Source: Sedimentisphaerales bacterium
GTDB lineage: Bacteria > Planctomycetota > Phycisphaerae > Sedimentisphaerales > Anaerobacaceae
Reading direction: 5' to 3'
Length of the DNA stretch: 64,000 bases
Assembly: GCA_963708075.1 (NCBI GenBank)
Contig: OY970194.1
Span: 7,232,001 to 7,296,000, forward strand
The notes beneath the pieces are model-generated. The model was not told where the DNA came from, did no database searches, and worked only from the letters and a program-made list of their open reading frames with translations. Position numbers and translations under genes: made by a program. This document shows, one piece after another, positions 1 through 64,000 of the stretch; within the stretch, counting starts at the first letter, position 1; each line of letters begins with the position of its first letter.

Positions 1-660
1 CGCATTTTCGCGTGGTCGGTTGCGATCTTCGCGATCCTCAGTATCGTGATCGCCAGTTGTTCTACCACCGATCCGAGCAGCCGACAGCAGGCTCGCGGTT
101 CGAGCCTTGGCGGGCAGGGTGATCCCCCAGACGCCCAAGGCGATCCCAATTCGTCATCCGCCAGTGTAGAGAGCGGCAAGGGGCTCTTCGTCACGCTCGG
201 TTGCATGGGCTGCCACGTGGTCAACGGCAAGGGCGGCCTGGCCGGATCCGACCTCTCCAACGAGGCCAATAAGGGTCGGTCGCGGGAGTGGCTTGAGACG
301 AAGATTCGCAATCCCAAGGCGGATGACCCGCAAACGCTAATGCCCGCGTACGCCACACTATCGGACGAGCAGGTCAACGATCTGGTAGACTATATGCTGA
401 GCCTCAGGACCACGGGTGGGCAGGCCGGCGCAACAGCCACGAGGACCACAGAAGGCCGGCCGACCGCATCGGTCGCTTCCTCAGTAACCACCGGGGGGAT
501 CATGTGGTCGCGGAGGTGCAGACAATGTCACGATCTCAGGCCGCCATCAGAATACAGCGACGCCCAATGGGCGGTTACCGTCCACCACATGAGAGTGCGC
601 GTCCCGCTAACCGGTGGGGAGCAGAGAGACATACTCGCGTTTCTCCAGGCGAGTAACTGA
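1..660 (+). CDS. Diheme cytochrome c, probable lipoprotein (5' truncated)
   Basis: Frame is open from base 1. Hydrophobic RIFAWSVAIFAILSIVIAS-C resembles a lipoprotein signal. Two CxxCH motifs (CMGCH, CRQCH). Confidence 0.85.
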   Translation, partial: RIFAWSVAIFAILSIVIASCSTTDPSSRQQARGSSLGGQGDPPDAQGDPNSSSASVESGKGLFVTLGCMGCHVVNGKGGLAGSDLSNEANKGRSREWLETKIRNPKADDPQTLMPAYATLSDEQVNDLVDYMLSLRTTGGQAGATATRTTEGRPTASVASSVTTGGIMWSRRCRQCHDLRPPSEYSDAQWAVTVHHMRVRVPLTGGEQRDILAFLQASN

Positions 661-718
661 ACTGTCCGGTTCAACCGAGCCTCATGCCAGGCAGATCGAC
701 TGCAAGCGACGAATCATT

Positions 719-1255
719 ATGGACGATTTGAACATGTGGTGTCGCCGTAGAAAGCCACGCGCATCCCGCCGGGGATTCCTGAGGCTGGCGATGGGGATTG
801 TGTCGGCGAGTATCAGCTTGCTTTTGGGAATCCCTTTCGTGGTGGCTCTCATTGCGCCCACCTACAGAAAGAGCCTGTCGCCTTACGCCAAGGTAGGCGA
901 AGTGGGCCCGCTGCCGAAAGAGCAGCCTATCCGTCTGAGATTTCAGTTTCAGGGCACGGATGCCTTCATTCGGCAGACGGTGACGCACGAGGCCTGGGTC
1001 GTCAAACACTCCGACAGCGATCTTACCGTATTTTCGCCGATCTGTACCCATCTGGGCTGCCATTACGACTGGGTCCCATCGGCCAACGAGTTCCTCTGCC
1101 CCTGTCACGACAGCTATTTCTCGATTACGGGCAAGGTCCTCGCGGGTCCCGCGCCGCGTCCTCTCGATACACTCCCTTATCGCATCGAAAACGGGCTCCT
1201 CTACGTGAAGTGGGAAAGGTTCCAGGCCGGAATCCCGGAGAAGATACTTGTTTAG
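719..1255 (+). CDS. Rieske 2Fe-2S subunit of a cytochrome bc complex
   Basis: Tat motif SRRGFLR plus TM helix. Rieske boxes CTHLGC and CPCHDS, followed by GPAPRPL. Confidence 0.93.
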   Translation: MDDLNMWCRRRKPRASRRGFLRLAMGIVSASISLLLGIPFVVALIAPTYRKSLSPYAKVGEVGPLPKEQPIRLRFQFQGTDAFIRQTVTHEAWVVKHSDSDLTVFSPICTHLGCHYDWVPSANEFLCPCHDSYFSITGKVLAGPAPRPLDTLPYRIENGLLYVKWERFQAGIPEKILV

Positions 1256-1264
1256 GGTGCCGCG

Positions 1265-3274
1265 ATGTGGGCGTCAGTTAAAACGTGGATCAATGATCGG
1301 TTGCCCGTGTCCGCCATCGTTCGCTGGGGTCTGGAAGAGGATATCCCCGGAGGGTCCAGCTTTGCCTACGTCTTTGGCAGCGCGAACCTCCTCCTCTTGC
1401 TGCTACTTGCCATCACGGGGGTCCTGCAACTATTCTACTATGTACCGACGACGGACCATGCCTACGAAAGCGTGATGTACGTGCGCTTGCAGGTGCCGTT
1501 CGGATGGCTCGTCCATGGATTGCATTACTGGTGTGCGCAGGCTTTCGTCGTATTAGTCGGCGTGCACATGGCCCGGGTCTTTATCTGGGGTGCATACAAG
1601 AATCCCCGCCAGGTGACGTGGATAACAGGCGTGCTTCTCCTGCTGCTGGTTGCGGCCATAGCTTTTACGGGGCCGCTCCTTGCCTGGGATCAACTGGGGT
1701 ACTGGGCGGCCGAGGTCGGGACCAGCATCGCCGGCACGGTCCCATGGATCGGCGACTTTCTGCAGCGGTTTACCCGAGGCGGCGAGACCATGGGCCAGCA
1801 GACACTGTCGAGGTTCTTCATTTTTCACGTGGCCATTCTGCCGACCCTGCTTTTCGCCCTCATTGTCATCCACTTGGCAGCGTTCCGGCAATTCGGCAGC
1901 GCCGGGTCGTGGGAGGCGGAGAAACGCAAGCAGACCGGCAAGTTCTGGCCGGACCAGGCGTATAAAGATATCCTGGTCACTTCTCTTGTCATTATCGCTT
2001 TGGCAGGTCTTTGCGTCTTCTGGCGAGCACCTATAACTGGTGTTGCGGACCCTCTGGGCAGGTCTGTCACCCCGAAGCCGGCATGGAACTTCCTGTTCCT
2101 CTACCAGGCGCTGAAGTCGTTCAAAGGGCCATGGGAGGTTGTCGGAACGGTCGGCGTGCCCCTGGTGCTGATCCTGCTGCTGTTCTTTGTGCCATTTTAC
2201 GATCGTAACCCGGAGCGAAATCCCCGTAAACGCCCGATCGCCATGGCGGGCGGGACCGCTCTCGTCGCCTTGATCCTCGTGTTGACCGTGTTGGGGCAAC
2301 TCTCTCATCCGCTGGCACAAGGGACGAGCGCCGGGCCGGGCTCGCCGAGAGGAGTCCCTCCTGGACAACGGGCACGAGCCGAGACCAATATTTCGGCGGA
2401 GTCCAACAAGTCCGGCATCGCTCCATCCGAGAAAGCCGCTTCCGCCAGCATTCAGAAAGGGCAGGAACTCTACCAATCCCAGGGATGTGCGCCATGCCAC
2501 AAGATCAACGGACAGGGCGGTACTGCAGGTCCCGATCTTTCCGACGAAGGAAACAAAGGAAGGTCCGCCGATTGGCTCGCCACGCAGATTCGCAATCCGA
2601 AAGCGAATGACGCCGCTTCGACTATGCCAGCCTACCCTTCCCTCAATCAAGAGCAAGTCGAGAACCTGGTCGCCTACCTGCTCAGTCTTCGGGCCGGGGG
2701 CGCCCAAATGGCGGGTGAGCAAAAGGAGACGCCGCCGGTCGCCATGGGTATGGAAAGCCGGCAGTTGCCGGCCTCCGGCCAGCAGGGACCTCCGGGAGAG
2801 GCGGCGACACTCATCGGCGGCGTGAGACTCGGGCGCGCGTTGTTCGCAGACTACTGCAGCTCCTGCCACAGCTCCGAAGGTACAGGCAAAGTCCCCAATC
2901 CGGGCTCGGAGAAAGGAATCGTGCCGGGCTTGAATCCCATTGACCCGAACCTCTGGAGTGATGACCCATCAGTCTTTGCGGTGAAGATCGACAGAATCAT
3001 TCAGCACGGTTCCGTCCAGAAGGGCCCTCATCCGGCCATCTACATGCCGGCGTATGGCGATGGCATGACTCTCACGCAGCCGCAGATCGCCGCCATAGAG
3101 GCGTATGTCCTGGGCCTGAATGGTGTCGATCGAGCCAAGATCATCCATCCGGGCGTGTCGCCGGAGCGTTTCTTCCTATGGACGATAGTTGCATTCGGTG
3201 CAATCTGCGCGATGGCGGTCATTCACTTCCTCGTCAGAAAGCGAGGTTCAAGGCAAACATATGAGACCACTTGA
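1265..3274 (+). CDS. Cytochrome b (b6 + subunit IV-like) fused to two cytochrome c domains
   Basis: Heme b His pairs (LHYW...VHM; FHV...IHL), LAWDQLGYWA, CxxCH motifs CAPCH and CSSCH, C-terminal TM. Confidence 0.93.
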   Translation: MWASVKTWINDRLPVSAIVRWGLEEDIPGGSSFAYVFGSANLLLLLLLAITGVLQLFYYVPTTDHAYESVMYVRLQVPFGWLVHGLHYWCAQAFVVLVGVHMARVFIWGAYKNPRQVTWITGVLLLLLVAAIAFTGPLLAWDQLGYWAAEVGTSIAGTVPWIGDFLQRFTRGGETMGQQTLSRFFIFHVAILPTLLFALIVIHLAAFRQFGSAGSWEAEKRKQTGKFWPDQAYKDILVTSLVIIALAGLCVFWRAPITGVADPLGRSVTPKPAWNFLFLYQALKSFKGPWEVVGTVGVPLVLILLLFFVPFYDRNPERNPRKRPIAMAGGTALVALILVLTVLGQLSHPLAQGTSAGPGSPRGVPPGQRARAETNISAESNKSGIAPSEKAASASIQKGQELYQSQGCAPCHKINGQGGTAGPDLSDEGNKGRSADWLATQIRNPKANDAASTMPAYPSLNQEQVENLVAYLLSLRAGGAQMAGEQKETPPVAMGMESRQLPASGQQGPPGEAATLIGGVRLGRALFADYCSSCHSSEGTGKVPNPGSEKGIVPGLNPIDPNLWSDDPSVFAVKIDRIIQHGSVQKGPHPAIYMPAYGDGMTLTQPQIAAIEAYVLGLNGVDRAKIIHPGVSPERFFLWTIVAFGAICAMAVIHFLVRKRGSRQTYETT

Positions 3275-4061
3275 AGGACAAACGGCGCTGGTCACCGGCG
3301 CCAGCTCCGGCATCGGGGCCGGGGTGGCCAGAGCCATGGCCGCCGCCGGAGCGAACGTCGGAGTGAATTACACCGCCGACGAGAAGAAGGCGGACCGTAT
3401 AGTAAGCGACATCACCAGTGCGGGTGGCCGGGCCATCGCGCTGCGAGCCGATGTCGACCGGGAGGATCAGGTGGTCGCCATGTTCCAAAAGCTCATGGCT
3501 GAATACGGAACCATCGATATCCTGGTGAGCAACGCGGGGATTCAGCGAGATTCTGCGTTCGCGGATATGACCCTGGAACAATGGAACGCTGTCCTCGGCG
3601 TCAATCTCACCGGCAGCTTTCTTTGTGCCCGGGAAGCGGTCAAAGAATTCCTGCGCCGAGGAGTCATTCCGGAACGCTCGAAGGCGGCCGGCAAGATCAT
3701 CTTCACGAGTTCCGTGCACGAGGTGATTCCCTGGGCCGGTCACGCCAATTATGCCAGCTCCAAGGGCGGCATGATGCTGCTGATGAAGACGATCGCCCAG
3801 GAATTGGCCCCGCAGAAAATCCGTGTCAACAGTATCGGCCCGGGTGCCATCAAAACGCCGATCAATGAGTCGGTCTGGAGCGATCCGGCGGGGGCCGCGT
3901 CCATGTGCAAGCTCATCCCCTACGGCAGGATCGGCGAGACGACCGATGTCGCGCCGGTGGCCGTGTGGCTGGCCTCCGACGCGGCGGATTACATCACCGG
4001 AACCACAATTTTCGTGGACGGTGGGATGCTGCTGTACCCGGGTTTCAGGACAGGGGGATGA
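3261..4061 (+). CDS. Glucose 1-dehydrogenase-like SDR oxidoreductase
   Basis: TGASSGIG, NAG, SSVHEVIPW, YASSK; overlaps the upstream stop. Confidence 0.9.
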   Translation: MRPLEGQTALVTGASSGIGAGVARAMAAAGANVGVNYTADEKKADRIVSDITSAGGRAIALRADVDREDQVVAMFQKLMAEYGTIDILVSNAGIQRDSAFADMTLEQWNAVLGVNLTGSFLCAREAVKEFLRRGVIPERSKAAGKIIFTSSVHEVIPWAGHANYASSKGGMMLLMKTIAQELAPQKIRVNSIGPGAIKTPINESVWSDPAGAASMCKLIPYGRIGETTDVAPVAVWLASDAADYITGTTIFVDGGMLLYPGFRTGG

Positions 4062-4139
4062 AATCGGCAGGGGGCGCAGGTCCGTGCGGGTCAGCAACTC
4101 TGTAGAGCGACAGACACAATTTGATGGAAGGTGTTGGAA

Positions 4140-4895
4140 ATGATCACAAGTGAGGCGCTGCAAGCACAAACGCCCGAGACCGACCGGGATACGGCTCGCA
4201 TGGCTCCATTCCTGTCTACAAGGAAAGAAGCGATCCTGGAAGTCCTGGTGTTCCTTTTTCTCATTGTACCCTCCATGGTGCTTTCCTTCTTCGTGACCCG
4301 CCAGGGAAAGCTGAACTTCGTGTTTGTGTCGATCTCCACGATTCTTCGGGATTTGGCCCTGGTCGGCCTGATCCTCTTCTTCCTCTGGCGTAACGGCGAG
4401 CCGCTGAGCGTGATCGGATGGAGATCCAGGCATCTCACGCGCGCCATCCTGCTTGGAGTTGCGCTCTACTTTCCCTTTCTACTCGTCATCAGCCAGGTGG
4501 AGCAGTTATTGAGTGCGGCAGGGCTGTCTCAGCCTTCCGTACCCGCCCCTGCCCTCTTCGATATCCGGGGACGCTGGGAGATTGCCTTGGCGGTGGTTCT
4601 GGTGGCGGTGGTGGCCATTTCCGAGGAGACGATCTTTCGCGGGTACCTGATGGCTCGCCTGCAGGTCGCCACGAAGAGCACGACAGTGGCGGTGCTGCTA
4701 TCGGCAGTGATCTTCGCTCTGGGACACGGATATGAGGGCTCTCTGGGCGTGGCCACCGTGGGAGTCATGGGACTCATATTCAGCCTGCTCTACCTGTGGA
4801 CGAAGAGCCTCGTCACGCCGACCGTTCTGCACTTCCTTCAGGATTTCATCGCCATCGTCGTGCTTCGCTATCTGCACGGGGCCTCACCCGCCTGA
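4140..4895 (+). CDS. CPBP (CAAX/Abi) intramembrane metalloprotease
   Basis: EETIFRG, FALGH and HFLQD motifs; multiple TM helices. Start uncertain. Confidence 0.88.
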   Translation: MITSEALQAQTPETDRDTARMAPFLSTRKEAILEVLVFLFLIVPSMVLSFFVTRQGKLNFVFVSISTILRDLALVGLILFFLWRNGEPLSVIGWRSRHLTRAILLGVALYFPFLLVISQVEQLLSAAGLSQPSVPAPALFDIRGRWEIALAVVLVAVVAISEETIFRGYLMARLQVATKSTTVAVLLSAVIFALGHGYEGSLGVATVGVMGLIFSLLYLWTKSLVTPTVLHFLQDFIAIVVLRYLHGASPA

Positions 4896-4921
4896 TAACC
4901 TCGGACCGGGAGTCTCATGCC

Positions 4922-6474
4922 GTGAAGTCCGATGCTCGTATTCTGTGCATCGTGTGGCTGTTCACAACATTCTTTGTCTGCCTCGCAAGCAGTCAAGATG
5001 AACGGAATCGATCCGCCATCCAGCCGGCCGTGCGCCCCGTCCAAAATGACAAGGACGAGCGTTCTCTGCGGGACGCCACTGTGACTGACCACGCTATCGT
5101 CGCGGACGGGGCCACGATCAACTACAGGGCGACCGCGGGATACGTGCCGGTCCGGGGGGAGTCGGACAGGGTGATTGCGGACATGTTCTTCGTGGCCTAT
5201 GAGCGGCAGGATGCGACTTCACGGGGGGCGGCCCGGCCCGTCACGTTTGCCTTCAACGGCGGTCCCGGCTCCTCGGCAGTCTGGCTGCACATGGGCGGTG
5301 TCGGTCCGAAACGCGCCCTGCTGGCCAAGGACGGCACGGCTCTGCCCCTCTCGGAAAAAATGGTGGACAACGAGTATACGTGGCTGGAATTCACCGACCT
5401 TGTCTTCGTGGACCCTGTCGGCAGCGGGTTCAGCCGGGCGGCGCCGGGCGTCGATGCAAGGCCGTTCTACGAGGTCCAGGAGGATATTGAGCTAGCCTCG
5501 GATTTCGTCCGCTCGTTCGTGACGGAGCATGAGCGGTGGCTGTCGCCCCAATACATCGCCGGCGAGAGTTATGGAGCGGCCAGGGCCGCCGGCATGGTCA
5601 GATACCTCCAGGACCACTACGGCCTCTATATCGACGGCCTCGTGCTTTTGTCGCCGGCCCTGAACATGGGGGCGATCAGCTTCGATCCCGGCAACGATCT
5701 GCCCTATGTCCTCAGCGTGCCCTCCTATGCGGCGGCGGCACAATACCACGGCCGGCTGGGGGAGAGAACGCCGCGGGACTTCGAGCGGACTCAGGAAAAG
5801 GTGAAGGCGTGGGTCCTGCAGGAATACATCGGTGCGCTGGTCAGGGGAGCTCGCTCCGTGAAACCGAATTCCGGCAATTTGCCGACAGGCTGGCGGAATG
5901 CACGGGTCTTCCCGAGGGAGTCATTGCGGCCAACCATTTGCGGATCAGCAACGGGGACTTCCTTCGGGAGTTGCTTCGGTTCCATGGCCGGATGCTCGGC
6001 TTGCTGGACAGCCGCGTCGCCGTGGGCGATGTCGAGTCCGGCCGGCGCCCGTGGACCGACCCGTCACTGTTTGTGGCCCAGGGACCCTTTGTCGCCACGT
6101 TCAATGACTACATTCGATCCGAGCTGGGCTTCAAAACCGATCTGCCCTATGTGTTCCTGTCGGAGGAGGCGAATCGGGTATGGAACTGGGGTGAGGGCAA
6201 ACGCGGTTATCTCAACGTCGCCCCGACGCTCGCCGAGGCGATGAATCTGGACAATCGTCTCCGAGTTTTCAACGCCGCCGGATACTACGACCTGGCAACG
6301 CCGTACCTGAGCCAGGAGTATGTCCTCGACCATCTGCATCTACCTTCGAACCTCCGCGCCAACATCACGTTCAGAGTCTATCACTCCGGTCATCAAATCT
6401 ACACCTCCACGGAAGCCCTCCGCCAACTGACCAGCGACGTGCGAGCCTTCATGGCAGGCTCCGCCGCTCGCTGA
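4922..6474 (+). CDS. Serine carboxypeptidase S10 family (frameshift at ~5845)
   Basis: FNGGPGSS, DPVGSGFS and GESYG in the first frame; GYYDLATP and SGHQIY in the second. One extra G in the GGGG run at 5844-5847 joins them. Confidence 0.85.
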
Positions 6475-6586
6475 TCTCATCAAGATAGCTCTCTTGACGG
6501 CTCGGCCCGAATCAGGTACAGACTCGGTGTCGCGCCTCAGTGAACGTGGTTGCGCATTCTCAGGCAGGGCAGATACGGGGACAAAA

Positions 6587-7540
6587 ATGGATCGACGACA
6601 GTTCATACGCAGCTCTACGGCGGTGATCGCGCTGACGGGAGCAGGGGTACGGATCGGTAGCGCGGGGGAATCCGGGAAGCCGGGCATTCCGAGACGAACG
6701 CTGGGAAAGACCGATGAAAAGGTCAGCGTGCTGATTCTGGGCGGTGTCGCGGCGATGAAGGACCCGCCGACCGCGAGTTTCCATCCGGCCCAACTGGCGG
6801 AGGCCGCGTTGAACGCCGGCATCAATTACTTCGATACGGCCGCGGCATATGGCGACGGTCAGTCCGAGCGCAACTACGGCGAGGTACTTGCCACGCGCCG
6901 AAAGGAAGTCTTTCTCGCGACCAAGACAGGCGACCGTTCCTATGACAGTGCCATGCGCGGCGTCGAAGCCAGTCTCAAACGGCTGCGGACCGATCACGTG
7001 GACCTGCTCCAGGTCCACGGCGTCAGTGCCAAGGAGGATTTCGCCAGGTGGGACGAGCCTGACGGCATAATGAAGGCTCTGCACAAGCTGCGAGAGCAGA
7101 AGGTCACGCGATTCATCGGCGTGACGGGTCACGAGAGTGCGGAGGCGATGCGCCGGGCAATCGAGCTGTTCGACTTCGACACCATCCTGACCACCTTCAA
7201 TCCCACGGCCAGACGCTTGCCATTTCAGCAACTCGTCCTTCCCGTGGCACGGGAGAAGGGCATGGGCATCCTGGCGATGAAGGTCATGGGCGGTGGCTTT
7301 GGCTCGCTGGCGGTCGGCAATCCGCTCAAGAACGACCTCGATAAATACTGGTACCACGACCAGGCGCCAAGCCAGGCTGAGGCCGGGATGCTGATCCGCT
7401 ACGCGCTGGGGCTGGGTGTCTCAGCCGCCATCGTGGGCATGGGCTCGCTCGAACAATTGCGGGTCAACGTGGCCGCGGTATGCAATGGTCAGCCTCTTGA
7501 CGAAGCCCAGCGCAAAGAGTTGGAAAGACACATGGCCTGA
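6587..7540 (+). CDS. Tat-signal aldo/keto reductase
   Basis: DRRQFIR signal; YFDTAAAYG, ATK, LLQVH, FIGVTGH. Confidence 0.88.
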   Translation: MDRRQFIRSSTAVIALTGAGVRIGSAGESGKPGIPRRTLGKTDEKVSVLILGGVAAMKDPPTASFHPAQLAEAALNAGINYFDTAAAYGDGQSERNYGEVLATRRKEVFLATKTGDRSYDSAMRGVEASLKRLRTDHVDLLQVHGVSAKEDFARWDEPDGIMKALHKLREQKVTRFIGVTGHESAEAMRRAIELFDFDTILTTFNPTARRLPFQQLVLPVAREKGMGILAMKVMGGGFGSLAVGNPLKNDLDKYWYHDQAPSQAEAGMLIRYALGLGVSAAIVGMGSLEQLRVNVAAVCNGQPLDEAQRKELERHMA

Positions 7541-7562
7541 GGCCCTCCAACCGAGTTCCGCA

Positions 7563-8828
7563 TTATTCTTCGACAGCGATCTTCACCTTCTGGATCGCGT
7601 TGTGGCCGGACTTGGGGAAGGGGCGCGGCATGGGTTGGGCGACGCCGCCGGCGTCAATCGTGCGGCAACGGAGGTCGTAGGCGCCCGGCCGCTCGACCCT
7701 GAGGATCGCTGCCCAGTGGGCAATCGTGTTGCGGAGGGGCCAGACGTGCGGCTTGCCCGTCGCAGGATCGATCTGACGCGGGATGGACGGCAATCGTCCA
7801 TCGGGCAGCCCGCCGCCCCAGTGCTGTGGCGGAGGCAGGACCTCGGCATCTTTCCATTCAGCCGTGGCGAAATGCGGGTCGTCGGCCGCGAGGGGCTCTT
7901 CCTGCCGGTGCAGCCAGAACTGGACCTTGCTCAGGCCGGATGGGCCGACCTGTGCGACCCCCGTAATCGCCACCGGCTGGCCCGCCTTGATCTTGTCCGG
8001 CACCTGGATGAAACGGGCACAGGTCTTAATACGACTATCCGTGTCGTTATTCCAGGTCGCGTACGTGTCGTTTGACTGGGGATTGTTGGTCAGGACGATT
8101 CGCTGCAGCCATTTCACCGACTGGTTGCCATAGCCGTCCGGGACCAGCATTCGAACGGGTCCGCCGCGCTTGCTGGTCAGCCACTGCCCGTTGAGCTTGT
8201 AGCAGAGGATGACGGGATGCTCGCCCGGCGGGTCCTCCAGGACACGCCCGATCGGCAGCGAGCTTTGGAACCGCTGCTTCGGGTCGTCGTTGTGATAGCC
8301 GTAGTAGAACACGCGCCGGACGTTGCCGGTCGGATGCGCCAGCCACACCACCTCGCGCAGCGGCACGCCCTCCCACAGGCCCATGCCGCACGGACGCTGC
8401 CCGTTCGTGCACGACATCACGCTCAGGAATCGCACCGCGTGCTTCTCGGCGAGCTTCATGAGCCCGTCCCAGTCCAGGGCTGTTCCCGTCGCTTTGGATA
8501 GCGCCCGCTCCACCTGGGCATTGCTCTCCGGGTCCGGCACGACCTCCAATTGCCACGTCTCCCGCGTCAATCCCACCTCGCGCAGCTTCTCCGGCGGCAG
8601 CTCATACGGCGGCGGCTCACCCCGGCCAAATGAGATGAAATCCTCCTCACGAGTGAGATACTCCAACTTCGAAACCGCGTCACGCAACAGCCCTTGAGCA
8701 TCACCCTCACCGTCACCAGCCCACAGGGGCGAAGCACTCAAAGCGGCGACGCCTGCGGCGCCGAGGTGCAGGAAGTGTCGCCGCGTTACGTCCACGTGCT
8801 CTCTTGCCAATCGTTCGATGTGTTCCAT
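7563..8828 (-). CDS. Tat-signal molybdopterin oxidoreductase (sulfite oxidase family)
   Basis: TRRHFL signal; candidate Mo-ligand Cys in MSCTNG; WEGVPL, LNGQWL..RGGPVR, SVKWL; C-terminal dimerisation-like domain. Confidence 0.85.
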   Translation of the reverse strand: MEHIERLAREHVDVTRRHFLHLGAAGVAALSASPLWAGDGEGDAQGLLRDAVSKLEYLTREEDFISFGRGEPPPYELPPEKLREVGLTRETWQLEVVPDPESNAQVERALSKATGTALDWDGLMKLAEKHAVRFLSVMSCTNGQRPCGMGLWEGVPLREVVWLAHPTGNVRRVFYYGYHNDDPKQRFQSSLPIGRVLEDPPGEHPVILCYKLNGQWLTSKRGGPVRMLVPDGYGNQSVKWLQRIVLTNNPQSNDTYATWNNDTDSRIKTCARFIQVPDKIKAGQPVAITGVAQVGPSGLSKVQFWLHRQEEPLAADDPHFATAEWKDAEVLPPPQHWGGGLPDGRLPSIPRQIDPATGKPHVWPLRNTIAHWAAILRVERPGAYDLRCRTIDAGGVAQPMPRPFPKSGHNAIQKVKIAVEE

Positions 8829-8859
8829 GTGAATCCAGGCCTCAGAGTACGTCTTGCGG

Positions 8860-10203
8860 CTACCTCATCTCGTTGATCAGCGCCAGCGCCTGCTCGATCA
8901 TGACCTCGCCCGCGCCTTTCGCCAGGCGCGTGCCTGATTCCGGCTCGTAGCCGCCTTGTTCGTACGCCTGCGCGTGACACACGTATCCGACCACGTCATT
9001 GGCGAGCGTCACGACGAAGAGGTTCTCAATACCTGCCTTCCTCTTAATCGCCAATCCCACTTCCACCAGCACCTCTCCCGGCAGGCCCACGAGGTAAGTA
9101 CTCCCCAGCTTCAAGACCTGAATCTCCGTGGAGATACTCTCGTCGGAAGACGGCGTCGCCTTCACGGGAAGCGTAATCTCCCTGGTGGCCGCCGTGAGTG
9201 TGACATCGCCGACAGTGGGAGCCAACTGAAGCCTCTTCAACGCCTCGCCTCCGAGCGCCTTGCCCATCTGCTCACAGGGTCTTGGCCCCCGTTGGAGCGG
9301 CACCGCGTTCCCCGCCAGTCCGAGCGCAAAGAGGCTGATCCCGCCTTCCGCCTGCTCCACGACCCGCGTGGCATGCGCCGGATAGTCCGCCGACACGGTC
9401 GTGCTCAAATGCGGATAGATGCACACTGGATGGCAGCCGAAGCTGATAAGGGAGCCCACGATCCTGCCTTCCGCGTTCTCCATCCGCAGGGCGAAGACGG
9501 CAGGATCAACGGGGCCGAATTGCAATTGCGCCTGCGGCTCTGGAAGGACGAATGTCACTCTCGTGTCGCCCTCGCCGGACGTTTCTATCCTCTGCGTCGC
9601 CGCCACGTCGGCGGGCAGCGTGAACATCATCGGCGTCCGGCCCTTGTCGTTCGTCGGCCGGCGATTGTAGAGGATCTCGGGCAGCCTGCCCATCGCGGCG
9701 CCGATTCGCACGTCCTGCATATTGCGGCAGGCAATCGCCACGGCGTCGGCCATTTTCCGGACGAGCACCTGCAGATAGGCCTGATCGATCTGCGAAGGAT
9801 CAAGCCGGCCCTCGCGAGGCAGCTTCGAGCGGGTAAAGACTTCCGGGCCCGAGTGGGTATGAGTGGCGCAGACCATGACGTTCCGGCCGGGGATGCCGAG
9901 TTTCTCGCGGATTGCCGCTCGCACCGGGCTGGTGATCTCTTCGAGCGGCGCGTACAGGAGGTCGGCAGAGAGGATAGCGACGGTGTTCGAGCCGTCGCTG
10001 AGGACCATCGCCTTCGCGTACAGCTCATCCATGACGGCGTCGCTCGGCTTGCCTTGGGAGCCGATGAGCGTAATCCCCAGCGGCGGCGTGATATCGACCT
10101 TCGCACATGCCCCCTTGAGCCCGGCCCTCGCGGCGCCACAAACGAGACAGTTCAGTAGCAGAACGACAAAGATCGAACGTGTCAGCCTGAATGTAGTTTT
10201 CAT
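8860..10203 (-). CDS. Secreted neutral/alkaline ceramidase-like protein
   Basis: Signal peptide; DITPP, ATHTHSGP, CHP, SADYP, LPGE, LAND..GY motifs. Start uncertain. Confidence 0.75.
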   Translation of the reverse strand: MKTTFRLTRSIFVVLLLNCLVCGAARAGLKGACAKVDITPPLGITLIGSQGKPSDAVMDELYAKAMVLSDGSNTVAILSADLLYAPLEEITSPVRAAIREKLGIPGRNVMVCATHTHSGPEVFTRSKLPREGRLDPSQIDQAYLQVLVRKMADAVAIACRNMQDVRIGAAMGRLPEILYNRRPTNDKGRTPMMFTLPADVAATQRIETSGEGDTRVTFVLPEPQAQLQFGPVDPAVFALRMENAEGRIVGSLISFGCHPVCIYPHLSTTVSADYPAHATRVVEQAEGGISLFALGLAGNAVPLQRGPRPCEQMGKALGGEALKRLQLAPTVGDVTLTAATREITLPVKATPSSDESISTEIQVLKLGSTYLVGLPGEVLVEVGLAIKRKAGIENLFVVTLANDVVGYVCHAQAYEQGGYEPESGTRLAKGAGEVMIEQALALINEMR

Positions 10204-10412
10204 TGTCACGGCCATGCATCCCCTTTTCTGCTTTACGGTTTCTTGATGGTCCATTCTACTCCCAGTGCCGTACCCCCACCAGCCCGGATACATGCGGACT
10301 GTCCGAAAGCCGCTGCCTGGCCTGAAGCCGAGGGCATGGCTGGCGGCAGTTGCCTCCCGGCTGCCAAAGGTCCAAAATCCTACTATGCGGGTAGGTGATA
10401 TGATAACGTGGG

Positions 10413-11634
10413 CAGGGCTATCGCATCTAAATGCCAAGGACCTTAAGCAGGTAGTCTCGGTCCCAGCCGGCTCGGAGGCGTTTGGCGGCGATGCCGCCCT
10501 TGGCCGTCTTCTCCTGCTTGAGCAGCATCAGGGCGATTCGACGCAATCGCGAGAAGTTCTCGGCGGCGTTGGCCACTCGGACTCGACTGGCGTCCTCATG
10601 GAAACTCACGTCCAGCGACCAGTGCAACTGGACCTCCACGGACCAGTGATGGCGAATCAATGTCCCCAGACGCTGGGCACAGTGTCCCGGATGGGAGCTG
10701 ATGAAGTAGTGTCGCTTTCGTTCGCACTGGCCGTTGACCTGACGCTCTCGCTCGATGGCCGTGAGGCTGCCCAGACCCGGCCAGTCGTGACGCCCTTGCA
10801 GCCATCCCACATCGCTGGTAGTCCACACCCGGCGGGTTTCCAGTCGTCCATGGCCTTTTTCCACGGTTTCCCAGAAGTCCTGCTCGCCGGCAAACCCGTG
10901 GGCGATGCCGTCCTCCATGTACATCCGGGCATCCTCGTACAGAGTCCCTTGGTTAGCCTTGAGGGCCAGCACATAGTCGCCGCCCTGATCGACGATCTGC
11001 TCGGCGATCTCCTTTTGACAACCCATGGCGTCAATCGTGATGGTTGCCTCCTCCACGTCGAGCAGCTTGAGCAACTCCGGGATCGCGGTGATCTCATTGC
11101 TCTTGGCATCGACCGCCCGTTGGCCGAAAGCCACGCAGTTCTCGTGGACCCAGGCACTGACCATGTGCAACGGGCCTTTGGCACGGACCCGATCAAAGCT
11201 GTTTCGCAGGGTCTTGCCGTCGATGGCGATGTGCTTGCCCCGGCTGCTGCCGGCCAGATCCGCCACAAACGCCTGCATGACCGCTTCAAACGCATCCGGG
11301 TCCAGGGCGGCAAAGACCCGACCAAAGGTATCATGCGATGGAATGCCATTGGGCAGGTCCAGAAACGTGCCAAACCATTCCTCGTTGACGTTGCCGAACA
11401 TCTCTACGTCCGTCCAGTGCTCAGCCCCGCAGATCACGGCACAGACGCCAATGACCAGAATATCCTGTAATTCATGCCGTTTCGTCCGCTCCACGCGAGG
11501 ATCAGGAACCGCGGCAAAATGATCCCAAATCGATTTCTTCATCAAAAACGTATTCCTCTCTACTTGAAGTGTCTTGCTTCTGAGAAGAATACGAAACCAT
11601 GCCTGCAAAGGCTCAATTTAGATGCGATAGCCCT
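10413..11634 (-). mobile_element. ISAs1-family insertion sequence, intact
   Basis: Perfect 19-bp TIRs (agggctatcgcatctaaat at 10414-10432, inverse at 11616-11634). Direct repeat ataacgtggg at 10403-10412 and 11635-11644. Confidence 0.95.
10427..11542 (-). CDS. ISAs1-family DDE transposase
   Basis: [61 protein letters not shown]. Confidence 0.97.
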
Positions 11635-11653
11635 ATAACGTGGGTAATTTCCC

Positions 11654-11682
11654 TTGCATTCTGCGTCCTGCCGAGCTACAAT
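11654..11682 (+). promoter_or_regulatory. Putative sigma70 promoter
   Basis: TTGCAT-N17-TACAAT upstream of a GGAGG RBS and the ATG at 11742. Confidence 0.55.
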
Positions 11683-11741
11683 GATAGATGGAAAAAGGCG
11701 CAGACTTGCGCAGGGCCGGAAGAAGTTGGAGGAGTGGTGAA

Positions 11742-12281
11742 ATGAAACGAATCACTATTGCTTTCCTGACGGTGATGGTCTGGCTCGGTATTTCAGGGGT
11801 CGTAGCCGGCCAGGTATCCTGGAACACGTGGGAAGACTTTGTCAGCAAGATGTCCGGCCAGAGGAGCTCCAAGTCGGCGACTTCCGGGGCTAAGAACTCC
11901 GCATCGGGGAAGAGTCCGGGGGCGGGAAGTGCCACGGCGGAGAACTCGGTGCCCCTGGATGCTGCAGGGGAGATGTACCTATCGCCGACGCCCGGAGGAC
12001 AGAGCTACACATCCGGGCAGAGTTACGCGTCACCGACCTCGACAGCGACGAGCTACGGTTCGCCACGATTCACGCCGGTGAGCTTCACGCCGCCAAAACC
12101 TACTGCGATGAGTTACACGTCGCCCACCTCCACGGGCGTGAATTTCACGTCCTCGAATTTCACGTCTGTGAATTTCACCTCGTCAGGCTTCACGTCGGTG
12201 GCGTTCACGTCGTCGGGCTTCACGAAGGTGAATTCCTCGTCGCCGACATTTACGCCAATCAGTTTCACTCGGACGAAGTAG
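11742..12281 (+). CDS. Small secreted Ser/Thr-rich protein with C-terminal pentapeptide repeats
   Basis: RBS, Sec signal peptide, ~18 tandem five-residue units (VNFTS SNFTS VNFTS SGFTS VAFTS...). Confidence 0.75.
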   Translation: MKRITIAFLTVMVWLGISGVVAGQVSWNTWEDFVSKMSGQRSSKSATSGAKNSASGKSPGAGSATAENSVPLDAAGEMYLSPTPGGQSYTSGQSYASPTSTATSYGSPRFTPVSFTPPKPTAMSYTSPTSTGVNFTSSNFTSVNFTSSGFTSVAFTSSGFTKVNSSSPTFTPISFTRTK

Positions 12282-12466
12282 AGATCCGCATCACAAGGCA
12301 GCCCATTGCGCCACATGAGAGCGCTGCTCGGTTTGCGCAAGACTGAGCTATGCCCAGATTACGGTTGCAGGTCCCGCCGTTGCGGGATTATAAAGGGTGG
12401 TGCAGAGATCGTCACGGCGTGCATTCTTTCGGCCTCAGGCCATTTCGCATGGGAAAGGGTCATGAA

Positions 12467-13822
12467 ATGACAAAGGGCGAGTGGACAAGACGGCAATTCA
12501 TGGCGGCATCGGCGGGCTCTTTGGCGGCGGTTTCCTCGCGAACCGTGCCGGCCTACGGGAATCTCGCGAAAAGAGCGGGCAAGCTGGCGATCCTCGGCGG
12601 CGAGCCGGTCCGGAAGAACAAGCGTTGGCCGGAATGGCCCTACTGGGACGAGAGCGTCATTCAGTCTGTCCTCAAGACCACCAAGAGCGGGATCTGGTGC
12701 CGGATTCAGTCCAGCTCGGGCACCGTCACGACATTTGAAAAGGAGTATGCCAAGCTGCTGGGCACGAAGTACTGTGTGGCCACGGGCTCCGGCACACAGT
12801 CCTTGCACACGTGCGTGGAAGCGATGGGCATCGGTCCCGGCGACGAGGTCATCACCTCGCCGTACACGGACCCGGGCACGATTGCCTCCATTCTCTCGGC
12901 CCGAGCGCTGCCCGTGCTCGCGGACCTCGACCCGCAATCGTACCAGCTCGACCCGGAGGACGTGGAGAGGAGAATCACGGAGAATACGAAGGCCCTCATG
13001 CCCGTGCACATGATGGGACAACCCTGCGATATGGGCAGGATCATGGCCATCGCGAAGAAGCACAACCTCAGGGTGATCGAGGACGCCTGCCAGGCGCACC
13101 TGGCTGAGTACGGTGGCAAGAGACTGGGGACCATCGGCGACGTTGGCTGCTTCAGCTTCCAGACGAGCAAGACGATTGCCTGCGGCGAGGGCGGCGGCAT
13201 CATCGGCAATGATGATGATCTGATGGACAAATGCTACACCGTGCACAATCACGGGACATCCCGGCGGGGCGCGACGGAGATGATCGGGCCGAAGTACCGG
13301 ATGAATGAGTTCGAAGCGGCCGTGCTGCTCGGTCAGTTGCCCGGCGTGATGGAACGCTTCGCCCGTCGCAATGAGAACGCCGCGTATCTCACGTCGAGGC
13401 TCAAGGAGATCCCGTGCCTGACCCCCCAGAAATTATACGAGGGGACAAGCAGCGGCTCGTTCTATCTCTACACGATGTCCTACCACAAGGAGCACCTCAA
13501 CGGCGTGGATCGTGCGACCTTCTTCAAGGCCCTGCGTGCCGAAGGGGTGGACCTCAGCGAGTACATCAAGCAGGGCCTGCACAGGGAGCCGTGGATCGAC
13601 AACGTCCTGGGCTCGAAGGTCTATCAGAAGATGTACTCCCGCGAGCGGCTGAAGCAATATCGGGACGAAGTAAGATGTCCCAAGTGCGACCAGGTCTGCC
13701 AGGAGATGGCGATGCTCTGGGCTTCCGGCCCGCTGCTGGGAACGAAGGAGGATATGGCCGAGATCGCCGACGCGATCGAGAAGGTTTACGAGAACCGCGA
13801 CCAGCTCAAATCGATCGCGTGA
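12467..13822 (+). CDS. Tat-signal DegT/DnrJ/EryC1/StrS aminotransferase
   Basis: TRRQFM signal; GIGPGDEVI, PVHMMG, IEDACQAH, FSFQTSK (PLP Lys), GEGG. Confidence 0.9.
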   Translation: MTKGEWTRRQFMAASAGSLAAVSSRTVPAYGNLAKRAGKLAILGGEPVRKNKRWPEWPYWDESVIQSVLKTTKSGIWCRIQSSSGTVTTFEKEYAKLLGTKYCVATGSGTQSLHTCVEAMGIGPGDEVITSPYTDPGTIASILSARALPVLADLDPQSYQLDPEDVERRITENTKALMPVHMMGQPCDMGRIMAIAKKHNLRVIEDACQAHLAEYGGKRLGTIGDVGCFSFQTSKTIACGEGGGIIGNDDDLMDKCYTVHNHGTSRRGATEMIGPKYRMNEFEAAVLLGQLPGVMERFARRNENAAYLTSRLKEIPCLTPQKLYEGTSSGSFYLYTMSYHKEHLNGVDRATFFKALRAEGVDLSEYIKQGLHREPWIDNVLGSKVYQKMYSRERLKQYRDEVRCPKCDQVCQEMAMLWASGPLLGTKEDMAEIADAIEKVYENRDQLKSIA

Positions 13823-13888
13823 CGAGCAGTCAGGCCATCGCCCAGTCTCGGCGTACAGCACTATGCGGCATCAGAAAGGGGGTGCAAC

Positions 13889-14611
13889 GTGAACGGGCAG
13901 CAGCCGGTGGGGCGGCGGGCAGCGCCGCGATTTCTGGAAACGACGGTCAATCTGGAGAAGAAGTTCCTTGAGGGCCGGCAGAATCGGCCGGAGGAGTTGG
14001 AGAGCGCGGTTCGCTACTTCCTCGAATTCCTCATGGGGTTCGAGTCGCTGGAGATCACGTCGCCTGCGGTGACGGTGTTCGGCTCCGCCCGGTTCAATGA
14101 GTCCAGCCAGTACTATCAGCTCGCGCGGCAGATGGGCTGTCGGCTGGCCGAGGCGGGCTACACTGTCATTACCGGAGGCGGGCCCGGCATCATGGAGGCT
14201 GCCAATCGCGGGGCGAAAGAGGCCGGCGGGCTGAGCGTCGGCTGCAACATCAAGCTGGCCAGCGAGCAGAAGCCCAACGCGTACGTGGATCACTTGGTGC
14301 AATTCGACCATTTCTTCGTCCGCAAGGTCATGCTCGTGAAGTACTCCAGCGCCTTTGTCGTGCTTCCCGGCGGGTTCGGCACCCTCGACGAGGTCTTCGA
14401 GACCCTCACGCTGATGCAGACCCAAAAGATCGAGCAGTTTCCGGTAGTGCTCATGGGCAGTGCATTCTGGGGCCGCATGCGGGCGTTCATGAAGGAATCG
14501 TTGTTGCCCGAAAAGACGATCAATCCGGAGGACGTGGAACTCGTTCACATAACCGACTCGCCCGAGGAGGCGGTGAGCATTATCGTGAGGGCCGACAGCG
14601 AAGAGCCGTGA
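13889..14611 (+). CDS. LOG-family (TIGR00730-type) protein
   Basis: VFGSAR, TGGGPGIMEAAN, PGGFGTLDE. Confidence 0.92.
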   Translation: MNGQQPVGRRAAPRFLETTVNLEKKFLEGRQNRPEELESAVRYFLEFLMGFESLEITSPAVTVFGSARFNESSQYYQLARQMGCRLAEAGYTVITGGGPGIMEAANRGAKEAGGLSVGCNIKLASEQKPNAYVDHLVQFDHFFVRKVMLVKYSSAFVVLPGGFGTLDEVFETLTLMQTQKIEQFPVVLMGSAFWGRMRAFMKESLLPEKTINPEDVELVHITDSPEEAVSIIVRADSEEP

Positions 14612-14617
14612 GTCGCG

Positions 14618-15634
14618 TCATGGGCGTTTGCCGGTGCGTTCGATCAGTTCCCCGGCGGCGGCTTCCCCGAGAATCCATTTGAGCCTGGCCCGCGTCCAGT
14701 CCCGCTCGTCGTCGAAGCCCGCTTTGTCATAGAACTGAAGGAGCGTCGCGTATCGCTTCCCCACGTCGAATCCGATGCTGTGCTGCAACTTGTGCAGGTC
14801 TACAGGACAGACGTGCATCGGGCGCGCGTCGCTCTCCGCCAGATGGTTTGAGCCATTGAGCACGCAACGGAAGTAGATGCAATGCTGGAGCCCGAACATG
14901 TGGGCGGTCTCGTGGACGAGGACCTTGCAGCTTCGGCGCAGCAGGGTCTTCTCATAGTCGGGGCCTCGCGGCTGGCCGTAGAAGGCCGGGTCGTAGCGAG
15001 CGAAACTGTACACGCCCACCCGCTCGCGCAGGCTCGCCTGCCCGAAGACGAAATTCCACGATGGATCGGGATAGAGGTCCTCCATGGTGATGCCGAGCAG
15101 GCAAAAGGCATCTTCCGGGACCTTCTTTTTCAGAAGCTCGAGGATGTCGGCGGTGAGAAGTTGGCGATTCTGCGTCGTCGGGTTACGGCGCAAGGTGAGG
15201 CCCGCATCGGTAATGACCAGCCGGGGCAGTATGCGCACGTTCATCACGAACCAGGCAGCCGCATACTCGCGGAGCAGGTCCTCCGGCGGCGCCTTTCCTG
15301 GCGGGAAGTCGCCAAGCGGCTGGAGGTAAATGATGCGCCGCTTTGCATCCGGACGGTTCGGCCGGGACTGAAGGAACTGCTGGAAGCTCTGCCCGCTCTC
15401 CTGATGTGCGGCCAGCCAGTCGCTCGGACCGGGCGCCGGCACCGGCTCGAACTGACTTGCAGGATCAAGGGCCTTCCTCAAGCTCGGCGGGAGGTCCGCG
15501 ACAGGACCGATCGCTTCAAGTCGCTTTTGTGCATTCGGTACCTCAAAAGCCATAACAGCTACTCCTCCAAGCAGTGCGATGGCAACGCTGATCGACCCCG
15601 CGGTGATTCCATATCGTCGCAATACCCATCTCAT
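14618..15634 (-). CDS. Archaemetzincin (M54) Zn metalloprotease
   Basis: WNFVFGQA; HETAHMFGLQHC....C.LNGSN; N-terminal hydrophobic segment. Confidence 0.9.
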   Translation of the reverse strand: MRWVLRRYGITAGSISVAIALLGGVAVMAFEVPNAQKRLEAIGPVADLPPSLRKALDPASQFEPVPAPGPSDWLAAHQESGQSFQQFLQSRPNRPDAKRRIIYLQPLGDFPPGKAPPEDLLREYAAAWFVMNVRILPRLVITDAGLTLRRNPTTQNRQLLTADILELLKKKVPEDAFCLLGITMEDLYPDPSWNFVFGQASLRERVGVYSFARYDPAFYGQPRGPDYEKTLLRRSCKVLVHETAHMFGLQHCIYFRCVLNGSNHLAESDARPMHVCPVDLHKLQHSIGFDVGKRYATLLQFYDKAGFDDERDWTRARLKWILGEAAAGELIERTGKRP

Positions 15635-15830
15635 ATCGCGAGGCTACCAGGAGCACTCATGCATGTCAATGAGGCAACTGGGGCGCCGGGCGGCGCCGCG
15701 ACCCGATGCGGCAGACGGCGAACGGTTCGATTGAATCGGGAAGCTCTTGTGAAGAGAAAGCCGGTGCCCGACCTGGTGTCGAGCGCCGGCGGATGTTGAG
15801 ATGCCTGAAGTAATATCGCTCGTGATGATC

Positions 15831-16301
15831 CTAGAACCCGTAGGCCATTCTCAACTGCTCATTGGTCGGCATGTTCGTATACCATTCGTTGCGCGGGCCG
15901 ATGTAGCATTGGCCTCGCCGAGTCAGTGTCACCGATGTCTTGGAGCCGTTCGAATTCGTGATCCACACCGTGACCGTGCCCTCCTCGACCACCGGCTCGC
16001 ACGATCGCACCACCACGGGCGGCTGCGGGGCAACGACTACTCGCTCAACGACCGGCGGATGCACGACTACCTCGCGATGGGGCCGCCCGATCTGGATCAA
16101 CCGATGTCGCCACGGACTCGTGACAATGACTTTTCTGTGCACGGGCGGATGATATACCGGCGAGGGGACCGGCGCACCGATCCAGACACCGATGCCGGCG
16201 TGGTGCGAGCCAACCAGCACGGTATCCGCGTACAGTCCGCGCCCCAGGAGAAGGATCGCCATACCGCCGACCACCATCCAGAAAGCTCTTTGCCGCATCA
16301 T
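15831..16301 (-). CDS. Hypothetical secreted Pro/Val-rich protein
   Basis: Signal peptide, RBS AAAGGG, C-terminal VWITNSNGS...YIGPRNEWY...PTNEQL; GC hairpin downstream at ~15760-15790. Confidence 0.7.
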   Translation of the reverse strand: MMRQRAFWMVVGGMAILLLGRGLYADTVLVGSHHAGIGVWIGAPVPSPVYHPPVHRKVIVTSPWRHRLIQIGRPHREVVVHPPVVERVVVAPQPPVVVRSCEPVVEEGTVTVWITNSNGSKTSVTLTRRGQCYIGPRNEWYTNMPTNEQLRMAYGF

Positions 16302-16799
16302 AGTAGTACCCTTTCATTGATCCTTCACACGATGGCTCAAGCAACCTCACACGCCACGGCTCGGTCCCGGCCTTCATTCTCCTGCCGTGCCGACCGCCGG
16401 CAGAACACTTGTCTTCCGCATTCTACCTATTAAAGGCCGCAACAAGGCACTTGGTAACGGCTTTCGATGGCCGACGAATGGCCAATCCAAATTCCCGGGT
16501 GGCATCATCAAGCGAAGCTTGGCGATGGTGCTGTGACCGTTCAAGGACGCCATCGCCAAGGGCCTTCGGCCTTGACGCTGCCACCCGAAGTCCAGAGATT
16601 CATGTTCCGGGATTCCTGTGGATCAGCCGCCTCAGTGCAGACCCGGATGCGTTCGAGACGGGTTGGAGATTGGACGGACTCGTCCCTGTGCGGCGAAACG
16701 ACTCGGGGCCTGTGCCAATGGGACACAGGCCCCGACAGATGTTCAACTCTCGGACGAGACCGCCACAGCCTGTGGCAGCCCCATCCCGAAATAGCAGGA

Positions 16800-18455
16800 C
16801 TACTGCCCGGCGGGAGCGGGTTTGACTACCATGATGTCATCGATGAACAGCTTGCCGGCACCGCCTGCGTTGGAGGCATTGCGGTCGCCAACACCGATGG
16901 ACAGCTTCTTGACCGCTGCCAGATTCACTCCGGTGAACCGGCTGAGCGGGATCCTCCACTGAGTCCACTTGGGAGCACTGACCGCAGCCGGATCGGCGTG
17001 AACGACGATGGCGACACGCTTGGATGCATCTTCAATTGCGACGGACAGCGGGGCCGGTGCATTAGCCGTCTTGCCTCTGAAGTAGAGGACGAGGTCGTTA
17101 ACATCATTGGATTTCCAGTCCTGTGCGGTGGCAAATTCTCGCTGGGCCTCGCTGTACCAGGGCTGGTTGATGTTGTTGTAGTCCATCGGCATGGCCTGCA
17201 GGCCGCTGTGGATAACGGATAACTCGGCGAACGGAGGCTCAGCATTCCCGACCGCAGCACCGGTGCCGTTGCCGAGATTGCCCGGCGGGGGCTCCGTGAA
17301 GCCCAGACCGTCAATCCAGGTCTGAAAGATGCGACTGCCGACGTCGTCCGTATAGCTCTCGAAATCATCGACGAGGATGCATGTGGTGAAGTTCCAGACC
17401 GGGCCGGGCTGGATCGTGTCGTCGACCAGGACCTCATCCACGCGCCAATAATAGGTGGTCAAACTGTCGAGGACTCCCGGGACGAAGTTCGGATCCTCCG
17501 GATTGATCTGGCCTTTGTCCGCCTCTGCCGTACCCTGGGCGACGGCATCACGGTTGTTGCTGAAGAAGATCTGGTGTCGCCAGGCATCCATCCCCGGCAA
17601 CCAGCGAAGGGTCGGGGCCGGCGAGGCCTCGTTCGAGCCATCCGCCGGGACGGGCCGATAGGCCGTCAAGGCCCGCATCATGAATGACCAGACGTCGCCG
17701 GCATGCGTTGTGACGCCGTCCTTTTCGATTTCATCTACGCGCCAATAGTAGGTCACACCCGGCGTCGCCATCGCAGGGAAATAGAAGAACTTGAGGTCAA
17801 ACTGGCGAGCCGACTTGAGATCTGCGGCCGTCAGATCCGGACTGGTGCCTATATACACGCTGTGGAACTTCGCGTCTTCCCCGGCCTTCCACGCCAATGT
17901 CGGCACGACCACATCAGCGGCGCCGTTGGCGGGACTCGGCAGGCGCGCCTGGAGAGGACGGACATAGGTTGTGGACAAGACATCCGCCGGGATGGCCTCC
18001 TGCTTGCCACCGGGCGGTGTCCAGTACAACTCGATGACGGCGTCGCCGCCACTTTCATAGAATTCCAGCCGCATGCCATATGTCTTGCCTGCCTCCAGCG
18101 GAATGGGTGAGCTGTTGTTCCATGAGGCGGAGTGATCGCCCCAGTTGTCGATGACCCACTCGCCGGACAGCAACAGGCGCACTCCGTCGTCGCTTCTCGT
18201 GGAGAATATGTAGTCGCCCGTGTCCGGGGCTGTGATGCTGCCGGTCCAGCGGACGCAGAAGTTGTCCACTCCCATTGCAGTATCAGGGGCATTGCCCGCC
18301 CAGTTGAAATTCACCGCCTCCGTGCGGGTCAGTACGGGCGTGCCGGTGAATTGCCTGCCTGTGAAGTACTCTCCCAACAGCCCCTGGGCATGCGTGGTCC
18401 CGAGGGGAAGGAGCCATAATACAATGAGGACCAGGAAATAGAGTCTCCGCGCCAT
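16800..18455 (-). CDS. Secreted PA14-domain protein with YYWRVDE modules and a C-terminal carbohydrate-binding-like domain
   Basis: AAGGAGG RBS, signal peptide, PA14 motifs (F.VRWTG, SDDGVRL, EFYE.GG), two YYWRVDE, VDDFESY...FIDDI. Confidence 0.85.
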   Translation of the reverse strand: MARRLYFLVLIVLWLLPLGTTHAQGLLGEYFTGRQFTGTPVLTRTEAVNFNWAGNAPDTAMGVDNFCVRWTGSITAPDTGDYIFSTRSDDGVRLLLSGEWVIDNWGDHSASWNNSSPIPLEAGKTYGMRLEFYESGGDAVIELYWTPPGGKQEAIPADVLSTTYVRPLQARLPSPANGAADVVVPTLAWKAGEDAKFHSVYIGTSPDLTAADLKSARQFDLKFFYFPAMATPGVTYYWRVDEIEKDGVTTHAGDVWSFMMRALTAYRPVPADGSNEASPAPTLRWLPGMDAWRHQIFFSNNRDAVAQGTAEADKGQINPEDPNFVPGVLDSLTTYYWRVDEVLVDDTIQPGPVWNFTTCILVDDFESYTDDVGSRIFQTWIDGLGFTEPPPGNLGNGTGAAVGNAEPPFAELSVIHSGLQAMPMDYNNINQPWYSEAQREFATAQDWKSNDVNDLVLYFRGKTANAPAPLSVAIEDASKRVAIVVHADPAAVSAPKWTQWRIPLSRFTGVNLAAVKKLSIGVGDRNASNAGGAGKLFIDDIMVVKPAPAGQ

Positions 18456-18758
18456 GGGATTCCTCCTTCAGAAGTGTCCAAGTTCGGTGTCCAGCCATAT
18501 GCTGGGGCGCTACCTCCCCGGCTCCGATGCAGAGATGGGGCCTGTGTATTGCCGAGCCGGGGCCAGTCTCACAATGAGACCGCAAAGATGATTGTCCGTG
18601 TGCCACAGGACTGGTAGGACAAGCAGTCCGTAGCCGGGCATCACCTCCTTTCTGCAGATACTGCCACGATGGCAAGAGTTCAGACTCCGTGGTCTCCCGG
18701 GCCTGCAGACTGACAAGCTTTCAAGCTTGCGGGCCACGATGTTTCCGGACAATCATCT

Positions 18759-18787
18759 TCTATAGCAGATTTCAGGGCAGGCGTCAA
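18759..18787 (-). promoter_or_regulatory. Putative sigma70 promoter of the PA14 gene (~300-nt leader)
   Basis: TTGACG-N17-TATAGA with TG extension. Confidence 0.45.
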
Positions 18788-19114
18788 GACTCTTCGAGCA
18801 CAATTCCATTGTTGGGTACGGCCGGCCTTCGGTGGCGGATTCCGGCGCCGGCGCGGAGCGAGCGTCCTCGCTCCCTCTGCAGCACGGCACGGCTCGCCAC
18901 CATCGAAGATCCGTCGCACACCCACTATCCCGGTGTGATTTGTCTTGCAGGAAGGGGACTCAGATGGTATCTTGAAGACCGGTTGGAATTTGCAGGCTCA
19001 TGCGGTTAGTAGCGACACAGCGGGGCTGTGGGGCAGGTTCGTTGCCCGGGTCCGGCTGGTGTCCTCGCTGGAAAGCCAGCAGACACAGAGAGTTGTGTTT
19101 GTCACAAGCTTCCC

Positions 19115-21034
19115 ATGACCAGATCACGGGGCCACAAAAGGTCACAGCAAGATTCTGCAAAGAGCAAGGCGTCAATGCCCCAGGACAGGCGGCGCCTCGA
19201 TCCGGCGAGCGGTAGACACCGCGCGCTTCACGGGTGGCGGCTCTGGTGCCTGCGTACGGTAACGGCACTTGCGTCGGTAGGGGTCTTTTTGTTTCTATTG
19301 GAGGGGGGGCTTCGTCTCCTGGGCGTCGGGTACCCCACCAGGTTCTTCGTCGAGAGCGAGCAGAAGGGGATGCTCACGACGAATCTGTACTTTGGGTGGC
19401 ACTACCAGCAGGAGACGCTGACAACGCCGCAGCCTTGCCTGTTTCCCGTGACGAAACAGCCGGATGTGATCCGGGTCTTTGTGCTCGGCGAGTCCGCGGC
19501 GATGGGCACCCCCGATCCGTCCTTCGGCTTCGTCCGCATTCTCGAAGTCATGCTACGTCAGTACTTTCCCGACCGCCGCCTGGAGGTAATCAACGCGGCG
19601 ATGCGGGGCATCAACTCGCACGTCGTTGTGGACATATCGCGGGAATGTGCCGCGTTGAAGCCCGACGTGGTCGTGGTTTACATGGGCAACAACGAGGCCT
19701 GCGGCTTGTATGCTCCCACGACCCGGACCGCCTTTCTTGGCCGCCATCCGGCGTGGATCCCGGTGTTCCATTGCGTCAAACAGACACGGATCGGACAGTT
19801 GATCCGCATGGTTTTCGGGGATAGCCCGGCAGTCTCCGGGGTGTCCAGGCGGGTCCAGGCGCCGGCTTTCTTCGCAGAGCATCTGACCGAGCCGGATGGG
19901 CCTGATAGGGCGGCTGTGCATCGGAATTTCCATGATAATCTCAGACGAATCTGCGCGTGCAGCCTGGAATCCGGCGCCTCCGTCATCCTTTCGACCGTCG
20001 CGACCAACCTGCGGGACTTCCCGCCTCTCGGCTCGCTGCACGATCGCCATCTGACCGACCTGGTGCGAAAGAAGCAGTGGGAGTTGCTCTATCGCCGCGG
20101 GGTCGAATCGGAGGGCCGCGGGGACATGGCGGAGGCCATCGCCAGCTTCCGCAGGGCGGCCGATATTGACGATCATTACGCCGAGCTGCATTTCCGTCTG
20201 GCTCGCTGCTATCTCGCCACGGGCGATCGGGACGCTGCCAAACGCCACTTCCTCCATGCCAGAGACTGGGATGCCCTGCAGTTCTGTGCGGATTCCCGAC
20301 TCAATGACATTATCAGGCAGGTTGCGACGGAGTATGAAGGGCGGCGGATCTCCCTCGTGAAGGCGGAGGAGGCTATGGCCCTGAGCGAACGCTGTCCGGA
20401 TGGCATCCTTGGCGAGGAGTTCTTCTCGGAGCACGTGCATTTCCGCTTTGACGGGGACTATGAGCTGGCCCGTGCGATCCTGCCCGCCGCCGTGCAGGCG
20501 CTGGAGCGGGACCGGGGACTTCCCCCGTCGGCTTCGGCGCAGGTCCCCACGCGGGAGCAATGTGCCCGTGCGCTGGCCTTCACCCGTTGGGATGAGGTGA
20601 ATACCGCCGCCGCCATGGCCGAGCTGACATCCCGGCCGCCGTTCACCCGGCAGTTCGATCACGCCATGCGACAGGCCCGCGTCGAGAAGGACATCAAATC
20701 CGTGACGGATCGAATCGATGAGAAATTCATTGACGACGTAATACAAATCTACCGGGAAGCGATTGAGGCCAATCCCCAGGACTGGCAATTGCGATACAAC
20801 CTTGGCGCGCTGCTCCACCAGCTCAAACGGCATGACGAGGCCGCCCGCGAGCTGGAGTTCGTCGTGCGGATGCTCCCCCATGTGCCGCAGTGTCGAATTC
20901 TCCTGGGCTATGCGATGGGCAACGCCGGCCGCTGGGACCAGGCGGCGGATCAGTTCCGACAGGCGTTGAAGATAGATCGCCACAGCGGGCAGGCCCGCCA
21001 GGGTCTCACCTGGGCCCGCGGCAGGGGCCGATAG
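19115..21034 (+). CDS. Membrane-anchored SGNH-like / TPR protein
   Basis: TM helix, LGESAAMG, VIN..M.GINS, YMGNNE, EHVH, C-terminal TPRs. Start uncertain. Confidence 0.8.
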   Translation: MTRSRGHKRSQQDSAKSKASMPQDRRRLDPASGRHRALHGWRLWCLRTVTALASVGVFLFLLEGGLRLLGVGYPTRFFVESEQKGMLTTNLYFGWHYQQETLTTPQPCLFPVTKQPDVIRVFVLGESAAMGTPDPSFGFVRILEVMLRQYFPDRRLEVINAAMRGINSHVVVDISRECAALKPDVVVVYMGNNEACGLYAPTTRTAFLGRHPAWIPVFHCVKQTRIGQLIRMVFGDSPAVSGVSRRVQAPAFFAEHLTEPDGPDRAAVHRNFHDNLRRICACSLESGASVILSTVATNLRDFPPLGSLHDRHLTDLVRKKQWELLYRRGVESEGRGDMAEAIASFRRAADIDDHYAELHFRLARCYLATGDRDAAKRHFLHARDWDALQFCADSRLNDIIRQVATEYEGRRISLVKAEEAMALSERCPDGILGEEFFSEHVHFRFDGDYELARAILPAAVQALERDRGLPPSASAQVPTREQCARALAFTRWDEVNTAAAMAELTSRPPFTRQFDHAMRQARVEKDIKSVTDRIDEKFIDDVIQIYREAIEANPQDWQLRYNLGALLHQLKRHDEAARELEFVVRMLPHVPQCRILLGYAMGNAGRWDQAADQFRQALKIDRHSGQARQGLTWARGRGR

Positions 21035-21136
21035 AGTTCGCTCGCAGCGTCTGATTCGGATTTCGAGCTTCGTGCTTCAGATCTCAGCATGCGTGCATGT
21101 GCCGGCCAACTCAGACGTGTGCGCAGGGCGCATGCG

Positions 21137-21173
21137 AAAGGGGCCTGGATCCCGACGGATCCAAGCCCCTTTT
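21137..21173. terminator. Probable bidirectional intrinsic terminator
   Basis: aaaggggcctggatcc-cgac-ggatccaagcccctttt between convergent genes. Confidence 0.7.
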
Positions 21174-21248
21174 CATGACTCTGCGATGAACGCCTTCGGA
21201 TCTGCTATTTGCGATCTGCTATCTAAGCCAGTCGCAAACCACAAATCC

Positions 21249-24200
21249 TCACTTCTTAATCACACGGATGTCGTCGAAGATCAGCGTGCCGTGGCCATCC
21301 GGCTTGGGAGCGGTCCGATCGCCGACGCCGATGTACATCTTCTTGACAGCGCCCGTATTGACACCGGTGAACGCGCTGAGCGGAATTTCCCAGGCGGTCC
21401 AGACAGTGCTGAGCACGGCTTGCGGATCCGGATGTTTCACGATAGCCAGCTTCTTGGAGCTATCCTCGACAGCGACATAGAGCTGATCGAGGTCGTTGCC
21501 CGGATGGGTGATGCCGACGTCGGCCAGTGTCCATGCCCCGGTGACGTTGCCGGTTGTCGTGACATCCGAGAACACACCGATCGTGACGATCGTCGCACTG
21601 GTGTTGTGGCTGGTGACGCACAGACCAATGTCGACGGTGCTGCTCATGATCACATCGTGCGGGTTAAGCGTCGCATCGGTTCCCACGATAGTCCAGGTTT
21701 TGCCATCGGCCGACATCTCTCCCTTGAACGTGTTGCCCGTGCGGGTCAGACGGACCCAGTACGGAGCCACGAGGGCCCCGGTGCCGGTGTTGGCGCTGAC
21801 GTCGTCGCTGAGAGTGCGATGCTGGAAGGATACGCCGCTGGCCGCGGAGACCACAGTGGCCGCATTGGTCGCACCCGGTGCCAGCGTGTCACGAATCATC
21901 ACGCCCGCCTTAGCCCAGACGTCCGTCTGGACAATGCTATTGATCTTGGCGGTGATGGAGCCGTCGCCGGTGAGGGTTTTGAAAGCGAAGCGGAACTGGT
22001 CGGCGTTGTTCCAGATATCGTTGCCGGCGGCACTCATGGTGATCGTGGTGCCGTCATTGAGGAACCTGACCGGATAGCCCCGGAAGTAGAGCACCAGGGT
22101 GTTGACGCCGTTGACCTTCCAGTTCTGAGGCGAAGCCCAGGTCCGGTCGGTCTCCGGAGTAGTACGGCTGGACGATGTTGTTGAAATCGAACGGCACCGA
22201 CTGTCCGCTGCCGCCCGGATTGACGGTCGATGTTTCCATGATCGTCCCGTACGGCGTGCCGGTCGTCCAGATGTCGTGTCCGACCGTTGCGCCGCTTGCA
22301 TTGCCCGGATTGTCGGTGGAGAAGAAGTCGTCCGCCGAGAAGCCCCAGCCATCGATCCAGGTCTGGAACACGCGGCTCGGTGATTCATCGGTGTAGCTCT
22401 CGAAGTTGTCGACCACGAGGAAGTCGGCGGTCGTGAACTTCCAGACTGAGCCCTTCCACGGGCTGTCCGCACTGGCGGTATTGACTTCGTCCACTCTCCA
22501 GTAATAGGTTTTGTTCCACTCAAGAGCGCCGGGGGCAAAGGTGTTCTTGTCCAGCGCCTGGCTGCCCTGGTAGATGGCGGCGTCCGCGGTAGTGGCGGCT
22601 TCCACGGCCGCAGCGTCCTCACCGAAGTACACCTCATGAGTGACGGCGTTCTCGCCGCTGGACCACATCAGCGTTATGTCCTGCGGGACATTGGCGTCGC
22701 CGTTTCCTGGATTGGTCGGCTTGGCACGAACCGGAGGCTGCAGCGGACCGGCCGGGATGATCTGGCGAGCGATATTCGGGGTCTGCCAGGAGAACTGGGC
22801 CACGGCGCCAGCGCCGTTCTCGTAATACTCTACGACCAGTGCGTAGATGCCCGGTTCGAGATGTTGCGGGGCACTGAATGAGTCAGTCGTGCCTTGATCG
22901 ACCCAACGGTTGACGATTTGCACGTCATCGAGCCAGGCCCGAATGCCGTCATCGCTGGTGCCGATGAAGGTATAATCGTCGGCAATCGCGATCTCCAGGT
23001 CCGCCGTCCAGCGGGCCGAGAATTGATCCGTCACGCCGGCGGCCGGACCACTTCCATCAGGCCAATTGTGGTTGATTTCTGTCTCAATCTGGGTCAGGAA
23101 TGGAGCGCCCGAGGCAGCCATGTTGCGGAAGTACTCCGCCTTGACACCGCCGCCGGGGGTGTTGATGGTGAAGCTCCAGACTTCGCCTTCGTGCTTGACG
23201 TCGCTCGTGTCATACTCGTCCACGAGCCAGTAATAGACGGTGCCCGCCACCAGAGTAGGCAGGTCGAGCTGCGGGACCGGCAACTTGTCGCCCTTCTTGA
23301 CACTGGCGTCGCGACCGGCCACGGCGTTCTTGTCGGTGCTGAAGTATACGTCATGGGACGCAGCATTGGTTCCGGGCTGCCAGACCAAATCGCCATCCGG
23401 ATCGATCCACTTGTCGCCGTTGCGCGGTGTGGGGCCGAAGGCGGATAGCGGAGCAGCCACGAAACTCCAGACCTCGCCCTGGTGGATCGTGCCGCTGGAC
23501 TCGATTTCATCGACCCTCCAATAGTAGGTCGTGCCCGGGGTCAGCGGAACCATATGGAAGAACGTGGTCGATGTCTGACGGATGATCTTCGGCGGGTTCG
23601 GATCGGTTCCGAAATACACGTCGTGCGCTCCGGCTGTGACGCCCTTTGTCCACGACAGTATGGTTATCCCCGGCATCAGCACGCCCGTCGCGTTATTAGC
23701 CGGATTCGGTTCCCGGGCGTTGAACATCGGCTCCGGGTCCCGGATCCACGGGAACAGATACTTGCCGGCGATGAAGGTGGGGCTGGTGCCGATGCCCGGG
23801 CCGGCCCAGGCGACGCTCATGTGACCGCCGCCGGTGCCATCCGAGAACATGGCCTCGGTGTAATACCGCTTGCCCGCTTCCAGCTTGATGGGCGTCTTGG
23901 ACTTCTGATTGGCGCCGGGAACGCCCGTCGTGCCGGCGTAGTTCTGGTAGTCGGTCCAGCCTTCGACGCTGCAGATCAGCGTGATATTGCCCGGCTTGTC
24001 ATCGGTGCTCAGCCAGAACTCGCTGTAATCGTCGCTGGCGATCCAGAACGTGTAATCGCCTGTCTGGAGCGGCTGGATATATCCACGATAGCGCTCGCCC
24101 CAGTAATCGTTGGCCGAGAGGTCCGGCTGATCATAGTTGTCGTCCCAGAAACTCATCACTGGGTTGTCAGGATAGTTGGCGTTGTTCTTGAGAGTTGTGA

Positions 24201-24330
24201 GGTTGTCGCTTACTCCGCCGCCTACCCATCTTTCCACGAGAATGAAGCCCTTGCCCGGCTGGGCGATGGCGGGAGCCACCAGTCCCAGAATGACAAGAGC
24301 AATCACGAGAGAATGCAGTTTTTTACTCAT
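21249..24330 (-). CDS. Large secreted protein with two PA14 domains and YYWRVDE modules (frameshift at ~22155)
   Basis: Signal peptide, PA14 motifs ASDD and TSDDG, repeated HDVYFG/YYWRVDE. Removing one base restores PYYS-ETDRT and joins ORFs 22054..24330 and 21249..22637. Confidence 0.82.
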
Positions 24331-24694
24331 AATGTCCCTCCTTCAAAAGGGAACCATGCTACGCGTCCCGGCGCACGCCGGGAACCGAACGTTTCCCCAT
24401 TATCGACACGAAGACAAGGTGACTTGATCCTCCGTGCGGGGCAGTCTCCTATGGAGACGACGAAAGGTACTTCCATTGCTCAAAACATGGATGCGCAATT
24501 CGTCCCAGAGAGAGCACACCTCCTTTCTGTATCCACTCCTCTTGATATGCCAAGTCGAGATGTATGAAATACGTCTGTGGCGTCGAACGCCATTGCAGAG
24601 TCTCCTTCCTCCACATCACGTACTCCATCGTACGGATCGGATGACTGTACTTTGGGTCTTCGCAGGCCACACCCACGGTCCGGTTTCAACTTAA

Positions 24695-24723
24695 TTTATA
24701 TCACGGACGCATCTTCAGGTCAA
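24695..24723 (-). promoter_or_regulatory. Putative sigma70 promoter (~360-nt leader)
   Basis: TTGACC-N17-TATAAA with TG extension. Confidence 0.5.
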
Positions 24724-24963
24724 CCCTCATTGCGTTTTTTCTACATTGTCTGCTTCGCCAGGGGGGGCCTATCCCCACCCCCTGGCACCACCGGCAATGT
24801 GCTTCTTGGCGTCCCCCTGATCTTCGCCGATGGCGTCTCGGGCTTGCACCCCATATATTGTGCCACAATACTTGCCGGATGTGACGGTCCATGTGACAAT
24901 ATGGCCTGGGAACACGTTTGTTTGTGAGAAACGCCCATCGGAACCTGTCAAAGGAGGTAAGTC

Positions 24964-25914
24964 ATGAGGTCCAGAGCGCGTCTGTTGAAGGTATGTATCC
25001 GGCTGGTTGCCCTTGCCGGGGTCCTGTTGCTTGTGTCCACGTTTTTCGCCGGCGGGCGGGTGGGAGCGGCCCCGGGCGATGACGGCAAGCTCCGTATCAT
25101 CGTTTTCGGGGCCCATCCGGACGACTGCGAGCTCAAGGCGGGGGGCACGGCGGCGCTCTGGGCGGCCCAGGGCCACCACGTGAAATTCGTCTCTGTGACC
25201 AATGGCGACATCGGTCATGCCACGATGGCGGGGGGGCCGCTGGCCAAACGCCGGACCGCGGAGGTCAAGAAGGCCGCCGAGGTTCTCGGCATCGAGAGCG
25301 AAGTGCTCGATATCCACGACGGCGAGCTGATGCCCACGCTGGAGAACCGCAAGTGGTTCGTCCGCCTGATCCGCCAGTGGAAGGCGGACATCGTCATGGG
25401 CCACCGACCGAACGACTACCATCCCGACCACCGCTACACGGGCGTCCTGATGCAGGATGCAGCGTACATGGTGACCGTGGCACACTATTGCCCGGACGTC
25501 CCGCAACTGTCCCGCAATCCAGTGTTCCTGTACCTCTCCGACGGCTTCCAGAAGCCCAACCCGTTCTCGCCGGACATCGTCGTACCCATCGACACTGTCT
25601 TTGAGAAGAAGACCGAGGCCATCTGGCAACTGGAGTCGCAGATCGAGTCGCTCTGGGCGACGGGCAATTTCGAGAAGGTGGTGCCAATCCCGGATGACCC
25701 GGCTGGGCGCGAGCAGCGGCGCAAACGGCAATGGGATCGTCAGGCCGGCCGCGACGGCGGTGTCGCCAAAACCTATCGCCAGAAGCTCGTGGAACTCAAC
25801 GGACAGGACAAGGCGGAACAGGTCAAGTACGCCGAGGCGTTCGAACTCTGTGAGTACGGCCGCCGGCCCTCCATCGACGAGTTGAAGAAGCTCTTCCCCA
25901 CGCCGAAGGATTGA
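24964..25914 (+). CDS. Secreted PIG-L/LmbE-family deacetylase
   Basis: AAGGAGGT RBS; GAHPDD, TNGD.G, R..E, YHPDH. Confidence 0.92.
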   Translation: MRSRARLLKVCIRLVALAGVLLLVSTFFAGGRVGAAPGDDGKLRIIVFGAHPDDCELKAGGTAALWAAQGHHVKFVSVTNGDIGHATMAGGPLAKRRTAEVKKAAEVLGIESEVLDIHDGELMPTLENRKWFVRLIRQWKADIVMGHRPNDYHPDHRYTGVLMQDAAYMVTVAHYCPDVPQLSRNPVFLYLSDGFQKPNPFSPDIVVPIDTVFEKKTEAIWQLESQIESLWATGNFEKVVPIPDDPAGREQRRKRQWDRQAGRDGGVAKTYRQKLVELNGQDKAEQVKYAEAFELCEYGRRPSIDELKKLFPTPKD

Positions 25915-26062
25915 CATGATTCTTTGATCCTCAGGTATTCAAAGCACAGGCCCCTGGACTTCGGGTGGCAACGGCAACCGCGCTCGTGGTGGCGCCGCAA
26001 GGCGTTGATTCGCATGTCCTTACGGGCACACTACGAACCTGGTCTTCGGCCTTGGCGCTGTA

Positions 26063-27313
26063 TCAGGCGTTCTGAGGGACGGGTTTGAGGCCTACGACCT
26101 GGGTGCGGGCGTTGGCGATGAGGTTAAGCATTTGGTCGGCCTGCTTGCGAATCGCGGGGTCGGAGCTGATCACGCGGGAGCTCCACTTGGCGTACTCGCG
26201 GTTCAACTGGTGGCGGGCCTGCTCCTGGCTCATTTCCTCCGTAAGGCCGAGGACAATCTCCGAGTCCTGGCTGGCGTGCATGTGCACGGGCAGAATCTTC
26301 TCGACCATCGTGCGAAGGCGCGTCCGGTCGATCACGAGACAGGCCGCCAGTTGCTTCAGGAGCAGCATCTCGGAGCCGGTCACCTGCCCCTTGGCGCCGG
26401 CGACCCTCAGGCACAGGTCCATGATCTCGATCCTGCCAATCATGGGGGCGATCTCCACGATCTCGCGGCAGATTTCATCAAGGTTGAGTCGTCCGCCCCT
26501 GCGGAAGAAGGTGGCCGTCTTCTGCATGGCGCGATCGAGCTCGCTGTGCGCGGTGGGCGAGGCTTGGCCCGCTCCGAAATTCGTGCGCACCCATCCCTCG
26601 ATGAGGAGGACTTCAGACTCGGGCAGCTCGTTGTCCGCCGCCGCAACGCTGAAGGCTAGGCCCACCGCCAGGGTCTTGGCCCGCTGGATATTGTCCTCAA
26701 TATCGAGGTATCCAACTTCCACACTCTCGAAGCACGTAATGCAACGAGCGGACGCGAGCCGTTGCCCCCTCGCCTGCGAGAGGATGGCGACGTCGCTTTG
26801 CAGCCGCCGGCTGCCCTGGCGGGGCAGTACAAACCATTCCGGGGAAAGCTGGGCAACCACCGTCCAGTCGGCCAGGGTGGTCGTCTTGTGGCAGAGCTTG
26901 CCCATTGTGCTTTGATGGGTGAACAGAGAGGATGTTTGCAGCGGCCCGTTTTTAGGACGGTTCAGGACGGGCAATGGCGGGACCGCGGCGTCGGTGACAT
27001 CGCTCAGCGACACCTGCAGCCGTACCTCGTGGTCGTCGTCGGGAGCCTCGATCGTTCCGCAGATCTCGACGATAAGAGTGGACCGCCACGAGTCACCATC
27101 CGCCTGGCGTCCGATCCGCACGCGTGTGTTGAGCACTGTGGGGTCAACCGGCGTATATACGTCGGCGGGGCCGTCTGCCTCGCGGCGCATCCCGGTGGGA
27201 CACCCGATTTGTTCGAGACACTTGCGTAAGCCGCCGCCGGCGGCGAGGGGGGAGTCCCCGTTGCCTCGTAAGGCCGACCACACTCGGCGAATCAGTGAGC
27301 CAACGATATGCAT
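26063..27313 (-). CDS. TerB-domain protein with C-terminal degenerate J-like domain (DjlA-like)
   Basis: TerB repeats AAADNEL.ESE and AGAKGQVTGSE; C-terminal VLGL...QEQARHQLNREYAKW...ADQMLNLIANAR, with no HPD. Start uncertain. Confidence 0.7.
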   Translation of the reverse strand: MHIVGSLIRRVWSALRGNGDSPLAAGGGLRKCLEQIGCPTGMRREADGPADVYTPVDPTVLNTRVRIGRQADGDSWRSTLIVEICGTIEAPDDDHEVRLQVSLSDVTDAAVPPLPVLNRPKNGPLQTSSLFTHQSTMGKLCHKTTTLADWTVVAQLSPEWFVLPRQGSRRLQSDVAILSQARGQRLASARCITCFESVEVGYLDIEDNIQRAKTLAVGLAFSVAAADNELPESEVLLIEGWVRTNFGAGQASPTAHSELDRAMQKTATFFRRGGRLNLDEICREIVEIAPMIGRIEIMDLCLRVAGAKGQVTGSEMLLLKQLAACLVIDRTRLRTMVEKILPVHMHASQDSEIVLGLTEEMSQEQARHQLNREYAKWSSRVISSDPAIRKQADQMLNLIANARTQVVGLKPVPQNA

Positions 27314-27398
27314 ATATTTATTTACGCCTGCAACTTGCGGCCGTGTCACGGGCTTCCAGCCCACGAGTCAAAGGCGGGATGCCTTCGACCCGAGCGAC

Positions 27399-28945
27399 TT
27401 ATTGGACTTTGAACGGCTGCAATTCCTTCATTTTCTGGTCTGTGCTGCTGCCAGCTACAGCTCCGTCCTGGCCCAGGGAGAAATCGACTTCGAGGATCCG
27501 GCCGGACTCAATGTCCTCGAATCGGCAGTGCATTCTCTGGTTTAAGTCATAGCTGTAAGTCACCTTGATAGGCCGCTCCGGCGGCCGGTCCGGCGGCAGG
27601 TCAAAGCTGTGCGTGGCGATCCTGTTGACGTACGCAGGGTCCGCATCCTCGCCCTGGGTGACCGTCACTTCCACGCGCTTCTGGCCCTGTGTGACGGTGT
27701 AGAAGGTCTGGGAGGCCTCGCAGGGCAGCGGCGTGTTCTTCTTCAGGATGATCTTGTTCTGGATGATGCGCTGGCCGGTCTCCTTGTCGATCGGGGCGCA
27801 GAGCGTGCCGTAGCTGTGGTTGCACACGTCCGTCAGGGTGATGTCCTTAAGGCCGGCGGCAATGCCCTGGGGCACTTCATCGGGCTTCTCCCGCATCATG
27901 ACCAGCCCGGCGTGCAGCGCTGCGCCAGCGCGACGCACTCATCCACGTTCACGCCCACCTCCGGCGGGAAGCCGAAGATCTCCTCAAGGTGGGTGCGCAC
28001 CAGTGGCACACGTGTGCTTCCGCCGACGAGCAGGACCGTATTGATGTCCGAGGGCTTCAAGCCCGCCTCCTCCAGTGCGACCTCCACGAGCATGTCGGCC
28101 CGGGCCACCAGGGGAGTGATCGCCTCCTCGAACATCTCGCGAGTGATCTCGACGCGCAGACTGCCGGCCTGGCCGTAGAGCATCTTCTTGGCCGCAGGCC
28201 GTCGCGACAGTGTCTTCTTGATATCCTCCGCCTCGTCCTCGTACTTGGCCTTTTCCTCCTCTGTGGTGATCAGCTCCGCATTGAACTGGTCCTTGTACAG
28301 CTTCTGGAGGATTTCGAGAACCTTGCGGTCGAAGTCGATGCCGCCGAGGGCGTGGTCGCCCTGGGAGCAGATGATGTCCATCTGGAGCCCGTTGACGTCC
28401 ATGATGGTGACGTCGAAGGTACCTCCGCCGAGGTCATAGGCGAGGACCTTGCCGGAGACCTCACGCGTCGTGGCGTAGCATAGGGCGGCGGCCACCGGCT
28501 CGTTGACGATGCCGATGACGTTAAACCCCACAGCCGACCCGGCGTCCATGACGGCCTTACGGCGAACCTCGTCGAAGTGGGCGGGCACGGAGATCACGGC
28601 GTCGCGAATCTCCCCGCACTGGGCGGAACAGTCCTGCCGGACCTTCTTGAGAATCAGCGCCGACAGCTCTGTCGGGGTCCAGTCCCTGCCGTCAATTTTC
28701 ACCGTGTAATCGGTGCCAATGTGCCGCTTGATCCAGCGGACGGCACGCGAGGGATTCAGATAGCGCGAATTAAGCGCCTCGATCCCGATGCGGATCATCT
28801 CCGGATTCTCTTCATCGAAGAAGATGGCGGACGGGGTAAGTCGGTCTCCGTCTGCGTTCGGAACGATTTCGGGCTTGCCAATAGAGTTGAGCATCGCCAG
28901 AGAAGAGAAGGTGGTTCCCAGATCTATGCCGACGATGTTGGCCAT
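27399..28945 (-). CDS. Hsp70/DnaK-family paralogue lacking the C-terminal lid (frameshift at ~27925)
   Basis: GIDLGTT, VPAHF, NEPVAAA, YDLGGGTFD, LVGGSTRVP. One added base restores ECVALGAALHA into the substrate-binding domain; ~515 aa. Confidence 0.9.
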
Positions 28946-29008
28946 AAAACTCTCCTAGGTTGTGCCTTTCGGCGTGCTTCGTGTCACGAGCAGTGCTCCT
29001 GACATCAC

Positions 29009-30537
29009 TCAGCCGAACAGCTTTACTTGCGCCGTTCGGACAATTTTGAAGTTCTCATCATCAATCATATATCGATAGCCGGGACGCAGGACTTTTGCGA
29101 TCCTGCCCGCGTTCTCCGGCTTACTGGACGGTTGTTTTTCCTTGACGGCCTCGGCGAGCTTCTCCTGGCCCCGATAATCACTGTTGACCTGGGGATCAAA
29201 CCGCTCCACGCCGCTGGATTCCAGGGCAAAGATCAGCTCGTCGCGAATTTCTTCGAGATGGCCGGTGGCCTCGTCGTCCTGGCCAAGGTCTTCAATACGT
29301 TTCTCGACATTGTCGAGGCATCGGATCACCCGCAGACAGAAGGTCCGGATGATGCCCCAGTCGTAGCCGTCCTGGAGCTTCTCGACGCGGCCCTGCTGCG
29401 AGGCGGCATAATCGCGGATCGCCGAGAACCTGCTGTGCCAGCTCTTTGAGCGTGCTGCTGAGCGGCTCGGACTGTTCCCGCGTGGCTTGCTGGACGACAG
29501 TCTGAGCCACCTCTTTGAATTCGGCCAGTTGTTTTTGCAGGTCTTCCGCCTGCTCTTTCAGACCATGCGGCGAATCCGGCATGCGTTCCTCTCGTTCCAG
29601 CGTGCAGACTGCCGGCTGGCGGCTGAACTGCGGGGCTGCGACAGTATCTTCGTAAGCGCCGTCTCGTACCGAGTTGACCGACCACTGCATGTCCGGGGAC
29701 CATTCCTGGCTCGATGGCTCATCGGACATCAGGATGGCCGTAGGGTTCTCGTCCGGGGCCTTGCGCACCATCAGGGTAGGGCGTCTGGTTGTGGTATAGG
29801 TGCCCAGTGTGCGGGGCAGGAATCCTTCGTCATGCAACTTTTGAGGGCCGGGTTCCGGCGTGTTATTGGACGGTGGGACTAACGCCAGGCCGCGAGGTTT
29901 GCTCGTCGGTTCGGCCGGTGCGGCACTGGAAGTCTCGGCGGGCGACTTCGGCCGGAATCTCTGTCAATTCCGGGGCTTCTGGCGGAGTTGGCGCTGGTTC
30001 CTCCGGCCGCGACCGCCGGGCACGGATTGCACGCACCAGCCGCATGAGAGTGTACGCAAGCCAGATCACGCAGCACCCGCCCACGATCGTCCCTCCGATG
30101 GAAATGCAGACGATGGACGTGGTGTGCGCGATTTCCTTCTGCTCCTGGAGTTTCTGGTATTTTCGGACCTCCTCTTCCCAACCTGCGCCATAGATGAAGT
30201 CGGCGATTTCCCCCGAGCTGACCTGGCCGGCGGCGAGTTTCTCGATGTCCACCGTGCGTCTGGCCTGTTGCTCCTGAGTGAACTGCTGGCTGGTCTTGCC
30301 CTGACGTTCCTTGTCCATTTCGAGCACGAGCCGGGTCTGTTCCTCGGGACTCAGCAGGTGCCAGCGGCCGTACTTGTTCAGGTACTCCTCGGGCTTGATC
30401 GAGTACTTCGTCCTCAGATCTCGTGCCCGGGCCTCTTCGCTCCGTGTCTCTTTGATGAGCCATCCGAGCGCAAGGCCTCCGACGAGTAGGACAGCCAAGC
30501 CAAGTATTGCACACTTCTTCAGCATGATCAGCAGCAA
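29009..30537 (-). CDS. Membrane-anchored GrpE-like protein (frameshifts at ~29950 and ~29427)
   Basis: Two hydrophobic helices, Pro-rich linker, coiled coil, then GrpE motif FDP...EAV...IAKVLRPGY...VRTAQV. Three ORF pieces join by single-base shifts. Confidence 0.72.
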
Positions 30538-30912
30538 TCTGTAAACATTAATTGACCTGATTCTTCATTAACATTCGGCTCGGGCATCGTGCCGGTTGAG
30601 AAAAAGCTCGGCGCGGCGCATGCCGCCGGGTGCCGTACCCCGCGTTCGCGCGGCCCTATTTGCCGTCAAGGCCGGACCATGCCTGCGCAAGCGCAACTCC
30701 AGCGCCTTGGCTATGGCATGGGAACACCCGCGCCAACCGCCTATCAAAATATAGAAAATGGCCGCACGGGACCAAACGTCCGCATCTGAGAGGTTATATA
30801 GCCTGTGCAAGCGGTGGGATAGGTAACACGGAGACAGGAAGCCCGGCGAGTTTTTCTCAGCGCAACCCGGGGCAAGAGGTCAGATTGTCCGATAAAGCGT
30901 CACGGACACGTT

Positions 30913-31443
30913 TCATGATTTGAAGACTTCGCCGGCCAGGTCTTCGCCGGCTTGAGCGGCATAGTACTGCTTCATGACTGCCTGGCCGCGAGTGCGCGCC
31001 TTGTCAAAGGAGGAGAAGATTCCGGCCTTGGTGAGGAACAGGATGGCCACGCATGCCGCCACATTGGTCACAGCGCAGCGGTACCTGATGCATCTTTCCA
31101 TAAGGCAGGGCTCCGGCTTGGCCTCTTCAAGCCGGCGTGCCTGGGCGGCCTCACGCAACTGGTGATTGAGCATTCGCATGGCGGCGGAGTTCGCACGCAT
31201 CAGCAGGTCGAGCCGGTGAGGCTGTGATTTGACTGCGGATAGCGCCAAGTCCACCTTGGCGATCGCCGCCAGACGCCTCTGACAACGGGGACAACTGGCC
31301 ACGTGTCTCTGGACCCACACGGCCTCGGGGCTGAATCGGCGGCGCGCCGAATCTGCCAGGCGCTGCCGGATCCTCTTGCACGGGCCCGGGGCCGCCTTGC
31401 TTCCACGCGAATCGCTATTCTCCCTGTGTATCAGGAGTCTCAT
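30913..31443 (-). CDS. Putative zinc-binding anti-sigma factor
   Basis: HxxxCxxC (RHVASCPRC), C-terminal hydrophobic segment, ATGA overlap with the sigma gene. Confidence 0.7.
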   Translation of the reverse strand: MRLLIHRENSDSRGSKAAPGPCKRIRQRLADSARRRFSPEAVWVQRHVASCPRCQRRLAAIAKVDLALSAVKSQPHRLDLLMRANSAAMRMLNHQLREAAQARRLEEAKPEPCLMERCIRYRCAVTNVAACVAILFLTKAGIFSSFDKARTRGQAVMKQYYAAQAGEDLAGEVFKS

Positions 31444-32003
31444 TGGTTGTCCTCTGTATTCATCCACATGGCCAACAGTTGCACGGCCTTGCAGCGGTAG
31501 ACCCTGGCGGTCCCGGCCGAAACACCCAGGATGCGGGCGACTTCCGGATACGACAGTTCCCCGAAATCGCGAAGCATGATCACGTTTCGCAGGTGCTCGG
31601 GCAACTCGGCTACATGCTGCCGAAGGCTCTCGGCCAAATGCCGGGTATCGAAATCTCTCTCGCTGACCTGCGGCTCCTCAGCCGCCTGGGTCATGTTTGA
31701 CAACGTCTTCTTCTCGACCAGCCTTTCCCGCAGCATCGTGATAGCGGTGTTGCTGGCCGTGCGGAACAGGTAGGCCTTGATCCAGCGGGGTTTGCGGCTG
31801 TCGTCCAGGTGGGCCAGACGCAGGAAGATGGTCTGGTAGGCGTCGCACACGTCCTGCTCGTTGCCCAGGATTCGCCAGAGCATCGTCACCAGCTCATGGC
31901 CGTGCTTCTGCATAGCCGTGACAATCCAGCGCTGGCTCGCGTCCACAGCCTGGCATGCCGCAGAATCCCAGATCAGGTCGTAACTGACGGCCTTACCGAA
32001 CAT
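31440..32003 (-). CDS. ECF sigma-70 factor
   Basis: Region 2 D.YQ.IFL...YLFRTA.N; region 4 LP...R.VI.LR...LSY.EVA.ILG.S.GT.R. Confidence 0.92.
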   Translation of the reverse strand: MFGKAVSYDLIWDSAACQAVDASQRWIVTAMQKHGHELVTMLWRILGNEQDVCDAYQTIFLRLAHLDDSRKPRWIKAYLFRTASNTAITMLRERLVEKKTLSNMTQAAEEPQVSERDFDTRHLAESLRQHVAELPEHLRNVIMLRDFGELSYPEVARILGVSAGTARVYRCKAVQLLAMWMNTEDNQ

Positions 32004-32041
32004 AGGTACCTTGTCCTATTGGCTTTTGCTTCGCCCTATAT

Positions 32042-32067
32042 GACGGTCCGTCGCTCATTATGTTAAC
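32042..32067 (-). promoter_or_regulatory. Putative ECF (autoregulatory) promoter
   Basis: GTTAAC-N16-CGTC about 40 nt upstream of the ECF start codon. Confidence 0.45.
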
Positions 32068-32188
32068 ACCAAATGCCGCCGGAGATGAAAAAATCTTATG
32101 CCGATTAACAGCCTTCTTCGCGGCACGTCTTAAGATTAGGTAGAGCAGCCAACGGGGCTGTGCAAACGGAATACCATGGTTGTGTCTT

Positions 32189-33400
32189 ATGAGTGCACAA
32201 ACACACAGGAATCATCACCCGAAGGCATCGCCTGAGGCCCAGGACGTGGTCGCCATCGTGGATGAGCTGCTCAAGAAGGCGGTCGTCGCCGGGGCCAGCG
32301 ATATCCACTTTGAGCCGACGGGGCCCGATCTGAAGGTGAAATACCGGCTGGATGGTGTGCTGAACCCGGTGGAGAGCCTGCCGGCAGCGGTGGCGGACAA
32401 CATGATCGCCCGGCTGAAGGTACTAGGCGGGCTGCTTACATACCGCAATGACGTGCCGCAGGAGGGCCGGCTGGAGCTGTCCGACAACCCTTCCGATAAG
32501 GTCACGGATGTCCGCCTGGCCGTCTTCCCGACCATCCACGGCCAGCGAGCCGTCGTGCGACTATTCTATAGGAACGAGGAGCTGATGTCGCTCGACCGCC
32601 TTGGATTTGCTCCCCGGATGGAGTCGCTGCTCAAGGGCATCGCGGTGCAGAATCAAGGCGTCCTGCTGGTCACCGGTCCTGCCGGCAGCGGCAAGAGCAC
32701 GACCCTGGCGGCCTTGCTCCGGCATATCACTGAGACCTTGCCGGGCAAGAGCGTCGTGACGCTGGAGGACCCGGTGGAAATCCGGATTGAGGGCGTGACG
32801 CAGGTACCGATCACGCCACATGGGCAAATGACCTTCCCGACGGCCCTGCGCTCGCTGCTGCGCCAGGACCCGCAGGTCCTCATGATCGGCGAGATCCGCG
32901 ACGCTGAGACGGCCCGAATCGCCATTGAGGCAGGACTCACGGGGCATCTGCTTATGAGCACGATGCACAGCGGCAGTCCCGCCGGCGCATTGCTGCGACT
33001 GCTGGAGATGGGTGTCGAGCCCTACCAGGTGACTTCGAGCATATCCGCGGTCGTCAGTCAAAGGCTCGTTCGAAGGCTCTGCGGGAAATGCAGGAAACAG
33101 GGCGGCAACGGCCAGTTTGAGCCGGTTGGCTGCGAGTCATGCTTTGGCACGGGCTATCACGGCCGCGTTCTCATCGCCGAAATGGTCCGCCTGGATAGCG
33201 ATCTGCGCAAGGCCATCCTCGCCAAGGCCGACCTCGATGAGTTGGAAGCCCTGCTCAGAGCCAAAGACCACACCACCATTCTCGCCGACGGCAAACGCCT
33301 GGTCGAGACGGGTGTCACCACGCATGCCGAGTTGCAGAAAGCCTGCGGAATCGCATCGGATGGCGATTTCTCAGGTCACGAACAACAGTGTGGCAACTGA
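32189..33400 (+). CDS. GspE/PilB-family assembly ATPase (short form)
   Basis: ASDIH.EP, PQEG, GPAGSGKSTT, TLEDPVE, LRQDP, GEIRD, TGH...TMH, tetra-Cys motif. Confidence 0.95.
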   Translation: MSAQTHRNHHPKASPEAQDVVAIVDELLKKAVVAGASDIHFEPTGPDLKVKYRLDGVLNPVESLPAAVADNMIARLKVLGGLLTYRNDVPQEGRLELSDNPSDKVTDVRLAVFPTIHGQRAVVRLFYRNEELMSLDRLGFAPRMESLLKGIAVQNQGVLLVTGPAGSGKSTTLAALLRHITETLPGKSVVTLEDPVEIRIEGVTQVPITPHGQMTFPTALRSLLRQDPQVLMIGEIRDAETARIAIEAGLTGHLLMSTMHSGSPAGALLRLLEMGVEPYQVTSSISAVVSQRLVRRLCGKCRKQGGNGQFEPVGCESCFGTGYHGRVLIAEMVRLDSDLRKAILAKADLDELEALLRAKDHTTILADGKRLVETGVTTHAELQKACGIASDGDFSGHEQQCGN

Positions 33401-33418
33401 ATGAAGGAGTGGGAACAG

Positions 33419-34402
33419 ATGCGGGCTGATCGGATGAATTGGGTGTTCGTGCTGGCCGTGTCGACTGTAGTCTCGGCGGCCGCTGGAGCAGGGGCACAGA
33501 CGCCGGAGGATGGCACCAAGAAGTTGACTGTGTGTCGTGTGGCACAGGTCGCGGGCGCGGCGGAGCTGCGGCTGCTGCCCAAATCGGAGGAATTGACGGA
33601 TGCTGATGCTTTTCCCCTGTATGAGAAGGCTGTCAAGTCGGTGCCGAAGGAACTGGATTGGGACAAGATCAAAGCCTGGAGGCAGATCCCTGTGAGCCAA
33701 CTTCCGAAGGAGGAGGTTCGCACGGTACTTCAGTCATTCGAGCCGATCCTGCCGTTATTGGAGCAGGCCGGCAAATGCAAGCGATGCGATTGGCCGGTCA
33801 GCTTTGAGGGCGATTCGTCCTTCAATCTCTCGGCCTGTCGCAATATGGTGTTTCTGCTCGCCCTGAAAGCTCGATCCGAGCTTGCCCGCGGCGATTGTGT
33901 ATCGTGTGTGCGGACGCTTGGGACGGGCTTGGCCCTGGCAAAGCACCTGAGTACGGCTCCGACGGTAGTACACGTGCTGGTTGGCGTGGCTATCAGCGCG
34001 GTCATCTGTGGCGAGATCGAGCAGTACGTCCAACAGCCGGGGACGCCGTCTCTGGAGGCGGCGCTTGCGGCCATTCCCAAGCCGCTGTTTGACGAGAACC
34101 ACTCGGAGCTTTACGCTACGGACCAGGCCAGCCGCAGCAGGGCGCAACTGCTGTTCATGCGCGCGAACCGGTACGTGATCGCTTTGCAGTACATCGAGGC
34201 GCTCCGTTTATCCGCCACGAAGGCTGGCAAGTGGCCACAGACGCTCGATGATCTCAAAGCCAGCCTGCCGAATGATCCTGTTTCCGGCAAGCTATTCTCC
34301 TACAAGCGAGTCTCGGACGCTCAAGCGATCCTTGAAGGACCTTTGCCGAAGGGCGGGGATGTCAAAGACACTGTCCGATACGAATTGACTATGGGCAAGT
34401 GA
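33419..34402 (+). CDS. Hypothetical exported protein in the pilus operon
   Basis: Signal peptide; C-terminal GKWPQTLDDL...LPNDPVSGKLFSY resembles a pseudopilin G globular motif. Start uncertain. Confidence 0.65.
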   Translation: MRADRMNWVFVLAVSTVVSAAAGAGAQTPEDGTKKLTVCRVAQVAGAAELRLLPKSEELTDADAFPLYEKAVKSVPKELDWDKIKAWRQIPVSQLPKEEVRTVLQSFEPILPLLEQAGKCKRCDWPVSFEGDSSFNLSACRNMVFLLALKARSELARGDCVSCVRTLGTGLALAKHLSTAPTVVHVLVGVAISAVICGEIEQYVQQPGTPSLEAALAAIPKPLFDENHSELYATDQASRSRAQLLFMRANRYVIALQYIEALRLSATKAGKWPQTLDDLKASLPNDPVSGKLFSYKRVSDAQAILEGPLPKGGDVKDTVRYELTMGK

Positions 34403-34412
34403 GGAGCCAGAC

Positions 34413-35615
34413 ATGGCGATTTTCAGGTATGATGCACTGACGTCGGCGGGGCGGCTGATGAAGGGGACGATCGAAGCGGGCTCGCCGGACGAGGCCAGCG
34501 GGCAGCTTGCCGGGATGGGCCTGCTCGTCAACACGCTCGAGAAGGCCTTGCAGGACCGGCCTCGCACGGCCATCGGACGCAACGAGTTTCTCTTGTTCAA
34601 CCAGCAGTTGGCCTCGATCACGAAGGCCGGAATCCCGCTGGAACGGGGGCTCCGCGAGCTGGCGCAAGATGTCTCCTCGCCGGCAATGCGGCAGCTTGTC
34701 GAGGATATCGCCGCCGACCTGGAGGCCGGCGTGCCCTTGGAAGAAGCGTTCCAGAAAAGGGAGAGGCATTTTCCTCCGCTCTACGGGCGAATCCTCAAGG
34801 CAGGGGTCGAGACGGGCCGGCTCAGCGAAATGCTCACGAGCCTCAATCGCCACCTGGAGCTGGCCGGCCAGACCCGGCGGATCGTCTTCGAGGCCACAAG
34901 CTATCCCGCCGTGATCTTCGTCCTCGGGGCGATCATCATCACGGGCGTCTTCCGATTCGTGATTCCCCAGTTCCGCACTATCCTCGATGAGATGGTATCG
35001 GGCAAGTTGAATCCGATTACGACCATGATTTTTGGCATCGCCGACAATATCATCCCGTTCTGGATCGGCGTCGCGGTTCTTGGTGGCATCCTGGTGGCGG
35101 CTTTCGTGAGTCTCTCGTCCTCGCCCGCCGGGCGCAGGTTCAAGGAGCGATTGTTCCTCAATTTACCAGTGGTCGGCCGGCTGTATCACAACAGTATCCT
35201 GAGCCGGATGGCGGAGGCGATGGCGCTGCTGGTTGGCGCAGGTTGTGACATCCCGGAGGCGATGCGGCTCGGGGCCGTCACCTCCGGCAGCGAGGCACTC
35301 ACGCTCGAGAGCGACCTGGTGGCGCAGCAGATCGAGCGGGGGGCGAACATCCTGGAGGCGGGCCAGGCCACCCGCATGCTGCCGAGGCTGTTCCTCTACT
35401 CCGTCCAGCTCGGCGCCCAACGAAACGAGCTGCAGGACAACCTCTACAGCCTCGGCGAGATGTATGCCGACCAGGCCCGCGTGGGACAGTCGCGGCTGCA
35501 AACGTTCCTGCTGCCCATGATGATTATCACCATCGGCGGCATCATCGCCTGCGCCATCCTGGGCGTGTTCCTGCCGATGATCCAGGTAGTCTCAAGCCTG
35601 TCGTCCGCAGGCTGA
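34413..35615 (+). CDS. GspF/PilC-family platform protein
   Basis: F.Y.A....G....G.IEA, F.QQLA....AGIPL, GVETG.L, YP, second cytoplasmic domain, FLP. Confidence 0.93.
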   Translation: MAIFRYDALTSAGRLMKGTIEAGSPDEASGQLAGMGLLVNTLEKALQDRPRTAIGRNEFLLFNQQLASITKAGIPLERGLRELAQDVSSPAMRQLVEDIAADLEAGVPLEEAFQKRERHFPPLYGRILKAGVETGRLSEMLTSLNRHLELAGQTRRIVFEATSYPAVIFVLGAIIITGVFRFVIPQFRTILDEMVSGKLNPITTMIFGIADNIIPFWIGVAVLGGILVAAFVSLSSSPAGRRFKERLFLNLPVVGRLYHNSILSRMAEAMALLVGAGCDIPEAMRLGAVTSGSEALTLESDLVAQQIERGANILEAGQATRMLPRLFLYSVQLGAQRNELQDNLYSLGEMYADQARVGQSRLQTFLLPMMIITIGGIIACAILGVFLPMIQVVSSLSSAG

Positions 35616-35637
35616 TGCACGTAAGATGAGGTGATCG

Positions 35638-37107
35638 ATGTCCACACTGACAGTCATTGGATTTGGGCTTCTATTCGTTTACGGTATCGTTGGATACAAG
35701 AGGCCAGGCATCGCTTTTATCACGGCGCCGCTGGCTGCTGTGGCATTCGCCTATGTCGCATGGGGTTCCTATTACCAGGAAAATGTCCTCCTGGCGCCCG
35801 TGCTGTTCGTGGTGGCGATGGTCTCCGTCGTCGCCTCCACGTACACCTGCGAATTGAGGGAGTGGTACCACCGTGCGGCGTTGCTGTTGCTGATCTGGTT
35901 CTTCGTGGTGCTCGTGGTGGGAATCCTCCTGGCGGGATTCAGCGAGATCGGGGCCGGCGTGGTCCTGCCCGTGCTGTTCATCCTGGGGCTGATCGCGATT
36001 ACCCTGTCGGCCATCGGTTTCGGGCTGGCGTCCCGCCGAACTATCGCAACAAGTGTTTTTTCGACTGTCGGCGCGAGCATGAGGCAGAACCTGCCCCTGC
36101 CGATGGCTCTGGATTGCGCCGCCGTCGGACGCTACGACGCCACCTCCAGGGTCCTGCGGCGGATCAAGACGTGGATGGTGAAAGGCTACTCGCTGAGCGA
36201 GGCGGTCAGCCGGGGTTACCCGCAATGTCCCTCGCGGGCCCTGGCCCTGCTTGCAGCGGGCGAGCGAATCGGCCAGCTTCCGGCGGCTGTCCGGGCCGTG
36301 GAGGCGGACATGAAATCCCGTGTGAAGGAGCGAACGTGGCTGCGGCCGGTTCATCCGGCCTATCCCGTGGTCATGCTCATCATTCTCTTTCTGTTCACCA
36401 TGGGCCTCCTGCGGTTTGTCATACCTCAGTTCAAGGCAATACTGGAAGAGATGAACGAAGGCAAGCTGCCCGCCGCGACGCGCCTGCTCATACGCATCGT
36501 CGAGCCTGTGATGACCGGCGATGGCCTGATCCTGTTGCTCTGTCTCGTTGTCATGAGTGCTTCCGGCCTCTGGATCTACGGGGCGTGGCGCAGGCGGCGG
36601 CCGGAAAAGCCGTACCTGCTCTCGCGGCTCGGCGACTCCATCAAGTGGCATCTGCCGATCCTGCACTGGTTCGAGAGGAACCGCGCCATGGTGCAGGTGG
36701 TGGAAGTGCTACGGATGTCGCTTGACGCCGGCTGCCCGGTCAACGAGGCGATCCGGAGCACGCTGCAGTTGGACGTGAACCTCTGTTTTCGAGTGCGCCT
36801 GGCGTGCTGGCTCCGGCTTGTCGAGCGAGGCGAGGCGATCGGCGACTCCGCCCGCCGCTGCGGACTGGGCCATGCCCTGGCCTGGGCATTCGATGGGGGC
36901 GCGGAAACGGGCAACACGCCGGCGGTACTCGAGATGCTCGATGCCCATTACCGGTCCAACTACAGTTATCGCGTGAATCTCGCGAGATTCATCCTGTGGC
37001 CGCTGGGGATCATCATGCTCGGCGCCGCCGTGGGATTCGTCGTCTTTGCGGTCTTCTCGGCCCTCATGGCGACGCTGACGCAGAGCATCGCACATGTGTA
37101 TCCATAG
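35638..37107 (+). CDS. Second GspF/PilC-family protein with extra N-terminal TM helices
   Basis: GE.IGQL, YP..ML, FVIPQF......E...LP..T; ~130-aa hydrophobic N-terminal extension. Confidence 0.85.
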   Translation: MSTLTVIGFGLLFVYGIVGYKRPGIAFITAPLAAVAFAYVAWGSYYQENVLLAPVLFVVAMVSVVASTYTCELREWYHRAALLLLIWFFVVLVVGILLAGFSEIGAGVVLPVLFILGLIAITLSAIGFGLASRRTIATSVFSTVGASMRQNLPLPMALDCAAVGRYDATSRVLRRIKTWMVKGYSLSEAVSRGYPQCPSRALALLAAGERIGQLPAAVRAVEADMKSRVKERTWLRPVHPAYPVVMLIILFLFTMGLLRFVIPQFKAILEEMNEGKLPAATRLLIRIVEPVMTGDGLILLLCLVVMSASGLWIYGAWRRRRPEKPYLLSRLGDSIKWHLPILHWFERNRAMVQVVEVLRMSLDAGCPVNEAIRSTLQLDVNLCFRVRLACWLRLVERGEAIGDSARRCGLGHALAWAFDGGAETGNTPAVLEMLDAHYRSNYSYRVNLARFILWPLGIIMLGAAVGFVVFAVFSALMATLTQSIAHVYP

Positions 37108-37120
37108 TGAGGCATGGTCT

Positions 37121-37501
37121 ATGAGGAATACGCGATACAAAGGGATCTTCCTGGCAGACTTCCTGACCAGCATCGTGCTGCTGGGCCTGATCATCATGAT
37201 CCTGGCGACATCGATGAATGGCTTCTCGAAGTTTAACCAGTACCAGTGGGCTCGCCAGCGCTGCATAGCCGCCGCGACGGCGCAGATCGACAGTATCACG
37301 GCGACCGGCTCGCCCATTGAGGAACAGGAGCTGCAGCGCTTGTGGCCATATGTGACTGTCACGGTGGATCGCTCTCGCATGGACGGGCGCTGGGACGGCC
37401 TGGAGCTGGTTCAGGTCACCGCCGCCGCCAGAGAGGTGAAGGTCCACCTGGTGCGGTACATCCAGCCTCAGCCGACCGTCGCGAAAGGAGGGCAGAGCTG
37501 A
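37121..37501 (+). CDS. Minor pilin-like protein (atypical prepilin motif)
   Basis: Basic leader then G|IFLAD and a hydrophobic helix. Confidence 0.65.
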   Translation: MRNTRYKGIFLADFLTSIVLLGLIIMILATSMNGFSKFNQYQWARQRCIAAATAQIDSITATGSPIEEQELQRLWPYVTVTVDRSRMDGRWDGLELVQVTAAAREVKVHLVRYIQPQPTVAKGGQS

Positions 37502-38022
37502 TGCGAAAGGCATTTACCCTGATTGAGATGCTCCTCATCATCACGATTGCCCCGCTCGTGATGGTGGTGATCAGCCAAGTATTTGCGACCTTTATCCAGG
37601 ATATTCCGCGGGAGACGCGAGTCGTCCAGCAAAGCACCACGATGCTCGATATGCTGAGGCAGGTCCGGCAGGACGTGGATGAGGCAGTCGGTCTGCCGGA
37701 GCGAGTCGGCGATACTGCCGCCGATGAGCGTACGTTGCTGGTAGGTCGGCCGGATGTTGTGGTCTGTTACCGATTCGAGGACGGCCGGGCTGTGCGGACG
37801 CTGCTGAAAGGGCAGGGGGCCGCCGATCCGAATGATCAGCGCGTCTGGCGGATGCCTAATGCGGTGATCACGTGGCAGCCGTGGAAGGAGGACGGCAGAG
37901 CATACGCCGTCGAGATGCACTCGCACGTGCAGCAGCGGTTCGCCGACCTGCTTCGAAAAAGGCTCGCCAACTCGCAGGTCTTCTTTGTCAACGGGGCCGG
38001 AAAGGGGCGTGGGGTCCGATGA
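37501..38022 (+). CDS. Prepilin-type protein (PulJ/PilW-like)
   Basis: MRKA|FTLIEML N-methylation motif. Confidence 0.8.
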   Translation: MRKAFTLIEMLLIITIAPLVMVVISQVFATFIQDIPRETRVVQQSTTMLDMLRQVRQDVDEAVGLPERVGDTAADERTLLVGRPDVVVCYRFEDGRAVRTLLKGQGAADPNDQRVWRMPNAVITWQPWKEDGRAYAVEMHSHVQQRFADLLRKRLANSQVFFVNGAGKGRGVR

Positions 38023-38402
38023 GAACGCGAAACAACAAGGGCTTCCTTCTGACATTTGTCATCGTCGCACTGGCGTTGATGGGCACGATCCTGTTCGTTC
38101 TGGGCGCGGGGTCCAATGCGATGCTCTTCCACGCCGACACGGCCTATCTGCAAGCGGTCGAGCGCAACCTGGTCTCCAGCGGCCTGGCCTGGGCGCGGGC
38201 GAGCATCGCCGCCCACGGCGCTGCCGCAGTCAGTGAGCCCGTTGAACTGAGCACCGAGGCATTCGACACCCCAAAGGCCGGCCTGAGCGTCAAGATCACG
38301 CAGGTGCAGGCCGACCGGGCTACCGTCCGCATCGCCACATCCTGCAGCAAAGGCCGCCGCACGCTCAGCACAAGCCGCGATTACACCATCGACCTGCCCT
38401 GA
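38019..38402 (+). CDS. Minor pilin-like protein (PilX/GspK-like, no Glu5)
   Basis: NNKG|FLLTFVIVAL; ATGA overlap with the upstream gene. Confidence 0.65.
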   Translation: MRTRNNKGFLLTFVIVALALMGTILFVLGAGSNAMLFHADTAYLQAVERNLVSSGLAWARASIAAHGAAAVSEPVELSTEAFDTPKAGLSVKITQVQADRATVRIATSCSKGRRTLSTSRDYTIDLP

Positions 38403-38616
38403 CGCGATTCGCCCCGGTGCACGAATCCGCCATCCCGCGAGGCATCATGCTTACGCCTGCGTCAAGCACGCTTGGTCCGCATAAACGCAGCACAAGAATC
38501 CCTCAGAATCCGTATAAACCTCTTGCAGTTCCGTCCGAAGTGTTGTACACTTTTGGTTTAGACTTGCACGGCAGTGCCGTGCCGGTCGTGCATCCGGCGA
38601 AGCCGGGATGCTGCCT

Positions 38617-38689
38617 GGGTGATTAGCTCAATCGGTAGAGCATCGCACTCTTAATGCGGCGGTTGAAGGTTCGATTCCTTCATCACCCA
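38617..38689 (+). tRNA. trnK: tRNA-Lys(CTT)
   Basis: Acceptor GGGTGAT/ATCACCC, D-arm GCTC..GAGC, anticodon loop CT-CTT-AA, T-arm GAAGG-TTCGATT-CCTTC; CCA not encoded. Confidence 0.96.
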
Positions 38690-39000
38690 AGTCCCTGTCC
38701 TGTAAGGACTTGCAGTAATTCGCACTGACACGCGAATCCTCGTTTTCGGAGTCTCCATGAGAGTTCTCGTGCGATTCAGTGCTACTCATAGCGGCAGACC
38801 GCTGCGCTGGTTTTTGCGATTCATGCCTTGTCATCGAAAAGATGCCGCACATTCAGCATGATTCCAGGTTCGTCCATACCTCAACCAGGCCCATACTCTT
38901 GGACCTTCCGATGCCATTCCTGCCCAGCGAACGACAGCTCATCGCTTGCGTAGTCACAGCAGGGTGTTCATGATCTACTTGGACCGCAGGAGAAGCTTTT

Positions 39001-39915
39001 ATGCCATCCGGGTACGACATCCCGGCAGCATTCACAGGTCACCTGAGAATAGGCACCTGCTCGTGGAAGTACGATTCATGGAAGGGACTCGTCTACGAGC
39101 CGGACAAGCGATATCGGCCGGATGACTATCTGCCGGACTATGCACGGCACTTCAACACTGTGGAGATCGATCAGTGGTTTTGGAGCCTGTTCCCCGCCGG
39201 TGCAAGGCTGCCGGACCCCGACGCAGTGAAACGCTACGCCGACAGCGTGCCTGACGATTTCCGGTTCACCATCAAAGCCCCCAATGCGATTACCTTGACC
39301 CATTCCTATGCCAAGCAGCCTAAGGGCTCCGAACGACTCGCCAATGAGCCGAACCCACACTTTCTTAGCACGGATCTGTTGAACCGCTTCCTTGAAACGC
39401 TCGAATCCATGCATGGCAAACTCGGGCCGATCATGTTCCAGTTTGAGTACCTCAACAAGCAGAAGATGCCATCGATGTCAGTGTTCCTGGAGCGGCTACA
39501 TGTGTTCTTCGCGAAGGCCCCGGCTGGATTCCAATACGCCATCGAGACCAGGAACCCGAATTACCTCAGGGATGAATTCCTGGATGCTCTTCGGCAACTC
39601 CGCGTTGGGTGCGTGCTCTTGGACGGATACTACATGCCGCGGATTGCGGCAGTGGCCACCAAGCTCGATGTTCGTACGGCACCGCTGTCAGTCATCCGCC
39701 TCCACGGTCCCGGCCGGGCTGAGATCGAGGAACAGACTGGCGGCGTGTGGGACAAAATCGTCGAGCCCAAAGATGATGGGCTCAAGGCGACGGCGGATAT
39801 TGTCAGGCAGAACATGGAACATGGTGTGGACACGTATGTCAACGTGAATAACCACTACGAGGGTAGTGCGCCGCTGACCATCCAGCGATTGCTGGAAATC
39901 CTACGGCAAGGTTGA
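39001..39915 (+). CDS. DUF72-family protein, copy 1
   Basis: IGTCSWKY..W.G, FNTVEID, F.F.IKAP..IT, IRLHG, Y.NVNNHYEG.AP. Confidence 0.9.
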   Translation: MPSGYDIPAAFTGHLRIGTCSWKYDSWKGLVYEPDKRYRPDDYLPDYARHFNTVEIDQWFWSLFPAGARLPDPDAVKRYADSVPDDFRFTIKAPNAITLTHSYAKQPKGSERLANEPNPHFLSTDLLNRFLETLESMHGKLGPIMFQFEYLNKQKMPSMSVFLERLHVFFAKAPAGFQYAIETRNPNYLRDEFLDALRQLRVGCVLLDGYYMPRIAAVATKLDVRTAPLSVIRLHGPGRAEIEEQTGGVWDKIVEPKDDGLKATADIVRQNMEHGVDTYVNVNNHYEGSAPLTIQRLLEILRQG

Positions 39916-40237
39916 TCCAGATGAGCTGCCCTTCTCATAGAGGATTCCTTTGCAGGCCGTGACCACCACGGGTACAATAGAGATGTCTCGCTAATACGCC
40001 GTCCAGCTACGGGCCAAATAGTCTCGCTTCCACTCCCTCCATTGGCCCGGACGGCGGGTCGGGTGCCAAGTCTCTCAATCTTCAAGGGTATTCCGCTAAA
40101 TCGCCGGTGCCCGGCGTCTGCGCCTATCCCCCTGGTGGCAGTGTCGGTGGAGGCGGGAATATTCAGGTCTTTTCGTCTATGGCTGTCTCTCGCTCAGAAA
40201 TGAGGATGCCCCCTGCAAAAATACGTAGGTCTACGGA

Positions 40238-40266
40238 TTGCCGACAGGAGCAGGCGAGGCTATATT
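40238..40266 (+). promoter_or_regulatory. Putative sigma70 promoter
   Basis: TTGCCG-N17-TATATT. Confidence 0.45.
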
Positions 40267-40430
40267 GTTGTCGCTTGGCGGGCGCTGTGACCGAGCGCCC
40301 AACGGAGTTGACATTCCCACGGCATCTGCCGTCAGTAACACGTATTGTGCCGGGCTTCGCGGCCGGAAAGTTCCAGACCAGCCCTATCTTTCGGAGATAG
40401 GGTGACAACTGACTTTTGGAGAGGTGCAGC

Positions 40431-42707
40431 ATGAAGAGAGCAGCATACTACAGTACGGGCATTGTCTTGTTGGCATGGGTGAGTCTGGCAGCAGGAGCGA
40501 CGATCTATGTGGATGATGATGCCATTGGGGCCAACACCGGATTGAACTGGGCCGATGCGTACCGCTACGTCCAGGATGGTTTGGCGGCAGCGTTGAGGGG
40601 CGACGAGATCCACGTCGCACAGGGCGTCTACAAGCCTGACCAAGGCACCGGCAGAACACCTGGAGACCGTACGATCGGCTTCTATCTCAAGAGCGGTGTA
40701 ACGATCAAAGGGGGCTACGCCGGGTCGGGCGCAGCCGACCCCGACGCCAGGGATATCAAACAATACGAGACGACGCTCAGTGGCGACCTGATGGCCAATG
40801 ACGTGGGCGACGTAAGTGATCCGTCGCGGAGCGAGAATAGCTACAGTGTCGTGAGAGCCGGCGACGTGGATGAGACAGCCGTGCTTGACGGGTTCACCAT
40901 CACTGGTGGAAATGCCAATGGTGACCCGGCCTACACTCACGACGCGGGTGCCGGATTGTTTTGTATGAATGCCAGTCCGACAATCATCGACTGCACCTTC
41001 AACGACAATCGTGCAATGGGAAGCGGGGGTGGCATCGGTGCCGGTGGCGGCGGTCCGACACTCACTCGTTGCACGTTTACCGGCAACCGTGCCGGATACA
41101 TGGGGGGCGGGGCCTTCCTGGGTTGGGGCACCGGGACGCTGGAGAATTGTGTGTTCACGAACAACTCAAGCCAGCACGGTGCTGGGCTGGCCAATATCGC
41201 ATTCGATGCTACGGTCACGGACTGCACTTTCAGCGGCAACTCGGCAACGGGCGACGGGGGCGGCATGCGCAACGATAACAACAGTTGCGGTGTGACCAAC
41301 TGCACGTTCAGTCACAATTCATGCGGGAGCAACGGCGCGGGCATGTTCAACCTCGTCAGCAATTCAACGGTTGCTGACTGCATCTTTGACGACAACCACG
41401 CCGGCTTCTTTGGTGGTGGTGTGATAAACCAGTCCAGTAGCTCGATCCTCACCAACTGTCTCTTCAGGCAGAATTCGAGTTATAGCGGTGGTGCCATGGC
41501 GAACGGTGGGTGGGGTGGTCCGTCAAGCAATACGCTTCTAACGAACTGTGTGTTTGCCGGGAATGCGGCGGACGCATGGGGTGGAGGGATGCTCAACGGC
41601 AGCGGGAGTGATGCGACGATCACCAATTGCACATTCTCCGGAAACAGTAGCGCGTCACATGGCGCGGGCGTCTGCAATCAGGGTGGGAGTATCGTCACGA
41701 CGATTGCCAATTGCATCCTGTGGGGCAATAACCCGTCGGCGGTTGCCGGCAATACCCTGATAATCCACCATAGCGATGTCGAGGGCGGAACAGGTCAGCC
41801 TTGGTTTGGAGTCGGTTGTGTTGATGTCGATCCGCTGTTCGCGGACTCCGCCGGACGGCTGGTGCCGGGCTCGCCTTGCATCGACGCGGGCGACAACGCA
41901 GCGGTGCCCCCTGGAGTAACGACGGATCTCGACGGCAACCCGCGTATCGCAGGCGGTGTCGTGGATATGGGGGCATATGAATCGGCCTATGTGCCTGCCA
42001 ACACACCGCCGGTAGTAGAGGCCATCAGTGGACCGCTGGAGCCGGTTCAAGTCAATACCCTGGTCACAGCGGGTGCATCATTCTCCGATCCCGATGGTGG
42101 CGATAACCATACGGCCCAGTGGGACTGGGGCGACGGCCCATCCGCGGCGGGTTTGGTTGACGAGGATGCAAAGACCGTAAGCGGCAGCCATGGTTATAGC
42201 GCAGCGGGCGTTTACACCCTGACGCTCACCATCGCGGACGCGGCCGGCGATTCAGACAGCGGCGTGTTCGAATTTGTGGTAGTGTACGACCCTGCGGCAG
42301 GATTCGTCACCGGCGGCGGCTGGATCGATTCGCCCGCAGGGGCGTATGCCGAGAATCCTGATCTTACAGGCAAAGCCACCTTTGGCTTCGTCTCGAAGTA
42401 CCAGAAAGGCGCCACCGTGCCGACGGGAAATACCGAGTTTCAGTTCAAGGCCGGTAGTCTGAATTTCCACAGCACGAGTTATGACTGGCTCGTGGTCACG
42501 GCCTCGGATTACGCCAGGTTCAAAGGGACGGGTACGATCAACGGCTCCGGGAACTACAAGTTCCAAATCTGGGCCGGCGACAAGGCCCCGGATACCTTCC
42601 GGATCAAAATCTGGAAAGAAGGAACCGATGGGACTGAAGATGTAGTCTATGACAATGGTTTTGACCAGAGAATCGGCGGCGGGTCCATCGTGATTCACAC
42701 GATGTAG
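40431..42707 (+). CDS. Secreted parallel beta-helix protein with choice-of-anchor-Q-like and PKD domains
   Basis: Signal peptide, repeated (N/D)CxFxxN.A..GGG, SPCIDAG...DLDGNPR....VDMGAYE, WDWGDG...H.Y...G.Y. Confidence 0.85.
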   Translation: MKRAAYYSTGIVLLAWVSLAAGATIYVDDDAIGANTGLNWADAYRYVQDGLAAALRGDEIHVAQGVYKPDQGTGRTPGDRTIGFYLKSGVTIKGGYAGSGAADPDARDIKQYETTLSGDLMANDVGDVSDPSRSENSYSVVRAGDVDETAVLDGFTITGGNANGDPAYTHDAGAGLFCMNASPTIIDCTFNDNRAMGSGGGIGAGGGGPTLTRCTFTGNRAGYMGGGAFLGWGTGTLENCVFTNNSSQHGAGLANIAFDATVTDCTFSGNSATGDGGGMRNDNNSCGVTNCTFSHNSCGSNGAGMFNLVSNSTVADCIFDDNHAGFFGGGVINQSSSSILTNCLFRQNSSYSGGAMANGGWGGPSSNTLLTNCVFAGNAADAWGGGMLNGSGSDATITNCTFSGNSSASHGAGVCNQGGSIVTTIANCILWGNNPSAVAGNTLIIHHSDVEGGTGQPWFGVGCVDVDPLFADSAGRLVPGSPCIDAGDNAAVPPGVTTDLDGNPRIAGGVVDMGAYESAYVPANTPPVVEAISGPLEPVQVNTLVTAGASFSDPDGGDNHTAQWDWGDGPSAAGLVDEDAKTVSGSHGYSAAGVYTLTLTIADAAGDSDSGVFEFVVVYDPAAGFVTGGGWIDSPAGAYAENPDLTGKATFGFVSKYQKGATVPTGNTEFQFKAGSLNFHSTSYDWLVVTASDYARFKGTGTINGSGNYKFQIWAGDKAPDTFRIKIWKEGTDGTEDVVYDNGFDQRIGGGSIVIHTM

Positions 42708-42807
42708 CGACGGCGCTTGCCGGCAGATGAGCGAACATAGGGCTGTGGGCGATGCTCGCAACCCTTTTTGTTTCCTGACTCCGAGCTTCTCCCCCATCTG
42801 TCGTATA

Positions 42808-42902
42808 GGAACCCATCTCCTTGATCGACGCGATATCCGGTACTGCGGGGACCCCATAGGCGTAGTGGGAGGGCTCCCCCGGCTGCCTCCTCGTACTCCC
42901 GC
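42808..42902. repeat. Dispersed ~95-bp intergenic repeat, copy 1
   Basis: Aligns with 54317-54409; core ccggtactgYggggaccccatagg.gtag.gggagggctcccccggctgcctcc. Confidence 0.85.
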
Positions 42903-43134
42903 TGTGAAGTCTCATCACAGAATGGCCGGGAGCGCCTGGAGGTGATGTACGCAGATAGCACACTCCCAGCTTTTTGGTATGTCTTTTGTCACGGCCGAAA
43001 TGTAGATGCAAATCCTGCGTGACAACGTCTTTCTTCTGGCGACCCTGCCAATTCTGCCCGGCGAACGGTAGCCGGCGAGTTGCGTAGTCACAGGAGAGCC
43101 CACATCATCTGCTGAAAGCACAGGAGAAGACCTT

Positions 43135-44056
43135 ATGCCATCCGGGTACGACATCCCGACAGAATTCGCAGGCCACTTAAGAATAGGCACCTGCTCTTGG
43201 AAGTATGATTCCTGGAAGGGGCTCGTCTATGACCCCGACAAGAGGTATCGCCCGAATAATTACCTGCCGGACTATGCGAAGCACTTCACGACGGTCGAGA
43301 TCGACCAGTGGTTCTGGAGCCTGTTCGCCGCCGGCGTACGACTGCCGGACCCGGACACAGCCAAACGGTACGCCGACAGCGTCCCTGACGACTTCCGGTT
43401 CAGCATCAAGGCCCCCAATGCCATCACCCTGACCCATTCCTATGCCAAGCAGCCCAAGGGTTCGGAACGCCACGCCAACGAGCCGAACCCGCACTTCCTC
43501 AGCGTGGACCTCTTGCACCGCTTCCTTGAGACGCTCGAACCCATGTACGGCAAGCTCGGGCCGATCATGTTCCAATTCGAGTACCTGAACAGGCAGAAGA
43601 TGCCGTCGATGTCAGCCTTCTTGGAGCGGCTGGATGTGTTCTTTCAAAAAGCGCCGGCTGGATTCCAGTACGCCATCGAGAACCCGCAACCCGAACTACC
43701 TCAAGGATGAATTCATCAGTTTTCTGCGGCAGCATGGCCTCGGGTATGTGCTCCTGGACGGGTACTATATGCCACGGATCGGTGAAGTGGTCGCCAAGGT
43801 CGATATTCGCACAGCCCCGTTCTCAATCATCCGCCTCCACGGTCCTGATCGGGCTGGGATTGAGGAACAAGCTGGCGGCGTGTGGGACAAGATCGTGGAG
43901 CCCAAGGACGACGGGCTCAAGGCGACGGCGGACATTGTCATGCAGAATCTGAAAGCCCCCGTGGACACCTATGTCAACGTGAACAACCATTACGAGGGCA
44001 GCGCTCCCTTGACTATCCAGCGATTGCTGGACATTCTGCGGCAGGGGTCACGCTGA
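43135..44056 (+). CDS. DUF72-family protein, copy 2 (frameshift at ~43681)
   Basis: Closely similar to copy 1; an extra A converts IETRNP to IENPQP. Confidence 0.85.
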
Positions 44057-44420
44057 CAGGCTGCCTGGCCTCCCATGGCCCGGACGGCAGGCCGGGCACC
44101 GAGTCTCGCATCGCACAGCTTTGTCTCAAAATCCCCGGAGCCCGGCATTTGTGCTGGTCCAACTCCACGTTGCGCTATATAGGGGCTTCGTAACGTCTGT
44201 CCCAGGGTCCAATCGAGGCGCAGGAGGCCCTGCGTAGCGATGGAACCCTGCGGCACACGCTCAGGAGGGCGCCTTCAGAGCCAACCGCGATCTGAGACGA
44301 ATATCATTTTTTTGAAAGAAATGGGGTGGTTACGGGAAATATAAGGGAGAAACCGTATAGTGGGGTCCCAATGGATGAACCGGACCGCCAGGTGGAACTG
44401 AAGTGGTGAGATGATCGACT

Positions 44421-44954
44421 ATGGACGCGCAAGACTCTAAGGACATGCTGAGATTGACGGCCCTGTGGACGCGGGTACAGCCTGTGGTTGCCGGCTATGT
44501 ATCGTCTCTGGTTCCCAACTTTCACGACGCGGCGGATATTCTTCAGGATGTCGCCATGATATTGGTCGTCAAGTTCCATGAGTACGACAGTGAGCGGTCG
44601 TTTGCACATTGGGCCCTGGGTATCGCGAGGAACAGGGTTCTGGCCTACTATCATAAGCAGGGTCGTGAAAAACAGGTGTTTGATGACTATCTGATGGAGA
44701 AGATCGCAACTACCTACGAGGAGATGGGGCCGCATCTGGGAGTGCTTCGTGAGGCCCTCGGACGGTGCATGAGGAAGATCAGGGAACGAGATCGGGCGTT
44801 GCTCGAGATGTGGTACGTTGACCAGCGAGAGCCTGCTCACATCTCTGGCCTGATGGGGATCGCCACCAGCACCGTCTACGTCATGCTCCATCGCATACGC
44901 AGCGCCTTGAGACTCTGTATCCGACGTCAACTGGCTATCATGAGAGAAGCATGA
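44421..44954 (+). CDS. ECF sigma-70 factor (Rhodopirellula/Verrucomicrobium-type)
   Basis: DAADILQDVA, F..WA.GIARN, L..C..K...R.R.L, VY..L.RIR..L..CI. Confidence 0.9.
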   Translation: MDAQDSKDMLRLTALWTRVQPVVAGYVSSLVPNFHDAADILQDVAMILVVKFHEYDSERSFAHWALGIARNRVLAYYHKQGREKQVFDDYLMEKIATTYEEMGPHLGVLREALGRCMRKIRERDRALLEMWYVDQREPAHISGLMGIATSTVYVMLHRIRSALRLCIRRQLAIMREA

Positions 44955-46780
44955 TGGACGATCCGCAGCGGCTCATTGATCGCTATCTTACAGGCAGGCT
45001 TCAGCCGGACGAGGCTGCAGCGCTGCGGGACTGGCTCCAATCCGACCCGGGCCACCTCAGAGACTTCGTGATCGAGACGTATCTGAATCGCGGTATCCAC
45101 GAGATCCTGACATCGGAGCGTGTCCAGGCCCAGGAGGACAAGCCATCCGGTTTCGATGACACGTTCCGCGCGATCGCCGAGAAACAGCGGGCAACGGAGT
45201 CTGTGAACAGCCGGGGGAAGGATCATGAGGTTTCCGGGGAGAACTCTGAAGACGAGACATTGCGGGTGCTGCTGGAACGGGCAGGATCACCCAAGGAACG
45301 CATTTCCATCATCGAGGGTTATGCGAGACGACAACTGGAAGTCTTCCTGGCCCAACAGAAGGAGATTGGAAAGCAACAAGAGTATTCCGAGCGGCGTACG
45401 CCCCGGTTCTCCTGGGATCTACGACGAGCCGCTGTGATGGTGGGGACATTCTTCCGCGTGACTTACAAGATGGGGGTTGCGGCATCGGTTCTGTTATTTC
45501 TTGGACTGGTCATAGGAGCAGGAGTGCAGCACTGGCGGGCTCAGCGCGTGGTGGCGACGCTTGAGGACTCCCGGCACGCCCGATGGACTGCACCGCCCGG
45601 GCAAGCGGAATTGCGGCGTGGACAATTCTGTCTGGAGGAAGGCTGGACACAAATCAAGTTCGTGAGCGGGGCTGAGGTGATTCTGCAGGCACCGTGTACA
45701 TTTGAGCTCAAGTCATCTCGATCGATGTTCCTGGACAGCGGGGCGTTGACTGCCAGAATTACCTCACCACGTGCGCGGGGATTCACCGTCGATACACCCA
45801 ATTCGCAGCTTGTGGATTTTGGCACTGAGTTCGGAGTCCTGATAGGTGAAGGCGACGGCTCCTCCGAAGTGCATGTCTTCGATGGCCAGGTTCGACTCAG
45901 AGCTGTGCATGCGGACAAGCACAAAGATGATTCCCGGGAATTGATGGAGGGCCAGCGTGCTCGGGTCGATCAGAAAAGAGCGATAACGATGGGCAAGCTG
46001 GAAGAGCGCCTGTTCTACCGGTCGCTGCCTGGTGTCGATTCTTTTGGCTTGCCGGGAAAGCGTCTGGACTTGGCAGATATTCTGGGCGGCGGCAACGGGT
46101 TTGGCACCGGTCAGATGCAGTATGCAATCGACCCGCTGACGGGTCGCGTTACCGTATTCAACGGGCAGAACTACAGAAAGAAGAGCAAGGGACAATACGT
46201 GCGGGTCGAACACAATGGTTTTGTGGACGGAGTCTTCATCCCCGACGGCAGTGGCGACCGCCCAGTGATCATTTCCTCGCAAGGCCACGTATTTCAGGAA
46301 TGTCCCGAGACCAACGGTCAGGCCGACGGCGAGATACAGAATACACACAGCAGTATCCTCTTCCACACGCCGGAAATGAGGTGCAGACCTCGCCTGGGCG
46401 ACCGAATCTATGACACGGTGGCTCATCCACACATCTACATGCAGGCGAATGTCGGCATCACCTTTGACCTTGACGCCATGCGCAGCCGTTTGACGGCTGG
46501 ATCCATGCGGCGATTCACGGCCCAATGTGGGGTGTGCGCGGAGATACCCAAGGAAGATGAAGAAGTCGACTTTTGGGTCTTGGTCGACGGGCAGGTGCGA
46601 TTCGTTCGGCAAGATGCCACGAAGGCCGAGGGCGCGATCAAGGTAGATGTTCCGTTGCATGAGCAAGATCGGTTTCTGACGCTGGCAGTAACACAGGGCA
46701 CCGATGGTTCCATGTGGGACCTGGGCCTGTTTGCCGAGCCGGCCGTAGAACTCGGTCCAATGGACAAGAAGTCGGAGTGA
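44951..46780 (+). CDS. FecR-domain anti-sigma with C-terminal NPCBM-like domain
   Basis: TM helix, F.SGA.V.L.AP, F.V.TP...VD.GTEFGV, VHVFDG.V; C-terminal VLVDG...FLTL.VT...F.EP. Confidence 0.85.
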   Translation: MMDDPQRLIDRYLTGRLQPDEAAALRDWLQSDPGHLRDFVIETYLNRGIHEILTSERVQAQEDKPSGFDDTFRAIAEKQRATESVNSRGKDHEVSGENSEDETLRVLLERAGSPKERISIIEGYARRQLEVFLAQQKEIGKQQEYSERRTPRFSWDLRRAAVMVGTFFRVTYKMGVAASVLLFLGLVIGAGVQHWRAQRVVATLEDSRHARWTAPPGQAELRRGQFCLEEGWTQIKFVSGAEVILQAPCTFELKSSRSMFLDSGALTARITSPRARGFTVDTPNSQLVDFGTEFGVLIGEGDGSSEVHVFDGQVRLRAVHADKHKDDSRELMEGQRARVDQKRAITMGKLEERLFYRSLPGVDSFGLPGKRLDLADILGGGNGFGTGQMQYAIDPLTGRVTVFNGQNYRKKSKGQYVRVEHNGFVDGVFIPDGSGDRPVIISSQGHVFQECPETNGQADGEIQNTHSSILFHTPEMRCRPRLGDRIYDTVAHPHIYMQANVGITFDLDAMRSRLTAGSMRRFTAQCGVCAEIPKEDEEVDFWVLVDGQVRFVRQDATKAEGAIKVDVPLHEQDRFLTLAVTQGTDGSMWDLGLFAEPAVELGPMDKKSE

Positions 46781-46848
46781 AAGGGGAATAGATGTCGCTG
46801 CGTAGCAGAAGCAGTAAGAGAAAAATGACTGGTTTGGAGGACGTGGTT

Positions 46849-49800
46849 ATGTACAGGCACATGTGGTATTCATTTCTGTTGGTTGCAGTGCTGGGGCTGG
46901 TCTGGACGGGCTTTGCGAGAGCGGCAGATCCAGACCTTGTCGGCTGGTGGGAGTTCGACGAAGGTTCCGGCGGCGTCGCCAAGGACTCCAGCGGCAACGG
47001 CAACGACGGCACTCTCCTCGGAGGAGCGAGCATCGTCGACGATGCGGAGAGAGGCAGAGTATTGCGAGTGAATGGCATCGACGGCTATGCGAGTATCCCG
47101 GACAATGCGGATTTCGATATCACGGACGTGACGCTCATGTTCTGGATGAAGCTAACCGCGGATTTCAACGCAGACTCTGCATCGAGCATGGCTCCGGTAG
47201 GCAAGGCCCCGGATGAAGACCACACCATGCAGTTCACTCTCATCGGCAAGGACAACAGTCAGAACCCCAAGGGCGCCATGTACCTCAAAGTGGAGGGGCC
47301 GGCTTATTGCTACGTGTATACGCCCAGTAAATCCTGGACTGGAAACACCTGGTACCACGTATCCGGCGTGTACAATCACATTACATCCACGGCCAGTCTG
47401 TACGTCAACGGCGAGCCAGTAGGTACGGCGCTGCTGCAGAGTGGCTCTGAGTTCCTCTTCAGCGGACTCGACGTGCCGCTGGAAATCGGACGGCTTTTCA
47501 TCGATAAGGCTGGAAGTGCCGTGAAATACTTCGATGGTTGCATCGACGATGTCCGCCTTTACAGCCGCGCTCTGACCGTGCAGGATATCCAGGAGGCTAT
47601 GGAAGGCGTGTTGCCTGTCATGGCGAGAAGGCCGAGCCCGTCCGACAAAATCGCCGACGTGCTTCGGAATGTCGTCCTGACGTGGACGCCCGGCGAACAA
47701 GCTGTCCAACACGATGTGTTCTTGGGAACCGATCTGGATGCCGTGCGCAACGCCACCGCCGCCTCCAATGCCTATGTGGGGCGTCAGACCGAGGCTCGCT
47801 ATGCCCCCGGCCGTCTGAACCTCGGCCAGACCTACTACTGGCGCGTCGATGAGATCAAAGATGGGCATCCGGATTCCCCATGGGTTGGTGAAGTCTGGAG
47901 CTTCACCGTGGAACCGGTTGCCATCCCGCTTTCCGGCCGTTCCATTACGGCAACGGCCTCAAGCCAGGACAGCGCCGGTAAGGACCCTGGCAAGACGATC
48001 GATGGTTCCGGGCTGATCGGCGAGGCACATTCGCAAGAGCCCAACGATATGTGGCTCAGCGCCGAGGAGCCGAACGGCGCCTGGATCCAGTATACTTTCG
48101 ACAAACCATATAAGATGCACGCAGTGCAGGTATGGAACCACAACACGGAACTCGAAAAATTCGTCGGATTCGGAATCAAGACGGCGGCGATCTCGTACTC
48201 CGTGGACGGAGAGGTTTGGACCGAGCTAGGCGCTCAAGAACTCGTGCAGGCCAAGAAGACGTCAGTGAACCTGCAGGATGTGACGGCCACGGCGATCCGG
48301 ATCACCGCGCAAAGCAACTGGGGCGGGCTCTTCAAGCAGTACGGTCTGAGCGAAGTACGATTTGAATACATTCCCACGTATGTGCGTGAGCTCTCGCCGG
48401 TCCAGGACAGCGTGGTGCTTCCGGATACGGTCCTGAGCTGGCGTGCCGGTCGCGAGGCCAGCGTGCACAAGTTATACATGGGTACGAATTCGAATGAGTT
48501 GACTCTGGTTGATACAGCGACGAGCACCAGCTACGATACCGCGTCACTCGACCTTCAGTTGGAACAGACCTACTTTTGGCGGGTCGATGAAGTCAATGAG
48601 GCTGCGATTCCTGACGTCTGGCCGGGCGACGTTGCGAGTTTTTCCACGCCCGAGTACCTGGTCGTCGATGACTTCGAGAGCTACAACGACGACTACAGCA
48701 ACTATAATCGCATATTCCAGGCCTGGATAGACGGAACCGGCTATGCTACGCCCGAACCCGGCCGGTCCGGAAATGGCTCGGGCGCGCTCGTGGGCACCAG
48801 CGAACCTCCGTGGGTAGAGCAGGATGTTGTGCATTCCGGCGCCAAGTCCATGCCACTGGGTTATGACAACACGGCAGCGCCATTCTATTCGCAGGCGGAT
48901 CGGACCTTCGCGGCTGGTCAGGACTGGACCCTGGGAGGGGCCAAGACGCTTGTCCTGTTCTTCTCCGGCGATCCGGCGAACACGGGCGGGCAGCTCTACG
49001 TCAAGATCAACGGCGTCAAGATCCCTTACGGCGGCGACGCCGAGAATATCAACAGGCCCTGGTGGACTCAGTGGAATATCGACCTGACCTCGGCAGGGGT
49101 GACGAAGCTGGAGAATGTCACATCATTCAGTATCGGTGTCGAGGGTAATGGCAGTTCAGGCACCTTATACATCGACGACATTCGGCTGTATCGCTCGGTT
49201 CCCGCGTCCGCAACGGTCGTGTCGTGGCTGGAAGCTGAATCCGCTACGTCAATCACCGAGCCGATGAAGACCTGGTCGGATATGGCCGATGCTTCCGGCG
49301 GTCAGTACATAGCAGCGGCGAAGGGCAACGTCAGTAAGGATAATCCGCCTGCCGCAGGAGTGGCCAAATACACCATTACGGTTCCGGGCGGAATCTACAG
49401 GATCGTCGGCCGGGTGATCGCTCCCGCGGGAAGCAGCGATTCCTTCTGGGTCAGGATTCCAGGCGCGATCATCGGCCAGCAGACGGACGTCAGTGGCTGG
49501 CTGCATTGGAGCATGGAGAGAGAATCGGCATGGCATTGGACAGCGGTCAATAGCTATGACGCCGACAGTGCAACGGTCCTCTTCAAGATGGCCGCCGGCA
49601 CGTATACTCTTGAGGTCGCCTATCGGGAAGAGGGCGTCTTGCTCGATGCCCTTGTGGTTCTGGAGGAGCCGCCGGCCTCTGCGTCTGACGCAGTGCTGTA
49701 CGAGGAGACGTTCCCCAACGGCCAGGGCAACTATAAACCCATGGCTTGGATCGGCTGGCAGGGGTACGTTGGATCGAATGCCACGGAAGTCACCACTATC

Positions 49801-50265
49801 GAACCCGGCGACTATAAGGATGACAATATCATCGTTGATTCCGAGGATAATAAGGCCTTTCACCTCAAGGGAAACATCGCCTTCATGTTCACCGAAGAGC
49901 CGGGTGCGCTCTCCCAGTTCGATGTGGGAGCGTTCTCGGCAGAGGTCCAGAAGAAAGACACCCCGTTTCGTTTCGCGATCAGAATCGACAAGAATAACAC
50001 ACCGGGCGACACATCCGATGATGCGTGGTTTGCCACAGACGCTGGTTACATAAAGGCAAGCCAGACCGTCGTCGCTATCACCTTTACGACGGCGGCTTCC
50101 GACTGGCGCGATCTAACTCTGAAGCCCGGTGTTGAGCTCTCTGTTGCCGCCGGCGCCCGCACAAAGGGTCTGCCGGCCGGCGACCTTACCGCATACGGCA
50201 TCTATGGTGAAGCCAATGGCCAACTGAGAATCTTCAACTATAAGGTGCTATCGGAAATTCCGTAA
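46849..50265 (+). CDS. Large secreted LamG + discoidin-like + YYWRVDE multidomain protein
   Basis: GGAGG RBS, signal peptide, LVGWW.FDE...DSSGNGNDG, IDDVRLY.RAL, YYWRVDE, VDDFESY...LYIDDIRL. Confidence 0.87.
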   Translation: MYRHMWYSFLLVAVLGLVWTGFARAADPDLVGWWEFDEGSGGVAKDSSGNGNDGTLLGGASIVDDAERGRVLRVNGIDGYASIPDNADFDITDVTLMFWMKLTADFNADSASSMAPVGKAPDEDHTMQFTLIGKDNSQNPKGAMYLKVEGPAYCYVYTPSKSWTGNTWYHVSGVYNHITSTASLYVNGEPVGTALLQSGSEFLFSGLDVPLEIGRLFIDKAGSAVKYFDGCIDDVRLYSRALTVQDIQEAMEGVLPVMARRPSPSDKIADVLRNVVLTWTPGEQAVQHDVFLGTDLDAVRNATAASNAYVGRQTEARYAPGRLNLGQTYYWRVDEIKDGHPDSPWVGEVWSFTVEPVAIPLSGRSITATASSQDSAGKDPGKTIDGSGLIGEAHSQEPNDMWLSAEEPNGAWIQYTFDKPYKMHAVQVWNHNTELEKFVGFGIKTAAISYSVDGEVWTELGAQELVQAKKTSVNLQDVTATAIRITAQSNWGGLFKQYGLSEVRFEYIPTYVRELSPVQDSVVLPDTVLSWRAGREASVHKLYMGTNSNELTLVDTATSTSYDTASLDLQLEQTYFWRVDEVNEAAIPDVWPGDVASFSTPEYLVVDDFESYNDDYSNYNRIFQAWIDGTGYATPEPGRSGNGSGALVGTSEPPWVEQDVVHSGAKSMPLGYDNTAAPFYSQADRTFAAGQDWTLGGAKTLVLFFSGDPANTGGQLYVKINGVKIPYGGDAENINRPWWTQWNIDLTSAGVTKLENVTSFSIGVEGNGSSGTLYIDDIRLYRSVPASATVVSWLEAESATSITEPMKTWSDMADASGGQYIAAAKGNVSKDNPPAAGVAKYTITVPGGIYRIVGRVIAPAGSSDSFWVRIPGAIIGQQTDVSGWLHWSMERESAWHWTAVNSYDADSATVLFKMAAGTYTLEVAYREEGVLLDALVVLEEPPASASDAVLYEETFPNGQGNYKPMAWIGWQGYVGSNATEVTTIEPGDYKDDNIIVDSEDNKAFHLKGNIAFMFTEEPGALSQFDVGAFSAEVQKKDTPFRFAIRIDKNNTPGDTSDDAWFATDAGYIKASQTVVAITFTTAASDWRDLTLKPGVELSVAAGARTKGLPAGDLTAYGIYGEANGQLRIFNYKVLSEIP

Positions 50266-50300
50266 GGCACAGGCGCACGTACGATGATGTGAATTGCCGA

Positions 50301-50331
50301 GGGGCAGGACAATCCCACATTGTCCTGCCCC
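50301..50331. terminator. Strong hairpin downstream of the LamG gene
   Basis: 13-bp perfect stem ggggcaggacaat/attgtcctgcccc; no U-tract. Confidence 0.4.
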
Positions 50332-50495
50332 CCCAACCTGAGCAGGCTGTGCGGGAAGTAATCCACTGGCCCGGGCTACGTCCGTAAGGTCGTGAGATGT
50401 AACAGCAGGGGGATGCCGGCTCAACTCCATGCACGTGTCCCGAGCCCATGCAGCGGGTAAGGAGTGACCGCTGGTTCAGACGAAAGGATCTTTTT

Positions 50496-51245
50496 GTGAA
50501 CACAAGAACTATGCGAGCGTTTACCCTGATCGAGCTTCTTGTCGTCATTGCCATCATCGCGTTATTGATGGCGATATTGATGCCGGCGTTGCAGCGTGCC
50601 AAGGAACAGGCCCGCAGGAGCGCCTGTCAATCGAACATGCGACAGGTTGGAATTGCGATTTCGACGTATCAGTCCGCAACCAATTCCGAATGGCGCAACA
50701 GCAAGGTGTGGTACCACCGCGGCGGGACCGGGGATCATGGATACGACTGGCAGCCGCACTTCACCAAGGATATCATGGAGAATAGCATCCTGGCCGATCG
50801 CAAGATCTTCTTCTGTCCGAGTGTCAGGAATCTGTCTTGTGATCGGAACTATGGCTACGAGTCGATACTCCAGGGAGATTACACACCTTACCCGACTGCC
50901 TACTGGGAGGAGAGTCCGCGTGACCACCCGGCCTTCTGGAGCACGCATATCTGGATTTGGAAGAAAGAGGTGCGCGACGCGGTTACCCTGGTTAACAATG
51001 AATCCAAGGACGCCCTCCTTCTGGACATGTCGCCGGGCGCCTGGATAAAACTGGCGATGTGGAAGAGTGCCTTGGGCGAGGCCGCGAGACAGTTGGGCCT
51101 CAGGCAGACTGTCGAGCACTACAATGTCCTGATGAAGGATATGAGCGTTGCCAACCCTGCCAATCGGGACGCCGAAATCAACCAGTGGCTGTGGGGGACG
51201 GACTTTTGGCCGGGAACAGAAGGAGCATCTGCTCCTGCGATGTGA
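50496..51245 (+). CDS. Prepilin-type DUF1559-like protein
   Basis: [33 protein letters not shown]...C.SN.RQ.G; FFCPS; degenerate C-terminal motif NVLMKDMSV. Confidence 0.9.
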
Positions 51246-51332
51246 AGCTCATATATTACCGTGTGCCATCGCACTTATGTCCGTGCAGTCACGATCAGCC
51301 AGACGATGAGAACCTGCGATACTGGAGAATGT

Positions 51333-54280
51333 ATGAGAGCCGGATGGTTGCGGATCAGTGGGATCGTGCTCATCGCATCGGCCGCACTGGGATCGTCTTC
51401 TCCCGCAGACAATTCGCGAGTTCGAGAATCCGCGAGGGAGCTGCCCCTGGTGTATTCGGTGGACGTGGTGGTGGTTGGGGGGTCGTCAGGGGCCGTCGCA
51501 GCGGCCTGCGAGGCGGCCCGTTGCGGCGCACGCGTATTCCTGGCTACGCCTAAGCCCTATCTCGGCGATGATCTCTGTGCGACGTTGCGCCTTTGGGCGG
51601 ACCCAAATGATCGCGCCCGCTCCGCACTTGGGGAGAGGCTCTTTGCAGGGGGTGACCCGCTGCGGCCGATGCATGTGAAGCGTACACTGGATCAGGCCCT
51701 GCTCGATGCCGACGTACCGTTTCTCTATGGCTGTTACGTGACGGACGTGCTTCGGGATGACTCCGGGCAGATCGCAGGCGTGGTCATGGCGAACCGAGCC
51801 GGACGACAAGCGGTTGTGGCCAAGGTGATCGTGGACACGACCGAACGTGCCACGGTGGCCCGGCTGGCCGGCGCCACTGTCCGATCCTCATCGCCGGGCC
51901 CGCATCAGTTCAAACGGGTGGTCATCGGCGGCGAGCCCCGTCAGAGCGAGCGCATGAGCGTCCGCCGGCTGGATCTGGACTGGTTTTCCGATGGCCGGCG
52001 GCACCCAGCGTTCGAATACACCCTGACGCTGCCGGCAGACGGATCGTTCCGGTCGCTCGCTGAGGTTGAGCAACTCGCGCGCGACGCCACGTTTCATCCC
52101 CGGCAACTGGAAGCATCCGACACACTCTTTCACGTACCGCCGGACCGCCTGATGGCCCAGAGTGAATCGACCGGCCCCTGGCCCGGGCCGGAACGGGCAG
52201 ACCTGGCTTCCTTCCGCCCGGCGGGTGTGAAGCACATGTTTCTCCTTGGCGGCTGTGCGGACCTGCCTCGTCCTGCGGCAGAAGCACTCTTGCGACCGGT
52301 GAACCTGATGGCCGTCGGCGCCCGCATCGGCCGGGCAGCCGCCGAAGAGGCGACATCACGTCCGCAGCCGCAAGGCACAAGACTGCCCGGCGATGCACAC
52401 GATGCTGTGACGGCCGGCGATATTCGCGAGATCCTGACGGGGGTCCGCCCGACGCAGACGGGGCTGCCGACAATCCGCAGTGAGGCACGCACGATCCCGG
52501 TACTCGGCGAATATGACGTGGTGGTCGTCGGGGGCGGCACGTCCGGCGCGGCAGCGGGCATTTCCGCCGCCAGACAAGGCGCCCGAACGCTCGTGATTGA
52601 ATACCTGTACAGTCTCGGCGGCGTTGGCACGGCCGGTTTGATCGGCAAGTACTGGAACGGTGTTCGCGAGGGCTTCACCAAACAGGTGGACGAGGGCGTG
52701 GGAAAACTCGGGGCTGCCGTGCATGTCGTTGGTAAAGCGGAGTGGTGGCGGCAGGAATTGCGCCGGTCCGGCGCGGAGATCTGGTCTGGTGCGCTTGGCT
52801 GCGGCGTCTGGCTTGCAGGCGACCGTGTCCGGGGCGTCGTCGTGGCCACGCCGGATGGTCGCGGCATTGTGTCGGCGAAAGTGGTCATTGACGCCACGGG
52901 CAATGCTGATGTAGCCGCGGCGGCAGGCGCGCCCTGCGTCTACACGGGCGGCTCGGATATCTCGCTCCAATTGGCCGGGATGCCGGGCGCAATCCGGGCG
53001 ACTCCTACGTCAACACCTGCTACACCTATGCCGATGACACCGACGTGGTGGACATCTGGCACATGCGCGTGTACGCCAAGGACCGTTTCCGTGCGGCCTA
53101 TGACCTGGGCCAGCTCGTCGATACCCGGGAGCGCCGTCAGATTGCCGGCGACGCCATGCTGACTCCCATCGATCAACATGCCGGAAGGACCTACGCCGAC
53201 ACGATCTCCGTTCATCAAAGCAACTATGACATGTACGGCTTCCCGGTCCATGCGCTGTACCTGCTTAAGGCGCCGCCGAAAGATCAGGTGTTTCGCTGCT
53301 ACCTGCCGTACCGCTGCCTGCTGCCTCGCGGCCTGGATGGTCTGCTTGTGATCGGCATCGGGCTCAGCGCCCATCGCGATGCTATGGCGGCCATACGAAT
53401 GCAGGCGGACATGCAGAATCTCGGCTATGCCGCCGGCGTTGTCGCTGCCCGGGCGGCCAGGGAGGCCGGACCACTGCGCAGCGTGGATCTCAAGGCGGTG
53501 CAAGAGCACCTGATCGAAATGGGCAATCTGCCCGCCGAAGTGCTCACGCATCAGGATTCCTTCCCTTCGCCGGCCGACAAGGTTCGCGAGGCCGTTCACG
53601 GCCCACTCGACGACTACGGTGCTCTGGCCATTGTCCTTGCGCATCCCGAGCAGTCGCTGCCGGGATTGCGTGAGGCATACGCACATGCGGATGACGCCGC
53701 GAAATTACAGTACGCCCGCATCCTGGCTGTGATGGGTGACAGCACGGGGATTGCGACACTGCTCGAAGCCGTGCACAGCCTGTCCTGGGACAAGGGCTCG
53801 GATCTCGCCGCGTTCGGCGACAAGGGCGCCAATTACAGTCGCGTGGACGCTCTGATCATCGCGCTGGGGTATACTCGCGATACACGGGCCCTGCCGGCTG
53901 TTTTGGAGAAGGCCCGCCAGTTGGGACCGGATCAGCCGCTCTCACATGTCCGTGCCCTAGCCATCGCGCTGGAATCGATTGGCGATCCCGCCGCCGCGGA
54001 ACCCCTCGCCGAACTCCTGAAAAGGCCGGGCATGATGGGCCACGCTATCACAACGCTGTCCGAAGCCCGGCGCATCCTCGGCGAAGAACAACAGGGCCAG
54101 GGCCGCACCGCGCAGTCCGTGAACCCTGCCGTCCGTGAGATCGTTCTGGCGCGGGCCCTCTATCGCTGCGGCGACCGGCAAGGCCTCGCCGAGGGTATCC
54201 TGCGCCAATACGTGCAGGATCTGCGTGGCCACTTCGCCCGCCACGCCCAGGCCATCCTCAGCACAGGGGACCCCAAATAG
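51333..54280 (+). CDS. Secreted FAD-dependent oxidoreductase with two FAD-type domains and C-terminal HEAT repeats (frameshift at ~52986)
   Basis: DVVVVGG twice, IDATG.AD, RE.R.I.G, LPYRCLLP. One added G restores MPGRNPGDSY. Confidence 0.83.
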
Positions 54281-54316
54281 CCTCAAATGTAGTGCATTCA
54301 GCCTGGCATGGATGGA

Positions 54317-54409
54317 GGTCCTATCCGCTTGACGGATGCAATAGCCGGTACTGTGGGGACCCCATAGGGGTAGGGGAGGGCTCCCCCGGCTGCCTCCCTG
54401 TACTCTCGC
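54317..54409. repeat. Dispersed ~95-bp intergenic repeat, copy 2
   Basis: Aligns with 42808-42902 in the same orientation. Confidence 0.85.
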
Positions 54410-54628
54410 CGCCTGTCTGGACACATCCACCGTGGAGTAGCTCCGTCGCATAGGTGAAAGCCGCGTCCTACGATGGTAGACGCCAGTATGCCACGGCGAT
54501 CTTCTCACCGAACATCTCCTCCAGGGTCTCTTGCGGCAGGAACTGGTCCTTGAGGCTTTGCCCGCGAGCATTGGTCTACGGTATAATCCGGTGCGTCGCT
54601 GGAGAAGAACTTGACGAGGGTCATTAGA

Positions 54629-57325
54629 ATGAAAGACACGGTTTTGCCGCACGATGGGACTGGGAACGGTGAGCCCGAGGATAAGGGTGTCAGCCGCCGC
54701 GACTTCTTCAGGAACACCGCCCTTGTTGGGACGGGGATGTGGGTCGCCGGGGCGGAGGCCGGGGCGGGGAGGGAGCCGGACGTGTTCGTGCCTTCCGATC
54801 CGGCCGCGATTGAGAAACACGCCGGCCCACCGATGAAGCTGCCCGATCTGCGGCCTGCACGCTGGCTCTGGTATCCCAGCGAACGATGTCTGGCCAATAC
54901 GATGGTGCTGTTCCGCCGTGAACTCGATTTGCCCGTCAAACCCAAACGGGCCATCGGATGGGTCCTGGGCAGCAGCCGTTACCTCCTTTTCGCCAATGGC
55001 CGCCGCATCCAGTTTGGCCCCGCGCCGTGCGACCCTCGCTTCGAGGAAATCGATCCGATGGACTTGACAGACGTCCTTCAGGCGGGAAGCAACGTCCTCG
55101 GCGCACAGGTGCTCTACTACGGTCATGGCGAGGGGACCTGGCCTGCGGGCAAGCCTGGTTTCCTCTTCTGCCTCGACCTCGAAATGCCTGACGGGACGAA
55201 GCAGCGTGTCGTCTCTGATGGTCAATGGCACGCGCATCTGGCCCGGGCGTGGCGACCGGGGCAGTACAAGCGGTGGTATTTACGCGCGTTCCAGGAGGAG
55301 TTCGACGCGAGGTTGTATCCGCACGGCTGGTCCACGCCGGGATTCGTGCCGAACCGCAACTGGCTCTCGGCCCGCGTGCTCGACGGTCCCGCGGACAAGC
55401 CGTCCATCGCCGCCGGCTACGGCGACTACGCACAAGACATCGGCGCTCCGCAAAGCGGGACGGAACTGCGCCCACGCAGCGTGCCGCTGCTGCTAGAGAC
55501 GCTCGTCCCTGTCAAACAACTGACCGAGCAGTTCCGTGTCGAGTGGCTTCGCCCGGCGGAGGAGTATTTCGAGTGCGTGCCGCCGAACGCCTTCAAGGCC
55601 AAGGCCGCCACAATCGGTAAGGAAGTCGGGCCGGGCGTCTGGCAGGTCGATCTCGATGGGTCGCGAGCTGCGGCGCTGACATTCGAGTTGCAGGAGCAGA
55701 TTGTCGGCTGGCCCTATTTCACCATCGAGGCGCCGGCGGGCACGACGGTTGAGCTGCTGGTGCAGGAGGCGCACGCGCCGGGCGGGCCGCCGCTGCTGAA
55801 CACGCATTTCCACGCCTGGTCACGCTTCATCTGCCGTGAGGGCGTGAACCGGTTCGAGACGTTCGACTTCGAGAGTCTGCGCTGGCTGCAACTTCACATC
55901 CGCAACACCCGGGGTACCGTGACCGTGCGCGACGTGGGCGTGCGTCGCCGCCAGTTTCCATGGCCTCACGAGCCGCATGTGCAATGCTCCGACGCGGCGA
56001 TCCAGCTCGTCCTCGATGCCTCCATCAACACGCTCCGCAACTCCGCACAGGAGACGGTGGTGGATGGAATGGGCCGTGAGCGCCAGCAATACAGCGGCGA
56101 CGGCGGACACCAGCTCCACGCGATCTACTTCGCCTTTGGCGAGACGCGCTTGCCGGGACGTTTTGTGCGCACGTTCAGCCAGGGCATGACGCTGGACGGC
56201 TATTTCCTGGACTGCTGGCCGGCGTACGATCGCCTTGCTCGCCTCGCACAGCGTCAGCTCGGTTTCACCCCGTGGGGTCCGCTGCTCGATCATGGCGTCG
56301 GCTTCAACTTCGACTGTTACTACTTCTACCTGCACACGGGTGACGTGGGGCCATTGGCTGAGGTGTATCCGCGGTTGCTCACGTTCGCCGGCACCCTTCG
56401 CCGTATGCAGGGCCGCGACGGGCTGCTGCCCGTGGAGAACACCGGCGTGCCGGCCGTATGGATGGACCACCAGGCCTATCGTCGGCAACGTCACAAGCAA
56501 TGCGCCTTCAACCTCTACGCGGCGGCCATGCTGGAGAGGGCGCTGCCGGTCCTGGCGGGTGCTTTCGGCGATGACGCCAACGCCCGTGCTGCAGCCCGCT
56601 TCGGCCAGGAGCTGCGCGTCGCCGCAGTGAAGGCATTTTGGAGCGAGGAGCACGAGCTGTTCGTCGTCAACCGACCCTGGCTCGCGGAGGAAAAGGAGAT
56701 GCGTCTCTGTGACCGTTCGACCGCCACCGCGATCTTGTTCGACCAGTGCCCCGACGGCCGCGCCGCTGCATCGCTCAAGGCGCTGGCTGAGGTGCCGAAG
56801 ACGATGGGCGAGTCGTACCCGTGCAATGCCAACTGGCGATATTGGGCGCTGGCCAAGGGCGGGAGGATCGACGTCGTGTTGCAGGCGCTGCGCCAGCGAT
56901 GGGCCACGATGCCGTCGGTGCGTCTGAACAACACGCTCCAGGAGGACTGGACAGCCCAGCCCGACTCCGGCTCACAATGGAGCCATTGTGCGGTGGCGCC
57001 CCTATACTGCTTCTTCATGAACGTGGCCGGCATTCAGCCTCTGGAGCCGGGCTTTCGCCGATGCGAGATCCGCCCGCAATTGGGCGACCTCGAGAACCTC
57101 GACCTCACTGCCCACACCGTGCGCGGACCGATTCAATTCCGCAGCCAGGGTCCGCTCGGCCGGCGAGAGCTCGCTATTACGCTGCCTGCGGACTGTGAAG
57201 GCGAGTTGGTCCTGCCTGCCGGCGAACAGCCGGAGCTGGAGAGACTGGTCAGCCCACAAGATGGCCTGGATCGGTATCGGCTGGCGACGGGTGCAAGCGT
57301 TCGCCTGACGCTTCGCAAGGTGTGA
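54629..57325 (+). CDS. Tat-signal alpha-L-rhamnosidase-like protein (GH78)
   Basis: SRRDFF signal; FRRE, Y.LF.NG, D...RERQQYSGD, TLQEDW, SQWSH, GI.P..PGF....I.PQ, T.RG.I. Confidence 0.82.
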   Translation: MKDTVLPHDGTGNGEPEDKGVSRRDFFRNTALVGTGMWVAGAEAGAGREPDVFVPSDPAAIEKHAGPPMKLPDLRPARWLWYPSERCLANTMVLFRRELDLPVKPKRAIGWVLGSSRYLLFANGRRIQFGPAPCDPRFEEIDPMDLTDVLQAGSNVLGAQVLYYGHGEGTWPAGKPGFLFCLDLEMPDGTKQRVVSDGQWHAHLARAWRPGQYKRWYLRAFQEEFDARLYPHGWSTPGFVPNRNWLSARVLDGPADKPSIAAGYGDYAQDIGAPQSGTELRPRSVPLLLETLVPVKQLTEQFRVEWLRPAEEYFECVPPNAFKAKAATIGKEVGPGVWQVDLDGSRAAALTFELQEQIVGWPYFTIEAPAGTTVELLVQEAHAPGGPPLLNTHFHAWSRFICREGVNRFETFDFESLRWLQLHIRNTRGTVTVRDVGVRRRQFPWPHEPHVQCSDAAIQLVLDASINTLRNSAQETVVDGMGRERQQYSGDGGHQLHAIYFAFGETRLPGRFVRTFSQGMTLDGYFLDCWPAYDRLARLAQRQLGFTPWGPLLDHGVGFNFDCYYFYLHTGDVGPLAEVYPRLLTFAGTLRRMQGRDGLLPVENTGVPAVWMDHQAYRRQRHKQCAFNLYAAAMLERALPVLAGAFGDDANARAAARFGQELRVAAVKAFWSEEHELFVVNRPWLAEEKEMRLCDRSTATAILFDQCPDGRAAASLKALAEVPKTMGESYPCNANWRYWALAKGGRIDVVLQALRQRWATMPSVRLNNTLQEDWTAQPDSGSQWSHCAVAPLYCFFMNVAGIQPLEPGFRRCEIRPQLGDLENLDLTAHTVRGPIQFRSQGPLGRRELAITLPADCEGELVLPAGEQPELERLVSPQDGLDRYRLATGASVRLTLRKV

Positions 57326-57463
57326 GGCAATCTTCTGCTGCCGCAGGCCCGCGCCTTAGCCTGGGTCGAACCTGCCCAGCCCCTTGGCCTTTGGCGGTGA
57401 TCAGCGTAGAATAGGTCAACGTGCAGAACGCAGCAAGGCATGCGTTGGACCATAATCTTCGCG

Positions 57464-58228
57464 ATGCAAGAGGACTCAGTGAATCACGATTCGCTTGGAG
57501 CCGCCCAGTCCGGTACGGGCGCATCATTCGCCCCTACCCGCTGGACCATGGTGGTTGCCGCCGGGCAGGAGGATTCGCCGGCTGCCCGACAGGCCCTGGA
57601 GTTTCTATGCCAGAGGTATTGGCCTCCCCTCTATCTTTACCTCCGCAGGCAGGGCTATGACAGGTCTCGTGCGGAAGACTTCGTGCAAGGGTTCTTCACC
57701 CATCTGCTGGAAAAGCGGGGGCTGCAAACCGTGAAGCCTCAGAAGTACAAGTTCCGGTCCTTTCTGCTGGCGTCTCTGAAGAATTTCGTGACCGATGAGT
57801 GTCGCCGGGCCCAGACCGAGCGACGCGGTGGCGGCAAGTGCATCCTGCCGCTGGAATTCGAGCAGGCGGAGACCCGCTACTCGCTTGAGCCCGCTGACCG
57901 ATTGTCCGCTGACAAGCTTTTCGACCGATCCTGGGCGCTGACAGTTATCGCCAGAGCGATGGAGATGCTCCGTCGCGAGTACGCCGACGCAGGCAAGGGC
58001 GAGCTTTTCGAGCAGTTGAAGGACCATGTCACGATCGAGCCGCAAGCGGGCTTCTACCGCCAGAGTGCAGATCGCCTGGCCATGAGCGAGGGAGCGGTCA
58101 GAGTGGCAGCGCACCGGCTTCGGCAGCGATTGCGCGAACTGATTCGCGGCGAGATCGCAGAGACGGTGACGACGGCCGAGCAGCTCGAGGAAGAGATACG
58201 AGACCTTTTCGCCGCATTCGAGCGGTGA
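57464..58228 (+). CDS. ECF sigma factor, kinase-associated type
   Basis: F.PT.WT.V, ALE.LC..YW.PLY.YLRR.G, AED.VQGFF, FRSFLL, FDR.WA, L.MSEGAV.VA.HRLR. Start uncertain. Confidence 0.88.
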   Translation: MQEDSVNHDSLGAAQSGTGASFAPTRWTMVVAAGQEDSPAARQALEFLCQRYWPPLYLYLRRQGYDRSRAEDFVQGFFTHLLEKRGLQTVKPQKYKFRSFLLASLKNFVTDECRRAQTERRGGGKCILPLEFEQAETRYSLEPADRLSADKLFDRSWALTVIARAMEMLRREYADAGKGELFEQLKDHVTIEPQAGFYRQSADRLAMSEGAVRVAAHRLRQRLRELIRGEIAETVTTAEQLEEEIRDLFAAFER

Positions 58229-58282
58229 GGCCCAAATGGCTTACGATTTACGATTTTCGATGTACGATTTGCACCTGACGAT

Positions 58283-58376
58283 GGGTGGCAGCGGCAAGCG
58301 CAGCTTGCCGATGGCTCGTGGGATATGCGTCAACACCATCGGCAAGCTCCGAAAACTCCGCTTGCCGCTGCCACCC
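58283..58376. repeat. REP/MITE-like long inverted repeat
   Basis: 18-bp outer arms gggtggcagcggcaagcg/cgcttgccgctgccaccc; 13-bp inner arms agcttgccgatgg/ccatcggcaagct. Confidence 0.75.
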
Positions 58377-58488
58377 CTGTTTGTCACCTTGACAGGAGCA
58401 GAAAGATCGTGCGGATTCGTGTAACGCTCGGACGATTTCTCCGTACGTAACAGCGGATTTGATTCCGCCATTGAAGCCGGAGAAGGTC

Positions 58489-61400
58489 ATGAGCCAGGAA
58501 AAGCAGTGTCCGCAATGCGGCGGGGTCCTCCCGAGCGGTACGCCGGAAGGACAGTGCCCCCGGTGCATCCTGCAACTCGTTGCAGCTCCCGAGGCCGGGG
58601 ACGGCGACACCCGTGCGCCTTCGGCCCCGATCGAGGGGCCGGGCACGGTGATCGGGCCCTACAAGCTCCTCGAAAAGATCGGCGAAGGGGGCATGGCGGT
58701 CGTCTACATGGCCGAGCAGGAGAGGCCGCTGCGCCGGCGCGTCGCCCTGAAGATCATCAAGCTCGGCATGGATACCCGCCAGGTTGTGGCCCGCTTCGAC
58801 GCCGAGCGACAGGCCCTGGCCATCATGGACCACCCGAATATTGCCCGGGTGTTCGATGCCGGCGCCACGGAGGCGGGACGTCCCTATTTCGTCATGGAGC
58901 TTGTGCGCGGGGTTTCCATCACCGAGTACTGTGACCGCAACCGGCTGAGCACACAGGAGCGGCTGGAGCTGTTCGTCCCCGTCTGCAACGCCGTGCACCA
59001 CGCTCATCAGAAAGGCATCATCCACCGCGACCTGAAGCCGTCGAATATCATGGTGACCCTGCACGACGGCGTGCCCGTGCCCAAGGTCATCGACTTCGGT
59101 ATCGCCAAGGCCATGAATCAGCGGCTCACGGAGCAGACGATCTTCACGCGCTACGCAGAGATGATCGGAACGCCCGAGTACATGAGCCCGGAGCAGGCGG
59201 AGATGAGCGGGCTGGATATCGACACCCGCACGGACATCTATTCGCTCGGGGTCGTGCTGTACGAATTGCTCACCGGGACACTGCCGTTCGACGCCGAGAC
59301 ACTGCGTTCGGCAGCCTTTACCGAGGTCCAGCGGATCATTCGCGAGCAGGAGCCGCTGCGGCCAAGCACGCGTCTTTCAGCTCTTGGCCCGGAGGCGCAG
59401 CGGATCGCCGAGGCCCGCCACACCGATATCACCGCCCTGGCCAAATCTCTCCAGAAGGAGCTGGAGTGGATTCCGCTCATGGCGATGCGCAAGGACCGGA
59501 CCCGCCGATATCGCTCCGCCTATGAGTTCTCCGATGATATCCGCAACTATCTCGATGGCAGGCCATTGATCGCCGGACCGGAATCGGCCGCATACCGCCT
59601 GCGCAAGCTGCTGCGAAAGCACAGGGTGCCCGTGGCGACGACCGCGGCCATCATGGCCATTCTGCTGATTGGCTTCGTGACCAGCACCTGGCTGTACATT
59701 CGGGTTCAACGGGCACAGCATGCAATGGTGACATTGGAGCGGACTGTGGACGCCGACCGCAAGCTCTCCTCGGCGCAGCGGCTCCAGGCCGAGGGACGCT
59801 ACAAAGAAGCGCTCGACGTCCTGGAGGACTATCTCAAGAACGGACAGGCCGAACCGGCAGCGCGACTGCTGCGCGCGAATCTGCTGTACACGCTCGACCG
59901 GTTTGACGAGGCCCAGACTGAGCTGACCAGCCTGCTTGAGGGCCCGCCGCAGATCGCGGGACCGGCGCACTGCCTGCTGGCGACGATCCATATGGGCAGC
60001 AATCCTGCCAAGGCTCAGTTGCACCAGCAGGCGGGCGAATCGCTCCTGCCGCAGACGGCCGAAGCATACACGCTTCGCGGCATCACAGCCGACGACTCGA
60101 TGGCGACCGCCGCGTGGCTGTTGAAAGCAGTGGAAATGGACCCGGCCTACTACCCGGCGCGAAAGGCGCGAGCCTTGGCGTGTGAGGCTGTAGGGGACTA
60201 CGCGACGATGACAACCGATGCCGAGGCCATGATCGTCATGAGGCCGAAAGACGCACTGGGATATGCGCTGCGAGCGATCACCCGGCGGGAAGCGGGACAA
60301 TATGATGCCGCCATGGAGGACCACAATCGTGCGATCTCGCTGTGTGACAGTCAGGCCGAACTGCTTGAACTCCATGACCAGCGTCGCAGGACTCTGACGC
60401 AGATGCGGGAGTACCAGGCCGCACTGCAGGATGCCCGGTACTGCGCCACATTGAGGCCGAACGACCTCCGCAACGGATTCGAGCTACTGGCAACCCTGGT
60501 CCTGGCAGGCGATTATCCCGGGGCAAAGGAGCAGCACGCCCAGCTTGTCCGCCAGCCCCGGTATAGCTTCTACAAGCTATGGATTTACCGATACACTTTC
60601 CGACTGCTCATCGCGGGGCATTCGCTGGAGCTGCCCAAGGACATCATTGGCGACGAGCCGTTCTCCCTGATGCAGAAGGCCACCGATCAATACCGCGTGT
60701 GTCAGACTCTGGGGACGTGCCTGGTTCCATCGGCATTTGGGGTGCCCGGGTGGTCTCCCGACGGTAAGGAACTGGCCTACGGCAGGATCGATCTGTATGG
60801 TCTGCGCAGCGGGTCTCCCACCTCCGGGGCGCCGCTGGTTTATGAGCCCGGAAGGCTCGAAGTCCTGGACATCGAGACGGGCCGGGTGCGAGTCCTGGCC
60901 ACCTCCGGCAAGACCTGTGCCTGGTCGCCGGATGGCCGGTGGATTGCGTTCGATCGTGTCCCGAACCGCGGACCGGCCGGCTGCGCTTCTGAGCTGTGGG
61001 TCGTTTCTGCGACCGGTGGGCAGCCTCGCTATCTGGCGCGTGGGGACTGGCCCAACTGGGTGGGTCGGACGGGGCAACTGTTCTATCACTCCGGTGGTTG
61101 CGCCTACTCTCTCAACGTTGATGATCCTCTCGACAAGCCGGAGTCGATTCTTGCTTGTGATCCCTACTTTGCCGTGTCGCCCGATGGCAAGTATCTGGCG
61201 CATTCGGAGGCGGACAGACTTTCTGTCGTGGAGATCTCCAGTGGCCAGGTGAAGGCCAGGTGGACGGCGCCTCCACCGGACGGGCAGCACGGCATGGCGC
61301 TGAGGTGGACGCCGAACGGAAGAGAAGTCCTTGCGGGCGGGCTGCATCAAGGGGAGATGGGGCTCTGGAGCTTCGATGTCGAGCGGGAGAAGGCCTGGCA

Positions 61401-63114
61401 GCTCTTCCCGTCGCCGGTGGTGCTGGGCCATCTATCGCCCGACGGTTCCCGAATCGCCCTGGAGCTCCGAGACTGGTACGGCGGGCTCTGGCTGGCGAAG
61501 CTCGATCCGGCGGATTCGGTCCACCAGGCGGTTCGTTCCGCACGGACGGAAGAGCAGTACCTGCGGCAAAGCTGTCGTGACTTCGCCGGGGCGATTCGGC
61601 GAGGGACGTACCGCACCGACGCGGGCGCACACCTTTACGGCTTCATCACGCTCGTCAGCGGGTTAAGCGAGGCCTGTTATCGCAAGGGCCAGTGTGAGGA
61701 GGCTCTCGACACGTTCCGCTCGCTGGAGGATCTCTGCGACGCGCTTGGCTGGCAGCCCAGTGGCTCTACTGCGGCGATGGCGGCCATGTCGCTGCATCGG
61801 CTGGGTCGTTCGGACGAGGCGAAAGCGGCCTTGGAACGGCTGCGTCGGCTCCCGGCAGGCGCAGCCGGCACGCCTCGACAGGGCCTGCTCTACGAGGCGG
61901 AGAAAGTCCTGGCCGGCGAGGAAACCGAGCTCGGCAGGCTGTGGCACTGCCTTGAGGAGGCCAGAATAGACGACGCGGCACGCCTGATCCCTGAAATCGG
62001 AACGAGCGAGGAGGCTCGCAGGGTCCGCGCTACAGTGGCCGAGGCATTCTACGAACGGGGCAGAGGACGCAAGCACAGTGGCGGGAACTACAAGGATGCC
62101 ATCACCGATTATGCAAGGGCTGTGGAACTCGACCCGAACCACGCGGCAGCACGATGTGATCTTGCCTGGCTGCAGGCCGCCTGCCCCGTCTCCCAGCTTC
62201 GCGACGAGGATCAGGCCGCGGCGAACGCCACGCGGGCGTGCGAGTTGACCAACTGGACGGATCATCGATATATCGCCGCACTGGCGGCCGTCTCCGCATG
62301 CGTGGGGGACTTCGCGTCCGCCGCGTCGTGGCAGAGGAAGGCCATCGAATTGCTCACGGAGGAGAACAAGTCCTGCTGGCAAGGAGACTATGAGTCGCGG
62401 CTGCGCCTTTACATATCCGGTCAGCCCTACACGCATGGGGATTTATGGAGCTTCTCCACGGGTCGGATGCTTGGCTGGTGGAGATTCGACGAGGAATCCG
62501 GCAGTGCCGCAGCCGATGCCTCCGGCAACGGCAACGATGGCATGGTCACCGGCTCGCCGCAATGGCAATCGTCCGCCGGTCGGGTCGGCAGGGCCCTCCT
62601 GCTTCGGAATGGCTCCGTGCAGATTAGCGCGGAAGCTCCGTTCGATGTCACCGACGCAATAACGATTTCCGTGTGGACCCGCGTCGAAACACTCGACAGA
62701 TGGTGGCAGGCGCTGGTCACGAAGGGCGACAGTTCCTGGCGACTCCACAGATCCGGCGATGCTGACCGCCTGGAGTTCGCCTGCGACGGCCCGCAATCGT
62801 CAGGCGGGGGTGCGGCCAGCGCCAAAGGCAATCGGGTCATTAGCGACGGCCGCTGGCACCACATTGTCGCGACCTATGACGGCAACCGGATTGCTCTGTA
62901 CTTCGACGGGGAGCTGGATGCGTACTGTCCCGCCTCGGGCCGGATGCGAACAAACGACCATCCGGTATGCATCGGCGACAATGCTGAACAGCCCGGACGC
63001 TACTGGGACGGCTGGATCGACGACGTGCGCATCTACAGCTACGCGCTCAATGAAGCTGAGATTGCGGAGCTCTATAAGGCCGGACAGGAATCTGGCACGC
63101 CGTCTGATCGATAG
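58489..63114 (+). CDS. Receptor-type Ser/Thr kinase (Zn ribbon, kinase, TM, TPR, PD40/WD-like propeller, TPR, LamG)
   Basis: CPQC/CPRC, GEGGM, VALK, HRDLKPSN, DFG, GTPEYMSPEQ, TM, WSPDG repeats, C-terminal LamG. Confidence 0.95.
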   Translation: MSQEKQCPQCGGVLPSGTPEGQCPRCILQLVAAPEAGDGDTRAPSAPIEGPGTVIGPYKLLEKIGEGGMAVVYMAEQERPLRRRVALKIIKLGMDTRQVVARFDAERQALAIMDHPNIARVFDAGATEAGRPYFVMELVRGVSITEYCDRNRLSTQERLELFVPVCNAVHHAHQKGIIHRDLKPSNIMVTLHDGVPVPKVIDFGIAKAMNQRLTEQTIFTRYAEMIGTPEYMSPEQAEMSGLDIDTRTDIYSLGVVLYELLTGTLPFDAETLRSAAFTEVQRIIREQEPLRPSTRLSALGPEAQRIAEARHTDITALAKSLQKELEWIPLMAMRKDRTRRYRSAYEFSDDIRNYLDGRPLIAGPESAAYRLRKLLRKHRVPVATTAAIMAILLIGFVTSTWLYIRVQRAQHAMVTLERTVDADRKLSSAQRLQAEGRYKEALDVLEDYLKNGQAEPAARLLRANLLYTLDRFDEAQTELTSLLEGPPQIAGPAHCLLATIHMGSNPAKAQLHQQAGESLLPQTAEAYTLRGITADDSMATAAWLLKAVEMDPAYYPARKARALACEAVGDYATMTTDAEAMIVMRPKDALGYALRAITRREAGQYDAAMEDHNRAISLCDSQAELLELHDQRRRTLTQMREYQAALQDARYCATLRPNDLRNGFELLATLVLAGDYPGAKEQHAQLVRQPRYSFYKLWIYRYTFRLLIAGHSLELPKDIIGDEPFSLMQKATDQYRVCQTLGTCLVPSAFGVPGWSPDGKELAYGRIDLYGLRSGSPTSGAPLVYEPGRLEVLDIETGRVRVLATSGKTCAWSPDGRWIAFDRVPNRGPAGCASELWVVSATGGQPRYLARGDWPNWVGRTGQLFYHSGGCAYSLNVDDPLDKPESILACDPYFAVSPDGKYLAHSEADRLSVVEISSGQVKARWTAPPPDGQHGMALRWTPNGREVLAGGLHQGEMGLWSFDVEREKAWQLFPSPVVLGHLSPDGSRIALELRDWYGGLWLAKLDPADSVHQAVRSARTEEQYLRQSCRDFAGAIRRGTYRTDAGAHLYGFITLVSGLSEACYRKGQCEEALDTFRSLEDLCDALGWQPSGSTAAMAAMSLHRLGRSDEAKAALERLRRLPAGAAGTPRQGLLYEAEKVLAGEETELGRLWHCLEEARIDDAARLIPEIGTSEEARRVRATVAEAFYERGRGRKHSGGNYKDAITDYARAVELDPNHAAARCDLAWLQAACPVSQLRDEDQAAANATRACELTNWTDHRYIAALAAVSACVGDFASAASWQRKAIELLTEENKSCWQGDYESRLRLYISGQPYTHGDLWSFSTGRMLGWWRFDEESGSAAADASGNGNDGMVTGSPQWQSSAGRVGRALLLRNGSVQISAEAPFDVTDAITISVWTRVETLDRWWQALVTKGDSSWRLHRSGDADRLEFACDGPQSSGGGAASAKGNRVISDGRWHHIVATYDGNRIALYFDGELDAYCPASGRMRTNDHPVCIGDNAEQPGRYWDGWIDDVRIYSYALNEAEIAELYKAGQESGTPSDR

Positions 63115-63298
63115 TAGATTGGCTTGTCGATGAGTTGCCGGCTGTTGTCATCTTCAGGAAGAGCCTGTCTCCACGTCAATTCTCTCAGAAATCCCTGTAA
63201 CAGACTCCACAAAATTGCGTGACTACCAGTGAGATGTCGTCGATTCAAGACGCTGCGATGCAGCAAGAAACAGGGATTCATTCACGAGGAGAACGACC

Positions 63299-64000
63299 AT
63301 GTGGAGAATGCGATGGACGGATGTGGCTGCGACGGTTCTGCTGCTGGGCTCGCTCGTGCAGGCGGCACAAGACGTTACGAGCCGGGATGATATTATCGTG
63401 GGCGTCCCCAATGACGGCGATTGGCCGAAGCAGGAGAGCCCGGCACGGGTGATCGACGATCACGCAAATACGAAGTACCTTCATTTCAAGGGAGATCGCG
63501 TCCCGGACGCAGGGCCCACGGGTTTCCGAGTTACGCCGGCGGTCGGGCCGATGGTGGTCAACGGGATGACCTTCACTACGGCCAACGATTGCCCGGCCCG
63601 TGATCCGATCGAGTTCGAGCTGCACGGCTCCAACGAGAGCATCGAAGGGCCATACAAGCTGATTGCCAAAGGCGAGATCGTGGACTTCAAAGAGACTTGG
63701 CCGTGGCCGCGCAGTGCAAAAACTGCAACCGCCATCGTGTTCTCGAACAACACATCCTATCGGCATTACCAAGTGCTGTTTCCAGCCATCCGTGACCCGG
63801 CCGACGCCTGCGCCAACAGCATGCAAATCGCGGAAGTCGAACTTCTGACGATAACTTACAAGGCCACTAGCCCGGAACCGCCGGAAGGCACCGTCATCAC
63901 TAGCCCCGTGCCCCTCCAATGGACGTCGGGCGAGACGGCCGCACTGCACGATGTGTATTTCGGCAAGACGCCGGAACTGACGGAGGCACATCTGATTGCT
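63299..64000 (+). CDS. Secreted discoidin/F5-8-like domain protein (3' truncated; absent from the ORF track)
   Basis: GAGGAG RBS; MWRMRWTDVAATVLLLGSLVQA signal; TKYLHF, FTTAND...RDP..FEL.GSN, MQIAEVEL, LQWTSG...HDVYFG; open to the window end. Confidence 0.82.
   Translation, partial: MWRMRWTDVAATVLLLGSLVQAAQDVTSRDDIIVGVPNDGDWPKQESPARVIDDHANTKYLHFKGDRVPDAGPTGFRVTPAVGPMVVNGMTFTTANDCPARDPIEFELHGSNESIEGPYKLIAKGEIVDFKETWPWPRSAKTATAIVFSNNTSYRHYQVLFPAIRDPADACANSMQIAEVELLTITYKATSPEPPEGTVITSPVPLQWTSGETAALHDVYFGKTPELTEAHLIA

Follow-up and report, generated by a model that had tools for sequence, protein, structure and literature searches.

What two untranslated leaders of roughly 300 nt contribute to the genes behind them is the question raised by a pair of paralogous PA14 genes in a 64 000 nt stretch of DNA from a Sedimentisphaerales bacterium (the window, by which we mean this stretch at its full length). 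A sequence-only reading of the locus had noted that both leaders carry an identical 13-mer (block 1) and, further downstream, a short hairpin with a C-rich flank (block 2), and had proposed that they represent a new cis-regulatory RNA. Pfam assigns both gene products to PA14, their best-aligned stretch shows 36% identity, and because both N-termini resemble signal peptides, the start codons assigned to the two genes are considered sound. The coordinates of the features discussed here are collected in Table 1. As an observation on gene 1 itself, the C-terminal ~380 aa of its product (residues ~166–550; 16800–17950, minus strand) form a module that has 37–70 matches in each genome of the genus, frequently as tandem gene arrays.

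Table 1. Positions and sequences of the leader features and genes in the window; helices, pairings and promoters are predictions.
Feature	Position	Strand	Sequence and remarks
PA14 gene 1	16800–18455	minus	551 aa; signal-peptide-like N-terminus
True ribosome-binding site, gene 1	18453–18477	minus	CU-rich ACACUUCU predicted to pair with AAGGAGG (18468–18462), P(paired) 0.9; ATG 18455–18453
P3 equivalent, leader 1	18491–18505	minus	CCAGC-AUAUG-GCUGG
9-bp helix, leader 1	18516–18562	minus	CCCCGGCUC / GAGCCGGGG; ties P2, at its 3′ flank, to a strand further downstream
Block 2, leader 1	18557–18582	minus	P2 CGGUCUCA-UUG-UGAGACUG (18582–18564), then GCCCCGG (18563–18557)
CU-rich tract, leader 1	18584–18592	minus	AUCAUCUUU; predicted partner of block 1; homologous leaders have a CU-rich tract at the same position
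Block 1, leader 1	18640–18654	minus	13-mer CAGAAAGGAGGTG (18654–18642); AGAAAGGAGGUGAU (18653–18640) is an exact 14-nt complement of the 16S tail
Promoter, leader 1 (predicted)	18759–18787	minus	TTGACG 18787–18782, 17-nt spacer, TATAGA 18764–18759
PA14 gene 2	22054–24330	minus	758 aa; signal-peptide-like N-terminus
P4, leader 2	24328–24351	minus	CCCUUU pairs with GGAGGG of the true SD, P(paired) 0.88; ATG 24330–24328
P3, leader 2	24366–24383	minus	UCCCGGC ... GCCGGGA
CU tract and block 2, leader 2	24437–24467	minus	CCUUUC 24467–24462; P2 GUCUCC-AUA-GGAGAC 24458–24444, then UGCCCCG
Block 1, leader 2	24517–24529	minus	13-mer CAGAAAGGAGGTG; 12-nt complement of the 16S tail; 188 nt 5′ of the ATG
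Promoter, leader 2 (predicted)	24695–24723	minus	TTGACC 24723–24718, 17-nt spacer, TATAAA 24700–24695

Ahead of each leader the TTGAC-N17-TATA promoter that had been proposed could be read, and the arrangement CTTGACG-N17-TATAnA is kept in orthologous leaders, although a scan for consensus promoters called neither of the two because its rule demands a T at position 6. Transcription of leader 1 is predicted to start near 18752. In leaders 1 and 2 alike, exactly 188 nt separate the end of the block 1 GGAGG from the ATG (165–217 nt from block 1 to the true start across the leader family), and each ATG has its own AAGGAGG, which bears out the earlier statement that an extended complement of the 16S rRNA 3′ end lies far from the real start codon. 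The two leaders had been described as alike in the two blocks only, which proved too narrow, since they also have in common CGGACUGCUUG.. on the 3′ side of block 1, as well as P3 and P4, two hairpins described below. The perfect 14-nt inverted repeat of leader 1 (18585–18598 / 18746–18759) is real. It had been thought to reach the 5′ end of the RNA and to compete with other pairings, but given the position of the −10 element its 5′ arm reaches into the promoter; an RNA starting near 18752 would hold only about 7 nt of that arm, and the competing 14-bp pairing is confined to leader 1 and lies partly within the promoter.

One sediment metatranscriptome includes a 297-nt contig that spans 18433–18730, nearly all of leader 1, at ~98% identity, in a type of data that shows no RNA ends, strand or level and in which DNA carry-over is possible. 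The contig differs from the leader by five substitutions and one deletion, and the four differences with positions (18607, 18627, 18685 and 18689) fall outside both blocks. The same metatranscriptome gives no cover of leader 2 or of most of the two coding regions, which is uninformative either way. Leader 1 forms a contig of its own, and there is hardly any cover of the gene 1 coding region; this gives a hint, and only a hint because contigs cannot rank abundance, of a leader RNA that might survive longer than the message.

The most strongly conserved element of these leaders is accounted for by the tail of the 16S rRNA. The organism's own 16S rRNA gene ends in ...GGATCACCTCCTTTCT, and because of this end block 1 of leader 1 is an exact complement of 14 nt of the tail; the corresponding match is 12 nt in leader 2 and 11 nt in a third leader from the same genome. 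The identity of the 13-mer in the two leaders of the window was confirmed on the minus strand, and its two occurrences there compare with 0.00 expected from 100 shuffles. When 13 leaders from 10 genomes were aligned with MAFFT, GAAAGGAGG proved identical in all 13, between flanks that vary. Predicted duplex energies with the 16S tail, as medians over a set of 30 leaders, are −21.4 kcal/mol for block 1 and −12.6 kcal/mol for the true Shine–Dalgarno (SD) sequences. ATG, GTG or TTG follows the block 1 GGAGG by 4–12 nt in just four of the 30 and is absent at that distance in the other 26, and in leader 1 the sole AUG near block 1 is only 2 nt past the GGAGG. By this spacing, block 1 would direct no translation initiation.

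Block 1 may also be engaged within the leader itself. For leader 1 the partition function pairs it with UCAUCUUU, 59 nt downstream, in agreement with the pairing to a downstream strand that the sequence-only reading had suggested. Thermodynamic folding of the 30 leaders gave no consistent intramolecular partner, the predicted partner being AUCAUCUUU in leader 1 and other tracts elsewhere. Block 1 is predicted to be paired with a probability of 0.5–0.9 in most leaders (range 0.02–0.94), with partners that differ between leaders.

The complete 7.5-Mb genome holds a third copy of the two-block arrangement, outside the window, and a third PA14/LamG paralogue (822 aa) follows it at a distance of 292 nt. 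The sequence of this copy is CAGAAAGGAGGT, 68 nt, GTCTC-AGTAA-GAGAC-AG-CCCCCG, with a promoter TTGACA-N17-TATAAC. Ahead of a fourth paralogue, of 1189 aa, block 1 occurs at 170 nt and block 2 is lacking. The leader of the third copy (L042, G000:C1:6794090-6797251) also contains two REP-like palindromes, GGGGCGAATGrTGATTCGCCCG, one just 5′ of block 1 and the other near the true start, and a similar hairpin lies 5′ of the leader SD at genome position 5550145.

Orthologues were gathered by protein search of 23 other genomes of the genus. A script that accepted up to one mismatch to AAGGAGGT at 100–330 nt 5′ of the ATG located block 1 at 22 of 30 gene-2-type loci, and the covariance model added two; block 1 was not found at five of the 30, and one more locus is without a usable start. 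Four of 12 gene-1 orthologues carry block 1 (L010, L011, L013 and L014; 117–122 nt), and two more (L007 and L012) are doubtful. The synteny of genes 1 and 2 is retained in G004, G010, G014 and G016.

The sequence-only reading had recommended a covariance-model search. The model, R1, extends from block 1 through P2, the stem of block 2, and gave 11 hits in nine of 24 genus genomes, three of them in the organism's own genome. One further hit came from a 151-genome sample of the family, in another genus and before a PA14-domain gene. R1 hits precede PA14-type genes wherever checked. Within the genus R1 yielded no loci beyond those gathered by the protein search and from the own genome, in searches that scored only 26–150 first-look candidates per genome and may miss weak members. 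The strict bipartite pattern GAAAGGAGGTG-N40-70-GTCTC-N5-GAGAC, run against 41 relatives, matched the own genome only, and a relaxed block 2 pattern found in 301 genomes of the order the three own copies and one match in G082. The latter was set aside: it is intergenic, is without block 1 or a PA14 gene nearby, and compares with an estimated ~0.5 chance hits expected. Taken together, the comparisons support the view that the leaders form a conserved, strand-specific and structured family, probably cis-acting and tied to genes for PA14-type secreted proteins.

Written as DNA, block 2 is GTCTCA-TTG-TGAGAC-TGGCCCCG in leader 1 (18580–18558) and GTCTCC-ATA-GGAGAC-TGCCCCG in leader 2 (24458–24437). 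Its position, the hairpin and the change from an A-U to a C-G pair had been described correctly; the spacing had not, because block 2 begins 60–63 nt after block 1 rather than ~50 nt. In orthologues the stems at this position differ in sequence (GCGGCUUC/GAGGUCGC and GCGGCGUU/GACGCCGC are examples), with a CU-rich tract on the 5′ side and GGCCCCGG on the 3′ side. An unfitted MAFFT alignment of seven sequences has 85.7% of P2 cells paired, compared with 39–57% in slid controls, and includes two pairs that change on both sides; from the same seven sequences RNAalifold predicts P2 as the only helix in its region. With 12 model-fitted sequences, an alignment that leans towards structure, 77.5% of cells are paired (34–56% when slid) and the covariation score exceeds those of all 500 shuffles. 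Many of the pairs are G-U, and for this reason P2 is better regarded as an RNA element than as a DNA palindrome.

Nearer the gene, RNAalifold predicts two more hairpins, P3 (GUGUG.CCGG/CCGG.CACAC) and P4, in which the true SD pairs with a CU tract just upstream. P3 and P4 together are 89.7% paired (32–58% in slid controls); P4 on its own is 91% paired and shows a CG to UA exchange that divides the sequences seven to four. A tract 19–27 nt before the ATG is the best partner of the true SD in 18 of 30 leaders, and in the three PA14 leaders of the own genome the true SD is predicted to be masked with a pairing probability of 0.88–0.95. Folds of whole leaders, with z-scores of −1.24 and −2.37, are uninformative alone. 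As judged from these alignments, P2, P3 and P4 are covarying RNA hairpins.

The whole genome was surveyed for sites outside rRNA with at least 12 nt of exact complementarity to the 16S tail, on the basis of our own crude set of 5424 gene calls. There are 18 such sites. Fifteen lie in same-strand leader space, 31–420 nt ahead of a gene; of the other three, two are genic and the third is a true ribosome-binding site. Of all strand positions 7.2% are leader space, which gives a binomial P of about 5e-15 for 15 of 18, and the reversed-sequence control has one site of 12 nt or more. Genes behind the leader sites encode mostly lectin-like secreted proteins (LamG_3, PA14, F5/8 type C, SdrD_B and DUF1349); a T4 gp19-like tube protein, a BON-domain protein and several proteins without a family account for others. 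Block 1 is therefore a genome-wide leader element and is not specific to PA14 genes. From one match to another, the extension along the tail goes one way or the other (AGAAAGGAGGTG or AAGGAGGTGATC), which fits selection for pairing with rRNA and not a fixed protein motif. The other longest tail complement in the genome, the 14-nt GAAAGGAGGTGATC, is at locus L035 (G000:C1:5228567-5229635), 98 nt ahead of the T4 gp19-like tail-tube gene.

Among the kinds of regulation that the sequence-only reading had offered, a ribosome-sensing or ribosome-binding leader fits block 1 best, whereas a riboswitch and an attenuator are unsupported. We give about an even chance to the reading that the PA14 leaders are a conserved, structured 5′ UTR family in which invariant block 1 is a start-less SD that docks a non-initiating 30S subunit. 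Precedents for this reading are the STAB-SD and the way in which RNase E scans RNA. The STAB-SD of Bacillus thuringiensis cry3A, as described in section 3.2 of PMC4113751, is an SD-like sequence located far inside the leader, where it fails to initiate translation but binds the 30S subunit and blocks RNase J1; the sources cited there are Agaisse and Lereclus (1996) and Mathy et al. (2007). RNase E is reported to move along RNA from its 5′ end and to be impeded by obstacles (PMC9943677 and PMC11194081).

By analogy, a docked 30S subunit would shield the ~300-nt untranslated leader from decay that depends on the 5′ end, as the STAB-SD does in Bacillus. The resemblance to cry3A lies in an SD-like sequence within a long 5′ UTR that is complementary to the 16S 3′ end, is more than 100 nt from a start codon with its own SD and, by prediction here, is itself a site of no initiation. 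The differences are a planctomycete host, a longer complement (12–14 nt), and a conserved leader, read here from sequence, with covarying hairpins and a masked true SD. RNase J, whose J1 form is what a STAB-SD blocks, was not found in the genome with either TIGR00649 or PF17770, and for this reason the nuclease blocked would differ from that of Bacillus. RNase E/G, RNase Y and two CPSF-like β-CASP proteins are encoded, and the 30S obstacle might act against RNase E/G or RNase Y, perhaps also against a CPSF-like β-CASP nuclease. The two CPSF/aCPSF1-like β-CASP genes, of 468 and 557 aa, are at L096 (G000:C1:2448650-2451841) and L097 (4085636-4088827).

In the PA14 leaders the docked 30S could also serve in standby, 188 nt upstream of the true ribosome-binding site that a hairpin masks, and P2 and the CU tract may set the accessibility of block 1. 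Ribosome standby, for which de Smit and van Duin proposed the model and which is treated by Sterk et al. (2018; PMC5934652), has in common with these leaders a true ribosome-binding site locked in a hairpin (here P4) and a possible landing site for the 30S upstream. The landing site in the PA14 leaders differs in being 188 nt away and an extended SD. A standby role for the class as a whole is not supported: masking of the true SD is no stronger in the 15 leader-SD genes than in 250 control genes (medians 0.51 and 0.62, P = 0.74). The standby sites known to us are unstructured tails or depend on S1 and are not extended SDs. The best reading of the comparison is that the STAB-SD is the closest precedent, with a role for block 1 as stabiliser, standby site or both.

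A bolder form of ribosome dependence, which we consider unlikely, would make the leader a ribosome-sensing switch, one of a widespread and undescribed group of 16S-tail decoys in long leaders outside Firmicutes, in organisms without RNase J. The very strong start-less SD on one side and the internal CU tract with P2 on the other would then compete for pairing, and the pool of free 30S subunits (or a ribosome terminating on the E-R-R-stop frame considered below) would set the opening of the masked true ribosome-binding site in genes for surface glycan-binding proteins.

Protein control by CsrA is a rather improbable alternative to 30S docking. Several GGA sites are typical of CsrA targets, with one of them overlapping the SD, and their usual place is a hairpin loop. 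A homodimer might bridge a high-affinity upstream site, either block 1 or another GGA motif, and the true SD, and thereby repress translation. Such a partner, CsrA or another protein, is possible because the genome encodes one csrA (89.9 bits, above the Pfam cut-off) and the leaders hold several purine motifs with GGA, namely GGAGGAAGG ~100 nt upstream of block 1, AGGAGGC between the two, block 1 itself and the true SD. These features are shared with CsrA-controlled leaders, but conservation here tracks the 16S tail exactly over 9–14 nt instead of a GGA core in loops. Matches that extend along the tail both ways include GGUGAUC, a sequence with no relation to the CsrA core; there is no consistent placement of block 1 in a hairpin loop, and neither FliW nor another partner is recognisable beside csrA.

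Docking of a free subunit has also to be set against the arrival of a translating ribosome. In 17 of the 30 leaders one frame has a stop codon right after AGG AGG (12 TGA, 3 TAA and 2 TAG), and an upstream ORF could end on block 1 as GAA AGG AGG (E-R-R-stop), with its stop at the UGA of GGAGGUGA, so that a terminating or pausing ribosome remodels P2 and the structure downstream. A TGA at this place is a free by-product of rRNA complementarity, whereas the three TAA and two TAG keep the stop despite lost complementarity. Four type-A leaders (own leader 2, G011, G018 and G023) have an SD and ATG exactly 66 nt upstream in the E-R-R-stop frame, but the ORF is present in only these four of 14 type-A leaders, is in another frame in G010 and is lacking in G014, G004 and G016. 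The frame in leader 1 is open for just 27 nt without an SD-preceded start; an upstream ORF with its own SD, as expected of a leader-peptide attenuator, is thus not conserved. The E-R-R-stop peptides are not conserved between genomes either, and those of own leader 2 and G023 read through, which leaves this explanation quite improbable. In leader 2 (24560–24625, minus strand), L055, L058 and L061, an SD-like GGAGGAAGGAG is located ~100 nt upstream of block 1 with an ATG at the spacing of a ribosome-binding site, and the frame that opens after it runs for 25–37 codons to or through block 1 (E-R-R-stop). A second upstream ORF at a UGAUG overlap in gene-1-type leaders was rejected, since a frameshift sets the close relatives G014 and G004 apart there.

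That the leaders are a ligand-sensing riboswitch or a transcription attenuator for the PA14 genes we regard as very improbable. A long conserved leader with covarying helices and an SD-masking hairpin, a possible expression platform, would suit such a function, but the best-kept element is accounted for by the 16S tail, the hairpins vary between orthologues, and the sequence between the helices is poorly conserved save for block 1, P3 and the true ribosome-binding site, with no conserved unpaired core seen. Neither leader has a terminator-like site. Rfam at gathering score gives only a tRNA in the window, and five leader loci have no match even at E ≤ 1, in keeping with the earlier impression that the leader belongs to no known family.

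Binding of a dimeric transcription factor to the GTCTC-N5-GAGAC palindrome as a roadblock, the DNA operator kept in reserve by the sequence-only reading, is hardly credible: the palindrome is exact in all three own-genome copies, but the orthologue stems covary and still pair, largely through G-U, which are mismatches in DNA, the flanks are asymmetric and strand-specific (CU tract 5′, GCCCCG 3′), and the site is ~175–330 nt downstream of the predicted transcription starts.

The preferred reading, that of a docked and non-initiating 30S subunit, also bears on how new these leaders are. The family is absent from Rfam, as the claim of novelty had it, and a seed alignment and model are provided for it; the start-less leader SD is already a known kind of element, and block 1 is not restricted to PA14 genes, so that less is new here than the claim had it. 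To our knowledge, start-less SD stabilisers are textbook matter in Bacillus alone, in connection with RNase J1. The STAB-SD literature, among the matches listed, is mostly on Bacillus with one Listeria review in addition, and in literature on STAB-SD and on planctomycete transcription starts and Shine–Dalgarno sequences we found no report of such elements in Planctomycetes. Block 1 is best filed as a STAB-SD-like, putatively start-less SD within a structured leader family at the level of the genus, in an organism for which RNase J was not found. An SD of this type is here invariant across a genus-wide leader family and enriched in one planctomycete genome, where at least 15 leaders carry it. 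If 30S docking is true, subunit shields or standby sites would be a general bacterial way to preserve and translate long leaders of secreted-protein genes, and would offer a handle on gene expression in anaerobic Planctomycetes, which are hard to study.

A repeated intergenic element, GCGTCTC-nGCGn-GAGAC with conserved flanks (..ctgcGTCTCTGCGTGAGACataattc..), was seen at a dozen or more sites of the own genome outside the window, among them G000:C1:3491347, 4915271, 5804254 and 6493813; it is unrelated to block 2 despite the GTCTC/GAGAC that the two have in common.
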